Shown here: positions 1 to 64,000 of the stretch, piece by piece
Layout of the letters: each line of letters opens with the position of its first letter
How positions within the stretch are numbered: the first letter of the stretch is position 1
Virus record (IMG/VR): IMGVR_UViG_3300037225_000932
Location: 32,001-96,000 of that record
DNA from: a virus
DNA length: 64,000 nucleotides
Direction: 5' to 3' (one strand)
Position numbers and translations under genes: made by a program
Notes under the pieces: generated by a model
What the model was told of the DNA's origin: nothing
What the model saw: only the letters and a program-made list of their open reading frames with translations
Database searches by the model: none

Positions 1-6
1 TTTGAT

Positions 7-411
7 ATGCTTGATGCTTTTGTTAAGGAAAAATTAAATAAAGAAGAAATAGATTTTTTATACAAAAAAGCAGAAAATACGTCGCTTGTAGTAGAGTGGG
101 AAATATTTAAATGTTTTGGTCCTCATCCCGAAGGAACACGCGGGAGAATAAAACAACCACAAACGTCTATATTTTTTTGTAATTCAGATTATATATTAAA
201 AGAAGCCTTAAAAACAAAAATAGATCATGATCAAATAGCATTATTATTTGCTTTACAAAAAAGCAAAGGATTATATCAAGAAAAAATAGACGAAAAGACT
301 ATTAGAGGATATAGTAGTGAAGGATTGTTTTATCCTGGCAGATTAAGGAATGGACCATTAAACAAAGAAAATAAATATAAACCTAAAATTTTTCACAAAT
401 ATAAAATATGA
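7..411 (+). CDS. Hypothetical protein, probably the 3' part of a glycosyltransferase-like gene truncated by the window edge
   Basis: ORF at window start, ATGA-coupled to the next gene; QTSIFF and HDQ motifs resemble the C-terminal part of the neighbouring GT-A protein. Confidence 0.4.
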   Translation: MLDAFVKEKLNKEEIDFLYKKAENTSLVVEWEIFKCFGPHPEGTRGRIKQPQTSIFFCNSDYILKEALKTKIDHDQIALLFALQKSKGLYQEKIDEKTIRGYSSEGLFYPGRLRNGPLNKENKYKPKIFHKYKI

Positions 412-1190
412 CAATAAATATAACATATACTGGTATAAAAAATAACAAAAATATTATTTCTATAGATAACAAAGATCTTATTTTTACCAGAAACAGAGCT
501 ATAATACGAATATTATGGGGAACATTTTTAAAAGAAAATGATTTTCAAAGAGAAAAATTTCATAAAGAAGTTTTAGTATCATTGAAAAGCGAATGGAATA
601 GAAAAAATATTATATGTTTTGCTGTCGGTGATTATATGTATAAATATTTATTGGATAAAGGAGCAGAACAAGTAATAAAAATTGATGAATCAATAATGTA
701 TCATAATCATCATCATTTATACGCTAAACCACTGATAATACGAGAGGCTTTTAATATATATAAAGAAATATTGTTTTTAGATTGGGATATTTTAACATTA
801 AAAGAAATAGATGAAAATTTATGGAATATTATATATGGTAAAAAAGGAAATATAAATGGGATATTTCAATGTCCTATGGTGACATATAGATTTGGACACT
901 TAAAATATAGAAATAAAGAACCAAAAAACGAAATGTTAAATACTTGTTGTGTATACTGTTCAAATAAAGAGTTTATAGATGGATGGATAGATGGTTTTAA
1001 ATATATTAATTATGGAGTTGATGAAACTCCTCTAATGTATTATGTTGATAAAACTTTTGGGAAAGATATGTATATGACAAGAAATGAAATTGAAGAAACT
1101 TTTGATATAAAAATTATTAAAATGAGAAGAAAAGTTGATATATCAGATGTAAATAAAAAAGAAGAAAACATTTATTTTTGGCATAGATAA
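408..1190 (+). CDS. GT-A fold nucleotide-sugar transferase-like protein
   Basis: ILFLDWD (DxD motif), preceded by AKP and followed by N-x-C and DE motifs. Confidence 0.6.
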   Translation: MTINITYTGIKNNKNIISIDNKDLIFTRNRAIIRILWGTFLKENDFQREKFHKEVLVSLKSEWNRKNIICFAVGDYMYKYLLDKGAEQVIKIDESIMYHNHHHLYAKPLIIREAFNIYKEILFLDWDILTLKEIDENLWNIIYGKKGNINGIFQCPMVTYRFGHLKYRNKEPKNEMLNTCCVYCSNKEFIDGWIDGFKYINYGVDETPLMYYVDKTFGKDMYMTRNEIEETFDIKIIKMRRKVDISDVNKKEENIYFWHR

Positions 1191-1198
1191 TTATAAAA

Positions 1199-1867
1199 AT
1201 GAGACCTGTTTTACAATACAAAAATGATTTAATTTATGGATTTATTCACATAATGGCTGTTAATGATTATCAAGATATCGTTAATTCATTCGTTAAAGAT
1301 ATAATGAACTCAGGTCTTTATGATAAATGTAAAGAAATACAGTTAGGAGTATTAGGAGAATTTGATGAAAATTATTTTTCTAGTTTACCTGAAAAATTTA
1401 AAGTTAAATATAAATCTAATAATGTTTTAGAATATGAATTTCCTACATTAAACTTATTATATCAAAAATGTTTATTAGAAGATTGTAAAGTATTTTATAT
1501 TCACACAAAAGGAGTATCTGTAGAAGAGAAAGGATATAGAGAAAGGTGTAATCTATGGAGAGAGTATATGAAATATTTTATTATAGAAAAATACATATAT
1601 TGTGTAAAATACTTAGAAGAGTATGATGCTGTTGGATGTGAATTAGAATGTTGGCCTACTAATTGTCACTTTGCTGGTAATTTTTGGTGGTCAAAATCTG
1701 AGCATATTAAAAAATTATCACCAATATCTTCTTTAAGAAAACATAATAGAATAAGAGCAGAAAGGTGGTTGTTAAGGAGAAATAGAAATAAAAAAGTTAA
1801 ATGTCTTTTTTCTACAAACCGAGCTATAAGAGATTTTCCACCAGAAGAAAATGAATATAAAAAATGA
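1199..1867 (+). CDS. Putative glycosyltransferase-like protein, paralog 1 of 3
   Basis: YEFPTL, FYIHTKG and HFAGNFWW motifs; near-identical 5' half to 1864 and 5152. Confidence 0.55.
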   Translation: MRPVLQYKNDLIYGFIHIMAVNDYQDIVNSFVKDIMNSGLYDKCKEIQLGVLGEFDENYFSSLPEKFKVKYKSNNVLEYEFPTLNLLYQKCLLEDCKVFYIHTKGVSVEEKGYRERCNLWREYMKYFIIEKYIYCVKYLEEYDAVGCELECWPTNCHFAGNFWWSKSEHIKKLSPISSLRKHNRIRAERWLLRRNRNKKVKCLFSTNRAIRDFPPEENEYKK

Positions 1868-2538
1868 GACCTGTTTTACAATACAAAAAAGATTGCTCTA
1901 TTTATGGATTTATTCACATAATGGCTGTTAATGATTATCAAGATATCGTTAATTCATTCGTTAAAGATATAATGAACTCAGGTCTTTATGATAAATGTAA
2001 AGAAATACAACTTGGAGTATTAGGAGAATTTGATGAAACTTATTTTTCTAAATTACCTAAAAAATTTAAAGTAAAATATAAATCATCAAATGTATTAGAA
2101 TATGAATTTCCTACATTAAACTTATTATATCAAAAGTGTTTATTAGAAGATTGTAAAGTGTTTTATATTCATACAAAAGGAGTATCTGTAAAAGATAAAA
2201 GATATAGAGAAAGGTGTAATGGTTGGAGAAAATATATGGAGTATTTTATAGTCGGAAAACACAAAGATTGTATAAAGTATTTAGAAGAGTATGATGCTGT
2301 TGGATGTGAGCATATTACATTTAGAGTATTTGTTATTTTTTCTGGTAATTTTTGGTGGGCTAAATCTGATTATATAAAAAAATTAAGACCAATATATTCT
2401 TTAAATATAAAAGGAAGAGGAGAAGCAGAGTCTTGGTTACTAAACAATAATATAGACAAAAAAGTAAAAGAGATATATAAACTAAAAAGAAAGGCAGCAA
2501 AGGCTACACCTAATGAAAATGAATATAAAAATAAATGA
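1864..2538 (+). CDS. Putative glycosyltransferase-like protein, paralog 2 of 3
   Basis: Same FYIHTKG and GNFWW motifs. Confidence 0.55.
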   Translation: MRPVLQYKKDCSIYGFIHIMAVNDYQDIVNSFVKDIMNSGLYDKCKEIQLGVLGEFDETYFSKLPKKFKVKYKSSNVLEYEFPTLNLLYQKCLLEDCKVFYIHTKGVSVKDKRYRERCNGWRKYMEYFIVGKHKDCIKYLEEYDAVGCEHITFRVFVIFSGNFWWAKSDYIKKLRPIYSLNIKGRGEAESWLLNNNIDKKVKEIYKLKRKAAKATPNENEYKNK

Positions 2539-3422
2539 AAAATCTAAAATTAAAGATAGAATATAAAGAAAAATATAAGTTAACTAATAATACCATAATA
2601 ATATCTGGAGATAATTTTGGAGATTTTTTCTTATCTTATTTAATATATTTAATATTAAAAAAATATATTATAAACATTTATTTTAATATTAACAATTTTA
2701 ATATTAACAATTTTCACGCAGAAAATTTAATAAATCACAAAGAAGATGAGCATATTTTTTTAGGAGACATATCAGACAAAATATTTTTTAATATAATTAA
2801 ATTTAAATATAATAATGAACAAGGTAATAAAAACAATATTTTAGAAATGTTTTTTAATGAATTTTTCCAACAATTTAATATACCTAATGATATTTGTGAT
2901 AAAATAAGGCAAGAGATCAAAACCACAAAATACAAGATACCAGTTAAATATTATGATATACTAAGTATACCAAGTGTAGATGTTTCAATTGTATCAAAGG
3001 GAGGATTGTGGTCTGGATACAAGAACTGGCCATATTTTAAAGAGTTAAAAGATAAACTAAATGAAAATAAAATAACTTATATAGATTTAAGTGAAAAAAA
3101 TATAAAGAATATAGAATGTTTAAATTATATTAAAAAGAGTAAATTATATTTAGGATTAGATACAGGAGTTAGTCATTACGCTTCTTCTGTTGCTTCAGGT
3201 AAAGCTTTAATACTACAAAGTGGTTATAGTTATTTTGATTTTTGGTGCTTTTATGATTATGATTATATAAATGTAAACATTGAGTGTCAAAAATGCTTCT
3301 TAAACTATTACACTATAACAAAAAAACATAAATACATGAACTGTAAAAATGACCATAAATGTATGAAAAATATTAGTGTAGATATGGTATATAATAAAAT
3401 TGTAGAAAAATTAAAAAAATGA
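2535..3422 (+). CDS. GT9 (heptosyltransferase-like) glycosyltransferase, paralog 1 of 2
   Basis: KNWPYF, LYLGLDTGVSHYA and a C-terminal CxxC...C...HKCM motif. Confidence 0.7.
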   Translation: MKNLKLKIEYKEKYKLTNNTIIISGDNFGDFFLSYLIYLILKKYIINIYFNINNFNINNFHAENLINHKEDEHIFLGDISDKIFFNIIKFKYNNEQGNKNNILEMFFNEFFQQFNIPNDICDKIRQEIKTTKYKIPVKYYDILSIPSVDVSIVSKGGLWSGYKNWPYFKELKDKLNENKITYIDLSEKNIKNIECLNYIKKSKLYLGLDTGVSHYASSVASGKALILQSGYSYFDFWCFYDYDYINVNIECQKCFLNYYTITKKHKYMNCKNDHKCMKNISVDMVYNKIVEKLKK

Positions 3423-4243
3423 GACCAATCTTGAAATATAAAGATTATTCTATAATAACTCAAAAATGTTTTGAAATAGAAATGTCTTCTGGTTGTACTA
3501 GGAAGTGTCTTTTTTGTTATCCAGGAGTAAACAAAGAAAGACGAAACAATCCTGTTTATTTAGATGAAAATAGATATGAAGAAGTAATTAATGAAATATA
3601 TACTTTTCCAGAAAATGAAAAAAGATGGATAGAATATGCTGGTCACGGAGAGCCTTTATCTCATCCTCAAATAAAAGAAATGTTATTATATACTCGTAAA
3701 ACATTACCTAAAATCAATCTTTTTATCATAACAAATGGAGATTTATTAACTGAAGAGTTATGCTTTTTATTTAAAGAAATACATGTAGAACAAATATTAT
3801 TAGATTATTATGGAAAATTAAACAATATAGATCCTAAAGAAAAAATTCTTAATATGATTAAAAAATCTGGTTTTAATTTAAGAAATTTTTATTTTATGGA
3901 TCATACTAAAAGAAAGTCTTCAAAATATAGAAGTAGATGTTCTAATTTGTTTATTCCAAAAGACCTTGAAAAATATAGAAATATAAAATGTTATAGACCT
4001 TATGATTTTCTTTTTTTATCTGCTGAAGGAGAATGGGTTTTGTGTGGTGAAGATCTTAAACACGAAAAAAAGTGGAGTAAAAATTTATCTATTTATGAGT
4101 TAAATCTAAATGAAGAGTTTTGTAAAATTAAAAATGAGTTAATTCTTGGAAATAGAGATATTTGTAGTATGTGCTTAAAATGTGATAATTGTGAAAAATC
4201 ATTACAGGAATCCAAGTGGCTCACTCCTAAAAAAGAAAAATGA
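3419..4243 (+). CDS. Radical SAM protein with SPASM/twitch-like C-terminus
   Basis: CTRKCLFC (CxxxCxxC), GHGEPL, ITNG, C-terminal CxxP...C...CxxC. Confidence 0.85.
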   Translation: MRPILKYKDYSIITQKCFEIEMSSGCTRKCLFCYPGVNKERRNNPVYLDENRYEEVINEIYTFPENEKRWIEYAGHGEPLSHPQIKEMLLYTRKTLPKINLFIITNGDLLTEELCFLFKEIHVEQILLDYYGKLNNIDPKEKILNMIKKSGFNLRNFYFMDHTKRKSSKYRSRCSNLFIPKDLEKYRNIKCYRPYDFLFLSAEGEWVLCGEDLKHEKKWSKNLSIYELNLNEEFCKIKNELILGNRDICSMCLKCDNCEKSLQESKWLTPKKEK

Positions 4244-4246
4244 AAA

Positions 4247-5155
4247 ATGAAAAATCCACAATTAAAAATAAAATATAATACTAATACTAAAATAGAATCG
4301 GTGGTTAAAGAAGAAAATAAATATACCTTATCAGTTAATCCTATATTAAACCATAAATTTTCAGGTTTTGGAGATAAATTAATGACATATTTATTTTATC
4401 TTGTTTTAAAGAGATATATTTCTAATATATTTATTGATATAAACGAAAACAATATGATGTCTTTTATAGAATATGATAAAAATGATAAACATATTATTTT
4501 AGAAAATAAAATAGATAAAACATTTTTTATAGAATATGATAACTATTATGCTGGTAGGGGAAATAATTATTATATAAAAACAAATAGTATATTAAATAGT
4601 ATATTAGAGATAATGTTAATTAAATTTTCTAAACAATTTAATGTGCCTAATAATATTTGTGATAAAATAAAACAAGAAATTAAGAATACAAAGTATAGAA
4701 TACCAGTTAAATATTATGATATACCAAATATACCAAGTGTAGATATTTCAATTGTTTCAAAAACAGGAAGATTTACACCTTATAGAAACTGGCCTTACTT
4801 TAAAGAATTAAAAGAAAAATTAAATAAAGAAAAAATAACTTATATAGATTTAATTGAAAAAAATATTAAAAATGTAGAATGTTTAAATTATATTAAAAAG
4901 AGTAAATTATATTTAGGATTAGATACAGGAGTTAGTCATTATGCTTCTTCTGTGGCTTCTGGTAAAACACTAATCATACAGAGTGGATATAATTATTTTG
5001 ATTTTTGGTGCTTTTATGATTATGATTATATAAATGTAAACATTGAGTGTCAAAAGTGTTTTAAAAGATATGGATGTCCTTATGATCATAAATGTATGAA
5101 AGATATCAGTGTAAATATGGTATATAATAAAATTATAGAAAAATTAAATAAATGA
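4247..5155 (+). CDS. GT9 glycosyltransferase, paralog 2 of 2
   Basis: GFGD, RNWPYF and GLDTGVSHYA; C-terminal half near-identical to 2535. Confidence 0.7.
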   Translation: MKNPQLKIKYNTNTKIESVVKEENKYTLSVNPILNHKFSGFGDKLMTYLFYLVLKRYISNIFIDINENNMMSFIEYDKNDKHIILENKIDKTFFIEYDNYYAGRGNNYYIKTNSILNSILEIMLIKFSKQFNVPNNICDKIKQEIKNTKYRIPVKYYDIPNIPSVDISIVSKTGRFTPYRNWPYFKELKEKLNKEKITYIDLIEKNIKNVECLNYIKKSKLYLGLDTGVSHYASSVASGKTLIIQSGYNYFDFWCFYDYDYINVNIECQKCFKRYGCPYDHKCMKDISVNMVYNKIIEKLNK

Positions 5156-5835
5156 GACCTGTTTTAAAATACAAAACTGATTTAATTTATGGATTTATTC
5201 ACATAATGGCTGTTAATGATTATCAAGATATCGTTAATTTATTCGTTAAAGATATAATGAACTCAGGTCTTTATGATAAATGTAAAGAAATACAACTTGG
5301 AGTATTAGGAGAATTTGATGAAACTTATTTTTCTAAATTACCTAAAAAATTTAAAGTAAAATATAAATCATCAAATGTATTAGAATATGAATTTCCTACA
5401 TTAAACTTATTATATCAAAAATGTTTATTAGAAGATTGTAAAGTATTTTATATTCACACAAAAGGAGTATCAAAAGTAAATATTAGAGAAAAAATAAACT
5501 GCGATATGTGGAGAAGATATATGGAGTATTTTATAGTAGAAAAGCATAAAGATTGTATAGAATATTTAAAAGAATATAATGCTGTAGGATGTCAGGTTTC
5601 AACTGATAAGATGCCATTTTGTAGAAATTGGTGTTTTGTTGGTAATTTTTGGTGGTCTAAATCTGAATATATTAAAAAATTATCACCAATATCTTCTTTA
5701 AGAAAACATAATAGAATGAAAGCAGAAAAGTGGGTTTTAAGTTATAAGGATAAAAAGGTAAAATCTCTCTTTGAGGTAAATAGAAGACTTATAGACTTTC
5801 CACCAGAAGAAAATGAATATAAAAATCAAGTATAA
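5152..5835 (+). CDS. Putative glycosyltransferase-like protein, paralog 3 of 3
   Basis: Same motifs as 1199 and 1864. Confidence 0.55.
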   Translation: MRPVLKYKTDLIYGFIHIMAVNDYQDIVNLFVKDIMNSGLYDKCKEIQLGVLGEFDETYFSKLPKKFKVKYKSSNVLEYEFPTLNLLYQKCLLEDCKVFYIHTKGVSKVNIREKINCDMWRRYMEYFIVEKHKDCIEYLKEYNAVGCQVSTDKMPFCRNWCFVGNFWWSKSEYIKKLSPISSLRKHNRMKAEKWVLSYKDKKVKSLFEVNRRLIDFPPEENEYKNQV

Positions 5836-5837
5836 CA

Positions 5838-6644
5838 TTAATACTTGTCTATATCAAACATTTTGTTATCTTCTTTTGATATATTTATATTGTTAATGTG
5901 TAAAAACTTTTTAAATTTTAAAAAACTATTAGACTCAAAAATATAATTATCTTCATTATGAAACTTAAGAGTATTATTTGTAAATAAACTTAATCTTTTT
6001 TTATTACATAAAAAATTTAATTTAGCCTCTAATCTCGTGTTAAAGTTACAAGTGCATTTGTCCCAAGAGTTTAATTTTCCAAAAGTATTGATAAATTTTT
6101 TATCAAAAGAAGTTCTTGTAATAGTCCTTGAAGAGCAGGGAAAGTTTTTCTCATAATAAGATGGAGTAGTATCTTTGTTATAATAAGAAGCTATTTCATA
6201 TTCTCCTAAAATATTGTTTATATTTTTAATATTTTCATCATATAACAGAGTATCATCTTCTAGCCATATATGAAAATCATATTTTTTAATGGCTAAATTT
6301 GAAGCTAATAGATAAGATGGTATACTTGGATAATTATAGTAAATATTATTGTGTTGTATTATTTTTGCTTCTTTATACATTTTTCTATCAGTCCATTTTT
6401 TTACTAAATCTATTTTGTTGTTATTTAATTTTGAAGATAATAAAAATGAATTATTTTTTAATTTAGAAATATGTTGTATTATACACAGATCTAATATTCC
6501 ATTTCTTTTTGCGTTTAATTTTGGATATAAATATTTACAAAAAATATAAGGAAAATATACTCTTTTATTTTGAAGTATAGTTATTAAGGTTTTTTGTTGA
6601 ATACTATCAGGTGTTGTATTTTTTTTGTATGATATATTTATCAT
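5838..6644 (-). CDS. GT-A-like hypothetical protein
   Basis: YDFHIWLEDD motif; located in the glycan cluster. Confidence 0.45.
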   Translation of the reverse strand: MINISYKKNTTPDSIQQKTLITILQNKRVYFPYIFCKYLYPKLNAKRNGILDLCIIQHISKLKNNSFLLSSKLNNNKIDLVKKWTDRKMYKEAKIIQHNNIYYNYPSIPSYLLASNLAIKKYDFHIWLEDDTLLYDENIKNINNILGEYEIASYYNKDTTPSYYEKNFPCSSRTITRTSFDKKFINTFGKLNSWDKCTCNFNTRLEAKLNFLCNKKRLSLFTNNTLKFHNEDNYIFESNSFLKFKKFLHINNINISKEDNKMFDIDKY

Positions 6645-7020
6645 GACTATTTACACTATCGGGTATCTTAACACTACTAGATTAAATCTTAAACATAAAA
6701 TACAAGAATTAAACTTAGTTTTAGTAGATATTAGACTTAATCCATACTCTCATTTTCCATTTTGGAACAAAAATGATTTAGAAGATTTTTTTAAAGAAGA
6801 TTATTTACATATTAAAGATTTAGGTAATGAAAATTATAAAGGAAGAGAAATAAAAATCCCAAATATAGATAATGGTATAAAGGCAATAAAAGAAATATAT
6901 AATAGAAATAAAAGTTGTATATTAATGTGTGTTTGTTCTAAATATAATCTATGTCATAGAAAAATAATAGCAGAAAAAGTAAAAGAGATTTTATGTTGCG
7001 AAATAGAAGAGATAGAATAG
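6643..7020 (+). CDS. DUF488 family protein
   Basis: MTIYTIGY, LVDIRLNPYS, LGN and LMC...CHR motifs; ATG 6643 is the likely start rather than TTG 6625. Confidence 0.8.
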   Translation: MTIYTIGYLNTTRLNLKHKIQELNLVLVDIRLNPYSHFPFWNKNDLEDFFKEDYLHIKDLGNENYKGREIKIPNIDNGIKAIKEIYNRNKSCILMCVCSKYNLCHRKIIAEKVKEILCCEIEEIE

Positions 7021-7034
7021 CATAGGATAACGTC

Positions 7035-8015
7035 TTGATATCTCACAGAAATATAAAAATAACATATGATATATCAAAAACAAAAAATATTTCTATAGTA
7101 TCACATTCTGTTGAAAAGAAATATAATATATCTATTTCTACTAATAATAATTTTGGAGCAAAAAATACTTTTCTTAAACACTTTATTAAAAGTGGAATAT
7201 TCTCTAAAATTTCTTATAATTATTTTTCCCCGATTGGGAAAAGTAAACAGATATTTTTTATTTCTATAAATGAAATAAATTGTTTAATAAATCACGGTGA
7301 TAACACTTGGATTAATAATAATATATTTAATGAATGTGATAAAATAAATAAGCATATAGATTTTTATTTTGTTTTACAGTATTCACATAATAGAAAAGAA
7401 GAATATAATGAATTAGGTAAAAAATACTCTATGTTTGTTTTGCCTTTAATTTATCCGCCATCTCCTAATTTTAAAGAAAACACTTTTTTATGGAAAAATA
7501 AAGAGTTTAAGTATTTAGCTAATATGGCTTTTGGAACAAGAATTAGAAAGCATAGGAGACCTTGGATAAAAAGAACTTTAAATGATAATAGATTTTTTAG
7601 ACAAAAAACTTTTGGTGATGATTATATAAATATACTTAAGGACACTAAGTGGGGATTATCACTTAAGGGAGCAGGTTATTCTTTTGATGGTAAGTGTTAT
7701 AGAGAAGCTGAATATATGTCTTTTGGTATGCCATTAGCTTTAAATTACAAACCGTGTTATCCTTTTCCTTTTTATCCAGGAGAACATTATTTATATTTAA
7801 ATAATCCAATACAATTAGCGGTGTTAGATAGTATTGATCCAACAAATTACGCTAAAAAATCAAGAGAAACTTGGGAAAATTATTTTAGCCCTAAAGGTAT
7901 GACTAATTTATTATTAGAAATTATATTTAATAAAAAATATAGAGATAATATACCTAAATTTTGGAAACACTTTGAAGAAAAATCTCAAGATAACATATGT
8001 AAAACAAATATATAA
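7035..8015 (+). CDS. GT-B-like glycosyltransferase
   Basis: C-terminal WGLSLKGAG...KCYREAEYMSFG...PGEHY typical of GT-B donor-binding domains. Confidence 0.55.
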   Translation: MISHRNIKITYDISKTKNISIVSHSVEKKYNISISTNNNFGAKNTFLKHFIKSGIFSKISYNYFSPIGKSKQIFFISINEINCLINHGDNTWINNNIFNECDKINKHIDFYFVLQYSHNRKEEYNELGKKYSMFVLPLIYPPSPNFKENTFLWKNKEFKYLANMAFGTRIRKHRRPWIKRTLNDNRFFRQKTFGDDYINILKDTKWGLSLKGAGYSFDGKCYREAEYMSFGMPLALNYKPCYPFPFYPGEHYLYLNNPIQLAVLDSIDPTNYAKKSRETWENYFSPKGMTNLLLEIIFNKKYRDNIPKFWKHFEEKSQDNICKTNI

Positions 8016-8127
8016 TATTGAATTGTTAATACGTATATTTATAATAGTGGTGTTAAAATAGTTTATACATAATATTAAACAAAGAGCCAATCTTTAGATG
8101 TTAAAAACTTTTAATAAGGAGAAAATA

Positions 8128-8520
8128 ATGAAAAAAGTTTTAATTATGTTAGTTGTGTCGATGTTTTTGTTTGGTAGTTATGTTTTTGCTCAAGTTGTAG
8201 CTCCGGCTCCTGTCGTTCCCCCAGTTCCTGTTCCGGTCGGTCCAGTGGGTCCACGGGCAGCTATGGTATTTCCTGAGACAACAAGAACAATTATGCTTTT
8301 GTCAAGAGTAAATCTTACTGATGAACAAAAAGCAAAAGCAAAAGAGATTTTAGACAAAGCTGTTGCTGAAGTAGTAGAAAAAGTTCTGACTGCCGAGCAA
8401 AGAGATCAACTTAAAGCCGCACAAGCAGAGCGTGGACCGGGTAGAGGACCAGGTGGAGCAGGTGGCCCAGGAGGCCCAGGAGGCCCAGTCGGTGGGCCAC
8501 GCAGGCCGGCTGCACAATAA
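8128..8520 (+). CDS. Secreted Spy/CpxP-like (LTxxQ) protein with a Gly/Pro-rich tail
   Basis: AAGGAG RBS before ATG 8128; signal peptide MKKVLIML...VFA; LTDEQ and LTAEQ motifs. Confidence 0.6.
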   Translation: MKKVLIMLVVSMFLFGSYVFAQVVAPAPVVPPVPVPVGPVGPRAAMVFPETTRTIMLLSRVNLTDEQKAKAKEILDKAVAEVVEKVLTAEQRDQLKAAQAERGPGRGPGGAGGPGGPGGPVGGPRRPAAQ

Positions 8521-8577
8521 TACGGGTAATGGTTTTTTAACTCTATTTTTAAATAGAGAAAAACACTATATAGAAAT

Positions 8578-8608
8578 AAAAGAAAAGAGTGCAAATCTCT
8601 TTTCTTTT
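8578..8608 (+). terminator. Hairpin at the left end of the TnpB element, or intrinsic terminator
   Basis: aaaagaaaagag-tgcaaat-ctcttttctttt, perfect 12-bp stem. Confidence 0.6.
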
Positions 8609-8678
8609 TAGTTTAAAAAATGCCTCTTAATTCTATAAAAAAGAAGGATTATTTTCTATACTATAGTATTTATACATT

Positions 8679-9968
8679 ATGGATCAAAAGATTTTAACAA
8701 AACGTGAAACACAACTACGACATTCTATTCAAGACTGTAAGGTTTTTGAAGTTAAAATCGTTAAATCTAAACTATCTAAAACATCACTAAATAATATGAA
8801 CACGTTATTCAAAGAAGCAAAATACTTTTATAACTTTTGTTTGTCTCACGATAATCTTGATTTAATAGATACTAAGGTAAAGTCAGTTCCAGTTAAAGTT
8901 CTTGATAAGTTTGAAGATAGAAAATTATCTATTTTGCCAGGACAATCAAAACAATCTATAAAATCAAAAATGTTTTCAAACATAAAAGCACTTAGTTCAC
9001 TAAAGAAAAAAGGGAAAAAAGTAGGCAAACTAAAGTTTAAGAGTTTTTTACATTCTATTCCATTAGTTCAACACGGAATGACTTATAAAATAGATTTTAA
9101 TACTTCAAGAGTAAAAATACAAAATATCAAACAAAAACTTAAAGTGTCAGGTTTATCTCAAATACCTAAAAATATAGAGTTAGCAAATGCTTCTTTAATA
9201 AAAAGGTGTAGTGATTTTTATCTTCATATAACTACTTTCTCAAATAAAATAGAAAAATTTATTACAGAAACTTCAGTTGGAATAGATTTTGGTTGTTCTA
9301 CTCAACTTACTCTTTCTAACGGAATAAAAATAGAATATCAAGTTCCCATCTCTAAAAGACTTAAACGATTAGATAGAAAAATAACGAAGAAAAATCGTAA
9401 AAAATCAAATAATAAGTTTAAAGATCAAATAAAAAGAGAAAAAGAATATAATAAATTAAATAACAAAAAAAAAGACATAAGAAACAAAATAGTTCACGTT
9501 TTGACAAATAACTTTAAGTATATTTGTTTTCAAGATGAAAACTTAAAAGAGTGGCAATCAGGAAATCATGGAAAGAAAATCCAGAATGCCAATCTTGGTG
9601 GAATTATCAGAGATCTAAAAAATAAATCTCATACACCAATCGAAGTAAATAAGTTCTTTCCTTCTACTCAATTATGTCCTAAATGTGGTTGTAAAAATAA
9701 ATTAGAACTAAAAGATCGAATTTATAAGTGTAAATGTGGATATAAAAAAGATCGTGATATACACGCTGCTAAAAACATAGAGCTAGAAGGAATGAAAGAT
9801 AAGAAAATACCTGTGAGTAATAAGATTACGAACAAGTATAAAATACCTGTGGAACGCAGGGAATTAAAGACTGAGGAGAGAAATACCTCTACTACTCATA
9901 TTTTTGATCTCTTAAAAAAGATTAATGGTGTGAGAGCAAGTAATCTCGTTGAGTCAGTAAGCCAATAA
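8679..9968 (+). CDS. tnpB: TnpB RNA-guided endonuclease
   Basis: RuvC-I VGIDFG, RuvC-II variant FQDENL, Zn ribbon CPKC...CKC, RuvC-III DRDIHAAKNI. Confidence 0.9.
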   Translation: MDQKILTKRETQLRHSIQDCKVFEVKIVKSKLSKTSLNNMNTLFKEAKYFYNFCLSHDNLDLIDTKVKSVPVKVLDKFEDRKLSILPGQSKQSIKSKMFSNIKALSSLKKKGKKVGKLKFKSFLHSIPLVQHGMTYKIDFNTSRVKIQNIKQKLKVSGLSQIPKNIELANASLIKRCSDFYLHITTFSNKIEKFITETSVGIDFGCSTQLTLSNGIKIEYQVPISKRLKRLDRKITKKNRKKSNNKFKDQIKREKEYNKLNNKKKDIRNKIVHVLTNNFKYICFQDENLKEWQSGNHGKKIQNANLGGIIRDLKNKSHTPIEVNKFFPSTQLCPKCGCKNKLELKDRIYKCKCGYKKDRDIHAAKNIELEGMKDKKIPVSNKITNKYKIPVERRELKTEERNTSTTHIFDLLKKINGVRASNLVESVSQ

Positions 9969-10010
9969 GATTTATTTTATTGGTAGTTCATAGAAATGTG
10001 TAGTGTTTTT
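9842..10010 (+). ncRNA. Putative TnpB omegaRNA overlapping the tnpB 3' end; guide about 9991-10010
   Basis: atacctgtggaacgcaggg hairpin, 3' hairpin and TTCA end; established TnpB architecture; boundaries approximate. Confidence 0.55.
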
Positions 10011-10045
10011 TTTGTTTTCCTAGAAAAAATGAGATATAATATGCT

Positions 10046-10606
10046 ATGGAAACTAACCCAAAAGAAAATAAGCCAAAGACAAAAGATGGAAGAAATATTA
10101 TTGATCACTATTTTTACTGGAAGACAGAACAAATCAAATCCGATCTTGATACTAAAAGACATAATTTTTCTGTTTTAACAAGCAATCTTTATAATGATTT
10201 TAATATTTCGCAAATAATAAGAAATGGTTGTGCTTTTTTAGCAAAAGAAGTTATTATTTATGGTTCAAAAAAATATGACAGAAGAGGAGCCGTTGGAACT
10301 CATCATTATACAAATTTTAAATATGTTAAAGAAATATCAGATTTAGACGACTTGGCAAAAAATTCAATAATAATAGGTATAGATAATATTGATGGAGCTT
10401 TACCGATCGAAACTTTTGAATGGCCAAAAAACGAACATTTTATTATTGCTTTTGGACAAGAGCAAGTTGGTCTTCCTCCGGAAATTATTTCCAGGTGCCA
10501 AAAAATAGTATATATTACTCAGTATGGAAGTGTAAGAAGTTTGAATGTGGGATGTTCAAGTGGTATCGCAATGTTTGATATTTGTTCAAAACTATATAAG
10601 AAATGA
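10046..10606 (+). CDS. SpoU/TrmH-family RNA 2'-O-methyltransferase
   Basis: SPOUT motifs NISQIIRN, FGQEQVG, SLNVG. Confidence 0.85.
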   Translation: METNPKENKPKTKDGRNIIDHYFYWKTEQIKSDLDTKRHNFSVLTSNLYNDFNISQIIRNGCAFLAKEVIIYGSKKYDRRGAVGTHHYTNFKYVKEISDLDDLAKNSIIIGIDNIDGALPIETFEWPKNEHFIIAFGQEQVGLPPEIISRCQKIVYITQYGSVRSLNVGCSSGIAMFDICSKLYKK

Positions 10607-10609
10607 GAT

Positions 10610-11455
10610 ATGTTAAACGAAAAAGAATATAACAATTTAAAAAGCAGAATAGTTAAAGCGGTTGATGATGTTCTAAAAGATTTTTTAGAAAAAAAAGACA
10701 ATAGTGTTTTAAAAGAAAAAATATATACAAATGGAATAATGTTATCTCCTAATGGAGAAATTCTTTGTAGAATAAGTGACAATAAAATAAAATGGTATCT
10801 TAAAAAGAACTTAGCAGAAAAAGTAAGCGACGATCCTCCAACTATCAAATTAAAATTTGAACCTAAAGGAAAAGGACATATAAATGATAAATTTTATTTA
10901 CAAGAAAAAGAAAATAAATGTGTAGTATGTGGGAGTATAGAAAACTTATCTAAACACCATGTAGTCCCTCAATGTTTTAGGAAATTTTTCCCTGATAATC
11001 TTAAAAATCATTCATATCATGATGTTCTACTTATGTGTAGAAAGTGTCATGATGAATATGAGGTTTTTGCTGATATATTAAAAAGAGATATATCTAAAGA
11101 ACATAATATTCCAGTTCAAGGATATGGAACACTAAATAATAACTTGGTAAAAAAAGCTAAGAAATCTGCTAATATACTTTTAAGAGATAAGAATATTAGT
11201 GAAAAAAGAAAAAATAAACTTAAAAATATTTTAATATTTTATTTTAATAAAAAAAATATATTTAAATCAGATATCATTAATGCTTCTAAAATAAATATGA
11301 ATACAGAAATAAAAGAACCTGTAGAATTCGGAAAATTTGTTGTAGAACATTTGTCTTCGTTAGAAGAATTTACTATAAAATGGAGAAAACATTTTATAGA
11401 AAAAATGTCTCCTAAGCATTTACCTGAATTTTGGGATATTAATAGAAAAATTTAA
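10610..11455 (+). CDS. HNH-like protein resembling the C-terminal domain of EXD2
   Basis: SPNGEILC...KWYL...LKFEPKG...KENKCVVCG...HHVVP...HDVLLMCxxCH. Confidence 0.65.
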   Translation: MLNEKEYNNLKSRIVKAVDDVLKDFLEKKDNSVLKEKIYTNGIMLSPNGEILCRISDNKIKWYLKKNLAEKVSDDPPTIKLKFEPKGKGHINDKFYLQEKENKCVVCGSIENLSKHHVVPQCFRKFFPDNLKNHSYHDVLLMCRKCHDEYEVFADILKRDISKEHNIPVQGYGTLNNNLVKKAKKSANILLRDKNISEKRKNKLKNILIFYFNKKNIFKSDIINASKINMNTEIKEPVEFGKFVVEHLSSLEEFTIKWRKHFIEKMSPKHLPEFWDINRKI

Positions 11456-11520
11456 CTAAAATAACAGTGGAGTTTTATGAGGTATAATAATCAAAAATAT
11501 TAAAACAAAGGAGAAATAAA

Positions 11521-11901
11521 ATGAATGTTCCAGTAAGAAAAGTAGAAGTGTTTCAAACAGACGATGGAAGAAAAGTAGAAGTTTATACAAAAATTTCTGA
11601 AACCGCATCAATGAAAGGATCAGAAAAGACAGAAGTATCTAAAGAAAATGTTATATATGCTGGAGTTGTTCATGTTGGGACTCCAATAGGTCCAAAAGAA
11701 ATAAAATTTGAAATAGAAGGAGCAAAAACACTAGAAGAAGCTTTAAATAAGTATTATGATTTTGCTAATGATGCTGCTAAAAAACTAATGGAAAAATTTG
11801 AAGAAGCTAGAAAAGAAGCTGAAAATCAAATAGTTACCGCTCCAGCAGGAGCTTTGAATGAAATAGATAAAGAAAGACCTAAATTAAGATTAGCAAAATG
11901 A
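11521..11901 (+). CDS. Hypothetical protein
   Basis: AAGGAG RBS with TATAAT upstream; clean ORF. Confidence 0.7.
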   Translation: MNVPVRKVEVFQTDDGRKVEVYTKISETASMKGSEKTEVSKENVIYAGVVHVGTPIGPKEIKFEIEGAKTLEEALNKYYDFANDAAKKLMEKFEEARKEAENQIVTAPAGALNEIDKERPKLRLAK

Positions 11902-12091
11902 AAAAAGAAGAAATAAAAGCGTGGAGAGTAGCACTTTTTTATTGTAAACAGTATTGCGATTGTAATCCAGATGTAGGGATGGGACCAAACAGTGAAATGC
12001 TATTAGACAGAATAAGTAGAGACTTTAATGTTATTTTTTTCTCAAGAAGATAAAAAACAAATACTTGAAGAATTTGAAAGGTATATAGCAT

Positions 12092-12430
12092 ATGGAGACT
12101 AATATTCCTAAAAATACTGATGATTTATTTTTTGAGCAAAAAAATGTATCTGATCCAAAAATACAAAAAATTATAGTAGCATCAAGAAGGATGAGAGATG
12201 CGAGAACAGCCGTGAATAGAAACATTAAAGAGATGAGTGAAATATTTAGAAATAAAGTTAGTGAAGAAAAAATGGAAGAATGGAGATTTAAAGGAGAAGA
12301 CGCTATTGATGAACAAATTATAGCTTCAAAAGAACTATATGAAGCTTTAGATGAATTTGACGGGACACATGTAGTAGAAGAGTTAAAAAAAGAATTTGGA
12401 GACGATATATTTGATGTTGAAGAATATTAA
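12092..12430 (+). CDS. Hypothetical protein
   Basis: ORF within the operon. Confidence 0.6.
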   Translation: METNIPKNTDDLFFEQKNVSDPKIQKIIVASRRMRDARTAVNRNIKEMSEIFRNKVSEEKMEEWRFKGEDAIDEQIIASKELYEALDEFDGTHVVEELKKEFGDDIFDVEEY

Positions 12431-12794
12431 AACAAAAGAGTTTCTTAATGGAAAAATTCATAGAGCAACAATCACTGGAACTTTTCCTGATTATGAGGGA
12501 AGTATAACTATAGATAAATATCTCATGGACCTTTCCGATATAGCTGAGTATGAAAAAGTTTTAGTAGCCAATATAGATACAGGAGAAAGATTTGAAACAT
12601 ATGCTATTTACGCAGAACCGTATTCAGGTCGGATAGAAATAAATGGAGCAGCAGCAAAAAAAGCTAAAATAGGCGAAAAAGTAATCATTATGTCTTTTGT
12701 TAGTTTAGAAAAAGGAGATAATGGAAAATATGAAAACAGTCCTTTTATGGTGAAAGTAGACGATAAAAATAAGGTTATAATATTTAAGGATTAA
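12414..12794 (+). CDS. panD: Aspartate 1-decarboxylase
   Basis: KIHRATIT, YEGSITID (Gly-Ser autocleavage site), RFETYAI, INGAAA; ATG 12414 likely start. Confidence 0.92.
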   Translation: MLKNIKTKEFLNGKIHRATITGTFPDYEGSITIDKYLMDLSDIAEYEKVLVANIDTGERFETYAIYAEPYSGRIEINGAAAKKAKIGEKVIIMSFVSLEKGDNGKYENSPFMVKVDDKNKVIIFKD

Positions 12795-12800
12795 AAATCT

Positions 12801-13013
12801 ATGATAGAACAAGAGATTAAACCAATAGGTCTAATTTATAAAAAACCATTTAAAAGTGAATTGGAGCTTAATTTGTATAATTTGTTTTGTTCTCATCCTG
12901 AGTTAAGTGAAAAGTATGAAATTGTAGATATGACCCAAATGACAGGTCAGGAAAAAAAGCAACTAATAGATAAAATACATTTAGAACTTGGTCTAAAAAA
13001 ATGGAGAGTATAA
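12801..13013 (+). CDS. Hypothetical protein
   Basis: AAGGA RBS; short ORF. Confidence 0.5.
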   Translation: MIEQEIKPIGLIYKKPFKSELELNLYNLFCSHPELSEKYEIVDMTQMTGQEKKQLIDKIHLELGLKKWRV

Positions 13014-13216
13014 TGGATATAATAGATTTGAGATCAAGAATAGAAAAAGAGATCAACATAACATCATCCGAAAATGGATCTAATACACCTGATTTTATTT
13101 TAGCAGAATATTTAACAGATTGCTTAGTGGCATTTGATAAGGCTACAAAACAGAGAGACAAGTGGTATGGGTTTAAGAATTTAAGTATAACTGATGGAAA
13201 TTGTGTTATAGAATAA
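13001..13216 (+). CDS. Small phage hypothetical protein
   Basis: SENGSNTPDFILAEYL motif; overlaps the upstream ORF. Confidence 0.6.
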   Translation: MESIMDIIDLRSRIEKEINITSSENGSNTPDFILAEYLTDCLVAFDKATKQRDKWYGFKNLSITDGNCVIE

Positions 13217-13283
13217 TAAATATAATATTTTTTAGCTTCTGTAACTCAACGGCCAAGATCGATTAAAAATATTCTAAATATTA

Positions 13284-13357
13284 GAGCCAAAGTCGCAATA
13301 GGATGCGAGAAGATCTCTAAAATCTTTAATGTATGGGTTCGACTCCCATTTGGCTCA
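13284..13357 (+). tRNA. Amber suppressor tRNA, anticodon CUA
   Basis: Acceptor GAGCCAA/TTGGCTC plus A; D arm TCGC/GCGA; anticodon stem AAGAT/ATCTT with loop CT-CTA-AA (CTA at 13317-13319); T arm ATGGG-TTCGACT-CCCAT; non-canonical A8; CCA not encoded. Confidence 0.88.
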
Positions 13358-13431
13358 CTTGAACTCAGACAGAAGCATTTAAGGTAAATTATTAGAAAGG
13401 ATGTCTATATGATTATGACTCTTCAGACAGT

Positions 13432-13632
13432 TTGCAGACGATTGTTATGAACCTTCCAGAAATAGTAAAAGATAAAAAAGATAAAATTAAGAATCTTTTT
13501 GATGAAGAGGGTATTGAAATTGCTAATACAATATTTGGTAGAGGTCTAAGTCCATATTTAGGATCATCACTTATGGATAAAGCTGAGAGTATAAATGTGG
13601 TTGTCCGAATGCTCGCAGAACACCGTCTATGA
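13432..13632 (+). CDS. Hypothetical protein or gene fragment
   Basis: Short ORF with an uncertain start. Confidence 0.35.
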   Translation: MQTIVMNLPEIVKDKKDKIKNLFDEEGIEIANTIFGRGLSPYLGSSLMDKAESINVVVRMLAEHRL

Positions 13633-13647
13633 ATAATAATGAAACTT

Positions 13648-13677
13648 AAAGGAAAATTTTATTTTTTGCCGAATAAA
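13648..13677 (+). promoter_or_regulatory. Phage promoter AAAGGA-N17-GAATA, sigma-28-like (TAAAGG...GCCGAATA)
   Basis: Matches a motif found at many other positions in the window. Confidence 0.6.
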
Positions 13678-13696
13678 TATAATAAGGAGAAAAAAT

Positions 13697-14050
13697 ATGA
13701 GTTAGGTATCAAAATGTCAAGTATCAGAAAACCATCCGTTTGTTTATGTCTTAGTTAGAAAAGATTTATCATTTGGATCATGTTGCGTTCAATCATGTCA
13801 TGTCATCATAGAAGCCTCTAAAACTTTTGGATTCACATAGGAACATCCTTCTATAATTGTCTGTGAAGTATCAGACGAATGTTCTTTATTACGTTCAGCA
13901 TCTAAGTTAGAAAAATCTGGTATATCTTTTAAACTATTTCAAGAACCAGATATAGACAATCATTATACAGCCTTAGCAACCAGACATGTTTATGGGTCTG
14001 AAAGGTTATTATTTAAACATTTTCAGCTTTTAAAAGGAGATAAAATATGA
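13697..14050 (+). CDS. PTH2/PTRHD1-like peptidyl-tRNA hydrolase-fold protein with two in-frame TAG codons (absent from the ORF track)
   Basis: Hand translation: MS*VSKCQVSENHPFVYVLVRKDLSFGSCCVQSCHVIIEASKTFGFT*EHPSIIVCEVSDECSLLRSASKLEKSGISFKLFQEPDIDNHYTALATRHVYGSERLLFKHFQLLKGDKI. TAG at 13703 and 13838; AAGGAG RBS; TGA overlaps the next ATG. Confidence 0.75.
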
Positions 14051-14526
14051 GTAATTTAACAAGTTTTGGAATGTATGTGCCTCTCGATTATGAAACTTAC
14101 AAAAAAATTAAAATAATAAAATCTGTAATCAATGTTTCTGTTTTTAAAGTAAAAAGATGGAACAGGTGGATAAAAAAAGACCCCAAAAATAGAACTTATA
14201 AAAAAAACATAGTAAATGATAAAGGTCAGAAAATAGGTCAAGAAATAACAGGGTTTATTATAGAGCCATTTCCGTGTGAAATATTTTTTGAAAAAAATAA
14301 AAGGTATAGTCATTTTGGATATAATAACCAATATCACTATAATGAGATAGAGATAGAAGAATGGAAAGAAAAGGATATTCAAAAATGGTTAAAACAATGG
14401 GATTTGGCTAAAAAGGTATATAAAGAAGATAAAGATGTTAAACCATTAGAGATTTCAAAAGATAAAATAGAAGAGACTTATAAAAAAATATTAGATTTTT
14501 ATAACAATTTTGTTAAAAAATCTTGA
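14047..14526 (+). CDS. Hypothetical protein
   Basis: AAGGAG RBS; ATGA overlap with the upstream gene. Confidence 0.65.
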   Translation: MSNLTSFGMYVPLDYETYKKIKIIKSVINVSVFKVKRWNRWIKKDPKNRTYKKNIVNDKGQKIGQEITGFIIEPFPCEIFFEKNKRYSHFGYNNQYHYNEIEIEEWKEKDIQKWLKQWDLAKKVYKEDKDVKPLEISKDKIEETYKKILDFYNNFVKKS

Positions 14527-14579
14527 ATGTGTTATTTTAACAGAGTATAATAATATAAACATTTTTTTAGGAGAAAACC

Positions 14580-14831
14580 ATGAAGTTTGAATTACAAACA
14601 AAAGAGATAGATAATCTCAACTTAATTAACCATCGTAGGACTATTTGGATGGGATATGCTAAAAACTTTTCTTTAGATGAAGAATATTTAGATGAAAAAG
14701 ATACAGGGAAAAAGAAAACATATAGAGAGTCAATTTCTAGCATAAATGCTTTTCCTTGTGTAGTTTTTTATTATGACACATTAGGTAATGAACGTTATAT
14801 AGAAGTCACTAAGAAAGTTTTGTTAAATTAG
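14580..14831 (+). CDS. Hypothetical protein
   Basis: TATAAT and AGGAG upstream. Confidence 0.6.
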   Translation: MKFELQTKEIDNLNLINHRRTIWMGYAKNFSLDEEYLDEKDTGKKKTYRESISSINAFPCVVFYYDTLGNERYIEVTKKVLLN

Positions 14832-15398
14832 TTATTTAATAATGGCTATTAGAATATCATCATACCTATTTTTGTTTTTTATTAGATCATATATTTTTAT
14901 ATTATTATATAAATTTTGAAAGTGCTTTATATTTTCAGGAGATACGTCTTCTATAATATAAATACCTCCTGTTTTTAATATTGGGGAAAATATATTAAAT
15001 GATTTTAATTGATTTCTTACTTTGTGAGATGCGTCATCTATAATAATATCAAAACTAATTCCAAAAAATTCTTTATCAATAGCAACCTTATCTTCGGTAT
15101 TTATTCTATGAAAAATTATTGATTTATGGTTTTTGATAATATTAGGACACTCTTTAATATCAATACCATAAATTATAGATTTATTAAAATATTCTGACCA
15201 TAAAAGAAGAGATCCACCACTCCCAACTCCTAACTCTAATAGGTTTATATTTTTATTAACAAAAGGAGAAAATATATTTTTATATATATTTATGTAAGAG
15301 TGAGTGGTCCCTTTGTCTGTTAGGTGAGAATATTTTTTGTATATTTCACTTAGATTGGGTAATATAATTGGTTTTTTATATTTAATATTAAGTCTCAT
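14832..15398 (-). CDS. Class I SAM-dependent (sugar O-) methyltransferase
   Basis: TDKGTTHSY, LLELGVGSGGS, DIIIDDASH, LKTGGIYIIEDV. Confidence 0.8.
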   Translation of the reverse strand: MRLNIKYKKPIILPNLSEIYKKYSHLTDKGTTHSYINIYKNIFSPFVNKNINLLELGVGSGGSLLLWSEYFNKSIIYGIDIKECPNIIKNHKSIIFHRINTEDKVAIDKEFFGISFDIIIDDASHKVRNQLKSFNIFSPILKTGGIYIIEDVSPENIKHFQNLYNNIKIYDLIKNKNRYDDILIAIIK

Positions 15399-15405
15399 TA
15401 TGTAT

Positions 15406-15474
15406 TATTTTCTTTTAATATTTTTCATATCCTCTATAATATAGAGGATTTTGTGATTTTTTATAAAAATAAAA
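15406..15474. promoter_or_regulatory. Back-to-back divergent AGAGGA-N17 promoters
   Basis: Palindrome atcctctata-a-tatagaggat at 15429-15449. Confidence 0.5.
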
Positions 15475-15506
15475 AGATAATATAAATTATTTTTAAGGAA
15501 AAGAGT

Positions 15507-18500
15507 ATGACTACATATTTTGATGTCTACATAAAAGACTGTTTTACAAAAGAAGCACAAACCTCACCTTCTACAATAAAAGGGCCAGAAGTAGATTTGC
15601 TTATAAATACCGTGCATAACATGATGGGATTGGGGGCTCCAACCGTATTTGACTTTCAAGGTTTTAATAAACAGGATTATAATAGTCCGGCTGTAATGGA
15701 TATTAATAATTTATCTCCTGGAATGGAAATGTCTATTCCTCTTGCTGTCGCTGGGGTTAGAGTTCTTTATAAATATAAAAAAACTCAAGTAAGTAATTAT
15801 GATGTAATGGTTTCTGGAATATCTCAGTTGATAGATCAAGCAAAAGGAATACAGACAACACAAACTAGTGTTTCTTCTAATAAAGTTATACCAAGAGGCC
15901 AAAATCAATATGGAGCTTCATTATTTATAATACATGATCTTGGAAGAAAAGCTTCTAATATAAAAAAACTAATAGAGAGTTCTATGATTAGGATGAACGA
16001 CAATAGAGAGTCTTGGAAAGTTTTTATAGCAGCAATAAAAGAAGGTATTGATGTTTATCAAATTGATCCAAAATATATTAATATATTAAAAGTTGCTCTA
16101 GATGCTTATGGTTATGATACTTCTGAAATGACTGCTTCTCCTGAGCAATTAAAAACAGATAAATTAGACAAACCAGGAAAACCAGAATTAAAAAGCGTAG
16201 TTTATAGAGATGATGTATTATATATTGATTTAGGTGGATATGATGTAGACTTTATATCTTTTATAAAAAGATTACCGTCGAGATTGAGAACTTATGATTC
16301 ACAATCAAGAATATGGGGATTTATAAGACCAGATCAAGGTATTGTTAAAGAAACGATATTAGTTTTAGATAAACATTTTGACACTCAACAACTTAAGGAT
16401 ATCTTACCAAGACTTCCTGAAAATAGTGAAGAGTTTAACAGTCAGACAGAAGAGAAAAAAATAGAAGGTGATATTCCATTAAAGATAAAAGATATAACAC
16501 AAAATACTAAAGGTAAATGGCATCTTGCTTTTGGCTCTTATACGACAGGATCAAGAGAAGGGGATTATCTTAAAGAAATTATAAAATTTATGTTTCCAGT
16601 ATATGGACCTGATGGAGAAAGAATGTTAGCAGTAGTTCCAACAATAAGTTCTCCATATGATCCAGCGGATCCTAATGATCCAAATCATCCTCGTAGAAGA
16701 ATGGGATATTCAACAGGATATGAAGAGGAAGAGGGAAATAATTATGAAGTATCTGGCTATAAAGAATATTTAGTTAGAGGAAATTATAATAAATATAGAC
16801 AATTGAGTTCTGTATTAAAACGATATGGATTTGATAATAAAGAGTTTAATAAAATAATAGCAGGTCTAATAACTAACAATATAGTTAAAATTACCAGGAT
16901 AGAAGGAGACCTTGAAGGATTTCAAAAGGAAAGAAAATTTGTTGATGCCGCAGGAAATGAAAGAATAACTAAAGTAAATGATATAAATAAATTTGATCAA
17001 GAAGTAACATCATATAATAAAAAAATTATTAAAGATGGTAAAGAAATTAACTTTGAACTATATGATTTACAAAAAGATGGAATAGCTTTTTTGTATGGAA
17101 GAAACTCAGCAATTCTTGGGGATTCGACAGGCTTAGGAAAAACGAATATGCTCATTATAGCTGCGGATATGAGAATAAAACAACACGGAGGTAAGGTTTT
17201 AATAATAACTTTAAATCAAACACAAAATCAATGGATAGAAGAAATAAAGAGGTTCGCAAAAGTTAATCCTGAAGATATCTCTGTTGATCCTTTAAGATTA
17301 GCCACTTGGACAGTTTTGACATATGTTGATTTTCAAGTAAAAAGCACTAGAGATGCACATACTCAGTCATTACAACAACAAGTTGCTCAAGGTAATATAA
17401 CTTGTATGATTTTAGATGAATGTCATAGTATTAAAAATACTACAGCAACAAGAACAGAAAATATTCAAAATATATCAAGTTATACTGATGAAAAAACTGG
17501 TCAAACTCATACAGTTCCTTTTGCTTGGGGTGCTAGTGCTACTATTGTAGCTAATAGACCAATAGATGTTTATAATCAATTAAAAGCTGTAAACCATCCA
17601 TTAGGAAGATTGTCATTTAAGACTTTTGCTGAAAACTTTGGAGCTATGGTAAAAGGAAGATATGGACTTGAAGATGCCAGTATTGAGGATCAGGTTATAG
17701 CAGCTAATAAACTAAAAGAATGGTTAATTAACTTTAAGGTTTTCGTTTCTAGGACAAAAGAAGATGTTCGTAAAGATATGCCTGGATTTTCTGTAGATGA
17801 TGTTCCGGTAAAAGTTGATATGAAAAACTTATATCAATGTATATCTGGCAAGCTAGAAACTTATAAAAATCCTAATCTACCAGTATCGGTTATGATAGCA
17901 ACAAGAGATTGTTTAGCATCAGCTAAAGCTATTCATTCAGCCAAATTAGCTAATGATGTTTTAAGAGAAGGTAAAAAGGTTATGGTATTTACCGCTTTTA
18001 GAGATGCTGCTTCTAGAATACAATTTTTTTTACAGAAAATATTAAATGACATTGGACATGGGGGACAGGTTCTTCCTATTCTTGGAGGAATGCACCAAAA
18101 GACTAAAAATGAGACGATAAGACAGTTTAAGGACCCAAATTCTAATATTAGAGCATTAGTTTTAGGTATAGCAGCCGGTGGTACCGGTTTGGATTTTCCT
18201 AATGTTGTCGAAACAGTAATAGAAAATGACTTCGACTGGACTCCAGCCTCAACCGAGCAAATGAGAGGAAGAGCATATAGAATAAGCAGTAACAGACCAG
18301 TAAAATCTAAATCTCTAATAGCAGAAGGAACACCCGATGAGCAGTTTAAGGAAAAAGTAGATAATAAAATACAAATTGCTGAAGTTATAGGAAAGCTTAC
18401 ACAAGAGCAGCTTGATTTGTTTAGCAGAGGAAAACATCGTGACGATCTAAGATTAAAAGAAATAGAAAAGCAGCTTATAGATATGGTAGGAAAACAAATA

Positions 18501-18632
18501 GCAGAAGAAGAGGATGAAGCTAGATTTCAAGAAAATACAGCAAAAGATATACTAAGTCATCTTGAACTGGGTGGATATAGACATGCTTCTAAAAAAACAA
18601 ATAATTGGTATAAACAAGCAAGGAGCCAATGA
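15507..18632 (+). CDS. SNF2/SWI2-family helicase/ATPase
   Basis: GDSTGLGKT, ILDECH, SAT, AGGTGLDF, DWTP..EQMRGRAYRI. Confidence 0.9.
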   Translation: MTTYFDVYIKDCFTKEAQTSPSTIKGPEVDLLINTVHNMMGLGAPTVFDFQGFNKQDYNSPAVMDINNLSPGMEMSIPLAVAGVRVLYKYKKTQVSNYDVMVSGISQLIDQAKGIQTTQTSVSSNKVIPRGQNQYGASLFIIHDLGRKASNIKKLIESSMIRMNDNRESWKVFIAAIKEGIDVYQIDPKYINILKVALDAYGYDTSEMTASPEQLKTDKLDKPGKPELKSVVYRDDVLYIDLGGYDVDFISFIKRLPSRLRTYDSQSRIWGFIRPDQGIVKETILVLDKHFDTQQLKDILPRLPENSEEFNSQTEEKKIEGDIPLKIKDITQNTKGKWHLAFGSYTTGSREGDYLKEIIKFMFPVYGPDGERMLAVVPTISSPYDPADPNDPNHPRRRMGYSTGYEEEEGNNYEVSGYKEYLVRGNYNKYRQLSSVLKRYGFDNKEFNKIIAGLITNNIVKITRIEGDLEGFQKERKFVDAAGNERITKVNDINKFDQEVTSYNKKIIKDGKEINFELYDLQKDGIAFLYGRNSAILGDSTGLGKTNMLIIAADMRIKQHGGKVLIITLNQTQNQWIEEIKRFAKVNPEDISVDPLRLATWTVLTYVDFQVKSTRDAHTQSLQQQVAQGNITCMILDECHSIKNTTATRTENIQNISSYTDEKTGQTHTVPFAWGASATIVANRPIDVYNQLKAVNHPLGRLSFKTFAENFGAMVKGRYGLEDASIEDQVIAANKLKEWLINFKVFVSRTKEDVRKDMPGFSVDDVPVKVDMKNLYQCISGKLETYKNPNLPVSVMIATRDCLASAKAIHSAKLANDVLREGKKVMVFTAFRDAASRIQFFLQKILNDIGHGGQVLPILGGMHQKTKNETIRQFKDPNSNIRALVLGIAAGGTGLDFPNVVETVIENDFDWTPASTEQMRGRAYRISSNRPVKSKSLIAEGTPDEQFKEKVDNKIQIAEVIGKLTQEQLDLFSRGKHRDDLRLKEIEKQLIDMVGKQIAEEEDEARFQENTAKDILSHLELGGYRHASKKTNNWYKQARSQ

Positions 18633-18934
18633 AGATGGAAATTGATAAAGAATTACAATCAATAGCTACAGATTGGGCAGAAAAGATATTTAATAACATA
18701 TATACTGCTCTCAATGATCCTACAGTTGGAATGGAAGATGAAGTTAAAAAAGTTTATAATGATATAAAAGACTGGGGACTTTTAGATAAGGTTGATATTA
18801 ATAGTTCTCAAGCTCACGAATATTATATTCCAATAATAGCTATGCCTAAATATAAAATTCTTTTACAACACAAGCTAAACCCACCAAAATCAAAATGGGA
18901 AGTTGTGACCGGACAGGTTGTTAAAAAGAAATAA
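18629..18934 (+). CDS. Hypothetical protein
   Basis: ATGA-coupled ORF. Confidence 0.55.
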   Translation: MKMEIDKELQSIATDWAEKIFNNIYTALNDPTVGMEDEVKKVYNDIKDWGLLDKVDINSSQAHEYYIPIIAMPKYKILLQHKLNPPKSKWEVVTGQVVKKK

Positions 18935-19076
18935 TAATTTCTTAAGAAAATGTCTAGTCTTTTTTAATATTTTATTATAATAATCAAGTTATTTGACTTT
19001 GTGTTTTTTATAACATATAAAACTAAAGTGATAAAAAATACATTAATATATAGTATAACATAAAATAGGAGAATGT

Positions 19077-19904
19077 ATGAATAAAATAGATCTCCAAAAA
19101 ACCTGGGAAAATTATCAAGAGAATAAAGATGAATTATCTAAACACAAGTTGATAGAACATTATTATGAACTTGTAGAAAAAATAGCTAAAAACGTTAATA
19201 AAAAAATGAATAATAAAGTTTCAAAAGAAGAGCTTTCTTCTCATGGGGTTAGCGGATTATATAGAGCTATAGAAAAATTTGACAAAGACAGAAAAACTAA
19301 ATTTGAAACATATGCACATAGAAGAATACATGGATCAATGATTGATGGATTAAGATCAGAAGATTGGATTCCTAGAAGTGTAAGAGTTAGAAAAGATAAG
19401 CTAGAAAATGTGATACATAATTTAGAAACTAAAATTCAACACAAGGCTTCTTGTTCGGAAATATTACAAGAAGCCGGTATAACAGAAACAGAATACCATA
19501 AAAATTATAATAAATTTAATCCAAGAGCACTTTCTAGTATAGATAATTATACAGAAGACTATCAAGAAAATTCAGAAAATAATCTTGATTTTAATAAATA
19601 TTTAGAATCCAAAAAAACCTCAGCACCAGATTCTAAATTAATTAGAAAAGAATTTTTAAGTAAATTGTTAGGTAAAGACTTTTCTTCATTAGAACGAAAA
19701 ATAATATATTATTATTACTATGAAAAACTTACCATGAGAGAAATATCTATAAGAGTAGAAATGTCAGAATCAAGAATAAGTCAAATACATCAAGATATAC
19801 TAAAAAGGTTAAAAATAAAAATAGAACTTAATCCAAAATATTTTGAAAAAGATATCATTTCAATAATTTCAAAATGTAATCATAAAGATAGTTTTTTAAA
19901 ATAA
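19077..19904 (+). CDS. FliA/WhiG (sigma-28-like) RNA polymerase sigma factor
   Basis: GLYRAIEKFD, KFETYA..RIHGSMIDGLRSEDWIPRSVR, region 4 LTMREI...SESRISQIH. Confidence 0.9.
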   Translation: MNKIDLQKTWENYQENKDELSKHKLIEHYYELVEKIAKNVNKKMNNKVSKEELSSHGVSGLYRAIEKFDKDRKTKFETYAHRRIHGSMIDGLRSEDWIPRSVRVRKDKLENVIHNLETKIQHKASCSEILQEAGITETEYHKNYNKFNPRALSSIDNYTEDYQENSENNLDFNKYLESKKTSAPDSKLIRKEFLSKLLGKDFSSLERKIIYYYYYEKLTMREISIRVEMSESRISQIHQDILKRLKIKIELNPKYFEKDIISIISKCNHKDSFLK

Positions 19905-19937
19905 TAATTGCTAATAATATTAAAAGAGATATAATAT

Positions 19938-20453
19938 ATGTTGTTATTTTCTGAATATGATATACTGTCTGTCAAAACAGAAGCTATATCTGTTTTCTTA
20001 AGCAAAAGTGGAATTATGAAAAACGAGTTTTGTAGAAAACTTATAGAAATAGAGGGACAAGATATACAAAATACAATAAAAAATATAATAAATGATAAAA
20101 AAAACAATATAAAAATAGGAAGTTCTTTTTACGTTGTTCCAAAAAATAATATTATACAAAATATAAAATATATATATTTTTCTATTATAAAAAATTTTAC
20201 GATAGATACTATTAGTATATATGATTTAAATATAATATTTCAAAATGCTCTTCAACATTTTATAAGAAATAACATAAAATCAGTTTCATTTATTAATATG
20301 TCTGAAGAAATAATAGGACTAGAAAAGACTTATGTGGCTAATCTTATTATGGATATAGTTCAAAAAAATCATCATAGAATTAATATATCCCTTATGGATA
20401 AAGATAAAGATTTTATAAATTTGTTAAAAAATAATATTAGGATAGAAATGTGA
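19938..20453 (+). CDS. Hypothetical protein, possibly a degenerate macro domain
   Basis: Macro-like pattern (DILSVKTEAI...KYIYF...IKSVSF) without the Gly-rich loops. Confidence 0.35.
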   Translation: MLLFSEYDILSVKTEAISVFLSKSGIMKNEFCRKLIEIEGQDIQNTIKNIINDKKNNIKIGSSFYVVPKNNIIQNIKYIYFSIIKNFTIDTISIYDLNIIFQNALQHFIRNNIKSVSFINMSEEIIGLEKTYVANLIMDIVQKNHHRINISLMDKDKDFINLLKNNIRIEM

Positions 20454-21052
20454 GTATATTAAATAATCCAATGTTAATATTAAATAAGAGTTGGTTTCCC
20501 ATAAAAGTTAAAGATATTAAGGATGTTATAGGAAAACTATGTAATGGAAATGCTAAAATCATAGATGAAGATTTTATACAATATTCTTGGCAGGAATGGT
20601 TAGATAAATATTCAATTCCTCATGAGCAGGAAAAAAATATTAAATATGAATTTATTCGCGCAAAAAATTTTAGTGTAAAAAGTCCAAAAGTTATGATTTG
20701 CACAAAATATAACAAAGTTCCTAATATTAGTTTAAAATTAACTAGAAGAAATATTTTAATTAGAGATAGTTTTGCTTGTCAGTATTGTGAACAAAAGTTA
20801 AGTATGAGAAATTCAACATTAGATCATATTATCCCAAGATCTCGTGGAGGAAAAAATAGTTGGGAGAATTTGGTAATTTGCTGTATTTCGTGTAATACAA
20901 TAAAATCAGATAAAACATTAGAAGAAACAAAATTTAAATTATCTCATAAACCAGAAAAACCCAAGTGGAGCCCAATTTATTCTATTATGGTTAAAAAGTG
21001 GCCTAAAATATGGGATAAATTTATAAATACAGATAAATGGAATAAATTTTGA
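20450..21052 (+). CDS. HNH endonuclease
   Basis: RRNILIRD..CQYC, TLDHIIPRSRGG..WENLV.CC..CN..K. Confidence 0.9.
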   Translation: MSILNNPMLILNKSWFPIKVKDIKDVIGKLCNGNAKIIDEDFIQYSWQEWLDKYSIPHEQEKNIKYEFIRAKNFSVKSPKVMICTKYNKVPNISLKLTRRNILIRDSFACQYCEQKLSMRNSTLDHIIPRSRGGKNSWENLVICCISCNTIKSDKTLEETKFKLSHKPEKPKWSPIYSIMVKKWPKIWDKFINTDKWNKF

Positions 21053-21094
21053 TATTGGAATGTCGATATAATAGGATCTTAAAAATAAAATTCA

Positions 21095-21787
21095 ATGATA
21101 TTTAAAAAATTAAATAATTTTTCTATAAAGAATAGAAGTTCAGTTCGCAATTGGAAAACAAAAATGACAGGAACTCCCTGTTTTATTGTTGGCAATTCTC
21201 CTTCTTTAAATGATCATTTGATATATAAATTAGAACAATTTTTTACCATAGGAATTAATAGAGCTTTTAAGAAAATTGATACAACTATTTTGTTATGGCA
21301 GGATATAGAGCTTTATTATCAAGAAAGAAAAGAATTAACAAAATTAAAATCAATTTTATTTTCTAAAGACACAGCGGATCCTCCTGGTCTTGCTTATCAT
21401 TTTAGGCTTATAACTGGGAATTTTAAATTAACAGATAATCCATCTATTCTTTTTGGTAGTGGTAGCTCGGGTCCATTAGCTTTTCAATTGGCTTATATTT
21501 TAGGATGTGATCCTATTATATTAATAGGATATGATTGTCAGTATAAAAATAATATGACAGATTTTTATGGTAATAATAAAGATCATAAACCGCATACGCT
21601 AAAAAATTGTTCTCGTGGATTGGAATGGATTAAAGACTTAAAAATACATGACAGAAAAATAATCTCATGTTCAAAAAGTGAATGTTTTACTAATATAATG
21701 TCTATAGAAGAAGCAATAAAATACTGTTCAATAAAAGATAGCGGAAAAGGTAGAGAATTTTATAAGAATAAATTATTTTCTACTTAA
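21095..21787 (+). CDS. DUF115/MAF_flag10-like protein
   Basis: FIVGNSPSL, IGINR, SSG..AFQLAYILG...IILIGYD. Confidence 0.7.
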   Translation: MIFKKLNNFSIKNRSSVRNWKTKMTGTPCFIVGNSPSLNDHLIYKLEQFFTIGINRAFKKIDTTILLWQDIELYYQERKELTKLKSILFSKDTADPPGLAYHFRLITGNFKLTDNPSILFGSGSSGPLAFQLAYILGCDPIILIGYDCQYKNNMTDFYGNNKDHKPHTLKNCSRGLEWIKDLKIHDRKIISCSKSECFTNIMSIEEAIKYCSIKDSGKGREFYKNKLFST

Positions 21788-21803
21788 TAGATTTTAGGAG
21801 TTA

Positions 21804-23216
21804 ATGATGGAAAATTTGAATTTTTTAGAAGAATATAAAAATCAAAATAGTCTATTAGAATCAGAAAAAACTCAGATTTTATCTGAGGCTAGTTTATATC
21901 AAATTCAAAAAGTTTTAAACACTAAAAATAATAGTGTAGAAGAAAATATATACAATTCTTTTTTTAAGGGAAAATCTCCACATCTATATACTTTAAATGT
22001 TTCACAATATCTTCATAATATTTTACAATTTAATATGATTAAATTTTTTGAAAAAAATAATTTTAAAATTGTAAAAGATATTTTTATAAGAGATGGCTGT
22101 CAAATTATGACAGCTAAAAAGAATAAAATAGAAAGTAATACGGGACAATATTTTGACTCATATTGTGACGCTATGGTATTCCTTTGTAATAAAGAAAATA
22201 AAGATAATATGATAATAAAAATAGAAAAAAATTATTATGGAGACGGTAAAAATTATTATGAAATTTTATCTTTAGATGAAAATAAAGACTGGTTTGCTGA
22301 ATGGGTTAAATATAGTAAAGAGAACAATTTTTATAAAGGCAAAAAAATAGATGCTCATTGTAATTTTCTTTCTATAAATAAAAATATAACCTGGAACGAT
22401 TTAATTATTAAAAATAATATTGTTTTGGCAATAAAAAATAATATAGAAAATTTATTCACAAATAGAGAAATATTAAAGAAAAATAATATAGCTCTTAAGC
22501 GAGGTCTGATTATCGAAGGCTCAGCGGGTGGAGGTAAGACGATGATATGTAAAATAGTAGCAAAAGAGTTCTTTTCTACTGTCATTTATGTTTTGCCTTC
22601 TCATATTAAAGATGTCTCTGATATAAATAGAATTTGCGAAATGGCAAAAGATTTATCTCCAACTTTATTAATTATTGAAGATATAGATTATATAGCGAAA
22701 GATCGCGAAGGAGGATCGGACTGGTCTGTTATAGAACTTATGAATAAACTAGATGGACTTGAAGATTTTGAAAACGTTGTAACATTATCAACAACTAATA
22801 TGATAGAACGTATAGAGAAAGCTATAAAAAATAGACCAGGAAGATTTGATAGGATTATAAAAGTATCAAATCCAGATGAAGAATATCGTGAAAAAATGTT
22901 TAATAAATTTACAGAGAAATTTATTTTGGATAAAAATATTAACTTTAAAAAATATATAAAGATGACAGACGGTATGAGCGGGGCTTATATAAAAGATATA
23001 TGTATAACTGCTGCTCTTTTTGCTATATTTGAAAAAAGTTTAGATAAAAATGACATAGCTATAATAAAAGATAAATATATTTCTAATGCTATTAAGGAGA
23101 TAAAAGATAAAGACTTTTCTGCTTATATAGATAATAATTCTTCTGAATCTTTTGGTTTTGCTGGCACTCTTCCCAGAGTTGGGAGACCTGCTGGTCCATC
23201 TGAAGAAATATTTTAA
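21804..23216 (+). CDS. AAA+ ATPase
   Basis: Walker A GSAGGGKT, Walker B IIEDID, SRH TTN...RPGRFD. Confidence 0.9.
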   Translation: MMENLNFLEEYKNQNSLLESEKTQILSEASLYQIQKVLNTKNNSVEENIYNSFFKGKSPHLYTLNVSQYLHNILQFNMIKFFEKNNFKIVKDIFIRDGCQIMTAKKNKIESNTGQYFDSYCDAMVFLCNKENKDNMIIKIEKNYYGDGKNYYEILSLDENKDWFAEWVKYSKENNFYKGKKIDAHCNFLSINKNITWNDLIIKNNIVLAIKNNIENLFTNREILKKNNIALKRGLIIEGSAGGGKTMICKIVAKEFFSTVIYVLPSHIKDVSDINRICEMAKDLSPTLLIIEDIDYIAKDREGGSDWSVIELMNKLDGLEDFENVVTLSTTNMIERIEKAIKNRPGRFDRIIKVSNPDEEYREKMFNKFTEKFILDKNINFKKYIKMTDGMSGAYIKDICITAALFAIFEKSLDKNDIAIIKDKYISNAIKEIKDKDFSAYIDNNSSESFGFAGTLPRVGRPAGPSEEIF

Positions 23217-23360
23217 AAAATATTTCTAGATATAAAACCATATACATATATCAGTTATATTTTTTGTTATTAAAATACTAAAAATCAATAGAAGGAAAGA
23301 TTTTTTAGTATTTGAAAGTTAGTTGTTAAATATATAATTTTAGTGAGGATTTGAATAAAA

Positions 23361-25916
23361 ATGGATACAATTTTTCTTAACACTTTTTCGGAAGAGATTT
23401 GGACTGAAAACTATAGAGACACTAATGATAATACTGTTGATGAATCTTTTATGAGAGTAGCAAAATCTATGTCATCAGTAGAAATTAATGAAAAAAAAAG
23501 AAAAGAATGGGAAGATAATTTCTATGATATGTTATCTGATTTCAAAGCGACTGCTGGAGGAAGAATATATGCTAATGCCGGAACTGACTGGAAGGGGGTC
23601 ACGTTAATAAATTGTTTTACTGGCCCTAAACCAAAAAAAGACCAAGACTCAATAGAGGGCATATTAGAAACTTTACTATTTCAAACTAAAACCTTAAAAT
23701 CTGAAGGTGGATGGGGAATGAATTTTTCTTTTATAAGACCAAGAAATTCCTTTATATATGGTATTGGAGTTGAATCTCCTGGCTCTGTAAAATATATGGA
23801 ACTATTTGATAAAAGTTCTGATATAATTACTGCTGGGTCAGGAAGAAAAAGCGATAATAAAAAAGCAAAAAAGAAAATACGTAAGGGAGCAATGATGGGA
23901 GTCCTGGATGTTTGGCATCCAGACATAGAAGAATTTGTTAAAGCAAAACAGTCTGGAGAAAAATTAACCAAGTTTAATATATCAGTAAATTGTTCTAATG
24001 TTTTTATGAATAAAGTTATTAAAATTAAAGAACTTGAAGAACAAAAGGCTAAAGAAGAAGAAATAAAAAAATATGATGATTGGGATCTAATTTTTCCAGA
24101 AACAAGATTTGAAAAATATAAAGAAGAATGGGATGGGGATGTAAAAAGTTGGACAGATATGGGATATCCAATTATAACATATAAAACTATTTCTGTAAGA
24201 TATCTTTGGAATTTAATTATCAAATCTACATACAATAGGGCAGAACCAGGTATTTTATTTTGTGATATAGCTAATAAAACTCACACTTGGTATTATGGAG
24301 GTAAAAAAAGTTATATATCTTATAGTAACCCCTGTGGAGAACAGGTTATGCCACCTGGATCAATATGTGATTTAGGATCTTTAAATCTTGTAAAAATGTT
24401 AAATAAAGATAAAAGCGGATTTGATATTAAAAAAATAGAAAAATACACGAAATATCTTGTTAGATTTTTAGACAATGTAAATGATTATACTAAAACTCCA
24501 TTAAAAGAATATGATGAAGCTATAAGAAGAAGAAGAATAGGTTTAGGAATTTTAGGATGGGGATCTACTCTTTATCTGTTAAAAATAAGATTTGCTTCAG
24601 ATAAGGCTGAAAAAATAAAAGAAGAATTAATGAAGACTATATGCTATTCTGCGATAGAAGCATCTATAGATTTAGCCGAAGAAAAAGGTATGTTTGATGG
24701 ATGTGATCCTCAAAAACATGCTGAGTCTGAATTTTTTAAACAAATAGATTGTCCTAAATATTTGTTAGACAAAATGAAGAAGTTTGGGATTAGAAACTCA
24801 TCGTTATTTAGTATTCAACCAACAGGTGGAACTGGTATTTTTGCTAATATGGTATCTGGAGGATGTGAACCGGTTTTTTCTCCAAATTATATTAGAACTA
24901 CTATAGTTCCACAAATACCCGAAGAGATAAAAGATGTTTGTCCTAATTTTTATTCTGGAGAATTTTTTGAAACCTCAATGTTTAAATTTGAAAAAGAAGG
25001 TGATGAAACAATATTAAAAGGCAAAGACAAAAACGGAACAATGTATAAAATAGATAAAAGTAGAGGACTAACTAAAGAGGTTGAGTGTAAAGACTATGGA
25101 TATAAAATATTAGAAGAATTAGGAGAATGGGATAAAAATGCTGATTGGGCTGTAACTTCATCTGAGCTAAATGTAGAAGATCACTTAAGAGATTTAAAGG
25201 GATTTGCTAAATATTTAGACGCATCAGCAAGTAAAACTATATCTGTTCCTAATAATTATCCTTTCTATAAATTTGAGAATGTATATCTTGATGCTTATAA
25301 AACTGGTTATATAAAAGGAGTTACAACTTATAGAGTAGGAACGATGGCTAATGTCCTTTCAAGTGAAGAGCAGTCAAAACAAACAGCTATAAAAAATCAA
25401 GCTACTAAACGTCCAAAATCTCTTTCTTGTGATATTCATCACGTAAAAGTCACTAAAAGATTAGATAAAGTTAGGACTTTTGAATATCTTGTTATAGTAG
25501 GATCTCTAAACGATAAACCTTATGAAATTTTTGCTTGTGAGAATGGACAACTAGATAAAAAATATATTAAAGGTCAAATAATTAAATTAGAAAGGGGTAA
25601 ATATGATTTAGTTCTTGAAGATGATACAAAAATACATAACATAACAAAAGAAACTTCTGAAATGGAAGATGTTGTAACCAGGATGGTATCATTAAACTTA
25701 AGGCACGGTATTGATATATCTTTTATTGTGCAACAGCTTGAAAAATCTGGAGATATAGGCTCATTTAACAAAGCAATAGTAAGAGCTCTCAAAAAATATA
25801 TCAAAGATGGAGTAGTTGTGACTGGGGAAACATGTCCCAATTGTAAGAGTGAAAATCTTGTTCGTTCTGAAGGTTGTGTAAAATGTCAAGATTGTGGAAA
25901 TAGTAAATGTGGTTGA
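23361..25916 (+). CDS. nrdJ: Class II (adenosylcobalamin-dependent) ribonucleotide reductase
   Basis: TLINCF, NPCGEQ, CDLGSLNL, QPTG, KGVTTYR, C-terminal TSCPD and Zn ribbon; no small subunit in the window. Confidence 0.85.
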   Translation: MDTIFLNTFSEEIWTENYRDTNDNTVDESFMRVAKSMSSVEINEKKRKEWEDNFYDMLSDFKATAGGRIYANAGTDWKGVTLINCFTGPKPKKDQDSIEGILETLLFQTKTLKSEGGWGMNFSFIRPRNSFIYGIGVESPGSVKYMELFDKSSDIITAGSGRKSDNKKAKKKIRKGAMMGVLDVWHPDIEEFVKAKQSGEKLTKFNISVNCSNVFMNKVIKIKELEEQKAKEEEIKKYDDWDLIFPETRFEKYKEEWDGDVKSWTDMGYPIITYKTISVRYLWNLIIKSTYNRAEPGILFCDIANKTHTWYYGGKKSYISYSNPCGEQVMPPGSICDLGSLNLVKMLNKDKSGFDIKKIEKYTKYLVRFLDNVNDYTKTPLKEYDEAIRRRRIGLGILGWGSTLYLLKIRFASDKAEKIKEELMKTICYSAIEASIDLAEEKGMFDGCDPQKHAESEFFKQIDCPKYLLDKMKKFGIRNSSLFSIQPTGGTGIFANMVSGGCEPVFSPNYIRTTIVPQIPEEIKDVCPNFYSGEFFETSMFKFEKEGDETILKGKDKNGTMYKIDKSRGLTKEVECKDYGYKILEELGEWDKNADWAVTSSELNVEDHLRDLKGFAKYLDASASKTISVPNNYPFYKFENVYLDAYKTGYIKGVTTYRVGTMANVLSSEEQSKQTAIKNQATKRPKSLSCDIHHVKVTKRLDKVRTFEYLVIVGSLNDKPYEIFACENGQLDKKYIKGQIIKLERGKYDLVLEDDTKIHNITKETSEMEDVVTRMVSLNLRHGIDISFIVQQLEKSGDIGSFNKAIVRALKKYIKDGVVVTGETCPNCKSENLVRSEGCVKCQDCGNSKCG

Positions 25917-25929
25917 AAAGGAGAAAAAG

Positions 25930-26427
25930 ATGAGTGATTTAGTTTTAAAAGTAAAAAAAATACATCCAGAAGCACAATTGCCAAGAGCGGCACATATGTC
26001 TGATGCTGGATATGACTGTTTTGCTATTGATGATGGTATTCCAAAATACGATGATAAAACAGGAGTTTTGCTTTATGTTGAATATAAGACGGGTCTAGCT
26101 ATACAGCCTCCTAGTGGATATCATGTTGAATTGTTTCCAAGGTCAAGTATTACAAAAACCGGATTTATTTTAGCCAACAGTGTGGGTGTTGTTGATGAAG
26201 GTTTCTCTGGAGAAATAGTGTTTAGATTTAAGACTCCAATATCTCCTAATAGGCAAATACAGGGATTTGGAGCAAATTTATACAATAAAATGGGTCCCAG
26301 ATACTATAAAGGAGAGAGAATAGGGCAGATGATTGTTAGGAAAACTCACAAATTATCAATTGTGGAAGTTAAAGAACTAGATAAGACAGAAAGAGGAGAG
26401 GGAGGTTTTGGATCTACTGGAAAATAA
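25930..26427 (+). CDS. dut: Trimeric dUTPase
   Basis: DAGYD, PRSS, NSVGVVD, RIGQ, RGEGGFGSTG. Confidence 0.95.
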   Translation: MSDLVLKVKKIHPEAQLPRAAHMSDAGYDCFAIDDGIPKYDDKTGVLLYVEYKTGLAIQPPSGYHVELFPRSSITKTGFILANSVGVVDEGFSGEIVFRFKTPISPNRQIQGFGANLYNKMGPRYYKGERIGQMIVRKTHKLSIVEVKELDKTERGEGGFGSTGK

Positions 26428-26536
26428 ATTATATCTATATTTCTTAAAAGAAACATATTTAATAATAAAGGGAAAAATCATATTATTTCGAAATAACTAT
26501 AAGTATTAATGATGATTATTCATAAAGTTTATTAGT

Positions 26537-28450
26537 ATGTTTCCAGCAAAATATTTTACAAAAAAATATTATCTTGGTAAGTATTTTCCCCCAAACACTC
26601 AGGGTATTGTTGTTCCATCTGTTATAAATTTAACAAAAGATAATGTTTTATTTATATATAACACAAATAGTGTAGACAGCTATAATGTTGCTTTACATTA
26701 TCAAAATATTCACAAATTAAATGATGACCAATTAATATCTATAAACTGTTCTAATACAGAAATACTTTTAGATTATTCTCATTTCCAATCTGAAGTAGAA
26801 AATCCAATAAAAACTGCTATAAATAATTCCAACTATAATATTTATATCATAGTGTTAGGATATAATGTTCCTGGTGGTTTTTATGATAATATTGATATAA
26901 TTTCTTCAACCTCCAGAATATCAAGAATATTTCAAACATATAGCAAAAAAAAAGCAAATCCACTATATAATAGACAAATATCAAGAAGATATTTAACTAC
27001 TGATTATCCAAAAGTTATTATAGCATCAAGAATTGATGCTCCAACTGTAGATGATGCTAAAAATATGATAGGATATAGCAAGGAATACACTGATCAGCAT
27101 TATGTTAATGGAAGATTTTATTTTGATCCATTTTCTGACATATCAGGATATAATTCAGATGAATATTCTGTTGATCTATTAAGTTTTTATAATAATTTAC
27201 TTTTTGATTTAAGTCTAGAAGTGTCTTCTACTGTATTTCAAGATACATATATAGATGTTGTTACTCCTTATTTAAAACATGATTCTATATATTGGGGATG
27301 GCTTACAGATAGATCAGATATTACATTTTTTAAGAATACAGACACCTCAAGAGTCTTTTTTTATAATGCTGATTTCGATTCCTCTTTTACCGTTAGAAAT
27401 ACTTTAATAGGTAATTTTTCTCCATTAGCTATTAAATCAGGTTATATTTCGTTATCTGGATCTATGTCTTATCCTGGTTTTGATAGTTTTCTTAGACCTA
27501 CTCCATTTTTTGAATCAATAAATGATGGAGCTACTCTTGGAGAAGCTTTTCTTTTTGCTTGTCCATTTTTAGATTGGACGATAGCTCTATTTGGAGATCC
27601 TTTAATAAGAATTAATTTTCCTGTTAATTCAAATATAGCCAACTCTTCAGTTTTAAAAGATATTTCTTTAGACAATAAAGAAGATGCTTGGCTACAAATG
27701 AGTATTATTTTAGCAAAAGCTATGGCTAGATATATAAATTCTGAATATTCAGCATTTAATATAAGACAAACGATAATAGATAGTGTAGATGTTATGGAAG
27801 AGGTTAATTTGTTATATCAATCTCATAATTTAGTGTTAGATACAAATGAAAGTGTAAGAACTACAACTTTTAGTAAATTATGTTCATTACTTTTTAGTTT
27901 ACTGAAAAATGAGATTATGCCTCAATCTGAGATCGTAAATAATATCAAATTTATAGATATTAATTCTTATTTTGAATATAAAAATTATAAAATTAGTAAA
28001 TTATTATCTGATATTTGTTATCTTTCTCAGTCTGTTTCTAATGTCTCTAATGTTGATAATTCTTTTTTTGGAGTTTTTGGTATTCAAGATAAATATTTAT
28101 ATGATGAAGGTTATTGGGAATTTTTAACTCTTATAATTAATGAGATTGAAGATCAGGAATATTATCATTTTGAAATGGATATATCTGATAAAAACGATTT
28201 TTCTAATATATTATTATCATTAGACTCCTCTGTCAACCAGTCTAACTGGTTTTACGAATACAAAACAAACGAATATAAAAGTTTACCATCAAGCGGTATA
28301 TCTTCAGCATATGCTGGATTCAATATTAAATACATAAGTAAAATGTCAGAATATCTTCAAAGAGGAATAGTTTATTATTACAGAATAAGACAGAAAACAA
28401 ATTCTATAAAATATAGTTATATTATTTCAGAACAGGTTATATACACATGA
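26537..28450 (+). CDS. TIGR03790-like protein with a C-terminal beta-rich domain
   Basis: FIYNTNSVDS..VA.HY, SRIDAP, GATLGEA...W....FGDPL. Confidence 0.65.
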   Translation: MFPAKYFTKKYYLGKYFPPNTQGIVVPSVINLTKDNVLFIYNTNSVDSYNVALHYQNIHKLNDDQLISINCSNTEILLDYSHFQSEVENPIKTAINNSNYNIYIIVLGYNVPGGFYDNIDIISSTSRISRIFQTYSKKKANPLYNRQISRRYLTTDYPKVIIASRIDAPTVDDAKNMIGYSKEYTDQHYVNGRFYFDPFSDISGYNSDEYSVDLLSFYNNLLFDLSLEVSSTVFQDTYIDVVTPYLKHDSIYWGWLTDRSDITFFKNTDTSRVFFYNADFDSSFTVRNTLIGNFSPLAIKSGYISLSGSMSYPGFDSFLRPTPFFESINDGATLGEAFLFACPFLDWTIALFGDPLIRINFPVNSNIANSSVLKDISLDNKEDAWLQMSIILAKAMARYINSEYSAFNIRQTIIDSVDVMEEVNLLYQSHNLVLDTNESVRTTTFSKLCSLLFSLLKNEIMPQSEIVNNIKFIDINSYFEYKNYKISKLLSDICYLSQSVSNVSNVDNSFFGVFGIQDKYLYDEGYWEFLTLIINEIEDQEYYHFEMDISDKNDFSNILLSLDSSVNQSNWFYEYKTNEYKSLPSSGISSAYAGFNIKYISKMSEYLQRGIVYYYRIRQKTNSIKYSYIISEQVIYT

Positions 28451-28824
28451 GCATTTCTTCTTTAGACTATAAAAGTATATCAGACAATATCTCTGATTTT
28501 ATAGATCAATACATAAATATGTATAATGATCTAAATAATATATTATCTTTAAATAATTCAATATCATCTAGTCTAATGAATTCATATACATATGCTATTG
28601 AAAATCAAACCAATCTAATGTTATTAGATATAAAAACTAATAACACAATATTGTATTCAGAAGATTTAAAATCTTTAGGTAATTCTTTACAAAATCATAT
28701 TATAAACTATTATGGAGATATTAATTCTTTTTTGAATAATAATTCGCTAAAAGTCAAACAGACTTTTGCTGATTTTTCTAATAGTTTAGGATATGAAATA
28801 GACCCATCAAATATAGAAATATAA
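28447..28824 (+). CDS. Hypothetical protein
   Basis: ATGA-coupled ORF upstream of the terminase. Confidence 0.6.
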   Translation: MSISSLDYKSISDNISDFIDQYINMYNDLNNILSLNNSISSSLMNSYTYAIENQTNLMLLDIKTNNTILYSEDLKSLGNSLQNHIINYYGDINSFLNNNSLKVKQTFADFSNSLGYEIDPSNIEI

Positions 28825-28827
28825 AAA

Positions 28828-30705
28828 ATGGCAAAAAAATATACTACATTTTCTTCTATAATTAATAAAGCAAAAGATGAAATATCTTCTCAGTTTACAT
28901 CAAAACATAAAATACCAGATATTATAACTTTTTGTTATGATCCTGAATATTTAAATTTTTCCGGTCAAAATATAAAACTTAAACCATTTCAACAAATAAT
29001 GTTAAAAGTTATGTATAGAGGATCTGTTGGAAATGAAAATATAAAACTAACAGATGAAGAAATAGAATTATGTAAAAAAAACGGATTAGACTGTGTAGAT
29101 AATGGAAATGTTATTGGAAAATATAATTCCGGAGAAATTTTTAGAGAGTTAGTTTTAGTCTGGGGACGCAGGAGCGGTAAAGATTTTAAAATTTCTATTA
29201 TAGCGGCTTATGAGGCCATGAAACTTATAGAATGCGAAGGAGGAGACCCTTATGCTATTTATGGAATATCAAATGCTAACCCTATATCAATTTTAACGGT
29301 AGCTAACTCTAAAGATCAATCAGAAACAGCATTTAAAGAAATAAAACATAAAATATTAGATAGCAAATATTTTATGGACAAAATTGGACCAGATGGCATT
29401 GAAACACAAAGAATTTTTCTTCTTACTCCAAAAGATAGATTAGAAAATGAAAGATTTTTATCAAAAGGGTTTCCTTTAAAAAAAGGATCTATAGTTGTAG
29501 AAGTGGGTCATAGCAATTCAGACACATTACGCGGTAAACAGGTTTTCATTTTAATATTAGACGAAGTAGCAATGTATAAACAAACTGGAGGATCATCTTC
29601 TGGGGAACAAATATATACAGCATTATCTCCTACTCTTAACACTTTCAAAAAAAGAATTACTACTATAGATACAGATGGGAATATCATAAAAAATGAAAAT
29701 GGAGAAGATGTTTATACGATGGTTTATGATAGTAAAATAATAAGTATTTCTTCTCCACGAGGAGAAGAGGGCATTTTTTATAGGTTGTTTATTGAGGCCG
29801 ATAAGGTAAAAGAAAGATTAGCTTGCCGTCTTCCAACCTGGATAGTCGATCCAGACAACAGTGAAGAACGTTTAAGGGAAACAAATTCTCACTTAACAGA
29901 AGAACAATTTTTAATGGAGTTTGGAGCGGAATTCAGTGGAACTGGTGGAGAAAGTTTTTTCCCAAGACAAAAGGTAGAAGACTGTTTTACTCCAGGTTTT
30001 AATTTTAAAGAATGTGGAAAACCTGGTGAAATATATTTTGCTCATTTAGATCCAGCAACTTCCAGTCATAATTATGCTATAGTTATTCTTCATAAAAAAA
30101 TGTTTATGAACCAACAAACTAAACAAAACGATTTTTATATAGAAGTGGATCATATAAAATATTGGCACCCATTACCTGATAAACCTATTGATATAGACGT
30201 TGTAGATGATTATATTATGGGTCTAAAAAGAATGTTTTATTTAGGAATGGTTACTTATGATCAGTGGAATTCTGATAGAAGCATAAAAAGACTTAAACAA
30301 AATGGTATTCCAGCTAAAATGACAAGATTTACAAGAAGATATAAAATGATTATATATGATGAATTATATAATCTTATTATAGCTGGAAGATTAAAAATAC
30401 CAATTCATACTTTATTAAGAGGAGAGATGTTAAATATTCAAAGAAAATATATGCCTCCTGCTGGATATAAGGTTTATCCTAAAAGAGATGGAGACGTATA
30501 CACTGATGATATTCTGGATGCTCTGGCCGGAGCATGTTATAGTGCAATGCAGGTATCTTCTGTAAAATTGCCTTATGGTAAACTTATAAATACTGGCGTA
30601 ACTCCTACTTCAAATTCAAGAATGTGGCAAAGCATGAGTGGACCTATGGGTTTTGGCACTGGAGGACAGGTCGCTAACAGATTAGAAAAGAGAAACTTTA
30701 GATAA
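28828..30705 (+). CDS. terL: Terminase large subunit
   Basis: Walker A GRRSGKD, Walker B LILDE, ISSP, RNase H-like HLDPA...YDQW...DDILDA. Confidence 0.9.
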   Translation: MAKKYTTFSSIINKAKDEISSQFTSKHKIPDIITFCYDPEYLNFSGQNIKLKPFQQIMLKVMYRGSVGNENIKLTDEEIELCKKNGLDCVDNGNVIGKYNSGEIFRELVLVWGRRSGKDFKISIIAAYEAMKLIECEGGDPYAIYGISNANPISILTVANSKDQSETAFKEIKHKILDSKYFMDKIGPDGIETQRIFLLTPKDRLENERFLSKGFPLKKGSIVVEVGHSNSDTLRGKQVFILILDEVAMYKQTGGSSSGEQIYTALSPTLNTFKKRITTIDTDGNIIKNENGEDVYTMVYDSKIISISSPRGEEGIFYRLFIEADKVKERLACRLPTWIVDPDNSEERLRETNSHLTEEQFLMEFGAEFSGTGGESFFPRQKVEDCFTPGFNFKECGKPGEIYFAHLDPATSSHNYAIVILHKKMFMNQQTKQNDFYIEVDHIKYWHPLPDKPIDIDVVDDYIMGLKRMFYLGMVTYDQWNSDRSIKRLKQNGIPAKMTRFTRRYKMIIYDELYNLIIAGRLKIPIHTLLRGEMLNIQRKYMPPAGYKVYPKRDGDVYTDDILDALAGACYSAMQVSSVKLPYGKLINTGVTPTSNSRMWQSMSGPMGFGTGGQVANRLEKRNFR

Positions 30706-30771
30706 AATTAAAGGAAAATAGGAATAAAAAAAGTAGTAATAAATAAGTTAAAGTTTATATATCCATAAATA

Positions 30772-31593
30772 GTGGAGAAAAAAATGTTCAATTTAAAGAA
30801 ACACGCAGATAGTGTAATAAAATCAAGAGAAAAAGAACTTGATGATTTTGATAAAAAATACGATCATAAGACTCCCGATTATAAGGGTAATTACACTGAA
30901 TTATTAGAAGAAGTAAGGAAAAACAGTAAAGGAGATGCTATTACAGAAAAACAATTAGACAATAATAGAGTAGCTAAAACTAATGAGGTTGTTATAGAGA
31001 AATCTATGGACAAGGCAGATAAAGGAATAAACGGGATGAAACACAGGATCAAGACAGAAGATAGTCCTGGTCCTCTTATGGATTATTCAATAAAAGCAGA
31101 TAAAGAATACGAAAAAGAGTTTAAAAAAATTCAAGGATCTATAGATAGAGATACTGATTTTTGGGATAAATTTGTAGGAGAACAATTATTAGGTGAGCCT
31201 ACTAAAATAGTAGATAATTCACAATATAGTCAACTTTTATCTAATTATGAAAACAGAAAAGATTTTGCTGAGCATAAAAAGGAAGTTAAGAAAAAAGCAT
31301 CAGTTTTAAAAGATGCTGATGCTATGATATATTACATTTATAGAAATGCCGCTCAAGAAAAAAGAGAAATAAATAAAAATGAAGAGCAAATGATACAAGA
31401 TATTAGTAGTGGAAAAATTAGATTATTAGCAGAAACTAAAGAAGAACCAATAGAAAAAGAGGAAGCAAGAGAACAAATGACTATAAAAGCAGACGATTTA
31501 GAACAACAATTTGAAGAAGAACAAGAAATAAAAAGAGATGAAGAGCAAGAAAGGAAAAGAAAAATTAAAGAACAAGAAAAACTGGAATCATAA
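30772..31593 (+). CDS. Putative head-associated protein
   Basis: MFNLKKHA tag; ITEKQL motif shared with the protease/scaffold. Confidence 0.6.
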   Translation: MEKKMFNLKKHADSVIKSREKELDDFDKKYDHKTPDYKGNYTELLEEVRKNSKGDAITEKQLDNNRVAKTNEVVIEKSMDKADKGINGMKHRIKTEDSPGPLMDYSIKADKEYEKEFKKIQGSIDRDTDFWDKFVGEQLLGEPTKIVDNSQYSQLLSNYENRKDFAEHKKEVKKKASVLKDADAMIYYIYRNAAQEKREINKNEEQMIQDISSGKIRLLAETKEEPIEKEEAREQMTIKADDLEQQFEEEQEIKRDEEQERKRKIKEQEKLES

Positions 31594-32060
31594 TGGCTAA
31601 TTTTTATAAGAAAATGATAAAAGTTTCTTTTAGGGGTAACACTCCACGAATAAGTGACGAAGATGACGCCCTGACTGATCCGTATAAGTCTAAAAGCGTT
31701 AATAACGAGAGGGGCACATTTGAACTAAATACTCCAGGAGACCAATCTGCTACTGGATTCGGAACGGATTATTATACAGATCATAAACAGCCACCAAAGG
31801 GCATTTCAGAAATAGAAGATAGAGCACTAAGAGAACCTTATGGAACAGATTTTGATGGGAATGATCCAAACTTAAATGATAAATATCCACTTATGGAAGG
31901 AAGTTCTAACCTATTTGATGATGAAAGTCCTCTTAGTAGATCTGCTATAATTAGTAGAAAAGAAAATGGCATAGATAGAGATAACACTTCCGTTGGACCA
32001 CATAATCAGTCAAGTAAAACAGAAAATATTTTCGATAATATAAGAAGAAGAATTCATTAA
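31593..32060 (+). CDS. Hypothetical protein, head module
   Basis: NFYKK..KVS N-terminus. Confidence 0.6.
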   Translation: MANFYKKMIKVSFRGNTPRISDEDDALTDPYKSKSVNNERGTFELNTPGDQSATGFGTDYYTDHKQPPKGISEIEDRALREPYGTDFDGNDPNLNDKYPLMEGSSNLFDDESPLSRSAIISRKENGIDRDNTSVGPHNQSSKTENIFDNIRRRIH

Positions 32061-32087
32061 GAACTGATTATTCAAAAGGAGTGTAAT

Positions 32088-32768
32088 ATGCCAAAAGTTA
32101 GAGTGTCTAAAAATTTTTCTGGTGGCCTAGTTCTTCCTGTCATAAGTAATAGATCTATTGCTCCTAATAGTATACATGTTTTAAATGAAGAAGACTTTAA
32201 TCACTATACTGTTAAAATGGCTATTAAAATGGGATATTTAGTAGTAGAAGATGAAAAAAATCAGAGTAAAACAGATGTTATAAAAATTCAGAAGAAAGAA
32301 GAAACGGAAAAGATTCAAGATAAAGAAACTAATCCAAATTTTATAATAGACGTTGATGAATTAAACAAAAAGACCAATATGGTATCATGGGATGCTCAAC
32401 AAAAAGAACTTGTAGACAAAGAAAAAAGTATGAAATTAGTTATGGAACAAAATAATATTAAAGAGGCTAAGGGAGAAGAAGTAAAGAAAGAAGAAAAATC
32501 TCAAAAAATTAAAATAAAATCTTCTAAATCTACAAAAAAAACAAGTAAACCAGTCAAAAAGGGCAAATCTATAAGTCCAGTTGGTGAAGTTAAAGAAGAA
32601 ATAAAATCAGCACAAGTTGATGAGAGTATTTTATTAGACGGAAAAAATCTTCCTCCAGCAAAACCAGGTGATATCGTTTTAGAACCAACAGAAGATATTA
32701 GATTTGTTGATCAGCAGCAGGAGTCAGAAAGGATTTCGCAATTAGATTCTTTAAGAAATAAGCAGTGA
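32088..32768 (+). CDS. Hypothetical protein
   Basis: AAGGAG RBS. Confidence 0.65.
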   Translation: MPKVRVSKNFSGGLVLPVISNRSIAPNSIHVLNEEDFNHYTVKMAIKMGYLVVEDEKNQSKTDVIKIQKKEETEKIQDKETNPNFIIDVDELNKKTNMVSWDAQQKELVDKEKSMKLVMEQNNIKEAKGEEVKKEEKSQKIKIKSSKSTKKTSKPVKKGKSISPVGEVKEEIKSAQVDESILLDGKNLPPAKPGDIVLEPTEDIRFVDQQQESERISQLDSLRNKQ

Positions 32769-33349
32769 GATCCTTAAGGTTAAATATAAAATATAAAACA
32801 TTCACTATCACACAAGAGATAATAAATGATTTTAAACAGGATTGTTCTAAAAATAGAATACCTAAAAATTTTTTATTAAAATATAATATGAAAAAATTTT
32901 GTGAAGTAGGAGTATGGAGGGGATCTAATTCTGAAAAAATGATGGAAGCAAAACCAGACACATTAATCTGTGTTGATATCTGGAAAAATGAAAAATGTTA
33001 TTTACAGGCTAAAAATAAATTAGATAAATATAAAGAAATAAAATTGATAAAAAAATATTCAGTAGAAGCTTCTATGTCTTTTGTTGATAATTTTTTTGAT
33101 TATATCTATATTGACTCTGCTCACGATTATATATCTGTTAAAAATGATATAAATGCTTGGTGGCCTAAAATTAAAATAGGTGGCATATTTGGATTTCATG
33201 ATTATTGTCTTGGAGCAACCCGATATGATAAACTTGAATATGGGGTAATTAGAACGGTAAATGAGTTTGTAGAAAAGAATAATATATCAATTACACAAAT
33301 AAAAAAAGAAAAACATCCGTCATTTTTCATATTAAAAGATAAGATATAA
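32765..33349 (+). CDS. Class I SAM methyltransferase (Methyltransf_24-like)
   Basis: EVGVWRG, VDIW, DYIYIDSAHDY, GGIFGFHDY. Confidence 0.85.
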   Translation: MRSLRLNIKYKTFTITQEIINDFKQDCSKNRIPKNFLLKYNMKKFCEVGVWRGSNSEKMMEAKPDTLICVDIWKNEKCYLQAKNKLDKYKEIKLIKKYSVEASMSFVDNFFDYIYIDSAHDYISVKNDINAWWPKIKIGGIFGFHDYCLGATRYDKLEYGVIRTVNEFVEKNNISITQIKKEKHPSFFILKDKI

Positions 33350-33384
33350 AAGGATTTTACTAAATTTTTCAGTAAAAACAACCA

Positions 33385-33954
33385 ATGAAAGAAATATTTT
33401 CTAAAAAATATAACAAGAACAAAAAAAAGAAGTTTAAAAAATACTGGAGAACATTAGAACCTAAAAAATATGTTGATTTAATGGTTGCTGAATACAATGA
33501 AGCTTTAACTAAATTAGCCAGCAATAAACTTAAAGAAGTTGTATTGTCTGCTACTCTTAGGCAGACAGAGGATGGATTTGTTTATCTAGACATATCTAAT
33601 GATATTATTCATGGAGTTTTTTCTATGATAGATATAGAAAGCGTAGAAAAACCTCCATATTTTAGTAAAAAATATAATAACGTTGGAGCACATATTTCTG
33701 TCATTTCTGATAAAGAGATAAAAGATAATAATATTAAAAAAATAAAAGAGATAGGTAAAAATATAGAGTTTAAATTAGGTAAATTTTATTCAACAAGACC
33801 TGAAGGCTGGGACGAAATGAGTGAAGTTTTTTTTATTGAAATAGAGGCTCCAGAACTTAAAAAAATAAGAAATAGTTATGGTTTACCTTTAACGTATGAA
33901 AATAAAAAACAAGAATATCACTTGACAATCGCTGTTAAGAGAAAGAAAAAATGA
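33385..33954 (+). CDS. 2H phosphoesterase
   Basis: Two catalytic motifs, AHISV and YHLTI. Confidence 0.7.
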   Translation: MKEIFSKKYNKNKKKKFKKYWRTLEPKKYVDLMVAEYNEALTKLASNKLKEVVLSATLRQTEDGFVYLDISNDIIHGVFSMIDIESVEKPPYFSKKYNNVGAHISVISDKEIKDNNIKKIKEIGKNIEFKLGKFYSTRPEGWDEMSEVFFIEIEAPELKKIRNSYGLPLTYENKKQEYHLTIAVKRKKK

Positions 33955-34769
33955 TCAAAGATACATATGATATTTTATTAAAAGAATTAAATCATCACGG
34001 AGTTAAAATATGTGACAGATTTACTTGTGAATACATATATAATGGAAAAACAATAAAAACAGACATAAAAACTAAAATTAAATTATTAAAGAAACAATTT
34101 AATGATAATTTAGAAATATTTAAAGAACTAATGTTAAAAGTTTCAATAATTATAAATAATTGTGAAACAAATTTTGTAAAAGAAAGTCCTATAGACGAAA
34201 AGAATATAAAACTTTTTATAAGTTCTATAAAAGAAACATATAGTTTATTATGTTTTATAACAGAAAATTCTAATATATTATATAAATTTTCTCAAGAAAA
34301 TAATATTTTAGAAAAAATAAGAAAATGTTTAAATGAAGATTATTTAAAGTTCTCTAAAGAAACTATACTTGTTTTACCGGATATAAAAATCTCTTTAGAT
34401 TGGATTTTTAGAAGAAATAATAAATTAGCATATATTTCAAGTCTTTTAAATATTATCATAAAATATAACAAAAAAAGAATAAGTCAAATTATTATAAAAG
34501 AAGCAAAAGGGACAGGTGGACCTTGGAGCAATTTAGATTTACCTATGCTTGAAAGATGTTTTGCGTGGGATGATATTGAAGAAGAAGTAAGGGGAAGAGA
34601 TAAAGATTTAAGAAACCAAAGAAGATATAAAATGGGATTAGAAAATTATAACAAAGCAGAAGTTGGTGAGGGATATTATTGGCGGGAAATGAGAAATGAA
34701 CCTTATTCCTGGTATAACTCGGCTGAAGATAGTCCTTATCCTCACTTAAAACCGGGAACTTGGAGATAA
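33951..34769 (+). CDS. Hypothetical protein
   Basis: Coupled ORF; internal KEA motif at a composition boundary. Confidence 0.65.
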   Translation: MIKDTYDILLKELNHHGVKICDRFTCEYIYNGKTIKTDIKTKIKLLKKQFNDNLEIFKELMLKVSIIINNCETNFVKESPIDEKNIKLFISSIKETYSLLCFITENSNILYKFSQENNILEKIRKCLNEDYLKFSKETILVLPDIKISLDWIFRRNNKLAYISSLLNIIIKYNKKRISQIIIKEAKGTGGPWSNLDLPMLERCFAWDDIEEEVRGRDKDLRNQRRYKMGLENYNKAEVGEGYYWREMRNEPYSWYNSAEDSPYPHLKPGTWR

Positions 34770-34799
34770 ATTTATTTTGCGCGAAAAGGGAATAATAGT

Positions 34800-35441
34800 A
34801 TGAAAAAATTTTCACAAAATTCAATAGTAGACTTTTTAATAGAAAACTTTCCTCAATTTAAACAAAAAAAAGAAGAAAATGTCGTAAGTTCTCTATCTGC
34901 TAATAAGCTGTTTAATATGTGGAAAAGTGGAAATGAAAAAATAAGTAATAATATTTATAATAAACCAAAAAATATGTCAAATACTGATATTGAAATGCTA
35001 CAAAAAGAAGGTTTGGTTAGTTTGATTGGAGATAAAATACAAATAACATCAAAAGGATCACAAGTAATTAAAACTATGATTTTAGGAGATGATAGATCTT
35101 CTTTTGATGATGATGGAAATGTAATTGATTATAAGTTTGCTTCTGATTATACTCAAAAACCATCTAAACTTAAAAAACAAAGTAAAAAGAACTTTGATTT
35201 ATGGTGGAAAAGGTTTGCTAACATTAGTGAAGAAAAAATAAATTTTTCACAAATAGAAGAAAAAGCAAGAAAAATGACAGAATTAGAATTATATTATGCC
35301 ATAAGAGATCTAAGAGAAGTAATAAAAATTCAAGAAAAAGCAAGCATAGAAGGAACTATGGCTACTCCAAAACTTTCTTATTATTATGATGAACTTCATA
35401 TTTATGCCGGAGAAAAGGCTAGAAGGCAAAAGAAAATATAA
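34800..35441 (+). CDS. Hypothetical protein with a winged-helix-like segment
   Basis: LQKEGLV...IQITSKG pattern; MKKFSQ and WWKRFA tags. Confidence 0.55.
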   Translation: MKKFSQNSIVDFLIENFPQFKQKKEENVVSSLSANKLFNMWKSGNEKISNNIYNKPKNMSNTDIEMLQKEGLVSLIGDKIQITSKGSQVIKTMILGDDRSSFDDDGNVIDYKFASDYTQKPSKLKKQSKKNFDLWWKRFANISEEKINFSQIEEKARKMTELELYYAIRDLREVIKIQEKASIEGTMATPKLSYYYDELHIYAGEKARRQKKI

Positions 35442-35442
35442 T

Positions 35443-35943
35443 ATGGAAATAAAAATATATAAACCCATATCAAAATCAAAAGATATTCCTCTTAGAGATA
35501 TTTTTTGGTATGACCATTTCTATAAGAAAATGAATATATTTAATTGTCATTTTCTAAAATATAGTTATATTTTAGAAAAATACATAATTATAGACAATAA
35601 GAATTTGTCTCTAAAAGATGTAATAAATACAGTTCAAGAAACAAATAAATGCTCTAAAGGTCAAGCAGAAGATTTTGTTAAAAATAATTTTAATATTCAA
35701 GAAAAATATATGATGATAGCACAGCCTGAAATAATTAAAGATAAAAATGAGAAAATTTCACAAAGTATATCTAAATGGTATGACACTTATTCTAACTATA
35801 ATGATATTGTTTCTGAAATAGTAGATAAAGATGACATTTCTATAACTTTTGATGTTAAAGAAGATAATGTTAATGATTTTTGTTATGACTTAGAAAGAAA
35901 TAACATAAGATTTGAGACTATTGAAGATGGAGTAAAAATATGA
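35443..35943 (+). CDS. Hypothetical protein
   Basis: ATG 35443 directly after the upstream stop. Confidence 0.6.
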   Translation: MEIKIYKPISKSKDIPLRDIFWYDHFYKKMNIFNCHFLKYSYILEKYIIIDNKNLSLKDVINTVQETNKCSKGQAEDFVKNNFNIQEKYMMIAQPEIIKDKNEKISQSISKWYDTYSNYNDIVSEIVDKDDISITFDVKEDNVNDFCYDLERNNIRFETIEDGVKI

Positions 35944-36308
35944 TCAAAGTAGAAATAGCAGATAATCCTGAAAAATGGAAAGAAGGATTGATGTTCAGAA
36001 AAAGTTTAGAACACAATAATGGTATGTTATTCAAATTTGACAAACCTCAAGAGTTAAAGTTTTGGGGAGTAAATACATATATTCCATTAGATATAGCTTT
36101 TATCTCTCAAGATAATGTAATAAAGAAAATATCTAAAATAGTTCCAATGTCAACAAAATCAGTTAGCAGTGAAGAAAGATGTTTATATGCTATAGAGACA
36201 AATGTTAACTTCTTTAAAGAAAATAATATAGACATTGGAGATACTATAAATATAGAAAAAAATAAAGAAAATGAAAATATTGTTGTTTTCAATAAAAATA
36301 AAGGATAA
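35940..36308 (+). CDS. DUF192 family protein
   Basis: VEIAD, GLMFR, GMLF, FWG.NT.IPLDIAF, YAIE. Confidence 0.85.
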   Translation: MIKVEIADNPEKWKEGLMFRKSLEHNNGMLFKFDKPQELKFWGVNTYIPLDIAFISQDNVIKKISKIVPMSTKSVSSEERCLYAIETNVNFFKENNIDIGDTINIEKNKENENIVVFNKNKG

Positions 36309-36334
36309 TATTGCTTTTTGCGCAAAATAAATAG

Positions 36335-36877
36335 ATGAAAGTTTTTGCTACAAAAAAATACCAGAAGATATTATTAGCTCAAGAAACAGAAGAAGTTTTT
36401 AATAATATTCAAGATCCATTTGAAGAAAATGAAGAAGTAGAAAAAGAAGATAATACAAATATAAAAACTTTAACACCAGAAGATTTTAACGGTAAAGAAC
36501 AGGATGATATTGAAGAGGAAGTTAAACCTGTAGAGCCAATAGTTAAAACTAAAGAATATCCGATATTTCCTACGGTTTTTCAGGCTTTAAGATGGGCAAA
36601 ACATAATAATGAAGTTGTTAGAATAAACTATACAACTTTAAGCGGAAAAAGCATAATAAGAGATGTAGAAATAGTTGGAGATTTTTTTGCCAAAACTACT
36701 CATAGGAGAAATATAGCAGTTTGGGACCAAAATGTAAGAGACATTAGAACTTATATTTTAACAGGTATCTCTGGATATGAGTTTAAGGGAGAAAAATTTA
36801 CTCCTAAATTTAATTTTTCTCAAACAAGAAGAAACCTTAAAAGAAGGATGTTAAGACGAAAAAAGAGAAAACAATAG
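36335..36877 (+). CDS. WYL-domain-like protein
   Basis: VVRINYTTLSG...RDVE...VWD...DIRTY...I. Confidence 0.55.
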   Translation: MKVFATKKYQKILLAQETEEVFNNIQDPFEENEEVEKEDNTNIKTLTPEDFNGKEQDDIEEEVKPVEPIVKTKEYPIFPTVFQALRWAKHNNEVVRINYTTLSGKSIIRDVEIVGDFFAKTTHRRNIAVWDQNVRDIRTYILTGISGYEFKGEKFTPKFNFSQTRRNLKRRMLRRKKRKQ

Positions 36878-36898
36878 AAAGAAAAAAGGATTTAACGC

Positions 36899-38623
36899 AT
36901 GGAAATTATTAAAAGTTTAACTGATATGTCTGAAGAGCTAGACTCTGCTAAATTAAATAAAATAGCAGATAAGGTAGATATTATAGCTAAAAACATAGTT
37001 ATGATAAAAACCGCACAGTTTGTTGGAATTCAAGGTTTTGCTATAAGAAACTCAAGATGTTGGGGAAATTGTTATAGACAAAAAAGAACAAAAAACAAAA
37101 ATATGCCTGCTCAAAAAGTATGGGAAGAATGTCATAAAGAATATTTAGCATCAATTAACAATGACAATAGCGGCTGGGAAAAATATGCTAAAGGATCAAA
37201 TGGGTTAACAAAATTTTCTACTAAAATTAATGAGGAAAATAAGCATTTTGCTTATTTATTAAATAATAATATTAAAAAAGGCATTCCTATTGGGCAGTCT
37301 TTTGTTTTATCAACAGAAGATACTATAGAAAAATATTCTAAACAAATAATAAGTGAAGCAGAATGTCTTATAAAAATAGCTTGTGAATTAAAAAAAGAAA
37401 ATAATATAGAATTATCAAATAAATTGATAAATATTTCTAAAGAAGTAATTAAAGAGGCTCAATTCGGAGGCTGGTGGGATAAATTAAAAGGTGGAGTTAA
37501 AAACTCTCTTTTTGGAAAGAAAAAAGTTTGGCTTAAAAACTTAGAAGATATTGCTAATAAAGTATATGAAGATGGTAATGTTTATAGGCAAAACCCAAGA
37601 GATCCAAATGCTATAAGGCAATATAATCAATCGGCATTAAGGCTTCAGAGAGCAATAGGTTCAAATTTTAATAAAATGAATGAGATGTTTGCTAATGATC
37701 CTGGTTTTACTCCAATATCTTCAGCAATGAAAAATTTTGCCACACTTAAACCTGGAGATTCAAGAGTAAGACAATTAAATGAGCTTTTAGGGACTATAAG
37801 ACAATATCAGTCCAAACAAATACCTATTTCTTCACCCCCACCTGTGGCTGGTCCTCCCCAGCCAATGGCTAGTCCTCCATCACCCGCAACCTCTCCAGTT
37901 CCACAGACTGATGAGAATGCTTTGACTACAGAAGAAGAGGGAAGATTAGGACAGGAAGTTCCAGGGGCAGCGACCGCAGGTCCTACTGGATTGCCTCAAG
38001 GAAATACCCAATACACTCCAGAACAAAAAGAAATGATTAAAAGTAATAAAAAAGCTGTTTTCGAGGCAATAATGAATTGGGGCACAGCAAAATCTATATT
38101 ACTAGAACAACTAAGACAATTAGGATATGTTCCGTCTGCCACAACTGCATCAAATAAAAATAAAATAAAGAAGGCAGCGGTGGAGGCTCAAAGAATGCTT
38201 CCTATAATGGAACAAAATCCACAAGAGTTTGTTAAAGAGTTTCTTTCTGGTGTTAATATTGAAAAATTAGTAGAATATCTTAACACACAATCTGGATATA
38301 GATTAGCTTTATCTCCAGAAGCAAAGGCAAAAAAAGATAAACAAAGAGAAATAGATACTGAAACTGTCAATATTGTTGCCCCAGAGAACCTCGCAACACA
38401 AGTAGAAGAAGCCAAAAAAATAGTAAACACTTTAACTCTAGAAGAGAGTCAAAAGTTAGGACCTGAATTATTAGCTCTTCTTAATAAGGCAAATGAAATA
38501 AGAAAGCCTCAAGGAGAATATTATTCTGGTCCATCTACGGGACAAAACGTTCCAGGCCAAGGAGAGATAACTGGCTTACAAGGAAGAGTTGCTAAAGTGA
38601 AAAATTATTTTCAAATAAAATAA
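36899..38623 (+). CDS. Putative internal head polyprotein
   Basis: Multiple KTAQ, KEAQ and KKAA sites; Pro-rich linker. Confidence 0.55.
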   Translation: MEIIKSLTDMSEELDSAKLNKIADKVDIIAKNIVMIKTAQFVGIQGFAIRNSRCWGNCYRQKRTKNKNMPAQKVWEECHKEYLASINNDNSGWEKYAKGSNGLTKFSTKINEENKHFAYLLNNNIKKGIPIGQSFVLSTEDTIEKYSKQIISEAECLIKIACELKKENNIELSNKLINISKEVIKEAQFGGWWDKLKGGVKNSLFGKKKVWLKNLEDIANKVYEDGNVYRQNPRDPNAIRQYNQSALRLQRAIGSNFNKMNEMFANDPGFTPISSAMKNFATLKPGDSRVRQLNELLGTIRQYQSKQIPISSPPPVAGPPQPMASPPSPATSPVPQTDENALTTEEEGRLGQEVPGAATAGPTGLPQGNTQYTPEQKEMIKSNKKAVFEAIMNWGTAKSILLEQLRQLGYVPSATTASNKNKIKKAAVEAQRMLPIMEQNPQEFVKEFLSGVNIEKLVEYLNTQSGYRLALSPEAKAKKDKQREIDTETVNIVAPENLATQVEEAKKIVNTLTLEESQKLGPELLALLNKANEIRKPQGEYYSGPSTGQNVPGQGEITGLQGRVAKVKNYFQIK

Positions 38624-38691
38624 AAGGACTTTTTAATAAATATTAGAAAGAGAATAAATCCTAAAGATTCTTTAATAACAGGAGAAAAACA

Positions 38692-39210
38692 ATGACCGTT
38701 AAGTTAATGACAAGCCAAATTAAGTTAGGACACACTTCAGGATTAGAAGAAATAACTAGAAGGGTTTTAGGAGAGAGTAACGAACAACTCGTTAAGACTG
38801 CTTCTAAAGAAGAAGTTAAAATAGCAGATGCCGTAGAGAAGAAAGACCAAGGTAAACCTAGTGGACAGCCTCAATGGGAAGGTAAGAAAGAAAATGTAAA
38901 TTGCCCCGAAAAATGTGATGGAAAGAAACCAGCAGTAAAAAAAGAAGAAAAGAAAGAAACTAAAGTAGAAGAAAATAAAGATACTAAAAAAGAAGCAAAA
39001 GTAGAAGACAAGAAAGATAAAAAGGAAGAAGAGAAAAAAGATGACAAGAAAATGGAAACAAAAAAAGATGAAGAGAAAAAATGCGCTTCTAATTCTCGTA
39101 ATTTCGTAAAAATAGCAAAATTAAACGAAAAAACAAGATCAATGTTAAAAGCGTATTGGACTACATTATATCCTGCTGAATATGTAGAAGCAATGCTTGC
39201 TGAAAAATAA
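38692..39210 (+). CDS. Lys/Glu-rich putative head or scaffold-associated protein
   Basis: AGGAG RBS; KTAS and KIA motifs. Confidence 0.6.
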   Translation: MTVKLMTSQIKLGHTSGLEEITRRVLGESNEQLVKTASKEEVKIADAVEKKDQGKPSGQPQWEGKKENVNCPEKCDGKKPAVKKEEKKETKVEENKDTKKEAKVEDKKDKKEEEKKDDKKMETKKDEEKKCASNSRNFVKIAKLNEKTRSMLKAYWTTLYPAEYVEAMLAEK

Positions 39211-39243
39211 TTCTATTTAATTTTATTTTCAGGAGGAAATAAT

Positions 39244-39963
39244 ATGGCTATTGTTCCAAGTGGGACAAGGAAAATAATGATCGCTCAAACTTTTGGAGCA
39301 GAAATGCCTCCGACCAATTTTGGTGCATTTGTCCCTACTGGTTCACCTAAAGAGACAGGGACTAGCGCGGAAGAGGTTCCTAAAAGTCTTGACGAAATAA
39401 AACTTCCAAAACCTAAAGGGTCAGACAATAAAGAAAACAAAGGTTTTGGAGATCTTATGGGGCAGCAACAAAAAAGCGATACAGCAACAGATTTAACTGA
39501 ATATGTTTTTAATAAACTTGAAAATTTCGGATATCCTCCAAGAAGATTAGAACAGTTTGAAGATGAATTTGTTCATGAAAAAATATTTCCAGGAGGAGTT
39601 AGAGAGGTAACTATAGTTATTCCAGATAGATATTATGCTATGAGGAAAAGGCTGTCTGATGCTGATTTTTCAGAAATAATTAAAGATATTCAAGAGAAAT
39701 ATAGTTTAAATTTTGTTGATGCTGAAAGAAAAGATAAAAAAATTAGTATGAATTTTACTTCTCAAAAGTCTCAAAGTGAAAATGAAGAACAGCCAGAAAA
39801 TTTTGGAGATGATGGTCTTGAGGATATTTATGGACCAGTTCAATCTAAGAGTAATGCTCCTAAACAGAAACAAAAAGTTACAGCAAAAACCATGAACGAA
39901 ATGATAAAATTAGGACGAGATATACTGTATGAAGCAATAATAAAAACGGAGAAAAATAAATGA
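39244..39963 (+). CDS. Hypothetical head-module protein
   Basis: AGGAGG RBS. Confidence 0.65.
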   Translation: MAIVPSGTRKIMIAQTFGAEMPPTNFGAFVPTGSPKETGTSAEEVPKSLDEIKLPKPKGSDNKENKGFGDLMGQQQKSDTATDLTEYVFNKLENFGYPPRRLEQFEDEFVHEKIFPGGVREVTIVIPDRYYAMRKRLSDADFSEIIKDIQEKYSLNFVDAERKDKKISMNFTSQKSQSENEEQPENFGDDGLEDIYGPVQSKSNAPKQKQKVTAKTMNEMIKLGRDILYEAIIKTEKNK

Positions 39964-40628
39964 TCCAAAAAATGTCAGACCAACATAAAATAAAAACTAT
40001 TCCTCTTTTTGGTAAAGAAGAAGCAACAAAAGAAACAATAGTAAAAGTTGATAATAAAATTATTAAAGATAGTCTGTATGAGTCTAAATCAAAAAAAATG
40101 GATAATTCAGAAGCTATTAACCACAGAGGATCAGGAGTTATATTGTCTACTGGAGGCGGAAAAATAAAAGACACTGGTGGCCCAAATAAATATATAGGAT
40201 CAGAAACTAATAATAGTATATGGGATTCTTCTGTAATAGAGAAATTAATTCAAAAGAAAGATAACGGAGAAAAAATTAAAGAAACTAATAACGATATACA
40301 AAAAGTAAGAAATAGTATAAAACAAGAATCTTTAGATCATCTTGCTGAATCTCTTCGAGAAACAGATACCAGAAAAAACTCTACGATAACAAGTGTGGGA
40401 GAATATTCTGGTGGAACTTATAAATCTTCCAAATCAAATATAAGTATATTTGATAATGAAGCATTTGGTAGGCTATCAGAAAAATCAGAAGGAGAAAAGC
40501 TTTCTGATGAAATAAATAAACCAAAACAAAAAGATGAATCTTGGAAAAATAATTTTGGCACAAAGAAAACATCAAACTTAATAAATAGTTTGTTTGATAA
40601 TCCTTCTTCTAAGGAAAATGAAAAATGA
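39960..40628 (+). CDS. Hypothetical head-module protein
   Basis: ATGA-coupled ORF. Confidence 0.6.
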   Translation: MIQKMSDQHKIKTIPLFGKEEATKETIVKVDNKIIKDSLYESKSKKMDNSEAINHRGSGVILSTGGGKIKDTGGPNKYIGSETNNSIWDSSVIEKLIQKKDNGEKIKETNNDIQKVRNSIKQESLDHLAESLRETDTRKNSTITSVGEYSGGTYKSSKSNISIFDNEAFGRLSEKSEGEKLSDEINKPKQKDESWKNNFGTKKTSNLINSLFDNPSSKENEK

Positions 40629-42283
40629 GAAAAAGTTCTCAAACCGTAAATACAGGTCTTGATCAATTAAAAGAAATTTTAAATGAAGCTAAGATATTAG
40701 GTATTAATATGCCTCCAGAATTACAAAAGCCAGGAACAGATCCGCAATTAGTTTTAACATATTTGAGAACTTTTTCTCAAGACGCAGGAAAAGCTACTAC
40801 TTTATTACAAAAAGTAAATGATTTTGCCGAAAGAGAGGTCGTAAACAGACAGAGAGAAGTTACAGAAACACAAGGAGCACAATCAGCTACACAAGGAGCA
40901 CAATCAGCTACACAAGGGGCACAGTCAGCAACAACAGCTAAAATTAAAAAATTTAATCTAAAACAGGCACAATCTCCTTTTGATATGACCACTCAAGATA
41001 CTACTCCTATTACAGATGAAACTTCAGAAAAAAGAACTTTTAATAGTATAGTAGATCTAGTATCCTTTTTAGATGGCACTGATATGAATAATGCTAGAGC
41101 AGAATTATTTAAAGTTATAGACGAAAGTAAACAGCAACAGGTGGCAGATATATTAGGACAATATTATGAAAAAGATTGGACAAGAGTTGATGATGCTGAA
41201 ACTAAAAAAATTAACTCTAAAGGAATGAAGTTTATTTGGGATGCTATCGTTTCAACTGCCAAATCTGAAACGGCTCAACTTGGAAATGTAGAAGGAGCAC
41301 AATTTAAAGAAACAGAAATAACTTCTTTTGTAAGTGATGTAAATAATTCTCTTAAAAAATTAGCCTATGAGTCAGTTAAAAACGAAAATAAACCTTTTAA
41401 TCTTAAAAAAGAAGCACAAGCTAAAACTACTGAAAATATAATTATGTATGGTCCTTCAGAAAAAAGATATGATGCCTTCCTGAGACAACCTATATCTGAT
41501 TGGCATATTGTAGAAAGAAATAAAGGTTTTGGACTAGTAGTAGATGATGCTTGGAATATAGACTGGGAAGCAATTTGGCGTGGTAATGTAATGGACAAAT
41601 ATTCAAGACCATACAGAGACACTAAAACTGGAGAATGGATTGGTGGTTATATCCAAAAGAGATTTGAAGTAGATAAGTGGATTCCAGCCCAAAATAATCT
41701 ACAATTGCTTCCTGGAGAACTTAGAAAACCTCTTATACCAGAAAGAGGTATAATTGAGGGCAGACTAGAAGCAATGAGACAAAAAGAAGGTAAAAAGAAA
41801 GGTTTTGAACCAGATTCTAGTGGTAAACCTTATTATTGGAATGGTGAGCCAGAATATGCGCAAACTAAAATAGCAACATTTAATCTAAAAAAATCAGCAC
41901 AAATTTGGCCGTTTAAGAAAAAAGAAAATTCAATACCTTCTTCACCAACAAAAACTGTTCAACAAGAAGATCCGGGCTGGAAGTTTAATTCACTACAGGT
42001 CTATCCTAACGATAGAAGTCATTTTAGAGTGTATGAGCTTCCAATAGAAGGAATAGATAAAAATGTAAATAAAGCACAATTCTCAGTAATAGAAGCAGGA
42101 AAGGATCCTAATGATGGAACTATATTTGAAGCACTTATTCACGGAGGATATTCAGACGCACTTTCGGCGGCGACGAGATTTGCTAGATCCCAAAATGAAA
42201 AAGTAAAATTAAAAGACTTAGGACCGTATGCTAGTTCTAAAGTAGAAACAAAGACATCAGATCTAAAAAAAAAAGTAGCATAA
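40625..42283 (+). CDS. Putative head polyprotein, possibly extended by a -1 frameshift
   Basis: Three FNLK..AQ sites; ends just after an A10 run. Confidence 0.65.
   Translation: MRKSSQTVNTGLDQLKEILNEAKILGINMPPELQKPGTDPQLVLTYLRTFSQDAGKATTLLQKVNDFAEREVVNRQREVTETQGAQSATQGAQSATQGAQSATTAKIKKFNLKQAQSPFDMTTQDTTPITDETSEKRTFNSIVDLVSFLDGTDMNNARAELFKVIDESKQQQVADILGQYYEKDWTRVDDAETKKINSKGMKFIWDAIVSTAKSETAQLGNVEGAQFKETEITSFVSDVNNSLKKLAYESVKNENKPFNLKKEAQAKTTENIIMYGPSEKRYDAFLRQPISDWHIVERNKGFGLVVDDAWNIDWEAIWRGNVMDKYSRPYRDTKTGEWIGGYIQKRFEVDKWIPAQNNLQLLPGELRKPLIPERGIIEGRLEAMRQKEGKKKGFEPDSSGKPYYWNGEPEYAQTKIATFNLKKSAQIWPFKKKENSIPSSPTKTVQQEDPGWKFNSLQVYPNDRSHFRVYELPIEGIDKNVNKAQFSVIEAGKDPNDGTIFEALIHGGYSDALSAATRFARSQNEKVKLKDLGPYASSKVETKTSDLKKKVA
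40868..40930 (+). repeat. 21-bp tandem repeat, three copies, encoding TQGAQSA
   Basis: acacaaggagcacaatcagct twice plus one degenerate copy. Confidence 0.9.
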
Positions 42284-42678
42284 AAGAAAGCGATCTAAAA
42301 GAACCAAGAAGACCAAAAGGTAGTTCTTATTTTGATGGAAAACCATTGGCTCAATCTTGGGTTTGTTTACAGTGCGGGGGAAGAGCATCTCAAAATGGTT
42401 GTGAAAATTGCGGATCAAAGAATGTAAGAAATATGGGGGCACAACCTCCTATCGCAGATACTAAATTAAAACATAATCAACCAATGATACAAAAATCTCC
42501 TGAATTTATTCAGCAGAATAATCCAATGTATACTACTGCTAAGAAAAAAGAACAACCACCATTAGGTGGAGTATATAAATCAGATGAGATTAAAATGATA
42601 AATAATGAAGAATTTGATGAATATTCCGATATAAATGATATAGATAATACAGCAAATGATTTAGAGATAGATGGATAA
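42265..42678 (+). CDS. Zn-ribbon ORF in the -1 frame of the upstream gene, probable frameshift extension
   Basis: Frame open from 42241; no ATG or clear RBS before the CxxC...CxxC motif. Confidence 0.5.
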   Translation, partial: KKKSSIKESDLKEPRRPKGSSYFDGKPLAQSWVCLQCGGRASQNGCENCGSKNVRNMGAQPPIADTKLKHNQPMIQKSPEFIQQNNPMYTTAKKKEQPPLGGVYKSDEIKMINNEEFDEYSDINDIDNTANDLEIDG

Positions 42679-42689
42679 AGGAAAAGTAA

Positions 42690-45600
42690 ATGACCATTAA
42701 GTTTTCTGTGCCTGATAAAAATTCTAAAAATAGTATGGTATCTTCTTCTGGAAGCTATCAAACTAAAAATACAAATAATAAATATACAAAGAGTCAGGTA
42801 GCAAGAACACCTTTAACAAAGAACGCTCAATGGGCAGGATCTGGTGCTAATGTTACTTTCACTCAACCAATGTTCTTTTCTCCATTACATACGCCACAGA
42901 ACTGGCAAATTGCTAGCAAAAGAAGAGAGGAATATCAGTGGAGTTTTGTAGCTACAAACTCCTGTTTTGTAACACTTTCTGATTTTTCTCAAAGATCAAT
43001 AAGTGAGATTTATGATACTTTTTCGGTTAAAAACAAAGATATTGGAAAGGTTGAAAATCTTTCTATATTAAATGGAGACGGAGAGATATCTTATCCGGAT
43101 TTAGTTTCTAAACATTATGTAGAAAAAAAAGTAAATAAGATAAAAATAGGGGGGACAATAGAACTTATAGAAATTACAAATGATCATAAATGTATTGTGA
43201 TAAAAAGAGAAGACATAAAATGTTCTAAATCTATTTGGAAATGTAAAATATGTGTAAGTAATAAATCTTCATCTACTTGTGAAAAATTTAAGTGCGCAAA
43301 AAATAAAAATATAGAATATAATATATCTAGTATAAATGCCTCAGAAGTGAAAAAAGGAGACTTTTTTCTTGTTCCGTTTAATACAGAAGTTAAATCAAGT
43401 ATAATAAAAACAAAAGAGGAAGCAAGATACGCTGGACATCTAGCTTCTGATGGATGGGTATGTGATGGAAATAATCCATCCTCATATTTTACTAGTAGTA
43501 TTTGTATGCACGTAGACGAAGAGAAATATGTTTTACCTTCAGTAGAATATGTATTTAGTAAATTTAATATTAGCGCAAATAAGCATACAAAAAAATCTAA
43601 TAAAGTAGAGACCATAGGAAGCTCTAATAAAAAATTATTTCAACATTCTCATAGTCTTGTTCTTGGAAAAGGTAAAGATAAAAAGTTTACAGATCAAGTT
43701 GTATATTTAGATAATAATCTTCAAAAAGAAGTTTTAGGAGCATACATACAATCTGATGGTTCTTGGAACAAAAAAAATCAATGTATAGAAATAACTACTT
43801 ATTCTCCACATTTAGCTAATCAATTGCTTGTTATGTTTTATCGTTGTGGTATATTAGCCAGGGGTAATAAACAAAAATTAAGTAAATCAGCTTTTAGGTC
43901 AGAAAATAAATATAGATATATTATTAATGTGTCTTCTTCTGAATGTGAAAAAATAAAAGAATATGTTCCTGGAAAATGTTTTGGAATTAAAACTAAAAAA
44001 AACAGACATAGTAAAAGATTTTTCTGGAAAAACTATGTAGTTTCTCCTGTTGTAAGTAACGAAAGTTATGATTATTCTGGAGACGTTTATGATATAAGAG
44101 TTCCAGAAAAATTTACAGTTATAGTAAATAGTATAGCTATAAATCAATGTCGCTTCTATTACACTAACGAACCAAAGGTAGCAGCCGGTATAGATTTCTA
44201 TGCGCAATTTTGTATGAACGGATTTAAGCTTGAATGTTCAGATAAAAAAACATTAAAGTTTTATGAAAAAGTAGTTAAAGATTTACAACTCAATCATTGG
44301 TGTAAACATATAAGTCATGAATATTATATGTTAGGAGACGTTTTTCCTTTCACGAGTATAAGTTGTCCTCATTGTGGAGGAAAATCAATAAAACCTGATG
44401 GTTCACACTGCAATCACCCAGGAGGAACAATTGGACGTATTGTTTTAATGAATCCTGATTGGATTGAAGTAGAAAAAAATGTTTTAGCATCTGAACCTGT
44501 TTTTACTTTAGTTCCAGATGAAGAACTTAAAATGATTGTTTCGAGAAAACAGCCTAGACAAATATATGATAGATTGCCAAAAGATTTTATCAATATGATA
44601 GCTAGTGGACAGCCTATAATATTATCAAATAAATGTATAAGTCACATAAAACATACAGATAGTTCATATGGTAAATATGGTTCTTCTATATTAAGAAGAC
44701 TTTTTACTGTATTAGCATATAAGACAAAACTAATGACTGCGAACTGGATTATAGCAGAAAGACTTATTCTTCCAGTAAGAGTTATAAAAATAGGAGATAA
44801 AGATCGTCCTGCCGGTCCAGAAGATATTGCTGATGTTTCAAATCAAATATCTGCTGTAGTTAATGATCCAAATCTGACTATAGTTACCCATCATGCTTTT
44901 GATTATGAATATTACGGAGCAACGGGTAAGATACATAATATTACTGCTGAAATAGAACAAATAGGTAAAGAGATACTTGATGGATTGATGTTAAATCAAG
45001 CACTTTTGAACGGGGAAGCTTCTTGTCACAGTGAAGACACTTTAACATTAACAGATAGTGGATTTAAGAAATATGATCAAATAACAGAAAAAGATAAAAT
45101 AGCCTGTTATAATCCAAAGACTAATAAAATAGAATATCATCATTATAAAAATAAATATGTTTATGATTATAATAATAAAATGGTTCATTTTAAGAATAAT
45201 ATGATGGATATTCTGGTTACTCCAAATCATAGAATGTGGACCAGAAAAAGAGATAAATGTAATTTTGAATTTATTAATGCTTCAGATGTTGCCAGAAGAT
45301 CTTATTTTCTTAATAGAGTAGATGGATTTGATGGAGATTATATTAAAAATATAACTATTGGATCTGAAACCTATTCTATCTATGATTTTTGCCAAATGAT
45401 TGGTTGGTATATATCAGAAGGAACAACTTCAGAAGAAAAGAGAAAAAATAGAACTAGAAAAATAACCACATTAAACATACATCAGTCTAAAAATGGATAT
45501 AGAGAAGAAATAAATAGTTTATTTAACACAATGTTTAAGACGCACTATGAGACAGAAAAAGCTATATGTGTTTATAAACCAGATTTAGCTAAATGGCTAA

Positions 45601-47246
45601 AAGAAAATTGTGGAGGACATTCTTATGTGAAACAAATTCCTACATGGATAAAAAATCTAGATTCATCTTGTCTACAGGTCTTATTAGACGCTTATGTTCA
45701 TGGAGACGGAAGTTATTGTAATAAAGATAAATTTGGTAAAAAATCAGAAAAACATATAGTTATTTATACTTCAAGCGATCAATTAGCAAATGATATAGAA
45801 GAGATTTCTTTTAAGTGTGGATATTCTATTATAAGAAATATTAGAACAAAAGAACAATGCTCTAAAGGAAGATTTAATAAAAATGGATATGAATTTATAA
45901 CTAAAAAAGATCAACATATAATTTATCTTTCTAAAGGCAGAAAGGGTAAAGAAGTAATATTAGATTCTAGAGATAAGAGATATTACAAAAAAGAAATTCA
46001 ATCTATAGATTATTCTGGTAAGGTTTATTGTTTTACAGTTCCTTTTGGATTATTTGTCACCAAAAGAAATGATAAAATTACTATTCAAGGAAACTCATAC
46101 GCTAGTGCGCAAGTCGGTGTTGAAACTCTTATTAGAAGATTAGAGAGTTGGAGATCTACTTTAGCTGAATGGGTAGAAAATCACATATTTTTACCTATTG
46201 CTATGATGCAGGGTTTTATAGATGAGAGAGAAAGCAAAGAAATGGGAGAAGCAGTTTATATTTATCCAAAACTTAAATGGAATGATTTAAACCTAAGAGA
46301 CAAAACTAATCATCTTCAATTTCTCTCTCAGCTTCAAGATAAGCAGCTTATTAGTGTTCAAAAATTATTAGAAGAAGTAGATATAGATTATGATCAAGAA
46401 GTAGAAAGAATGAGAGAAGAACAGATGCTAGTTGGACCAAAAGGTCAAGCGGGCGGGGCTGGTGGAATGGGAGGTATGGGTGGAATGGGTGGAGCTCCTA
46501 TGGGGGGAGGTGGAGGAGGAATGCCTCCATTAGACTTAGGTGGAGGAATGGGAGGTGGAGGTGGGGTTCCTGGAAGTCCAGCAGGTGGGCCTATGGGTGG
46601 AATCCCTGGTGGAGACATGGGCGGATCTCCCGGTGGGGCTCCGGGAAGTCCAATGGGCGGATCTCCCGGTGGAGCAGTAGCAGAATCTAATTTGCCCAAT
46701 TTTAAGATAGGGCGAAAAGGATCTGGCAGAAAAACACTAAATGAACAGATGAAAGCTCCTCCTCCTAGAATGATCAAGCTTACCAAATTAGAACAAAAAA
46801 TGTATAAAATACTTGAGGGAATAAATATACCTAATCAATTATTTGGACAGTATAATGTTTTTGTTCCTGGAAATCCTCAACCTTTTGTTATTGATTTCGC
46901 TTATCCTTCTTACGGAGTAGGAGTAGAAGCAGATGGAGCAGCTTGGCATGAAAATATAGAATCTAAGATAAGAGATCAACAAAGGGATCAGAAGTTAGCT
47001 AATGTTGGTTGGAGAATTTTAAGATTTAAAGAAGATGCTATTTTACAAAAATCAGACGAAATAAAGAAAATAGTATTACAACAAATCCAAGAAGCTTTTA
47101 ACGAAAAGAAAAATAAAAAAGCACAAGAAATTCAATTTTTATTAAAAGAAGCTGGATCTTTTGAGAATAAGGAGGAAAAGTTTATTTATAACAAAATAGA
47201 TATAGAAGGAGATCTTGGCTTTATCTATTTAATAGGTACAGAATAA
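42690..47246 (+). CDS. Portal protein with two inteins, a Gly/Met/Pro linker and a C-terminal DUF559/Vsr-like nuclease domain
   Basis: Position before protease and MCP; exteins YMLGDVF, HIKH...YG.SIL, PVRVIKIG, WNDLNL; C-terminal IDFA..VEADG..WH..RDQ.L...GWRILRF. Confidence 0.75.
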   Translation: MTIKFSVPDKNSKNSMVSSSGSYQTKNTNNKYTKSQVARTPLTKNAQWAGSGANVTFTQPMFFSPLHTPQNWQIASKRREEYQWSFVATNSCFVTLSDFSQRSISEIYDTFSVKNKDIGKVENLSILNGDGEISYPDLVSKHYVEKKVNKIKIGGTIELIEITNDHKCIVIKREDIKCSKSIWKCKICVSNKSSSTCEKFKCAKNKNIEYNISSINASEVKKGDFFLVPFNTEVKSSIIKTKEEARYAGHLASDGWVCDGNNPSSYFTSSICMHVDEEKYVLPSVEYVFSKFNISANKHTKKSNKVETIGSSNKKLFQHSHSLVLGKGKDKKFTDQVVYLDNNLQKEVLGAYIQSDGSWNKKNQCIEITTYSPHLANQLLVMFYRCGILARGNKQKLSKSAFRSENKYRYIINVSSSECEKIKEYVPGKCFGIKTKKNRHSKRFFWKNYVVSPVVSNESYDYSGDVYDIRVPEKFTVIVNSIAINQCRFYYTNEPKVAAGIDFYAQFCMNGFKLECSDKKTLKFYEKVVKDLQLNHWCKHISHEYYMLGDVFPFTSISCPHCGGKSIKPDGSHCNHPGGTIGRIVLMNPDWIEVEKNVLASEPVFTLVPDEELKMIVSRKQPRQIYDRLPKDFINMIASGQPIILSNKCISHIKHTDSSYGKYGSSILRRLFTVLAYKTKLMTANWIIAERLILPVRVIKIGDKDRPAGPEDIADVSNQISAVVNDPNLTIVTHHAFDYEYYGATGKIHNITAEIEQIGKEILDGLMLNQALLNGEASCHSEDTLTLTDSGFKKYDQITEKDKIACYNPKTNKIEYHHYKNKYVYDYNNKMVHFKNNMMDILVTPNHRMWTRKRDKCNFEFINASDVARRSYFLNRVDGFDGDYIKNITIGSETYSIYDFCQMIGWYISEGTTSEEKRKNRTRKITTLNIHQSKNGYREEINSLFNTMFKTHYETEKAICVYKPDLAKWLKENCGGHSYVKQIPTWIKNLDSSCLQVLLDAYVHGDGSYCNKDKFGKKSEKHIVIYTSSDQLANDIEEISFKCGYSIIRNIRTKEQCSKGRFNKNGYEFITKKDQHIIYLSKGRKGKEVILDSRDKRYYKKEIQSIDYSGKVYCFTVPFGLFVTKRNDKITIQGNSYASAQVGVETLIRRLESWRSTLAEWVENHIFLPIAMMQGFIDERESKEMGEAVYIYPKLKWNDLNLRDKTNHLQFLSQLQDKQLISVQKLLEEVDIDYDQEVERMREEQMLVGPKGQAGGAGGMGGMGGMGGAPMGGGGGGMPPLDLGGGMGGGGGVPGSPAGGPMGGIPGGDMGGSPGGAPGSPMGGSPGGAVAESNLPNFKIGRKGSGRKTLNEQMKAPPPRMIKLTKLEQKMYKILEGINIPNQLFGQYNVFVPGNPQPFVIDFAYPSYGVGVEADGAAWHENIESKIRDQQRDQKLANVGWRILRFKEDAILQKSDEIKKIVLQQIQEAFNEKKNKKAQEIQFLLKEAGSFENKEEKFIYNKIDIEGDLGFIYLIGTE
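42942..44147 (+). mobile_element. Intein 1 in portal (LAGLIDADG-type; Ser1, ends Asn-Gln, Cys+1)
   Basis: W|SFVAT...ITNDH...YAGHLASDG...GAYIQSDG...VYDIRV...INQ|CRF. Confidence 0.75.
45024..46094 (+). mobile_element. Intein 2 in portal (LAGLIDADG-type; Cys1, ends Gly-Asn, Ser+1)
   Basis: S|CHSEDT...VTPNH...GWYISEG...AYVHGDG...VYCFTVP...QGN|SY. Confidence 0.88.
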
Positions 47247-47695
47247 TGTTAGAAAATATGTTTAATCTTTCAAAATTTTCAGCTTGGCCTACTGGCAAGC
47301 ATAGAAAAAGGATTAGAGACAGAGGTATTCATTGGGAGGAATCTTATAAGGAAAAATCTGCGCCTTTAAAAAAAAGATTTATTAGAGATATTGGAGAAGG
47401 ATCATATTATCGCTGGGAGGGTCATGATTATACTACTAATTCTGATTATTTTATAGTTGTAGGTCCGGCACAAGATCGCTATGGTAAAAAACTATTTTTC
47501 GCAGGCATAAAAAAACTTCCTCCTAAGCATGAAAGGAAAAAGATTTATGCTCCTAGCGGAAAATACTTTACAACCATATTAGCAGCATTAAGTCATTCAA
47601 ATAGAATGTGGTCCGCTCCTTTTCCTAGAAATCAAATAAATTATACGGCTTCAGATCTCGCTAATATTAATATACCAAGAAAACTTAAAGCATAA
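47246..47695 (+). CDS. Conserved-looking head-module protein
   Basis: MFNLSKFS tag; coupled to portal. Confidence 0.6.
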   Translation: MLENMFNLSKFSAWPTGKHRKRIRDRGIHWEESYKEKSAPLKKRFIRDIGEGSYYRWEGHDYTTNSDYFIVVGPAQDRYGKKLFFAGIKKLPPKHERKKIYAPSGKYFTTILAALSHSNRMWSAPFPRNQINYTASDLANINIPRKLKA

Positions 47696-47758
47696 ACAAA
47701 GGGAACAAAGGGAATAAAGATATAGATATATTTTAAGTCATTTTTTTTAAGGACTTTC

Positions 47759-48364
47759 ATGGATTTACAAACAATAATAAGTGCCGGAACAGGAATAGGA
47801 GCCATCATAGCTGGATCTATTATAGTTTTATATGGACATATAAAAAGTAATATTAAAAAAAGAAAAAGAGATCCTCTGTATTGTCTTAATGATGATATTC
47901 TTATTCAAGATGCTTTAACGGAATTAAGGGTAAAACTTGGTGCTGATAGAGTTTATATAACTCGATTTCATAATGGTGGAGAATATTTTGACGGAACTGC
48001 TATAAAAAAGATATCTAGAACACATGAGTCTTGTAAAAGAGGATGTTCTCATGAACTTTTAGGTTTTCAAAATGTTCCAACTTCTTTAGTAACAGAAATA
48101 ATTAGTATGCTAGAAGAGTCTAATAGGACTAATAATGTTTCTTTTAAAAAAGTAGAACAAATAGAAAGCGGTTTTCTAAAAAATCATTTAATAAATGTTG
48201 AAGCTAGATTTATTATTAAATACAGATTAAAAGTAAGAATGAATTTATTTGGATATTTAGGAGTTCAATATTCAAAAGAAGATGTTAATATAACTGACGA
48301 TATTAAAAATGATATAATTAAAACAGCAGGTATTATAGAAAATATATTTATTTCAAAAAAATAA
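47759..48364 (+). CDS. Single-TM, GAF-like protein, possible T4 T-type holin
   Basis: N-terminal TM, then LTELR...ADRVYI..FHNG...GYLGV. Confidence 0.5.
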   Translation: MDLQTIISAGTGIGAIIAGSIIVLYGHIKSNIKKRKRDPLYCLNDDILIQDALTELRVKLGADRVYITRFHNGGEYFDGTAIKKISRTHESCKRGCSHELLGFQNVPTSLVTEIISMLEESNRTNNVSFKKVEQIESGFLKNHLINVEARFIIKYRLKVRMNLFGYLGVQYSKEDVNITDDIKNDIIKTAGIIENIFISKK

Positions 48365-48429
48365 AGGATTTATTATTACTATTTAACAATAGTAATTTTA
48401 TACATTGTTTATAGAAAAGGTATTTCATT

Positions 48430-51400
48430 ATGTCTTTCATGAAAAAGGCTAAATATTTAGAACAAATAAAATTTGATGTATTAAATCTTCCAAACTGGAA
48501 AGAATATAATTTAAAGATGGTAAAAATTGCTTCAGTAGATAAAAATACTAATTTAGGTGGATTTGATATAGAAGCAATGATAAAAGAAAAACCAGAACAT
48601 CTCTTTATTAAAATTTTCGCAATAAAAAAAGATGAAGTAAATGATAATGGAGATGCTTTTTCTGAAGTAGAACTTAAAAAAGCAGCTAAAACCTTTATTG
48701 GTGTTCCTATATTCTGTAATCACCAAAATGATGATATAGAAAAAGCTAGAGGTAAATGCGTTCACGCTTGGTATGATGATCCATCCGAAGGTATTTATAT
48801 TATAGCAATGGTAGATAGGATTGCCTATCCTAGACTAGCAAGAGGCGTAGAAGAGGGTTTTATCTCTGGCACATCAATGGGATGTTCTGTAGATCACTCT
48901 TGCTGTTCAGTGTGTCATCAAAGAGCTTCGGTAGCAGATGAATATTGTGATCACATTAAAAATAGAAAAAATAAAAAATTTAGCGGAAAAATAGAATGTC
49001 AATATCACAATTCTCCATGTGAACCTAAAGATAATTGTCCCGTTTGTGGTAAAATGAAGGATGAAACTAGAGAACTAGAACATAAAGAAGCTAAAATATA
49101 TGAGCATAATTTTGATGTTAAATTTATAGAAGATAGTTTCGTCGTAAATCCAGCATGTCATTCTTGTTTAGTCCAAGAAGTTTTTAATGTTTCTGAATTG
49201 GCTAAAAAAGTTGCTAATCTAAAAGAATTAGTAGTTAAATTAGGATCAAATTGTCCTACTGGAACATGTTCTATAGCTGAAAATAAAATGATAAAAGAAG
49301 CAGGTATGTTAGAAATAGAATATCTAACAGATGCTATGGAGAAAATAGAAAAAGTAGCAAAAAGTATGATGGCACAAAAAGCTAATATTTCACTAGAATA
49401 TGTAAGCGATCTAGTAGAGACCCTTGCTAATGTTCAATCTATAGCTGATGAGTTAATTGAAATGGGATATGCTCAACTTCCTTCTCCTGATATTATAAAA
49501 GCAGATTCAGATATCAATTTAACAAAACCGGCAATGCCTATCGTTTCTCCCCCAGTTCAATCACCAGTTAAAACACCTTCGGCTCCAGATATCTCAACTC
49601 AAGATATTGGAGGAGTTGGATCTATTACTAAACCAAAAATTTCTTCTATTGAAGAAAAAAAGAAGGAATTTACAAAAGTATTTGGAAACTTAAAAGACAG
49701 ACTAGCTATATTGGCTGAAAAAATACAAAATTATCCCGATAATTATAATAAATTAAATATTAAGGAGTCTATAGGAATGGTTAACAACAAGGTTTCAGAA
49801 CAAGGTGTTATCGAAAAAACTGCTGCCCATGATACTTCTGTTATAACAGAAAAGCAATTAGATAATGCTAAATTCACAGGAGAAAGAACTAATATTTCTC
49901 CTGAAGTTATTACAGAAAAGCAATTAGATAAGCCAAAAGATGTTAATGTTACTACTAGTGAGACTCCTCAAAAAAGAACAGGCTCTCCAGATGTTATTAC
50001 AGAAAAACAGTTGGAACAAATAAAGAGTGGTTATGTTGTTCGTTGGAATGATTTTCCTGAAGTTATTACAGAAAAGCAATGGACAGATGCTAGTAGACTA
50101 ATGGGATCTTTATTAAGTGTAGATCAAACTCAAGTTATTACTGAAAAACAACTTAATGATTTTCTGTCTAAGCATAGTTATGCTGAATTGGATGTTATTA
50201 CAGAAAAACAATTAGAAGCATCAAAAACAGAACAAACAAAGAGATGGGCGAATTCAAAGGAAATAGTAAAAACTGCTATGGAAGCCATCTCTGATACTAT
50301 TGCTTATTATGGAAAAACTCCACAAGAAATAAAAGAAGCAATTAATTATCTGACCAAATCTTCTAAGGTGTTAGATAAGGCGGCATTTGTTTCTTTAATA
50401 AATGCTCTTCCAAATAAAACTAATGAAATTAAAAATGACAAACAGAAATTTATGTATTTCTCTAAGTTGGCTTCTACTTCTGTTAATACTTCTAATACTG
50501 TAGAATCTTTACTAAACAGTGTTAGTAGTAGACTTGAGAAATTTAGCACAGATGATATTTTTTCTGCTATAAAAACTATAACTGCTAGCGAAAAGGGTAT
50601 GGAACAAGTTGAGAATATAGCAAAAACTAAAATGCAATCTGGTATAGAGAACGTTAATGAGGTAGATAAAGTGGCTCAGTTTGAAAATGCCATTAACGAA
50701 TTAAATAGACCTGAAGATGGTTCTTATCAAGTTTTGGCTGGTCTATCTGAAATAGAAGCCAAACCTACTGATAAAAAAGCTTTCTTAAAAGGAGTAATAA
50801 AAGTTGCCATAAAAGAAATTAATGACAATAAAGTTAAGGTAGCTTTAACTAAAGTTGATATTGATGAAGAGAATTCGGTAGTTGTTGCTACTCTTAAAAA
50901 TGTAGAAAACTTAAATGAAGAAGAAAAGAAAACTGTAGCTCAATTTGATGATTGGATGAATAAAGATATGGAACTACTTGAACCTAAAGATTCAAATATA
51001 TTTGATCCAACTACAGATATTGATACTGAAACTCCAGAAGGTATATTTGCTGATGAGGATTTTTTTCCAACTGACGAAGAAGATATGGCAGGTTTAGATA
51101 TAGATCCAAAAGAAATAGACGAAGAAGATAATGAAAATCTTAAACTAGTTCGTCATGGAATGCCCGGCATGTCAACAATGGACAATCCACTGACTGCTTC
51201 TAGAAAAGAAAATAGAGAAAACCTAGTTAAAGAAGCTCAAATGTTTGGAGGAGAAATGGGAGGACAGGCTGGAGCATCCCAGGGACCTGGTGCTGGAGCA
51301 ACATTACCGACTCCTCCAGGAGCAGCACCAGCAGGAGGAACGCCTCCACTTGAAAGTTTTGAGAAATCAGATATGGGAGCAGATTTAGCAGGAGATGCTG

Positions 51401-54400
51401 AAGATATGTCAGCAAAGCCTCCTGGCTCTTTATGCCCTGTATGTGGAAGCACAGACTTAGATATTATTAAAGGTACTGGAAAGTGTAATAATTGTGGATC
51501 GGAAATGGTTTTTGAAATTGATGTTAAAGTAACAAAATGGTCTGGATTAACTGGAGAAAAAGAAGAAGAAAAAGAAGGTGAAAAAGAAACTGAAGGAGCA
51601 GGTTTTGAAATGCCACCAACAGAAACTCCAACTGCACCTCCTGCCGCTCCAGCAGGAGCAGGATTGGCAGAACAACCACCAGCAATGGCATCTAATAAGG
51701 ATATTATTAAACTTGGAGAGTTTGCGGAGTTTACTAAGTTGACACCAAGTTCTATTAAAAAACTAAGTGAAAGTAAGATAAAACTGGGCTCTATAAGTCC
51801 AATAACTGGTAATTCTAATACCTTATCTTTAGGCGGAAAGAAAATGTTATGCTTAGATACTGGTATTCCTTATGAATTAGATTATGTTGTAAATATTAAA
51901 AATCCAAAAGAAATTTATGCTAGATGGATTTGGAATCCTACTATAAAAATAGCTTGTGAATCTTGTTCTAGAGCAAAACAATCATTTGTTGAAGCTCTTA
52001 AAAAACTACAAGTAACTGAAGAGCAATTTGATGCTTTAGATATTAAGGAAAAAGGCAATACTATTATAGCAATGCAGAATAAGGGATTGTTAAAACAAAT
52101 AAAAACAGCAAGTGTTAAAGACAGTTCTGTAATAAGCGAAATGAAAAAGGCAATGACTAGTTTATATGGAAATAAGTTCCCATCTGAAATGTGCAGACAA
52201 AAATTAGCTATTAGATTTGGTAAGAATGCTATAGCTTTAAGTGGGCCATGTGAAGGCAAGCCATTATATGAATGTGTATGTAATTCTCTTAAGAAGGCAG
52301 GTGTATATTCTAATGGTTTAGCTATTAAAGTTGCAGAAATATGGTCAGATAAAGATGCTTCTTCTGAATGTATGGAAGATTATGTAAGAATGGGTTTTGA
52401 ACTGAAACAGGCTTCTACTATATGTTCTTCCATTAAGTCTAAATATGCACAAATGGATGATATGCTAGTTGATGAAATGAGTAATAGCGTTGAACCTAAT
52501 GTGGAAGAAGAACCTATGGTAGAAGAAAATATTGTAGATATTGAACCTTTCTCTAGAGAAAATATGGAAGAAAATATGGAAGAAGAAACAGAAGGAGTAA
52601 CTATAACTCTTCCTCTTGATGTAATTGAACAATTAGATAAAGCTGTAGACGTTGCTATGGGAGAAAATCCTGAAAATGAAGAGCATCATCAAGTAGATGT
52701 TCCTAAAACAGATGTTTCCATAGAAGTACCAGAGGGTGCAGCTAAAGAAATAGACGAGGTTGCTGATAAAGTTTTAGATGAAAATTTAGGAACAGAAACT
52801 GGTGAAGAAGAAAATAAAGAAGAAGGATCAGAAGAAACTGGAGTTGTAGAAACAACTGAAGTTGAGCCTACTAGTGAAGGTGGGAAAATAGAGACCACCG
52901 AAATTGAACCTGTTAATATAGGCGAAGAAGAAGTTAAGCCTATTACTACTGAACAAACTTCTAATCTTCCTCCGGCTTTAGTTGAAAACATTAAAGATAA
53001 AGAAGATGGAGAAAAACCATCTGAAGTTTCCGATAAATCAACACAAACATTAGAAGAAAGAGTAGAAAAGCTCGAAGAAAAGAGCGAAAATAAAACAGAG
53101 AAACCCGTTGAAAATAAAGAAGAAAAGAAAGAAAAACCAAAAGAGACAGAACAATCTGAAGAAAAACCTGAAAATAAAGAAGGAAAAGAAACAGAAGTAG
53201 TAGAAGAAGTTAAAGAAGAAGAAAAACAAGAATTAGCTGATGAAGGCGAGCAATATAAAGAAGGAAAGCCAGAAATGACAGAAACTTCGATAGAAGACAT
53301 TGTAAAAGAAGCTAATACTATGAAACCAGGATACATTGGTAGAACTGGCAGAGTAGGTTTAGATCTTTCTGGAGTAATGAATGTTCTTAATAAAAAATCT
53401 CAAAATATTAACGAGAATGTTAATCTAAAGAGTAAAGATAGAGACCTGGGAAATGCTAAAGAAAAAGCAGTTCAACAGGAAAATGCTCAAGAGAGCAAAG
53501 ATATAGGTAAGGTTAAAGATAATAAAACTATGGGTGAAGAATCTAAGTTTGATGCAAAAAAACCAGAAGTTCCAACAGGAGATGCTTTAGTAGGAAAAGA
53601 AAAAGAAATTAAAGAAATTGATCCTCCTAAAATTCCAGCAGGTAGCTCAGCAATGGGTGAAGAACAATTAGAAGGAGGAGATACTAGAGCTACTGGCGGA
53701 TCTCAGGGTCAAGGAAACTCAAGAGCAGCTTCTACCAGAGATAAATTAACTGCAATGGCAGAAAGAATTCAAAATATTATGAATAAAAAGGCTGAAGAAA
53801 AGAAACTGGCTCCGAAAGAACCAGTATCTAAAGATAAAGATATCCAGCCAATAAACGGTGATTCACAGATAGGTGATGAAAAAGAAGTAAAAGCTATTGA
53901 AGTTAAAACTACTGATGTAGAAACTAAAGATGGTTTCTTAGGAAAAGAAAAAGAAACTTTTAAAGATAAACCGTCATCACCAAAAGATAATCCTTCCATA
54001 CCGGCAGGTGGTGGAAAATTTAAAAACGAAAAGAATGTTCCTGAAAAACAGGAAAAAGATAAAGGCACTGTAATAGCAAAGTCCGAAGATGGTAAAAAAA
54101 TTGAAGCAGAAGCATTTAGAGTAGCAGGCCGCATGTTAGAAAGAGGTCAGATAAAAGCTGATCAGCTTGCTTCTAAAGTATCTGAACTAAAAGGATATAA
54201 AATGGCACAATTACATGACATTGAAAATGCTATGTTTTCTGCCAAAAAAGGACTTAACACAGTAGCAGACGGGATAGAGTTTCCCGTAGTCATTGGAGAA
54301 GAGAGTAATCATCGTAGTTCTCAAGCAGAACTGTCAAATAAGTTATCAAGCTTATTTACTCTTTCTAAAATGAACAAAAAAGCTCAAGAAATAGATTTAG

Positions 54401-54426
54401 ATTTTAACAAAGTTTTAGACAGATAA
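48430..54426 (+). CDS. Giant prohead protease/scaffold polyprotein
   Basis: N-terminal NDNGDAF, NHQ, TSMGC, DSFVVNPA protease-like domain with Cys-rich insert; acidic scaffold-like C-terminus; directly upstream of decoration protein and MCP. Confidence 0.75.
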   Translation: MSFMKKAKYLEQIKFDVLNLPNWKEYNLKMVKIASVDKNTNLGGFDIEAMIKEKPEHLFIKIFAIKKDEVNDNGDAFSEVELKKAAKTFIGVPIFCNHQNDDIEKARGKCVHAWYDDPSEGIYIIAMVDRIAYPRLARGVEEGFISGTSMGCSVDHSCCSVCHQRASVADEYCDHIKNRKNKKFSGKIECQYHNSPCEPKDNCPVCGKMKDETRELEHKEAKIYEHNFDVKFIEDSFVVNPACHSCLVQEVFNVSELAKKVANLKELVVKLGSNCPTGTCSIAENKMIKEAGMLEIEYLTDAMEKIEKVAKSMMAQKANISLEYVSDLVETLANVQSIADELIEMGYAQLPSPDIIKADSDINLTKPAMPIVSPPVQSPVKTPSAPDISTQDIGGVGSITKPKISSIEEKKKEFTKVFGNLKDRLAILAEKIQNYPDNYNKLNIKESIGMVNNKVSEQGVIEKTAAHDTSVITEKQLDNAKFTGERTNISPEVITEKQLDKPKDVNVTTSETPQKRTGSPDVITEKQLEQIKSGYVVRWNDFPEVITEKQWTDASRLMGSLLSVDQTQVITEKQLNDFLSKHSYAELDVITEKQLEASKTEQTKRWANSKEIVKTAMEAISDTIAYYGKTPQEIKEAINYLTKSSKVLDKAAFVSLINALPNKTNEIKNDKQKFMYFSKLASTSVNTSNTVESLLNSVSSRLEKFSTDDIFSAIKTITASEKGMEQVENIAKTKMQSGIENVNEVDKVAQFENAINELNRPEDGSYQVLAGLSEIEAKPTDKKAFLKGVIKVAIKEINDNKVKVALTKVDIDEENSVVVATLKNVENLNEEEKKTVAQFDDWMNKDMELLEPKDSNIFDPTTDIDTETPEGIFADEDFFPTDEEDMAGLDIDPKEIDEEDNENLKLVRHGMPGMSTMDNPLTASRKENRENLVKEAQMFGGEMGGQAGASQGPGAGATLPTPPGAAPAGGTPPLESFEKSDMGADLAGDAEDMSAKPPGSLCPVCGSTDLDIIKGTGKCNNCGSEMVFEIDVKVTKWSGLTGEKEEEKEGEKETEGAGFEMPPTETPTAPPAAPAGAGLAEQPPAMASNKDIIKLGEFAEFTKLTPSSIKKLSESKIKLGSISPITGNSNTLSLGGKKMLCLDTGIPYELDYVVNIKNPKEIYARWIWNPTIKIACESCSRAKQSFVEALKKLQVTEEQFDALDIKEKGNTIIAMQNKGLLKQIKTASVKDSSVISEMKKAMTSLYGNKFPSEMCRQKLAIRFGKNAIALSGPCEGKPLYECVCNSLKKAGVYSNGLAIKVAEIWSDKDASSECMEDYVRMGFELKQASTICSSIKSKYAQMDDMLVDEMSNSVEPNVEEEPMVEENIVDIEPFSRENMEENMEEETEGVTITLPLDVIEQLDKAVDVAMGENPENEEHHQVDVPKTDVSIEVPEGAAKEIDEVADKVLDENLGTETGEEENKEEGSEETGVVETTEVEPTSEGGKIETTEIEPVNIGEEEVKPITTEQTSNLPPALVENIKDKEDGEKPSEVSDKSTQTLEERVEKLEEKSENKTEKPVENKEEKKEKPKETEQSEEKPENKEGKETEVVEEVKEEEKQELADEGEQYKEGKPEMTETSIEDIVKEANTMKPGYIGRTGRVGLDLSGVMNVLNKKSQNINENVNLKSKDRDLGNAKEKAVQQENAQESKDIGKVKDNKTMGEESKFDAKKPEVPTGDALVGKEKEIKEIDPPKIPAGSSAMGEEQLEGGDTRATGGSQGQGNSRAASTRDKLTAMAERIQNIMNKKAEEKKLAPKEPVSKDKDIQPINGDSQIGDEKEVKAIEVKTTDVETKDGFLGKEKETFKDKPSSPKDNPSIPAGGGKFKNEKNVPEKQEKDKGTVIAKSEDGKKIEAEAFRVAGRMLERGQIKADQLASKVSELKGYKMAQLHDIENAMFSAKKGLNTVADGIEFPVVIGEESNHRSSQAELSNKLSSLFTLSKMNKKAQEIDLDFNKVLDR
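49840..50220 (+). repeat. Six VITEKQ(L/W) peptide repeats
   Basis: Seen in the translation. Confidence 0.85.
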
Positions 54427-54448
54427 GTATTTTCAAGGAGATACAAAA

Positions 54449-54982
54449 ATGGCATTGATTCCGATATTTCAAGTAGTAGCAGATGAATATTATGTTGATC
54501 CTAACTGGACAACTGATATTCTCGCGGGCAACTTCGTAACTCTCAGTGGTGGATATGCTGTCAGAGCAAATGGTAATACAGACTCGATTTTAGGTGTAGC
54601 TGGTGATACTCAAAGCACAAGCTCTTCTGTCACTCCATATGCTACACAATTAATTATTAATGGCGCAGGACAAAAAAGATGGACAGAAAATAGAGTAAGC
54701 GATTTTTACAATGAGACTGGAGCTTCAGGAAAAATCACAATCTATACTAGCGGTGGCAAGTTTGCAACCGATCTTTATGGAACTATGGTTACTACTGCTA
54801 CAGCTAATAGTCTATACGTAGGAACTACAGGTAAACTAACTTCCTCAACTCCAGGCGGAACAGCTAATGTTGTTGCAAAACTTGTAGCTGCTCCAACAGC
54901 GTGGCCAAGTGGTGTTCCTGGCACTGATGTTAGCGGTTCTACTTCTCTCGGTACCTATATTACATTTGTTCTTCAAATATAA
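54449..54982 (+). CDS. Capsid decoration/cement protein
   Basis: Small beta-rich protein between scaffold and MCP; AGNFV...LGVAGD...SGKITI...LYV...GKLT. Confidence 0.65.
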   Translation: MALIPIFQVVADEYYVDPNWTTDILAGNFVTLSGGYAVRANGNTDSILGVAGDTQSTSSSVTPYATQLIINGAGQKRWTENRVSDFYNETGASGKITIYTSGGKFATDLYGTMVTTATANSLYVGTTGKLTSSTPGGTANVVAKLVAAPTAWPSGVPGTDVSGSTSLGTYITFVLQI

Positions 54983-55062
54983 TTAAGTTTTTTTTAACTA
55001 ACTATCATTTTAGGGTTTGTTTACGAATACCTAAAAAATAGACAATAAAGGAGTTTTTTTTC

Positions 55063-55926
55063 ATGGCTTTAAACAAATTAACTGACACACAGAAAGAAGA
55101 AATTATTGCTCAAGCACTAGAAACTGACGAAGGTAGAGTTGCGTTAGCTCAAGCGATGGTCGAGCCAATACGCCGTTCGTTAGAATATCAGGCAGTAGGT
55201 CGCAAACTGTTAATGGTAGATGAGTTACCACAAGGCGCACTCGCTCGTTATGAGAGAGATGTTGCTGCCGTAGCTTGGGTTATTTCTCGTAGAGGTGCAG
55301 TTCCTGATCAAATCCAAGAGGGCGAGGAAATTTTGGTTCCTACTTTTGAAATCGCTGCTCATCCAACCGTTCGTCTGTCTGAGATCAAAGCTCGTAGATT
55401 CTACATCGTAGATAGAGCTCAGATCAAGGCTAAAGAAGCTATTCAAAAGGAAGAAGATACTAATATTTTTAGCGCTGCATTAGCTGCTGCAACAAACAGC
55501 GGTAATGTCGTAATTAACTTCGGTACTCTTTCAACTGCTTCTTTAAATGAAGCCTTCCGTATGATCGAACAGCACGACCTTGTTGCTACTAAGATCGTTA
55601 TGCACGCTAATCAGTTCGCTTCTGTTAGGGCATTCGGTAAGACTTTCTATGATGAAGCAACTCAGAGAGAAATTATAACAACTGGTCTTTATGGTCACCT
55701 ATATACTGCTGACATTCACGTTAGCTCTCGTATGGATAGCTCTACAGTTCTAGTTGTAGCTTCTCCTGATACCGTTGGAGCTTTCCCAATTCGTCAAGAT
55801 ATTACCGTATTACCTGCTGATGATCCAAAGAAACTACGTCTAGGCTGGGTAATATACGAAGAAGTTGGAATAGTTATAGTAAACGATTATTCGGTTTCTC
55901 GTATTAATGTAAGCTCTGCTACTTAA
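55063..55926 (+). CDS. Major capsid protein (HK97 fold)
   Basis: LAQAMVEPIR, RKLLMVDELPQG, VPTFEI, GWVIYEEVG; strongly biased codon usage; strong terminator downstream. Confidence 0.85.
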   Translation: MALNKLTDTQKEEIIAQALETDEGRVALAQAMVEPIRRSLEYQAVGRKLLMVDELPQGALARYERDVAAVAWVISRRGAVPDQIQEGEEILVPTFEIAAHPTVRLSEIKARRFYIVDRAQIKAKEAIQKEEDTNIFSAALAAATNSGNVVINFGTLSTASLNEAFRMIEQHDLVATKIVMHANQFASVRAFGKTFYDEATQREIITTGLYGHLYTADIHVSSRMDSSTVLVVASPDTVGAFPIRQDITVLPADDPKKLRLGWVIYEEVGIVIVNDYSVSRINVSSAT

Positions 55927-55953
55927 TATCTGAAAACACAATAGGATAAGATA

Positions 55954-55992
55954 AAAAGAGAACCTGGAGAAATTCAGGTTCTCTTTATTTTT
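55954..55992 (+). terminator. Intrinsic terminator after MCP
   Basis: aaagagaacctgga-gaaa-ttcaggttctcttt followed by a T-tract. Confidence 0.85.
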
Positions 55993-56067
55993 ATTAAAGA
56001 AATATTTCCAAATATCTCGAATATTAATAATATAATAGAATATCTCAAAAGAAGACGGAACAGAAAG

Positions 56068-56238
56068 ATACCCCGGGACACGGGGAAATTTACGCTTCAG
56101 AACAGAAATAAAAACTCTGTTATTCTTTCTTGAAAGAGTAAGGATGAGATTGAACCTCTACTTAAAAGACAGAAAAAATTTAAGCAAGCTTGATCGTTGA
56201 ATGAAGAATCCGCTAAGATTTATCTAGCGGAGTGTCAA
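56068..56238 (+). ncRNA. Orphan IS200/IS605 right end / omegaRNA-like scaffold without tnpB
   Basis: ataccccgggacacgggg hairpin; gaagaa-tccgctaaga-ttta-tctagcgga-gtgTCAA end. Confidence 0.6.
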
Positions 56239-56247
56239 TGTGAGCCA

Positions 56248-56434
56248 CTGGATTTAATTTTAGACTATTCTGCTAGTTGGGGAGCCTAGAATGTTAGAAG
56301 CAATCTCTAATGGCTATAACTATATAGGAATTGATCCTTTAACCGCTGATAGACTAAATATAATGATGAAATATTTTAATGGAAAATATCAAGTAATAAA
56401 GGGATGTAGTGAGAATGAAAAAAATGAAGCATAA
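56248..56434 (+). pseudogene. Frameshifted fragment of a SAM-dependent (DNA) methyltransferase
   Basis: ILDYSASWGA, frameshift, then RMLEAISNGYNYIGIDP...KGCSEN. Confidence 0.6.
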
Positions 56435-56768
56435 AACTAAAAAAATTATTATAAAAACAGCAGAAGTTGACGAAGAAATCGTTCCAATCGTTAAATGGCT
56501 TAATAGTTTTGAAGGTATTCAAACATTATATTCCTGTCAGGGAGGGAATATAGACTTTGAAAGTTATATTTCTTTTGTTAGCGACAATTATGAAAACATT
56601 ATTAGCGTATTAGAAACAATTCGCAACATTCAAAATCAAAATGAAAAATGTTTCATGAGAACAGAAGTAGATTATAATAATAGTATATTTCCACTTAGAT
56701 ATACAATTAGATGGTATGATAATAAAAGTATGCTTGATTTTTGTAGATTTTTAAGAAATAAAAAATAG
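56409..56768 (+). CDS. Phage hypothetical protein
   Basis: VDEEI..IV.WLN...IQTLYSCQG motif. Confidence 0.55.
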   Translation: MRMKKMKHKTKKIIIKTAEVDEEIVPIVKWLNSFEGIQTLYSCQGGNIDFESYISFVSDNYENIISVLETIRNIQNQNEKCFMRTEVDYNNSIFPLRYTIRWYDNKSMLDFCRFLRNKK

Positions 56769-56802
56769 ATAAAAGAGTGTATTCATTAAAAAAATTATTT
56801 TT

Positions 56803-56829
56803 AATCCATCACTTAAAAAATGATGGATT
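56803..56829. terminator. Hairpin between convergent genes
   Basis: aatccatca-N9-tgatggatt. Confidence 0.6.
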
Positions 56830-56830
56830 T

Positions 56831-57289
56831 TTATTTTTTCCATACACCAATATATTTAACTAATGATGGAAATATAAGACAAATATTATCTTCATTTTGT
56901 GTTGCTTCTATTTTTCTTGATTTTAGAAAATCTACCCAGGCTGGTGTTGGATATAAGAATATCCCTTCTGGAACATCCGAGAAAGTATCATAGTTAAAAA
57001 ATTCATTTTCTTTTCCTACGATTTTTGTTGTCTCGGGATGTTTTTCGTAAATATCTGCAAATTCTTGTAGTATTTTTTTTGCTGACATAGAATTTGAATT
57101 TAATATTTTTATAGATCTTATTGGTTTATACATTGATACCACTTCTCCGTATCCTAAAGCTTTTTGAGGATTTGTAGTAAAAAATGTAGCAGATGAAAAC
57201 CTTGGTTGAGGATTTGGGTCTGGTTTGGGAGTGCCACGATATAAAACAGGAAAATCAACTAAAGATTGAGATAATTTATACCAGTTCAT
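56831..57289 (-). CDS. ADP-ribosyltransferase-fold-like protein with an MNWYKLSQ N-terminus
   Basis: LYRG...FFTT....A..YG pattern; ATG 57289 lies just downstream of the promoter motif. Confidence 0.5.
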   Translation of the reverse strand: MNWYKLSQSLVDFPVLYRGTPKPDPNPQPRFSSATFFTTNPQKALGYGEVVSMYKPIRSIKILNSNSMSAKKILQEFADIYEKHPETTKIVGKENEFFNYDTFSDVPEGIFLYPTPAWVDFLKSRKIEATQNEDNICLIFPSLVKYIGVWKK

Positions 57290-57349
57290 AATGTGTTTTA
57301 CTGTTAAAAAATACATTTACCTTTAATAATAATAATTTTGCGCAAAATA

Positions 57350-57447
57350 AAAGGATAACACTATTTTGTCTTGTATTATATATTAAGATATTTAATATAT
57401 TTCTTAAAAAAACAAAAAGGAATATTTTTATTTGTCTTGTATAAATA
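57350..57447 (+). promoter_or_regulatory. Two tandem AAAGGA-N17-GTAT promoters
   Basis: At 57350 and 57416, both ending TTTGTCTTGTAT. Confidence 0.6.
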
Positions 57448-57485
57448 GATAACATTAAAATATTTTTCAAGGAGAATGATATAAA

Positions 57486-57971
57486 ATGACTACAAAAATT
57501 AGTGCGATAGCAAAACCAAGAATACTTTTAACTGGCACTTTAATTACTAAAGCAGGTAAAAAAGTTTCTCTGGTAAGTTATGATTGGTCAAACATAGCGG
57601 ACAAATCTGTTCCAGCATCCGTTCACTCTTATGCTGATTATCAGACATTTCTTAATAGTGTAACTATTACAATGACTACTGTTTATCCGTCAGTAACATA
57701 TAGTAATATACATGCAAGTAGTTCTCGTATAAGAGGTCTTCTCTCAACAGATCAAAACCATGCTAATATTCTTTATAATTTTAGTTTAAAACATCCATCC
57801 CCAAATGATTGTAACGTTTATTATGAAGCATTCACTTTGAAGAAAAATTCTGTTAAACTAACAAGTCATGTAACTATTGCTGATGGAACAATGTTCCCAA
57901 TCACAGCATTAGTTTTGTATAGAGGCCAAATAGGTGAAGTAAATAGAGTTTATATTAGACTAACTAACTAA
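57486..57971 (+). CDS. Putative virion structural protein
   Basis: AAGGAG RBS; two tandem promoter motifs upstream. Confidence 0.55.
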   Translation: MTTKISAIAKPRILLTGTLITKAGKKVSLVSYDWSNIADKSVPASVHSYADYQTFLNSVTITMTTVYPSVTYSNIHASSSRIRGLLSTDQNHANILYNFSLKHPSPNDCNVYYEAFTLKKNSVKLTSHVTIADGTMFPITALVLYRGQIGEVNRVYIRLTN

Positions 57972-57993
57972 TTAAACATATTTATTAAACATA

Positions 57994-58050
57994 TTTATTA
58001 AATAAAATAAGAAGTTCACAAATTGTGAACTTCTTATTTTATTTAATAAA
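57994..58050. repeat. Perfect 28-bp inverted repeat with 1-nt spacer
   Basis: tttattaaataaaataagaagttcacaa-a-ttgtgaacttcttattttatttaataaa. Confidence 0.9.
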
Positions 58051-58104
58051 GGAAGATATATTTTTTGATAGTATAATAAATATACTATTTTATCAGGAAA
58101 TAAT

Positions 58105-59412
58105 GTGACAATTTATAGACCCATCCCATATAAACAACTACAGATTGTATATCCAGATCCAACCGGTGAATCTTTAACTTTTATTAATGACAATTTTAAG
58201 TCAATAGCAGACATTTTAGAGTCAGGAAGTTATTCTGGATTTTCTGGCTATTCAGGAACATCTGGTTATTCAGGAATGGGAATGTCAGGTTATTCTGGAA
58301 ATTCTGGTTACTCAGGTTACTCTGGACCGTCAGGTTACTCTGGTTATTCAGGAAAATCGGGTTATTCAGGATACTCAGGAGTAGGAATATCAGGTTACTC
58401 TGGTTATTCTGGAGTGTCAGGTTATTCAGGTATAAATGGGTCAATTGGGTCTTCGGGAACATCAGGCTATTCTGGTTATTCAGGAACAGGAATATCTGGA
58501 TACTCTGGATATTCAGGAGTTTCTGGATATTCAGGACCAAGTGGATACTCTGGATATTCAGGACCAAGTGGATACTCTGGATATTCAGGCTATTCTGGTT
58601 ATTCAGGAACAGGAACATCAGGCTATTCTGGTTATTCAGGAACAGGAACATCAGGTTATTCTGGTTATTCAGGAACAGGAATATCAGGATACTCTGGGTA
58701 TTCAGGCCCAAGTGGTTATTCAGGATACTCTGGAATATCTGGTTATTCAGGTTATTCTGGAACGTCTGGTTATTCAGGATACTCTGGAATATCTGGTTAT
58801 TCAGGTTATTCTGGAACGTCTGGTTATTCAGGTTATTCTGGAACAAGTGGTTATTCAGGTTATTCAGGTTATTCTGGAAAGTCTGGTTATTCAGGTTATT
58901 CTGGAACGTCTGGTTATTCAGGTTATTCTGGAACAAGTGGTTATTCAGGTTATTCAGGTTATTCTGGAATATCTGGTTATTCAGGTTATTCTGGAACAAG
59001 TGGTTATTCAGGTTATTCTGGAACGTCTGGTTATTCAGGTTATTCTGGAATAAGTGGTTATTCAGGTTATTCTGGAACATCTGGTTCAACTGGAGATATG
59101 GGGTTAAGTGGGTATTCAGGTTATTCTGGCACTTCCGGTTTAGATGGAGCTAGTGGATACTCTGGTATGGTATTATCTAATTCTTTATTATTTAATTCTA
59201 CATCAGATTGGTCAGGCCCAACTTTAGGATCATATTCTATAACTTTTTCTCATAATCTTAGTTCTAATTATATAATATGTAATGTATTTGACAATAACAA
59301 TAACATAATTTTTTCTGATATAGTAGATAATGATATTAATACTGTTATCGTAAAAGTTTCATCAGTGCCAGACAATAGGTTTGCTGGTATCGTAACGGTT
59401 TTTGCTCATTAA
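58105..59412 (+). CDS. Collagen-like (Ser-Gly-Tyr/Thr/Ile)n fibre protein
   Basis: About 310 residues with Gly at nearly every third position; C-terminal HNL..beta domain. Confidence 0.75.
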   Translation: MTIYRPIPYKQLQIVYPDPTGESLTFINDNFKSIADILESGSYSGFSGYSGTSGYSGMGMSGYSGNSGYSGYSGPSGYSGYSGKSGYSGYSGVGISGYSGYSGVSGYSGINGSIGSSGTSGYSGYSGTGISGYSGYSGVSGYSGPSGYSGYSGPSGYSGYSGYSGYSGTGTSGYSGYSGTGTSGYSGYSGTGISGYSGYSGPSGYSGYSGISGYSGYSGTSGYSGYSGISGYSGYSGTSGYSGYSGTSGYSGYSGYSGKSGYSGYSGTSGYSGYSGTSGYSGYSGYSGISGYSGYSGTSGYSGYSGTSGYSGYSGISGYSGYSGTSGSTGDMGLSGYSGYSGTSGLDGASGYSGMVLSNSLLFNSTSDWSGPTLGSYSITFSHNLSSNYIICNVFDNNNNIIFSDIVDNDINTVIVKVSSVPDNRFAGIVTVFAH

Positions 59413-59447
59413 AAAGGAAATATTTATATTTTTTAGTATATTTAATT

Positions 59448-59777
59448 ATGCCAATGTTTAAGAGCAAAATTTTGGTGCAAGCAGGAATAGCTGTTAATTA
59501 TTACTATACGACTATAGCTTATGCTTTATCTGTAAATGATTGTGTTATTGAAGCTAATGCTACTTCGGCAGCTTTTAATCTTACTTTACCAAGTGCGATT
59601 GATATATCTGGACAATTTTATTTATTAAAAAAAACAGATTCTTCTGCCAATATCGTTACAATAAAAACCACAGGAGAACAAACTATAGATGGAGCATCTT
59701 CTTATCTTTTAGAATTATTTAATGAATTTGTAGAATTAGTTTCTAATGGTTCAAATTGGATAGTTGTTTCGGAGTAA
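59448..59777 (+). CDS. Small fibre-associated beta protein
   Basis: FNLTLPSA...G..Y.LKKTDSSAN.VTI...TIDG...L.SNGSNW. Confidence 0.55.
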   Translation: MPMFKSKILVQAGIAVNYYYTTIAYALSVNDCVIEANATSAAFNLTLPSAIDISGQFYLLKKTDSSANIVTIKTTGEQTIDGASSYLLELFNEFVELVSNGSNWIVVSE

Positions 59778-59780
59778 AAA

Positions 59781-60140
59781 ATGGCAAATAAAAAAGTTTT
59801 AGTAACTAATGCGGATAATACTGTAATAAATGTTGCACAAGATGACTCGGTAACTCTTCTTCGTCGTATTCTTAAAGTTCTTGAGAGTAATGCTGTAGTA
59901 GATTCAGTCCAAAGACAAAGAGTAGCAGTAGAACAAGGAACTGCTGCTAACTTAAACTGCACCATTGCAGGAACGGCTTCTACTACAGCGGTAGCATCTA
60001 CAGTTAATATGGGACAAGTAGTAGTAAACTTCGGTGGCCAAGCACAATCAGCAGCAACCCAAATTGATAGTCGTTTTTTTATAATTGATACAGCAAGAAA
60101 CGCTTATGCTAATGGTATTAGATCTAAATTGACATGGTAA
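59781..60140 (+). CDS. Putative structural protein
   Basis: In operon with the fibre genes. Confidence 0.55.
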   Translation: MANKKVLVTNADNTVINVAQDDSVTLLRRILKVLESNAVVDSVQRQRVAVEQGTAANLNCTIAGTASTTAVASTVNMGQVVVNFGGQAQSAATQIDSRFFIIDTARNAYANGIRSKLTW

Positions 60141-60158
60141 AAAATATAGGATAATAAT

Positions 60159-63131
60159 ATGGTATTTTCTAACACATTAAAAGTTCAAGTTGACACTCCA
60201 GTTTTTGAATGGATGAGATTTGCTCCGGTTGTTACTGCTGCCGGTATGGCTTTGGTAGGAAGTCAAATAAAAGGCAACCGTTATATATTTTATCAATCTT
60301 TAGGTTCTCTTTATCGTTATGATACTTATACAGATGGATGGACACAATTAGCAACATCATTACAAACTCCAGTTACATTTTTAGCAATAGATTACGCTGC
60401 TCATTGTGGATACTATGGAAGAGTTATTGCTGCTGGTATAACTTCTTCAAAAACTCAAATAGCAGCTTTAACTGGTCAAACTCTTCTTAACTATAAAATA
60501 AAAATAATTGCTGGAAAAGGAGCAGGTCAAGAAAGAACTATAACTTCAGTTTCTGCTCCTACAATTGTCGATAAGGGAAATGCAACTTCTGGTGCAGCGA
60601 CTTCGATAACAGATACCAATGCTGGTATAATGAAAAGAAACTGGGCTCAAAATCAATGGAGAGATTATCAAGTTAGAATAACACATGGAACAGGTCCTAC
60701 TCAAATAAGAAAGATTTTATCTAATACTAGCACGGTCTTGACAATATCAGATTATAACTGGTCTGCTATTGATCCTTGGTTTTATTGTTCGTTTTCTACA
60801 ACTCCAGCCGCTGGATCTCTTTATGAAATAGAAAGCTCTATTATCACAGTTGATTCTCCTTGGACTACTCAACCTGATTCTACTTCAAGATTTGTGGTTA
60901 AATCTGGTGGAATTTGGGCATTAAGCTCTTTAGCCGCCTCTCCATATTATAGTTGGCAATATTATGATATTGCCGCAGATATCTGGTATACAAAATCTGC
61001 TTATTTAACACTTTTTAACGTTTTAGCTGCCGCCTTACCAACTGATGCGGCAATATCTTGTATTCATGATCTTGATACCAATATAGATTCAGGAACATTA
61101 TCAGGTAATGGAGCTAATGGTTCTGATGCCAGCTATACTATGGTAGATAGTGGAAAAACATGGACAACCGGAGCTTATTCTAATTATAAAGTCAATATTA
61201 CAGAAACAGCTACAGGATTAGTTCAAGAAAGAAATATATTAGTAAATGATATAACTAGAATTTGGACTACAAGAAAATGGGATACGGTCCCACAAGCAAG
61301 CACATATACATATACTATAACTCCTGATACTGATAAAATATATTGCATTGGTGGTGGCGTGTCTTCTATGTATCAGTATAGTATAGGTGGTGATATGTTT
61401 ATACCTTCTAAAGCATTTGAATATGGTGTAGCTAACGGTTTTGCTGCACAACAAATGAACGGATCATTAAATGCTGGTCCACCAATAGGTTTAGCTTCTG
61501 CTACTAGAATTACTGGTGGAGTTTTAACGGTAGCTGTATCAAATGGTGGAACAGGATATAGAATAGACGACTTAATTACTATAGCCGGTGGTGTTGGTTC
61601 AGGTGCTACCGCTAGAGTGTTAACAATAACTCCATCAACAGGAGCCGTTCTTACACTTCAATTAGAAAATACAGGTACAGTTACTTATAGTGCTGGAACG
61701 GTAGCAACTACAGGTGGTTCCGGTGCTTCTAACTTAACAGTGACCATTACTGTAGGAGCAGTAGCGACCGCAGTTACTACTGTAGCAACTCATAACTTTA
61801 AACTAGGAGACGTAGTTACTGTAACAGGAGATACTTCTGCTGGTAACTATTATAATGTTAGTAGTGGAACTATTTTAGGAATAACTTCTACTGGATTTCA
61901 ATATGCCGTTAACTCTTCAGTTGCTTCTTCTGCTACTTTTAATGCTCAATCTACGACTGTTCTTTATGATTACGGAAAAAGTTGGACAGTAAACGAACAT
62001 GCTGGAAAATATCTTTTAGTTGCCGCTATACAGTCTGCTGGTCAAGGTGTAGTTACTCAATGTAGAAAAATAGTAAGTAATACAGCATCGTCTATAACAG
62101 TAGCCACTTATACTGCTGCCGTTACTGGAACTTCTAAATATGCTATCATTGACTCAAGGGCATTTGGAACAGAAGACTCTTTTAAGGGAGATTCTACTAG
62201 AAATGGATTAATAAGTGTATGCACAGGAATTGACGGTGGAGTTACGGCAAAAACTTCACTTGCTGATTCAACTAAGTCATGGATATCTAACTATTGGATA
62301 GGTGGAGCAGCAAGAAAAATACGAGTTTTGTGTGGTCCTAACTTTGGAAATGAAATTCCTATTGTTTCAAATAGTAATAATGATCTTTATTTCGGAGCAC
62401 AATCTCTTGAAATGACTACCGCAAATGTATATTGTATTATGGATAACTATGGAGTTGCTAGTGGATCAGGCTCAACAACTTCTATAGTAGATAACACACA
62501 GAACTGGATAACCGGTGAGCATATTGGTAGAAGGGTAAAAGTTACTGCTACGAACACTGATACAGCTAACCACGGAATAGAAGTAGCAATCACAGCATCA
62601 GCAACTACAACTTTAACAACAGGAACCATAACTTCATCTGTGGCTGGAACAAGTTATTCTATATTAAACTTACCAGTAAGAGCAGCAGGTAATATTTTAA
62701 TATGGGCACCGAACTTAACTACAGGCGATGGAGCCACTCCGGACACAACATCTACTGGAAGATATTTTATATCATTTAAGGGGGGTGCAACTAATGAAAT
62801 TGATAAATATAACATAGCAACTGAAATTTGGGAAGTTCAATCTACATCTCCTCAGTTAGTTACTTATACTACAGGAGTTATGTATGCTTATGATTATTTA
62901 GATAGAATATACATAGCCAGTGAAAACTCTACTGCACTTATGACAGGTAGAATTTTCTATTATGATATACCAAAGAACAGAATAGAACAAGCCGGGCAGG
63001 CTCCAAACGGTTTTGGAACAGGTGTTCTTAGTAATAGAATGGAATGTGTTCAAACTGTTGATGGACTTAAATATTTATATCTAATGAGAAATACCGACTC
63101 TACATTTTGGAGAGTTTTATGTTATTGGTAA
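60159..63131 (+). CDS. Large Thr/Gly-rich virion fibre or surface protein
   Basis: Repeated D..K.W..N...G...(R/K)I.SN modules and propeller-like YRYD/YYD motifs. Confidence 0.6.
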   Translation: MVFSNTLKVQVDTPVFEWMRFAPVVTAAGMALVGSQIKGNRYIFYQSLGSLYRYDTYTDGWTQLATSLQTPVTFLAIDYAAHCGYYGRVIAAGITSSKTQIAALTGQTLLNYKIKIIAGKGAGQERTITSVSAPTIVDKGNATSGAATSITDTNAGIMKRNWAQNQWRDYQVRITHGTGPTQIRKILSNTSTVLTISDYNWSAIDPWFYCSFSTTPAAGSLYEIESSIITVDSPWTTQPDSTSRFVVKSGGIWALSSLAASPYYSWQYYDIAADIWYTKSAYLTLFNVLAAALPTDAAISCIHDLDTNIDSGTLSGNGANGSDASYTMVDSGKTWTTGAYSNYKVNITETATGLVQERNILVNDITRIWTTRKWDTVPQASTYTYTITPDTDKIYCIGGGVSSMYQYSIGGDMFIPSKAFEYGVANGFAAQQMNGSLNAGPPIGLASATRITGGVLTVAVSNGGTGYRIDDLITIAGGVGSGATARVLTITPSTGAVLTLQLENTGTVTYSAGTVATTGGSGASNLTVTITVGAVATAVTTVATHNFKLGDVVTVTGDTSAGNYYNVSSGTILGITSTGFQYAVNSSVASSATFNAQSTTVLYDYGKSWTVNEHAGKYLLVAAIQSAGQGVVTQCRKIVSNTASSITVATYTAAVTGTSKYAIIDSRAFGTEDSFKGDSTRNGLISVCTGIDGGVTAKTSLADSTKSWISNYWIGGAARKIRVLCGPNFGNEIPIVSNSNNDLYFGAQSLEMTTANVYCIMDNYGVASGSGSTTSIVDNTQNWITGEHIGRRVKVTATNTDTANHGIEVAITASATTTLTTGTITSSVAGTSYSILNLPVRAAGNILIWAPNLTTGDGATPDTTSTGRYFISFKGGATNEIDKYNIATEIWEVQSTSPQLVTYTTGVMYAYDYLDRIYIASENSTALMTGRIFYYDIPKNRIEQAGQAPNGFGTGVLSNRMECVQTVDGLKYLYLMRNTDSTFWRVLCYW

Positions 63132-63136
63132 AATAA

Positions 63137-63712
63137 ATGAACTGGTATAAATTTTCTCAACAAATAAGCCTTTTTACGGAAGAGATTGAAAGAAAATCTC
63201 CAAAATTACAAATTGGTATGTATAATAGTTTAGGAGAAATGGCTGTATATATAGATGGAAAAAGATATTTATATGAAAAAGTTTCTCCTTTTTTTAAGAA
63301 AAAATTACAAGTTTTTATTGATAAAAAAAACTGGACACAAGCTTTTAAATTATTAAAAAGTTTATCAGAAGTAAAAAAAGAAGCACAAAATAAAACTTTT
63401 TATCCACCCCAATTAAATATGAGTAAAAATGTTATTATAGAAATTGATGTAAAAAAGGCAGATATAGATTTACAAAAAGATACTAATTTTTATGTTGGAC
63501 CACATGCTAAAGGCGGTTTTCCTGAAAAATATAATAAAATAAAAGAATTAGATAAAATAGAAATGCCTTATATGTCAATTGACGAAAATGGACAAGTAGG
63601 ATTTCTAGATGGAAGACATCGTTTTGCTTATCTAAGAGATACTGGACTACAAAGAATACGAATAGTTGTCCCAAAAGATAAAGTAGAAATATTTAGAGCG
63701 AGATATACTTAA
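63137..63712 (+). CDS. Two-domain protein with an MNWYKFSQ tag and a C-terminal ParB/Srx-like domain
   Basis: MPYMSID...FLDGRHRF; domains separated by KKEAQ. Confidence 0.55.
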   Translation: MNWYKFSQQISLFTEEIERKSPKLQIGMYNSLGEMAVYIDGKRYLYEKVSPFFKKKLQVFIDKKNWTQAFKLLKSLSEVKKEAQNKTFYPPQLNMSKNVIIEIDVKKADIDLQKDTNFYVGPHAKGGFPEKYNKIKELDKIEMPYMSIDENGQVGFLDGRHRFAYLRDTGLQRIRIVVPKDKVEIFRARYT

Positions 63713-63753
63713 ATATTAAAGGAATTGTGAGATTTTTTTCACAATAAATAGTC

Positions 63754-63972
63754 ATGAACTTCAAAAACGATTCAATAAAAGAAATTGGAGATTTAGCAAA
63801 AAAAGAAGAGTTTGCTTATTTTTTTGCTAATATGGAAAGTAAAAAAGATCAAGTTCCTGATGCTTTAATAGAAAAAATAGCACTTATATTTATGAATGAA
63901 TTTAACATAAAAATACCAGAACAAGATAAAGTAGAGTTTTTTATTAAATTAGGATTTTTCGCGGGAAAATAA
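63754..63972 (+). CDS. Hypothetical protein
   Basis: Short ORF after a promoter motif. Confidence 0.5.
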   Translation: MNFKNDSIKEIGDLAKKEEFAYFFANMESKKDQVPDALIEKIALIFMNEFNIKIPEQDKVEFFIKLGFFAGK

Positions 63973-63974
63973 AA

Positions 63975-64000
63975 ATGAACTGGTATAAAATCGCACAAAA
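63975..64000 (+). CDS. 5' end of an MNWYKIAQ-tagged protein, truncated by the window edge
   Basis: atgaactggtataaaatcgcacaa. Confidence 0.6.

Follow-up and report, generated by a model that had tools for sequence, protein, structure and literature searches.

Features of the locus

To examine the region around a tRNA with anticodon CUA in a viral genome (IMG/VR record IMGVR_UViG_3300037225_000932), we analysed a window of 64,000 nucleotides, corresponding to positions 32,001 to 96,000 of that record, together with the rest of the 173-kb genome; all coordinates below are those of the window and all features lie on the + strand. ARAGORN found a single tRNA in the window, at 13284-13358, with anticodon CUA, and the Rfam tRNA model RF00005 matched 13284-13357 over its full length (50.5 bits, E = 3.9e-9). 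This amber-suppressor-type tRNA has a standard cloverleaf with G1:C72 and A73, an 8-nt D-loop and a short variable loop, and no CCA is encoded. The 'tRNA-Pyl' label given by ARAGORN reflects the anticodon only, since the tRNA lacks the short D-loop and 3-nt variable loop of a Pyl-type tRNA and no match to the PylS synthetase was found in the genome. A comparison with the genome's other tRNAs showed it to be no closer to any of them (40-60% identity) and gave no amino-acid identity, the identity elements being ambiguous. Just after the tRNA lies a short motif, AGAAGCATTTAAGG (13371-13384), which in an alignment matches the 3' acceptor end plus trailer of the different tRNA(CUA) of the closest relative (locus L001); we infer that it is possibly a remnant of a replaced tRNA or a conserved trailer. 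A 66-codon ORF of unknown function, without a Pfam match, follows at 13432-13632 and is absent in L001, where the tRNA ends 47 nt before the ATG, so that it is probably an insertion.

The gene of interest occupies 13697-14050 and comprises 117 codons, with in-frame TAG at codon 3 (13703-13705) and codon 48 (13838-13840) and a TGA at 14048-14050. A 5' leader at 13644-13696, conserved with L001 and L002, carries the Shine-Dalgarno sequence AAGGAG (13684-13689), 7 nt before the ATG. No ATG, GTG or TTG lies in frame between the first TAG and the conserved YVLVRKDL core. The TGA lies inside an ATGA overlap with the next ORF (14047-14526), which encodes a 159-aa protein that we call partner X. The observation in the earlier note, namely a tRNA(CUA) cloverleaf upstream of a PTH2-like gene missed by the ORF track and interrupted by two TAG codons, was borne out in these respects, the exception being a promoter motif that it placed at 13648: a consensus scan returned no sigma-70-like promoter on the + strand near that position. 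The leader motif TTTTGCCGA...TATAA is not repeated in the window, so it is not a general phage promoter.

To determine whether the interrupted frame encodes an intact PTH2-like protein, we examined its sequence and predicted structure. The match to Pfam PF01981 (peptidyl-tRNA hydrolase 2) reached the curated cut-off but was borderline (23.0 bits against a cut-off of 23, E = 9.8e-5, residues 17-83), and a profile of the family hit the PDB peptidyl-tRNA hydrolases 24bt (E = 5.5e-7) and 2zv3 (E = 6e-4). The AlphaFold (AF2) model had a pLDDT of 89.5, and Foldseek ranks 1-10 were all Pth2 structures, including 2zv3, 3erj, 1wn2, 1xty and 1q7s (probability 1.00, TM 0.66-0.74). All 10 invariant family residues are kept, among them His35, Asp85 of the E-P-D motif and Thr91. 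The Lys of the G-K motif, together with the conserved Asp and Thr, is important in Sulfolobus Pth2; this Lys is not kept, the K-K of 24bt aligning with Q-Q in the family consensus and with S-C in the window, next to a 2-residue deletion. Classical peptidyl-tRNA hydrolase activity is therefore uncertain, hydrolysis of peptidyl-tRNA was not assayed, and we refer to the protein as PTH2-like, that is, a member of the fold and not a proven peptidyl-tRNA hydrolase. In the model the two TAG sites fall in the disordered N-terminus and in loop 45-51, where any inserted residue should be tolerated.

The family of partner X was found beside the PTH2-like gene in 39 of 124 homologue clusters (described below). 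Although its structure was predicted with a pLDDT of 93, X has no known fold and gave no Pfam match, no usable Atlas hit and no Foldseek match, and its best VIA-align Z was 4.5, to helical bundles only; binding between X and the PTH2-like protein was not evaluated. A Pfam tally of 145 neighbouring ORFs showed no recurrent known partner.

Coding of the genome

To assess whether the gene is merely one of many recoded genes, we examined stop-codon usage and TAG readthrough across the genome. The earlier note's estimate of about four TAG stops proved exact, in that 4 of 64 non-overlapping window ORFs end in TAG; genome-wide the counts were TAA 150, TGA 52 and TAG 23. No other ORF of 100 aa or more in the 173-kb genome convincingly needs TAG readthrough, although the record is estimated to be 88% complete, so that another TAG-containing gene could lie in the missing part. 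The window is densely coded under table 11. A region of low code-11 ORF coverage (110-170 kb) consists of short ORFs and gains as much from reading TGA as sense as from reading TAG as sense. A scan for other early-stop-gated ORFs in this genome gave only two implausible hits, whereas in related loci it gave a few, among them an HD-like gene in locus L012 and unknown genes in L030 and L117, none with a Pfam match. A crude codon-usage score for coding potential around every stop codon was too noisy to use and did not even recover the PTH2-like gene.

Conservation of the early stop and of the suppressor tRNA among homologues

To test whether the early stop is conserved and co-occurs with suppressor tRNAs, we collected homologues from viral and metagenome contigs. 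A scan of viral contigs with the single protein found nothing, whereas an alignment-based scan succeeded; one alignment (A1) was too diverse for pattern scans. A scan of 185,579 prokaryote species genomes with one conserved pattern returned a single hit, on a MAG contig. The resulting census comprised 152 loci in 124 non-redundant clusters, of which 99 keep a stop 1-9 codons after the start (95 TAG, 2 TAA and 2 TGA) and 20 are ungated; the start-to-stop distance is mostly 2-4 codons. Because the loci were chosen by similarity to this protein (the best 80 of 174 viral hits), the resulting figure of 80% describes this clade and not all phage Pth2; Klebsiella phage RaK2, for example, is ungated. 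An SD-like motif lies before the start in 81 of the 99 gated clusters. The syntenic relative L001/L002 (67% aa identity) has a tRNA(CUA) 47 nt upstream and begins ATG-CAA-TAG-GTA. The earlier note had stated in advance that its reading would fail if close homologues carried sense codons at both positions and this copy showed relaxed selection; the first of these was not the case at the early site, since L001 has TAG at codon 3, while its second site is CAA. Database proteins showing 'Q' at the early site at first looked like sense-codon versions and evidence for Gln, but their DNA showed them to be TAG translated under code 15, so that they say nothing about the residue inserted and no sense-codon version of that site was seen. 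Divergence over which the early stop is kept extends down to about 30% identity.

The type of stop matched the suppressor tRNA found nearby or elsewhere on the contig in every instance, with 49 TAG/CUA pairs, 2 TAA/UUA pairs (L084 and L040), 2 TGA/UCA pairs (L019 and L049) and none discordant; by our arithmetic, random pairing of labels 49/2/2 would match fully about 6e-7 of the time. L067 (TAG with CUA) and L084 (TAA with UUA) are 67% identical relatives. All 74 suppressors lie on the strand of the gene, and of 210 tRNAs in the flanks 70 are CUA, the next most common anticodon occurring 8 times. In 46 of the 95 TAG-gated clusters no tRNA(CUA) lay within the fetched flanks, though many of those contigs are short, and a restrictive pattern found one elsewhere in 3 of 5 genomes checked. 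Among 10,501 codons there were 16 internal TAGs, 14 of which sit 25-29 codons after the conserved Arg, in the same loop as codon 48 of the window's gene. The base after the early stop (+4) is a purine in 96 of 99 clusters against a 56% background (p = 1e-20). Where an HD domain is fused in front of the Pth2 domain, the TAG stays at the start of the ORF, at codons 3-8 of the fusion protein. Flanking genes, in most of the related loci, have high code-11 coding density and gain nothing specific from reading TAG as sense. The cultured jumbo phages Xanthomonas phage XacN1 and Pectobacterium phage CBB likewise have the gate, with a tRNA(CUA) elsewhere in the genome.

Interpretation

We consider the most likely explanation (probability roughly 0.8) to be a conserved phage 'lock-and-key' cassette, in which a suppressor tRNA is the key and the lock is the matching stop codon, placed a few codons after the start of a co-oriented PTH2-fold gene and here also at a second, loop position. 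In this view, ribosomes would start at ATG 13697 and meet UAG at codon 3, where they would either terminate, releasing only a dipeptide, or continue if charged tRNA(CUA) wins against release factor 1; the second UAG at codon 48 would repeat the test, so that output would rise steeply with suppression efficiency. Only then would the full 117-aa PTH2-like protein and, probably, the ATGA-coupled protein X be made. Our analysis directly supports the anatomy, the predicted Pth2 fold, the family-wide conservation of the early stop, the covariation of stop type with anticodon, the same-strand linkage, the purine after the stop and the standard code of the flanking genes, whereas it is by inference that we hold the tRNA to be expressed, charged and suppressing (no experimental or expression data were examined), that Gln is a plausible inserted residue given the CAA at the second site of the closest relative, and that the protein hydrolyses an ester bond at a tRNA 3' end. 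The core interpretation in the earlier note, a local and gene-specific readthrough gate coupling the PTH2-like gene to the adjacent suppressor, is thus strongly supported by the comparative evidence, while the ribosome-rescue or RF2-like feedback role that it proposed is still an inference. One consideration against a strong suppressor is that it would extend the 23 ordinary genes of this genome that end in TAG, although most extensions would be 11 codons or fewer.

Other explanations account less well for these data. Two in-frame stops in a 117-codon gene would normally mean decay, and CAA or CAG to TAG is a single transition in an AT-rich genome (GC 0.31); however, an ordinary pseudogene beside an unrelated tRNA is very unlikely, since both stops sit exactly at the two sites where TAG recurs across the family, there is no frameshift or other stop, all invariant residues and a confident fold are kept, the early TAG is shared with a 67%-identical relative and about 95 other clusters, and the relatives do not show relaxed selection in the form of frameshifts or loss of invariant residues. 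Genome-wide TAG reassignment (code 15, as in crAss-like and Lak phages) is similarly improbable despite the fact that tRNA(CUA) genes are typical of TAG-recoded phages (Borges et al., bioRxiv 10.1101/2021.08.26.457843), given the absence of other interrupted ORFs of 100 aa or more, the 23 TAG-terminated ORFs and the dense table-11 coding of the window.

A tiny upstream ORF followed by re-initiation at a non-canonical codon would require no suppression, and the codon after the stop is indeed often GTN or ATH (V in 35 and I in 22 of 99 clusters), near-cognate to start codons, in a setting where termination-reinitiation is common in phages. This reading is nevertheless unlikely, because it cannot explain the TAG at codon 48, the recurrent internal TAG site, the many N, D, G or T codons after the stop, the tracking of stop type with suppressor anticodon or the linkage of a suppressor tRNA at all. 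Neutral tolerance of TAG in the presence of an efficient suppressor is somewhat less improbable but still unlikely; it is consistent with the location of both sites in a disordered tail and a loop and with the CAA at the second site of the closest relative, but drift would scatter TAGs over many genes and positions, whereas here they occur in one gene family and at two positions, the early stop is kept over wide divergence, and the +4 purine bias indicates selection on decoding context.

With regard to physiological role, which is unknown, we favour, at low confidence, the view that the enzyme is produced in proportion to suppressor activity and either clears by-products of readthrough or failed termination (dropped peptidyl-tRNA) or acts on the suppressor itself as a brake. 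A more far-reaching possibility, which we regard as doubtful although not excluded, is that the cassette is a self-contained translational sensor or homeostat, in which synthesis of the PTH2-like enzyme reports the balance between suppressor decoding and release-factor termination at one stop codon. The enzyme, perhaps together with X or the HD domain, would then act on tRNA 3' ends, either on the suppressor (deacylating it or freeing it from peptidyl form) or on peptidyl-tRNAs dropped at unterminated stops, and would thereby set the level of readthrough that a standard-code phage imposes on its host. If so, this would be a natural tRNA-keyed gene circuit and the first defined purpose for orphan suppressor tRNAs in standard-code phages.

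Many standard-code phages carry suppressor tRNAs with no known purpose, and a conserved gene whose early stop matches the phage's suppressor gives those tRNAs a concrete client. The finding also bears on how phages move from the standard code to a recoded one, in that a gated helper gene could be the first step or a safety device. It matters for annotation as well, because gene callers truncate or miss this family: the window's gene is absent from the table-11 ORF list, the CBB gene is annotated from a downstream start, and code-15 calls print Q at the stop. Cultured phages of Xanthomonas and Pectobacterium carry the cassette, so that the idea is directly testable.

Relation to known systems

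We found no published description of this arrangement, but several known systems share elements of it. In Lak, crAss-like and other gut phages with code 15 (Borges et al., bioRxiv 10.1101/2021.08.26.457843; Peters et al., PMC9523058), a phage-encoded tRNA(CUA) reads UAG as Gln in phage genes while the host uses the standard code, and recoding has been proposed as a way to control when genes are translated. In those phages 26-71% of genes carry in-frame stops, mainly late and lysis genes, whereas here the genome is otherwise standard code and a single small gene family carries the stop, at a fixed early position and of a type that co-varies with the tRNA; the Borges et al. preprint does not mention a peptidyl-tRNA hydrolase. 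Archaeal and eukaryotic Pth2, noted in jumbo phages by Iyer et al. 2021 (PMC7824862), has the same fold, and the D-L...VQ.xHA and E-P-D...T-A motifs are conserved, but the present proteins form a divergent phage clade with a 2-residue deletion and without the Lys of the GK motif, and that paper says nothing of in-frame stops or suppressor tRNAs.

Xanthomonas phage XacN1 has a standard-code genome with two tRNA(CUA) genes in each terminal repeat, and its authors, who read through the 18 annotated amber stops, could not find a target for its suppressor tRNAs (PMC5852040). The target that we propose is an N-terminal TAG at codon 3 of ORF364, an HD-Pth2 fusion, which their test could not see. In prfB (release factor 2), an early in-frame UGA in a translation-factor-type gene likewise makes synthesis depend on how well that stop is decoded or terminated; prfB uses a +1 frameshift and senses its own product, whereas here the bypass is by a dedicated tRNA without a frameshift, and feedback by the product, which was not measured, is only a hypothesis. 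Finally, in engineered amber-suppression switches an orthogonal tRNA(CUA) is paired with a gene carrying TAG early in its frame, so that expression is conditional on the suppressor, and two TAGs sharpen the response. Those are laboratory constructs, and the cassette described here would be a natural, evolutionarily conserved counterpart, that is, the same 'amber-gated' switch built by natural selection.

A suppressor tRNA and a stop-interrupted PTH2-like gene

To determine whether the tRNA(CUA) described in the earlier note is genuine, we searched the window with ARAGORN, one of the programs the note had named for this purpose, and found one tRNA, at 13284-13358 (+), with anticodon CUA; the Rfam tRNA model matched it end to end (50.5 bits, E 3.9e-9). 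About 340 nt downstream, an AAGGAG (13684-13689) precedes an ATG at 13697, from which the frame reads Met-Ser-TAG-Val and runs to a TGA at 14048-14050, with a second TAG at codon 48 (13838-13840). No ATG, GTG or TTG lies in frame between the first TAG and the conserved YVLVRKDL core, and the terminal stop overlaps the ATG of the next ORF (ATGA, 14047). Translation table 11 lists no ORF here, whereas reading TAG as sense gives a 117-codon ORF. The observation made in the earlier note is real, and every element it described was present with one exception: a consensus scan did not find the claimed promoter motif at 13648, although the leader is conserved in a relative. Compared with that relative (L001, the closest found), the window has, within 13706-13735, a 15-nt insertion immediately after the first TAG that looks like a tandem duplication (GTATCA...GTATCA) and lengthens the disordered N-terminal tail by five residues.

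Genomic context and coding

The window occupies bases 32001-96000 of a 173,351-bp single-contig virus record (GC 0.31; linear; 88% complete as estimated by CheckV). It encodes a terminase large subunit, a portal-like protein, a ribonucleotide reductase and a SNF2-type helicase, together with an aspartate 1-decarboxylase (PanD-like, 12396-12794, Pfam E 1.6e-37) that is conserved in synteny in L001. The window is densely coded under table 11. Among 225 non-overlapping ORFs the stops are TAA 150, TGA 52 and TAG 23, and in the window 4 of 64 ORFs end in TAG, in agreement with the count in the earlier note. When every ORF of 100 aa or more that contains a TAG when TAG is read as sense was listed, only three kinds were recovered: upstream or downstream run-ons, antisense frames, and the PTH2-like gene. 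Genome-wide recoding is therefore rejected for this record. Outside the window, table-11 ORF coverage drops to 0.3-0.65 between positions 110000 and 170000 of the genome contig, a region that holds many short minus-strand ORFs, but reading TAG or TGA as sense does not specifically restore coverage there.

The genome also encodes a full-length tmRNA about 6 kb before the window start (contig positions 25567-25943, equivalent to 268-644 of locus L176; Rfam RF00023, 91.8 bits, E 4.6e-36), for which ARAGORN reads the tag peptide as ANTELALAA and which fits a phage that invests in handling stalled ribosomes. ARAGORN further calls a tRNA with anticodon UUA (ochre-suppressor type) at contig positions 134482-134555 (- strand), outside the window, but the Rfam tRNA model does not reach its gathering score there; no second PTH2-like gene exists in the genome, and no TAA-gated ORF was found. 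TnpB/IS605-type transposase-like ORFs lie at 8679-9968 of the window and at contig positions 10985-12520 (-), the second of which follows, in frame, a TAG that ends a short ORF beginning MNWY. Several unrelated-looking ORFs (contig positions 10985-12520, 13597-14205 and 109033-110367) begin with this same N-terminal motif, Met-Asn-Trp-Tyr.

Predicted structure of the PTH2-like protein

Pfam places the protein in PTH2 (PF01981) exactly at the curated cut-off. Structure prediction of the read-through product, which the earlier note had suggested as a check on the PTH2 assignment, was carried out with AlphaFold2 using 26 homologues as the alignment and gave a pLDDT of 89.5; the ten best Foldseek matches in the PDB are all Pth2 structures, including 2zv3, 3erj, 1wn2, 1xty, human 1q7s and 1rlk, at TM 0.66-0.74. 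All ten invariant family residues are present. In the model, the two TAG positions lie in the disordered N-terminal tail (first ten residues, mean pLDDT 58) and in loop 45-51 between helix 26-44 and strand 52-58, places where any inserted residue should be tolerated. The Lys of the Pth2 "GK" motif is not kept, however, being Q-Q in the family and S-C here, next to a two-residue deletion, and therefore we refer to the protein as PTH2-like rather than as a proven peptidyl-tRNA hydrolase.

Conservation of the early stop among relatives

The earlier note had specified that sense codons at both TAG positions in close homologues, together with relaxed selection on this copy, would refute its reading. 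The closest relative, L001 (a JGI contig; 67% aa identity), is syntenic from the aspartate-decarboxylase gene to the SNF2 helicase and has a different tRNA(CUA) ending 47 nt before ATG-CAA-TAG-GTA; it carries the early TAG, while its codon at the window's second TAG is CAA. Database proteins that seemed to have Gln at the early site translate to the query only with TAG read as Q; they carry the TAG as well.

To assess how widely the early stop is kept, we collected 152 loci from viral contigs, metagenome contigs and look-ups and reduced them to 124 clusters at 90% identity. In 99 clusters an in-frame stop occurs 1-9 codons (mostly 2-4) after an ATG, which is preceded by an SD-like motif in 81 of the 99. 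This stop, or gate, is TAG in 95 clusters, TAA in 2 and TGA in 2, while 20 clusters start directly at the core and 5 are unclear. In fusions with an N-terminal HD domain (PF01966), represented by L014:2461-3324, L093:2443-3312, L139 and L155 (ORF364 of Xanthomonas phage XacN1), the TAG sits at codons 3-8 of the fusion, about 190 codons before the Pth2 domain, so selection acts on a position early in the ORF and not on a Pth2 residue. A scan of 185,579 prokaryote species genomes with one conserved pattern returned a single hit, on a MAG contig, whereas the viral collection gave 174. A profile search of 1.84 billion representatives found 4,253 proteins at E <= 1e-3 and 1,922 at E <= 1e-10, and many of the called proteins begin exactly at the core, as expected if gene callers stop at an upstream stop codon.

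Linkage and covariation with suppressor tRNAs

Whether the early stop occurs together with CUA tRNAs had likewise been named in advance as a test. The flanks (up to 3 kb each side) of the 124 representative loci hold 210 tRNAs, of which 70 have anticodon CUA, while the next commonest anticodon occurs 8 times; in 35 loci the suppressor is the only tRNA in the flanks. All 74 suppressors are on the gene's strand, and of 76 clusters with full flanks, 46 have a suppressor within 3 kb. For five TAG-gated genomes with no suppressor in the flanks, a restrictive pattern search found tRNA(CUA) elsewhere in three: XacN1, Pectobacterium phage CBB and G001.

Stop type and anticodon agree without exception. 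Forty-nine TAG-gated clusters have CUA; the TAA-gated locus L084 has UUA, 305 nt into the locus after the conserved Arg codon, and TAA-gated L040 has UUA about 5 kb away on its contig; TGA-gated L019 has two UCA tRNAs, and TGA-gated L049 has UCA about 4.5 kb away. Locus L067 (Met-Thr-TAG-Asn-Lys-Leu-Tyr with CUA) and L084 (Met-Ala-TAA-Asn-Lys-Leu-Tyr with UUA) are 67% identical, which represents a compensatory change of lock and key. The suppressor tRNAs themselves are very diverse, with 62 distinct sequences among the 65 found in the first 88 loci examined, and the window's tRNA also differs from that of L001 even though the leaders are conserved. The anticodon is kept while the tRNA body turns over.

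Further signs of selection on decoding

Sixteen internal TAGs occur in 10,501 codons of the family body, and 14 of them lie 25-29 codons after the conserved Arg, in the loop that holds the window's codon 48; some are in genes that lack the early gate. The base after the early stop is a purine in 96 of 99 clusters, against 56% at first codon positions of the same genes (p about 1e-20), and Thr precedes the stop in 38 of 99. A 3' purine is reported to favor amber suppression (Bossi 1983). Flanking genes in nearly all loci are well covered by table-11 ORFs and gain no more from reading TAG as sense than from the TGA-as-sense control.

Genes adjoining the PTH2-like gene

The ORF that overlaps the PTH2-like stop (14047-14526), here termed protein X, belongs to a family found on the same strand in 39 of 124 clusters; it usually lies within about 110 nt downstream, and in five loci it overlaps the PTH2-like stop by 4 nt, consistent with ATGA. 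It has a W-G-Y-x-P-C-D-Y-E ... W-x-R-W-x-R-K-x-P-x-N-R signature, of which the second part is basic, and is confidently modeled (pLDDT 93), but it matches no Pfam family or solved fold; that it may bind RNA is only a guess. Protein X is not itself stop-gated, although in the window its translation is probably coupled to completion of the gated frame, by inference. An HD-domain protein is fused or adjacent to the PTH2-like gene in about 26 loci, but this genome has none. Locus L012 has a separate HD-like gene, a homologue of the N-terminal domain of the fusions, with its own TAG at codon 3.

Interpretation

The anatomy of the module, the predicted Pth2 fold, the conservation of the early stop, the covariation of stop and anticodon, the sequence context and the standard-code surroundings are results of the present analysis. 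What we infer from them is that the tRNA is made and charged and that at UAG-3 it competes with release factor 1. In this view, failure would cost only a dipeptide, whereas success would lead to a second test at UAG-48, making output depend roughly on the square of suppression efficiency, and the finished protein would then act on an ester at a tRNA 3' end. We assign a probability of about 0.8 to suppressor-dependent translation of the gene. The gene is not a pseudogene and the genome is not globally recoded, and the earlier note's proposal of a local readthrough switch is supported at the level that comparative genomics allows.

Three reasons for gating the gene can be considered. The enzyme may be needed only when suppression is active or termination is failing, for example to recycle peptidyl-tRNA dropped at unterminated stops, and the tmRNA encoded by this genome hints at a concern with stalled ribosomes. 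Alternatively, the enzyme may act back on the suppressor and limit readthrough, which must otherwise extend the 23 TAG-ended genes, or the gate may be a timer keyed to tRNA accumulation. These options were not separated by our analyses, and a closed sensor or feedback loop, while possible, is considered unlikely.

Cultured phages and comparison with known systems

A tblastn search found the family in 35 GenBank phage records, mostly jumbo phages of Xanthomonas, Stenotrophomonas, Klebsiella, Erwinia, Pectobacterium, Cronobacter, Serratia, Yersinia and Ralstonia, of which three were inspected. In XacN1 (AP018399.1), ORF364 is an HD-Pth2 fusion that reads Met-Lys-TAG upstream of its annotated start, which thus appears to lie after the early TAG, and the genome has two tandem tRNA(CUA) genes in each terminal repeat. 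CBB (NC_041878.1) reads Met-Ala-Gln-TAG, with its tRNA(CUA) 3.7 kb away; its GenBank annotation (286,027-286,341; our locus L157) starts the PTH2-like gene downstream of the true ATG and so misses the early TAG. RaK2, in contrast, is ungated.

Full-text literature searches found no description of this pairing. The XacN1 paper states that reading through the 18 amber stops revealed no target for its suppressor tRNAs (PMC5852040). Iyer et al. note PTH2 in jumbo phages, but no in-frame stops and no suppressors (PMC7824862), and the preprint on phage stop-codon recoding (Borges et al., bioRxiv 10.1101/2021.08.26.457843) does not mention peptidyl-tRNA hydrolases. Phage stop-codon recoding is already described; relative to the literature we could search, what is new here is a form of it that is gene-specific, a conserved lock-and-key between a suppressor tRNA and a PTH2-like gene in standard-code phages.
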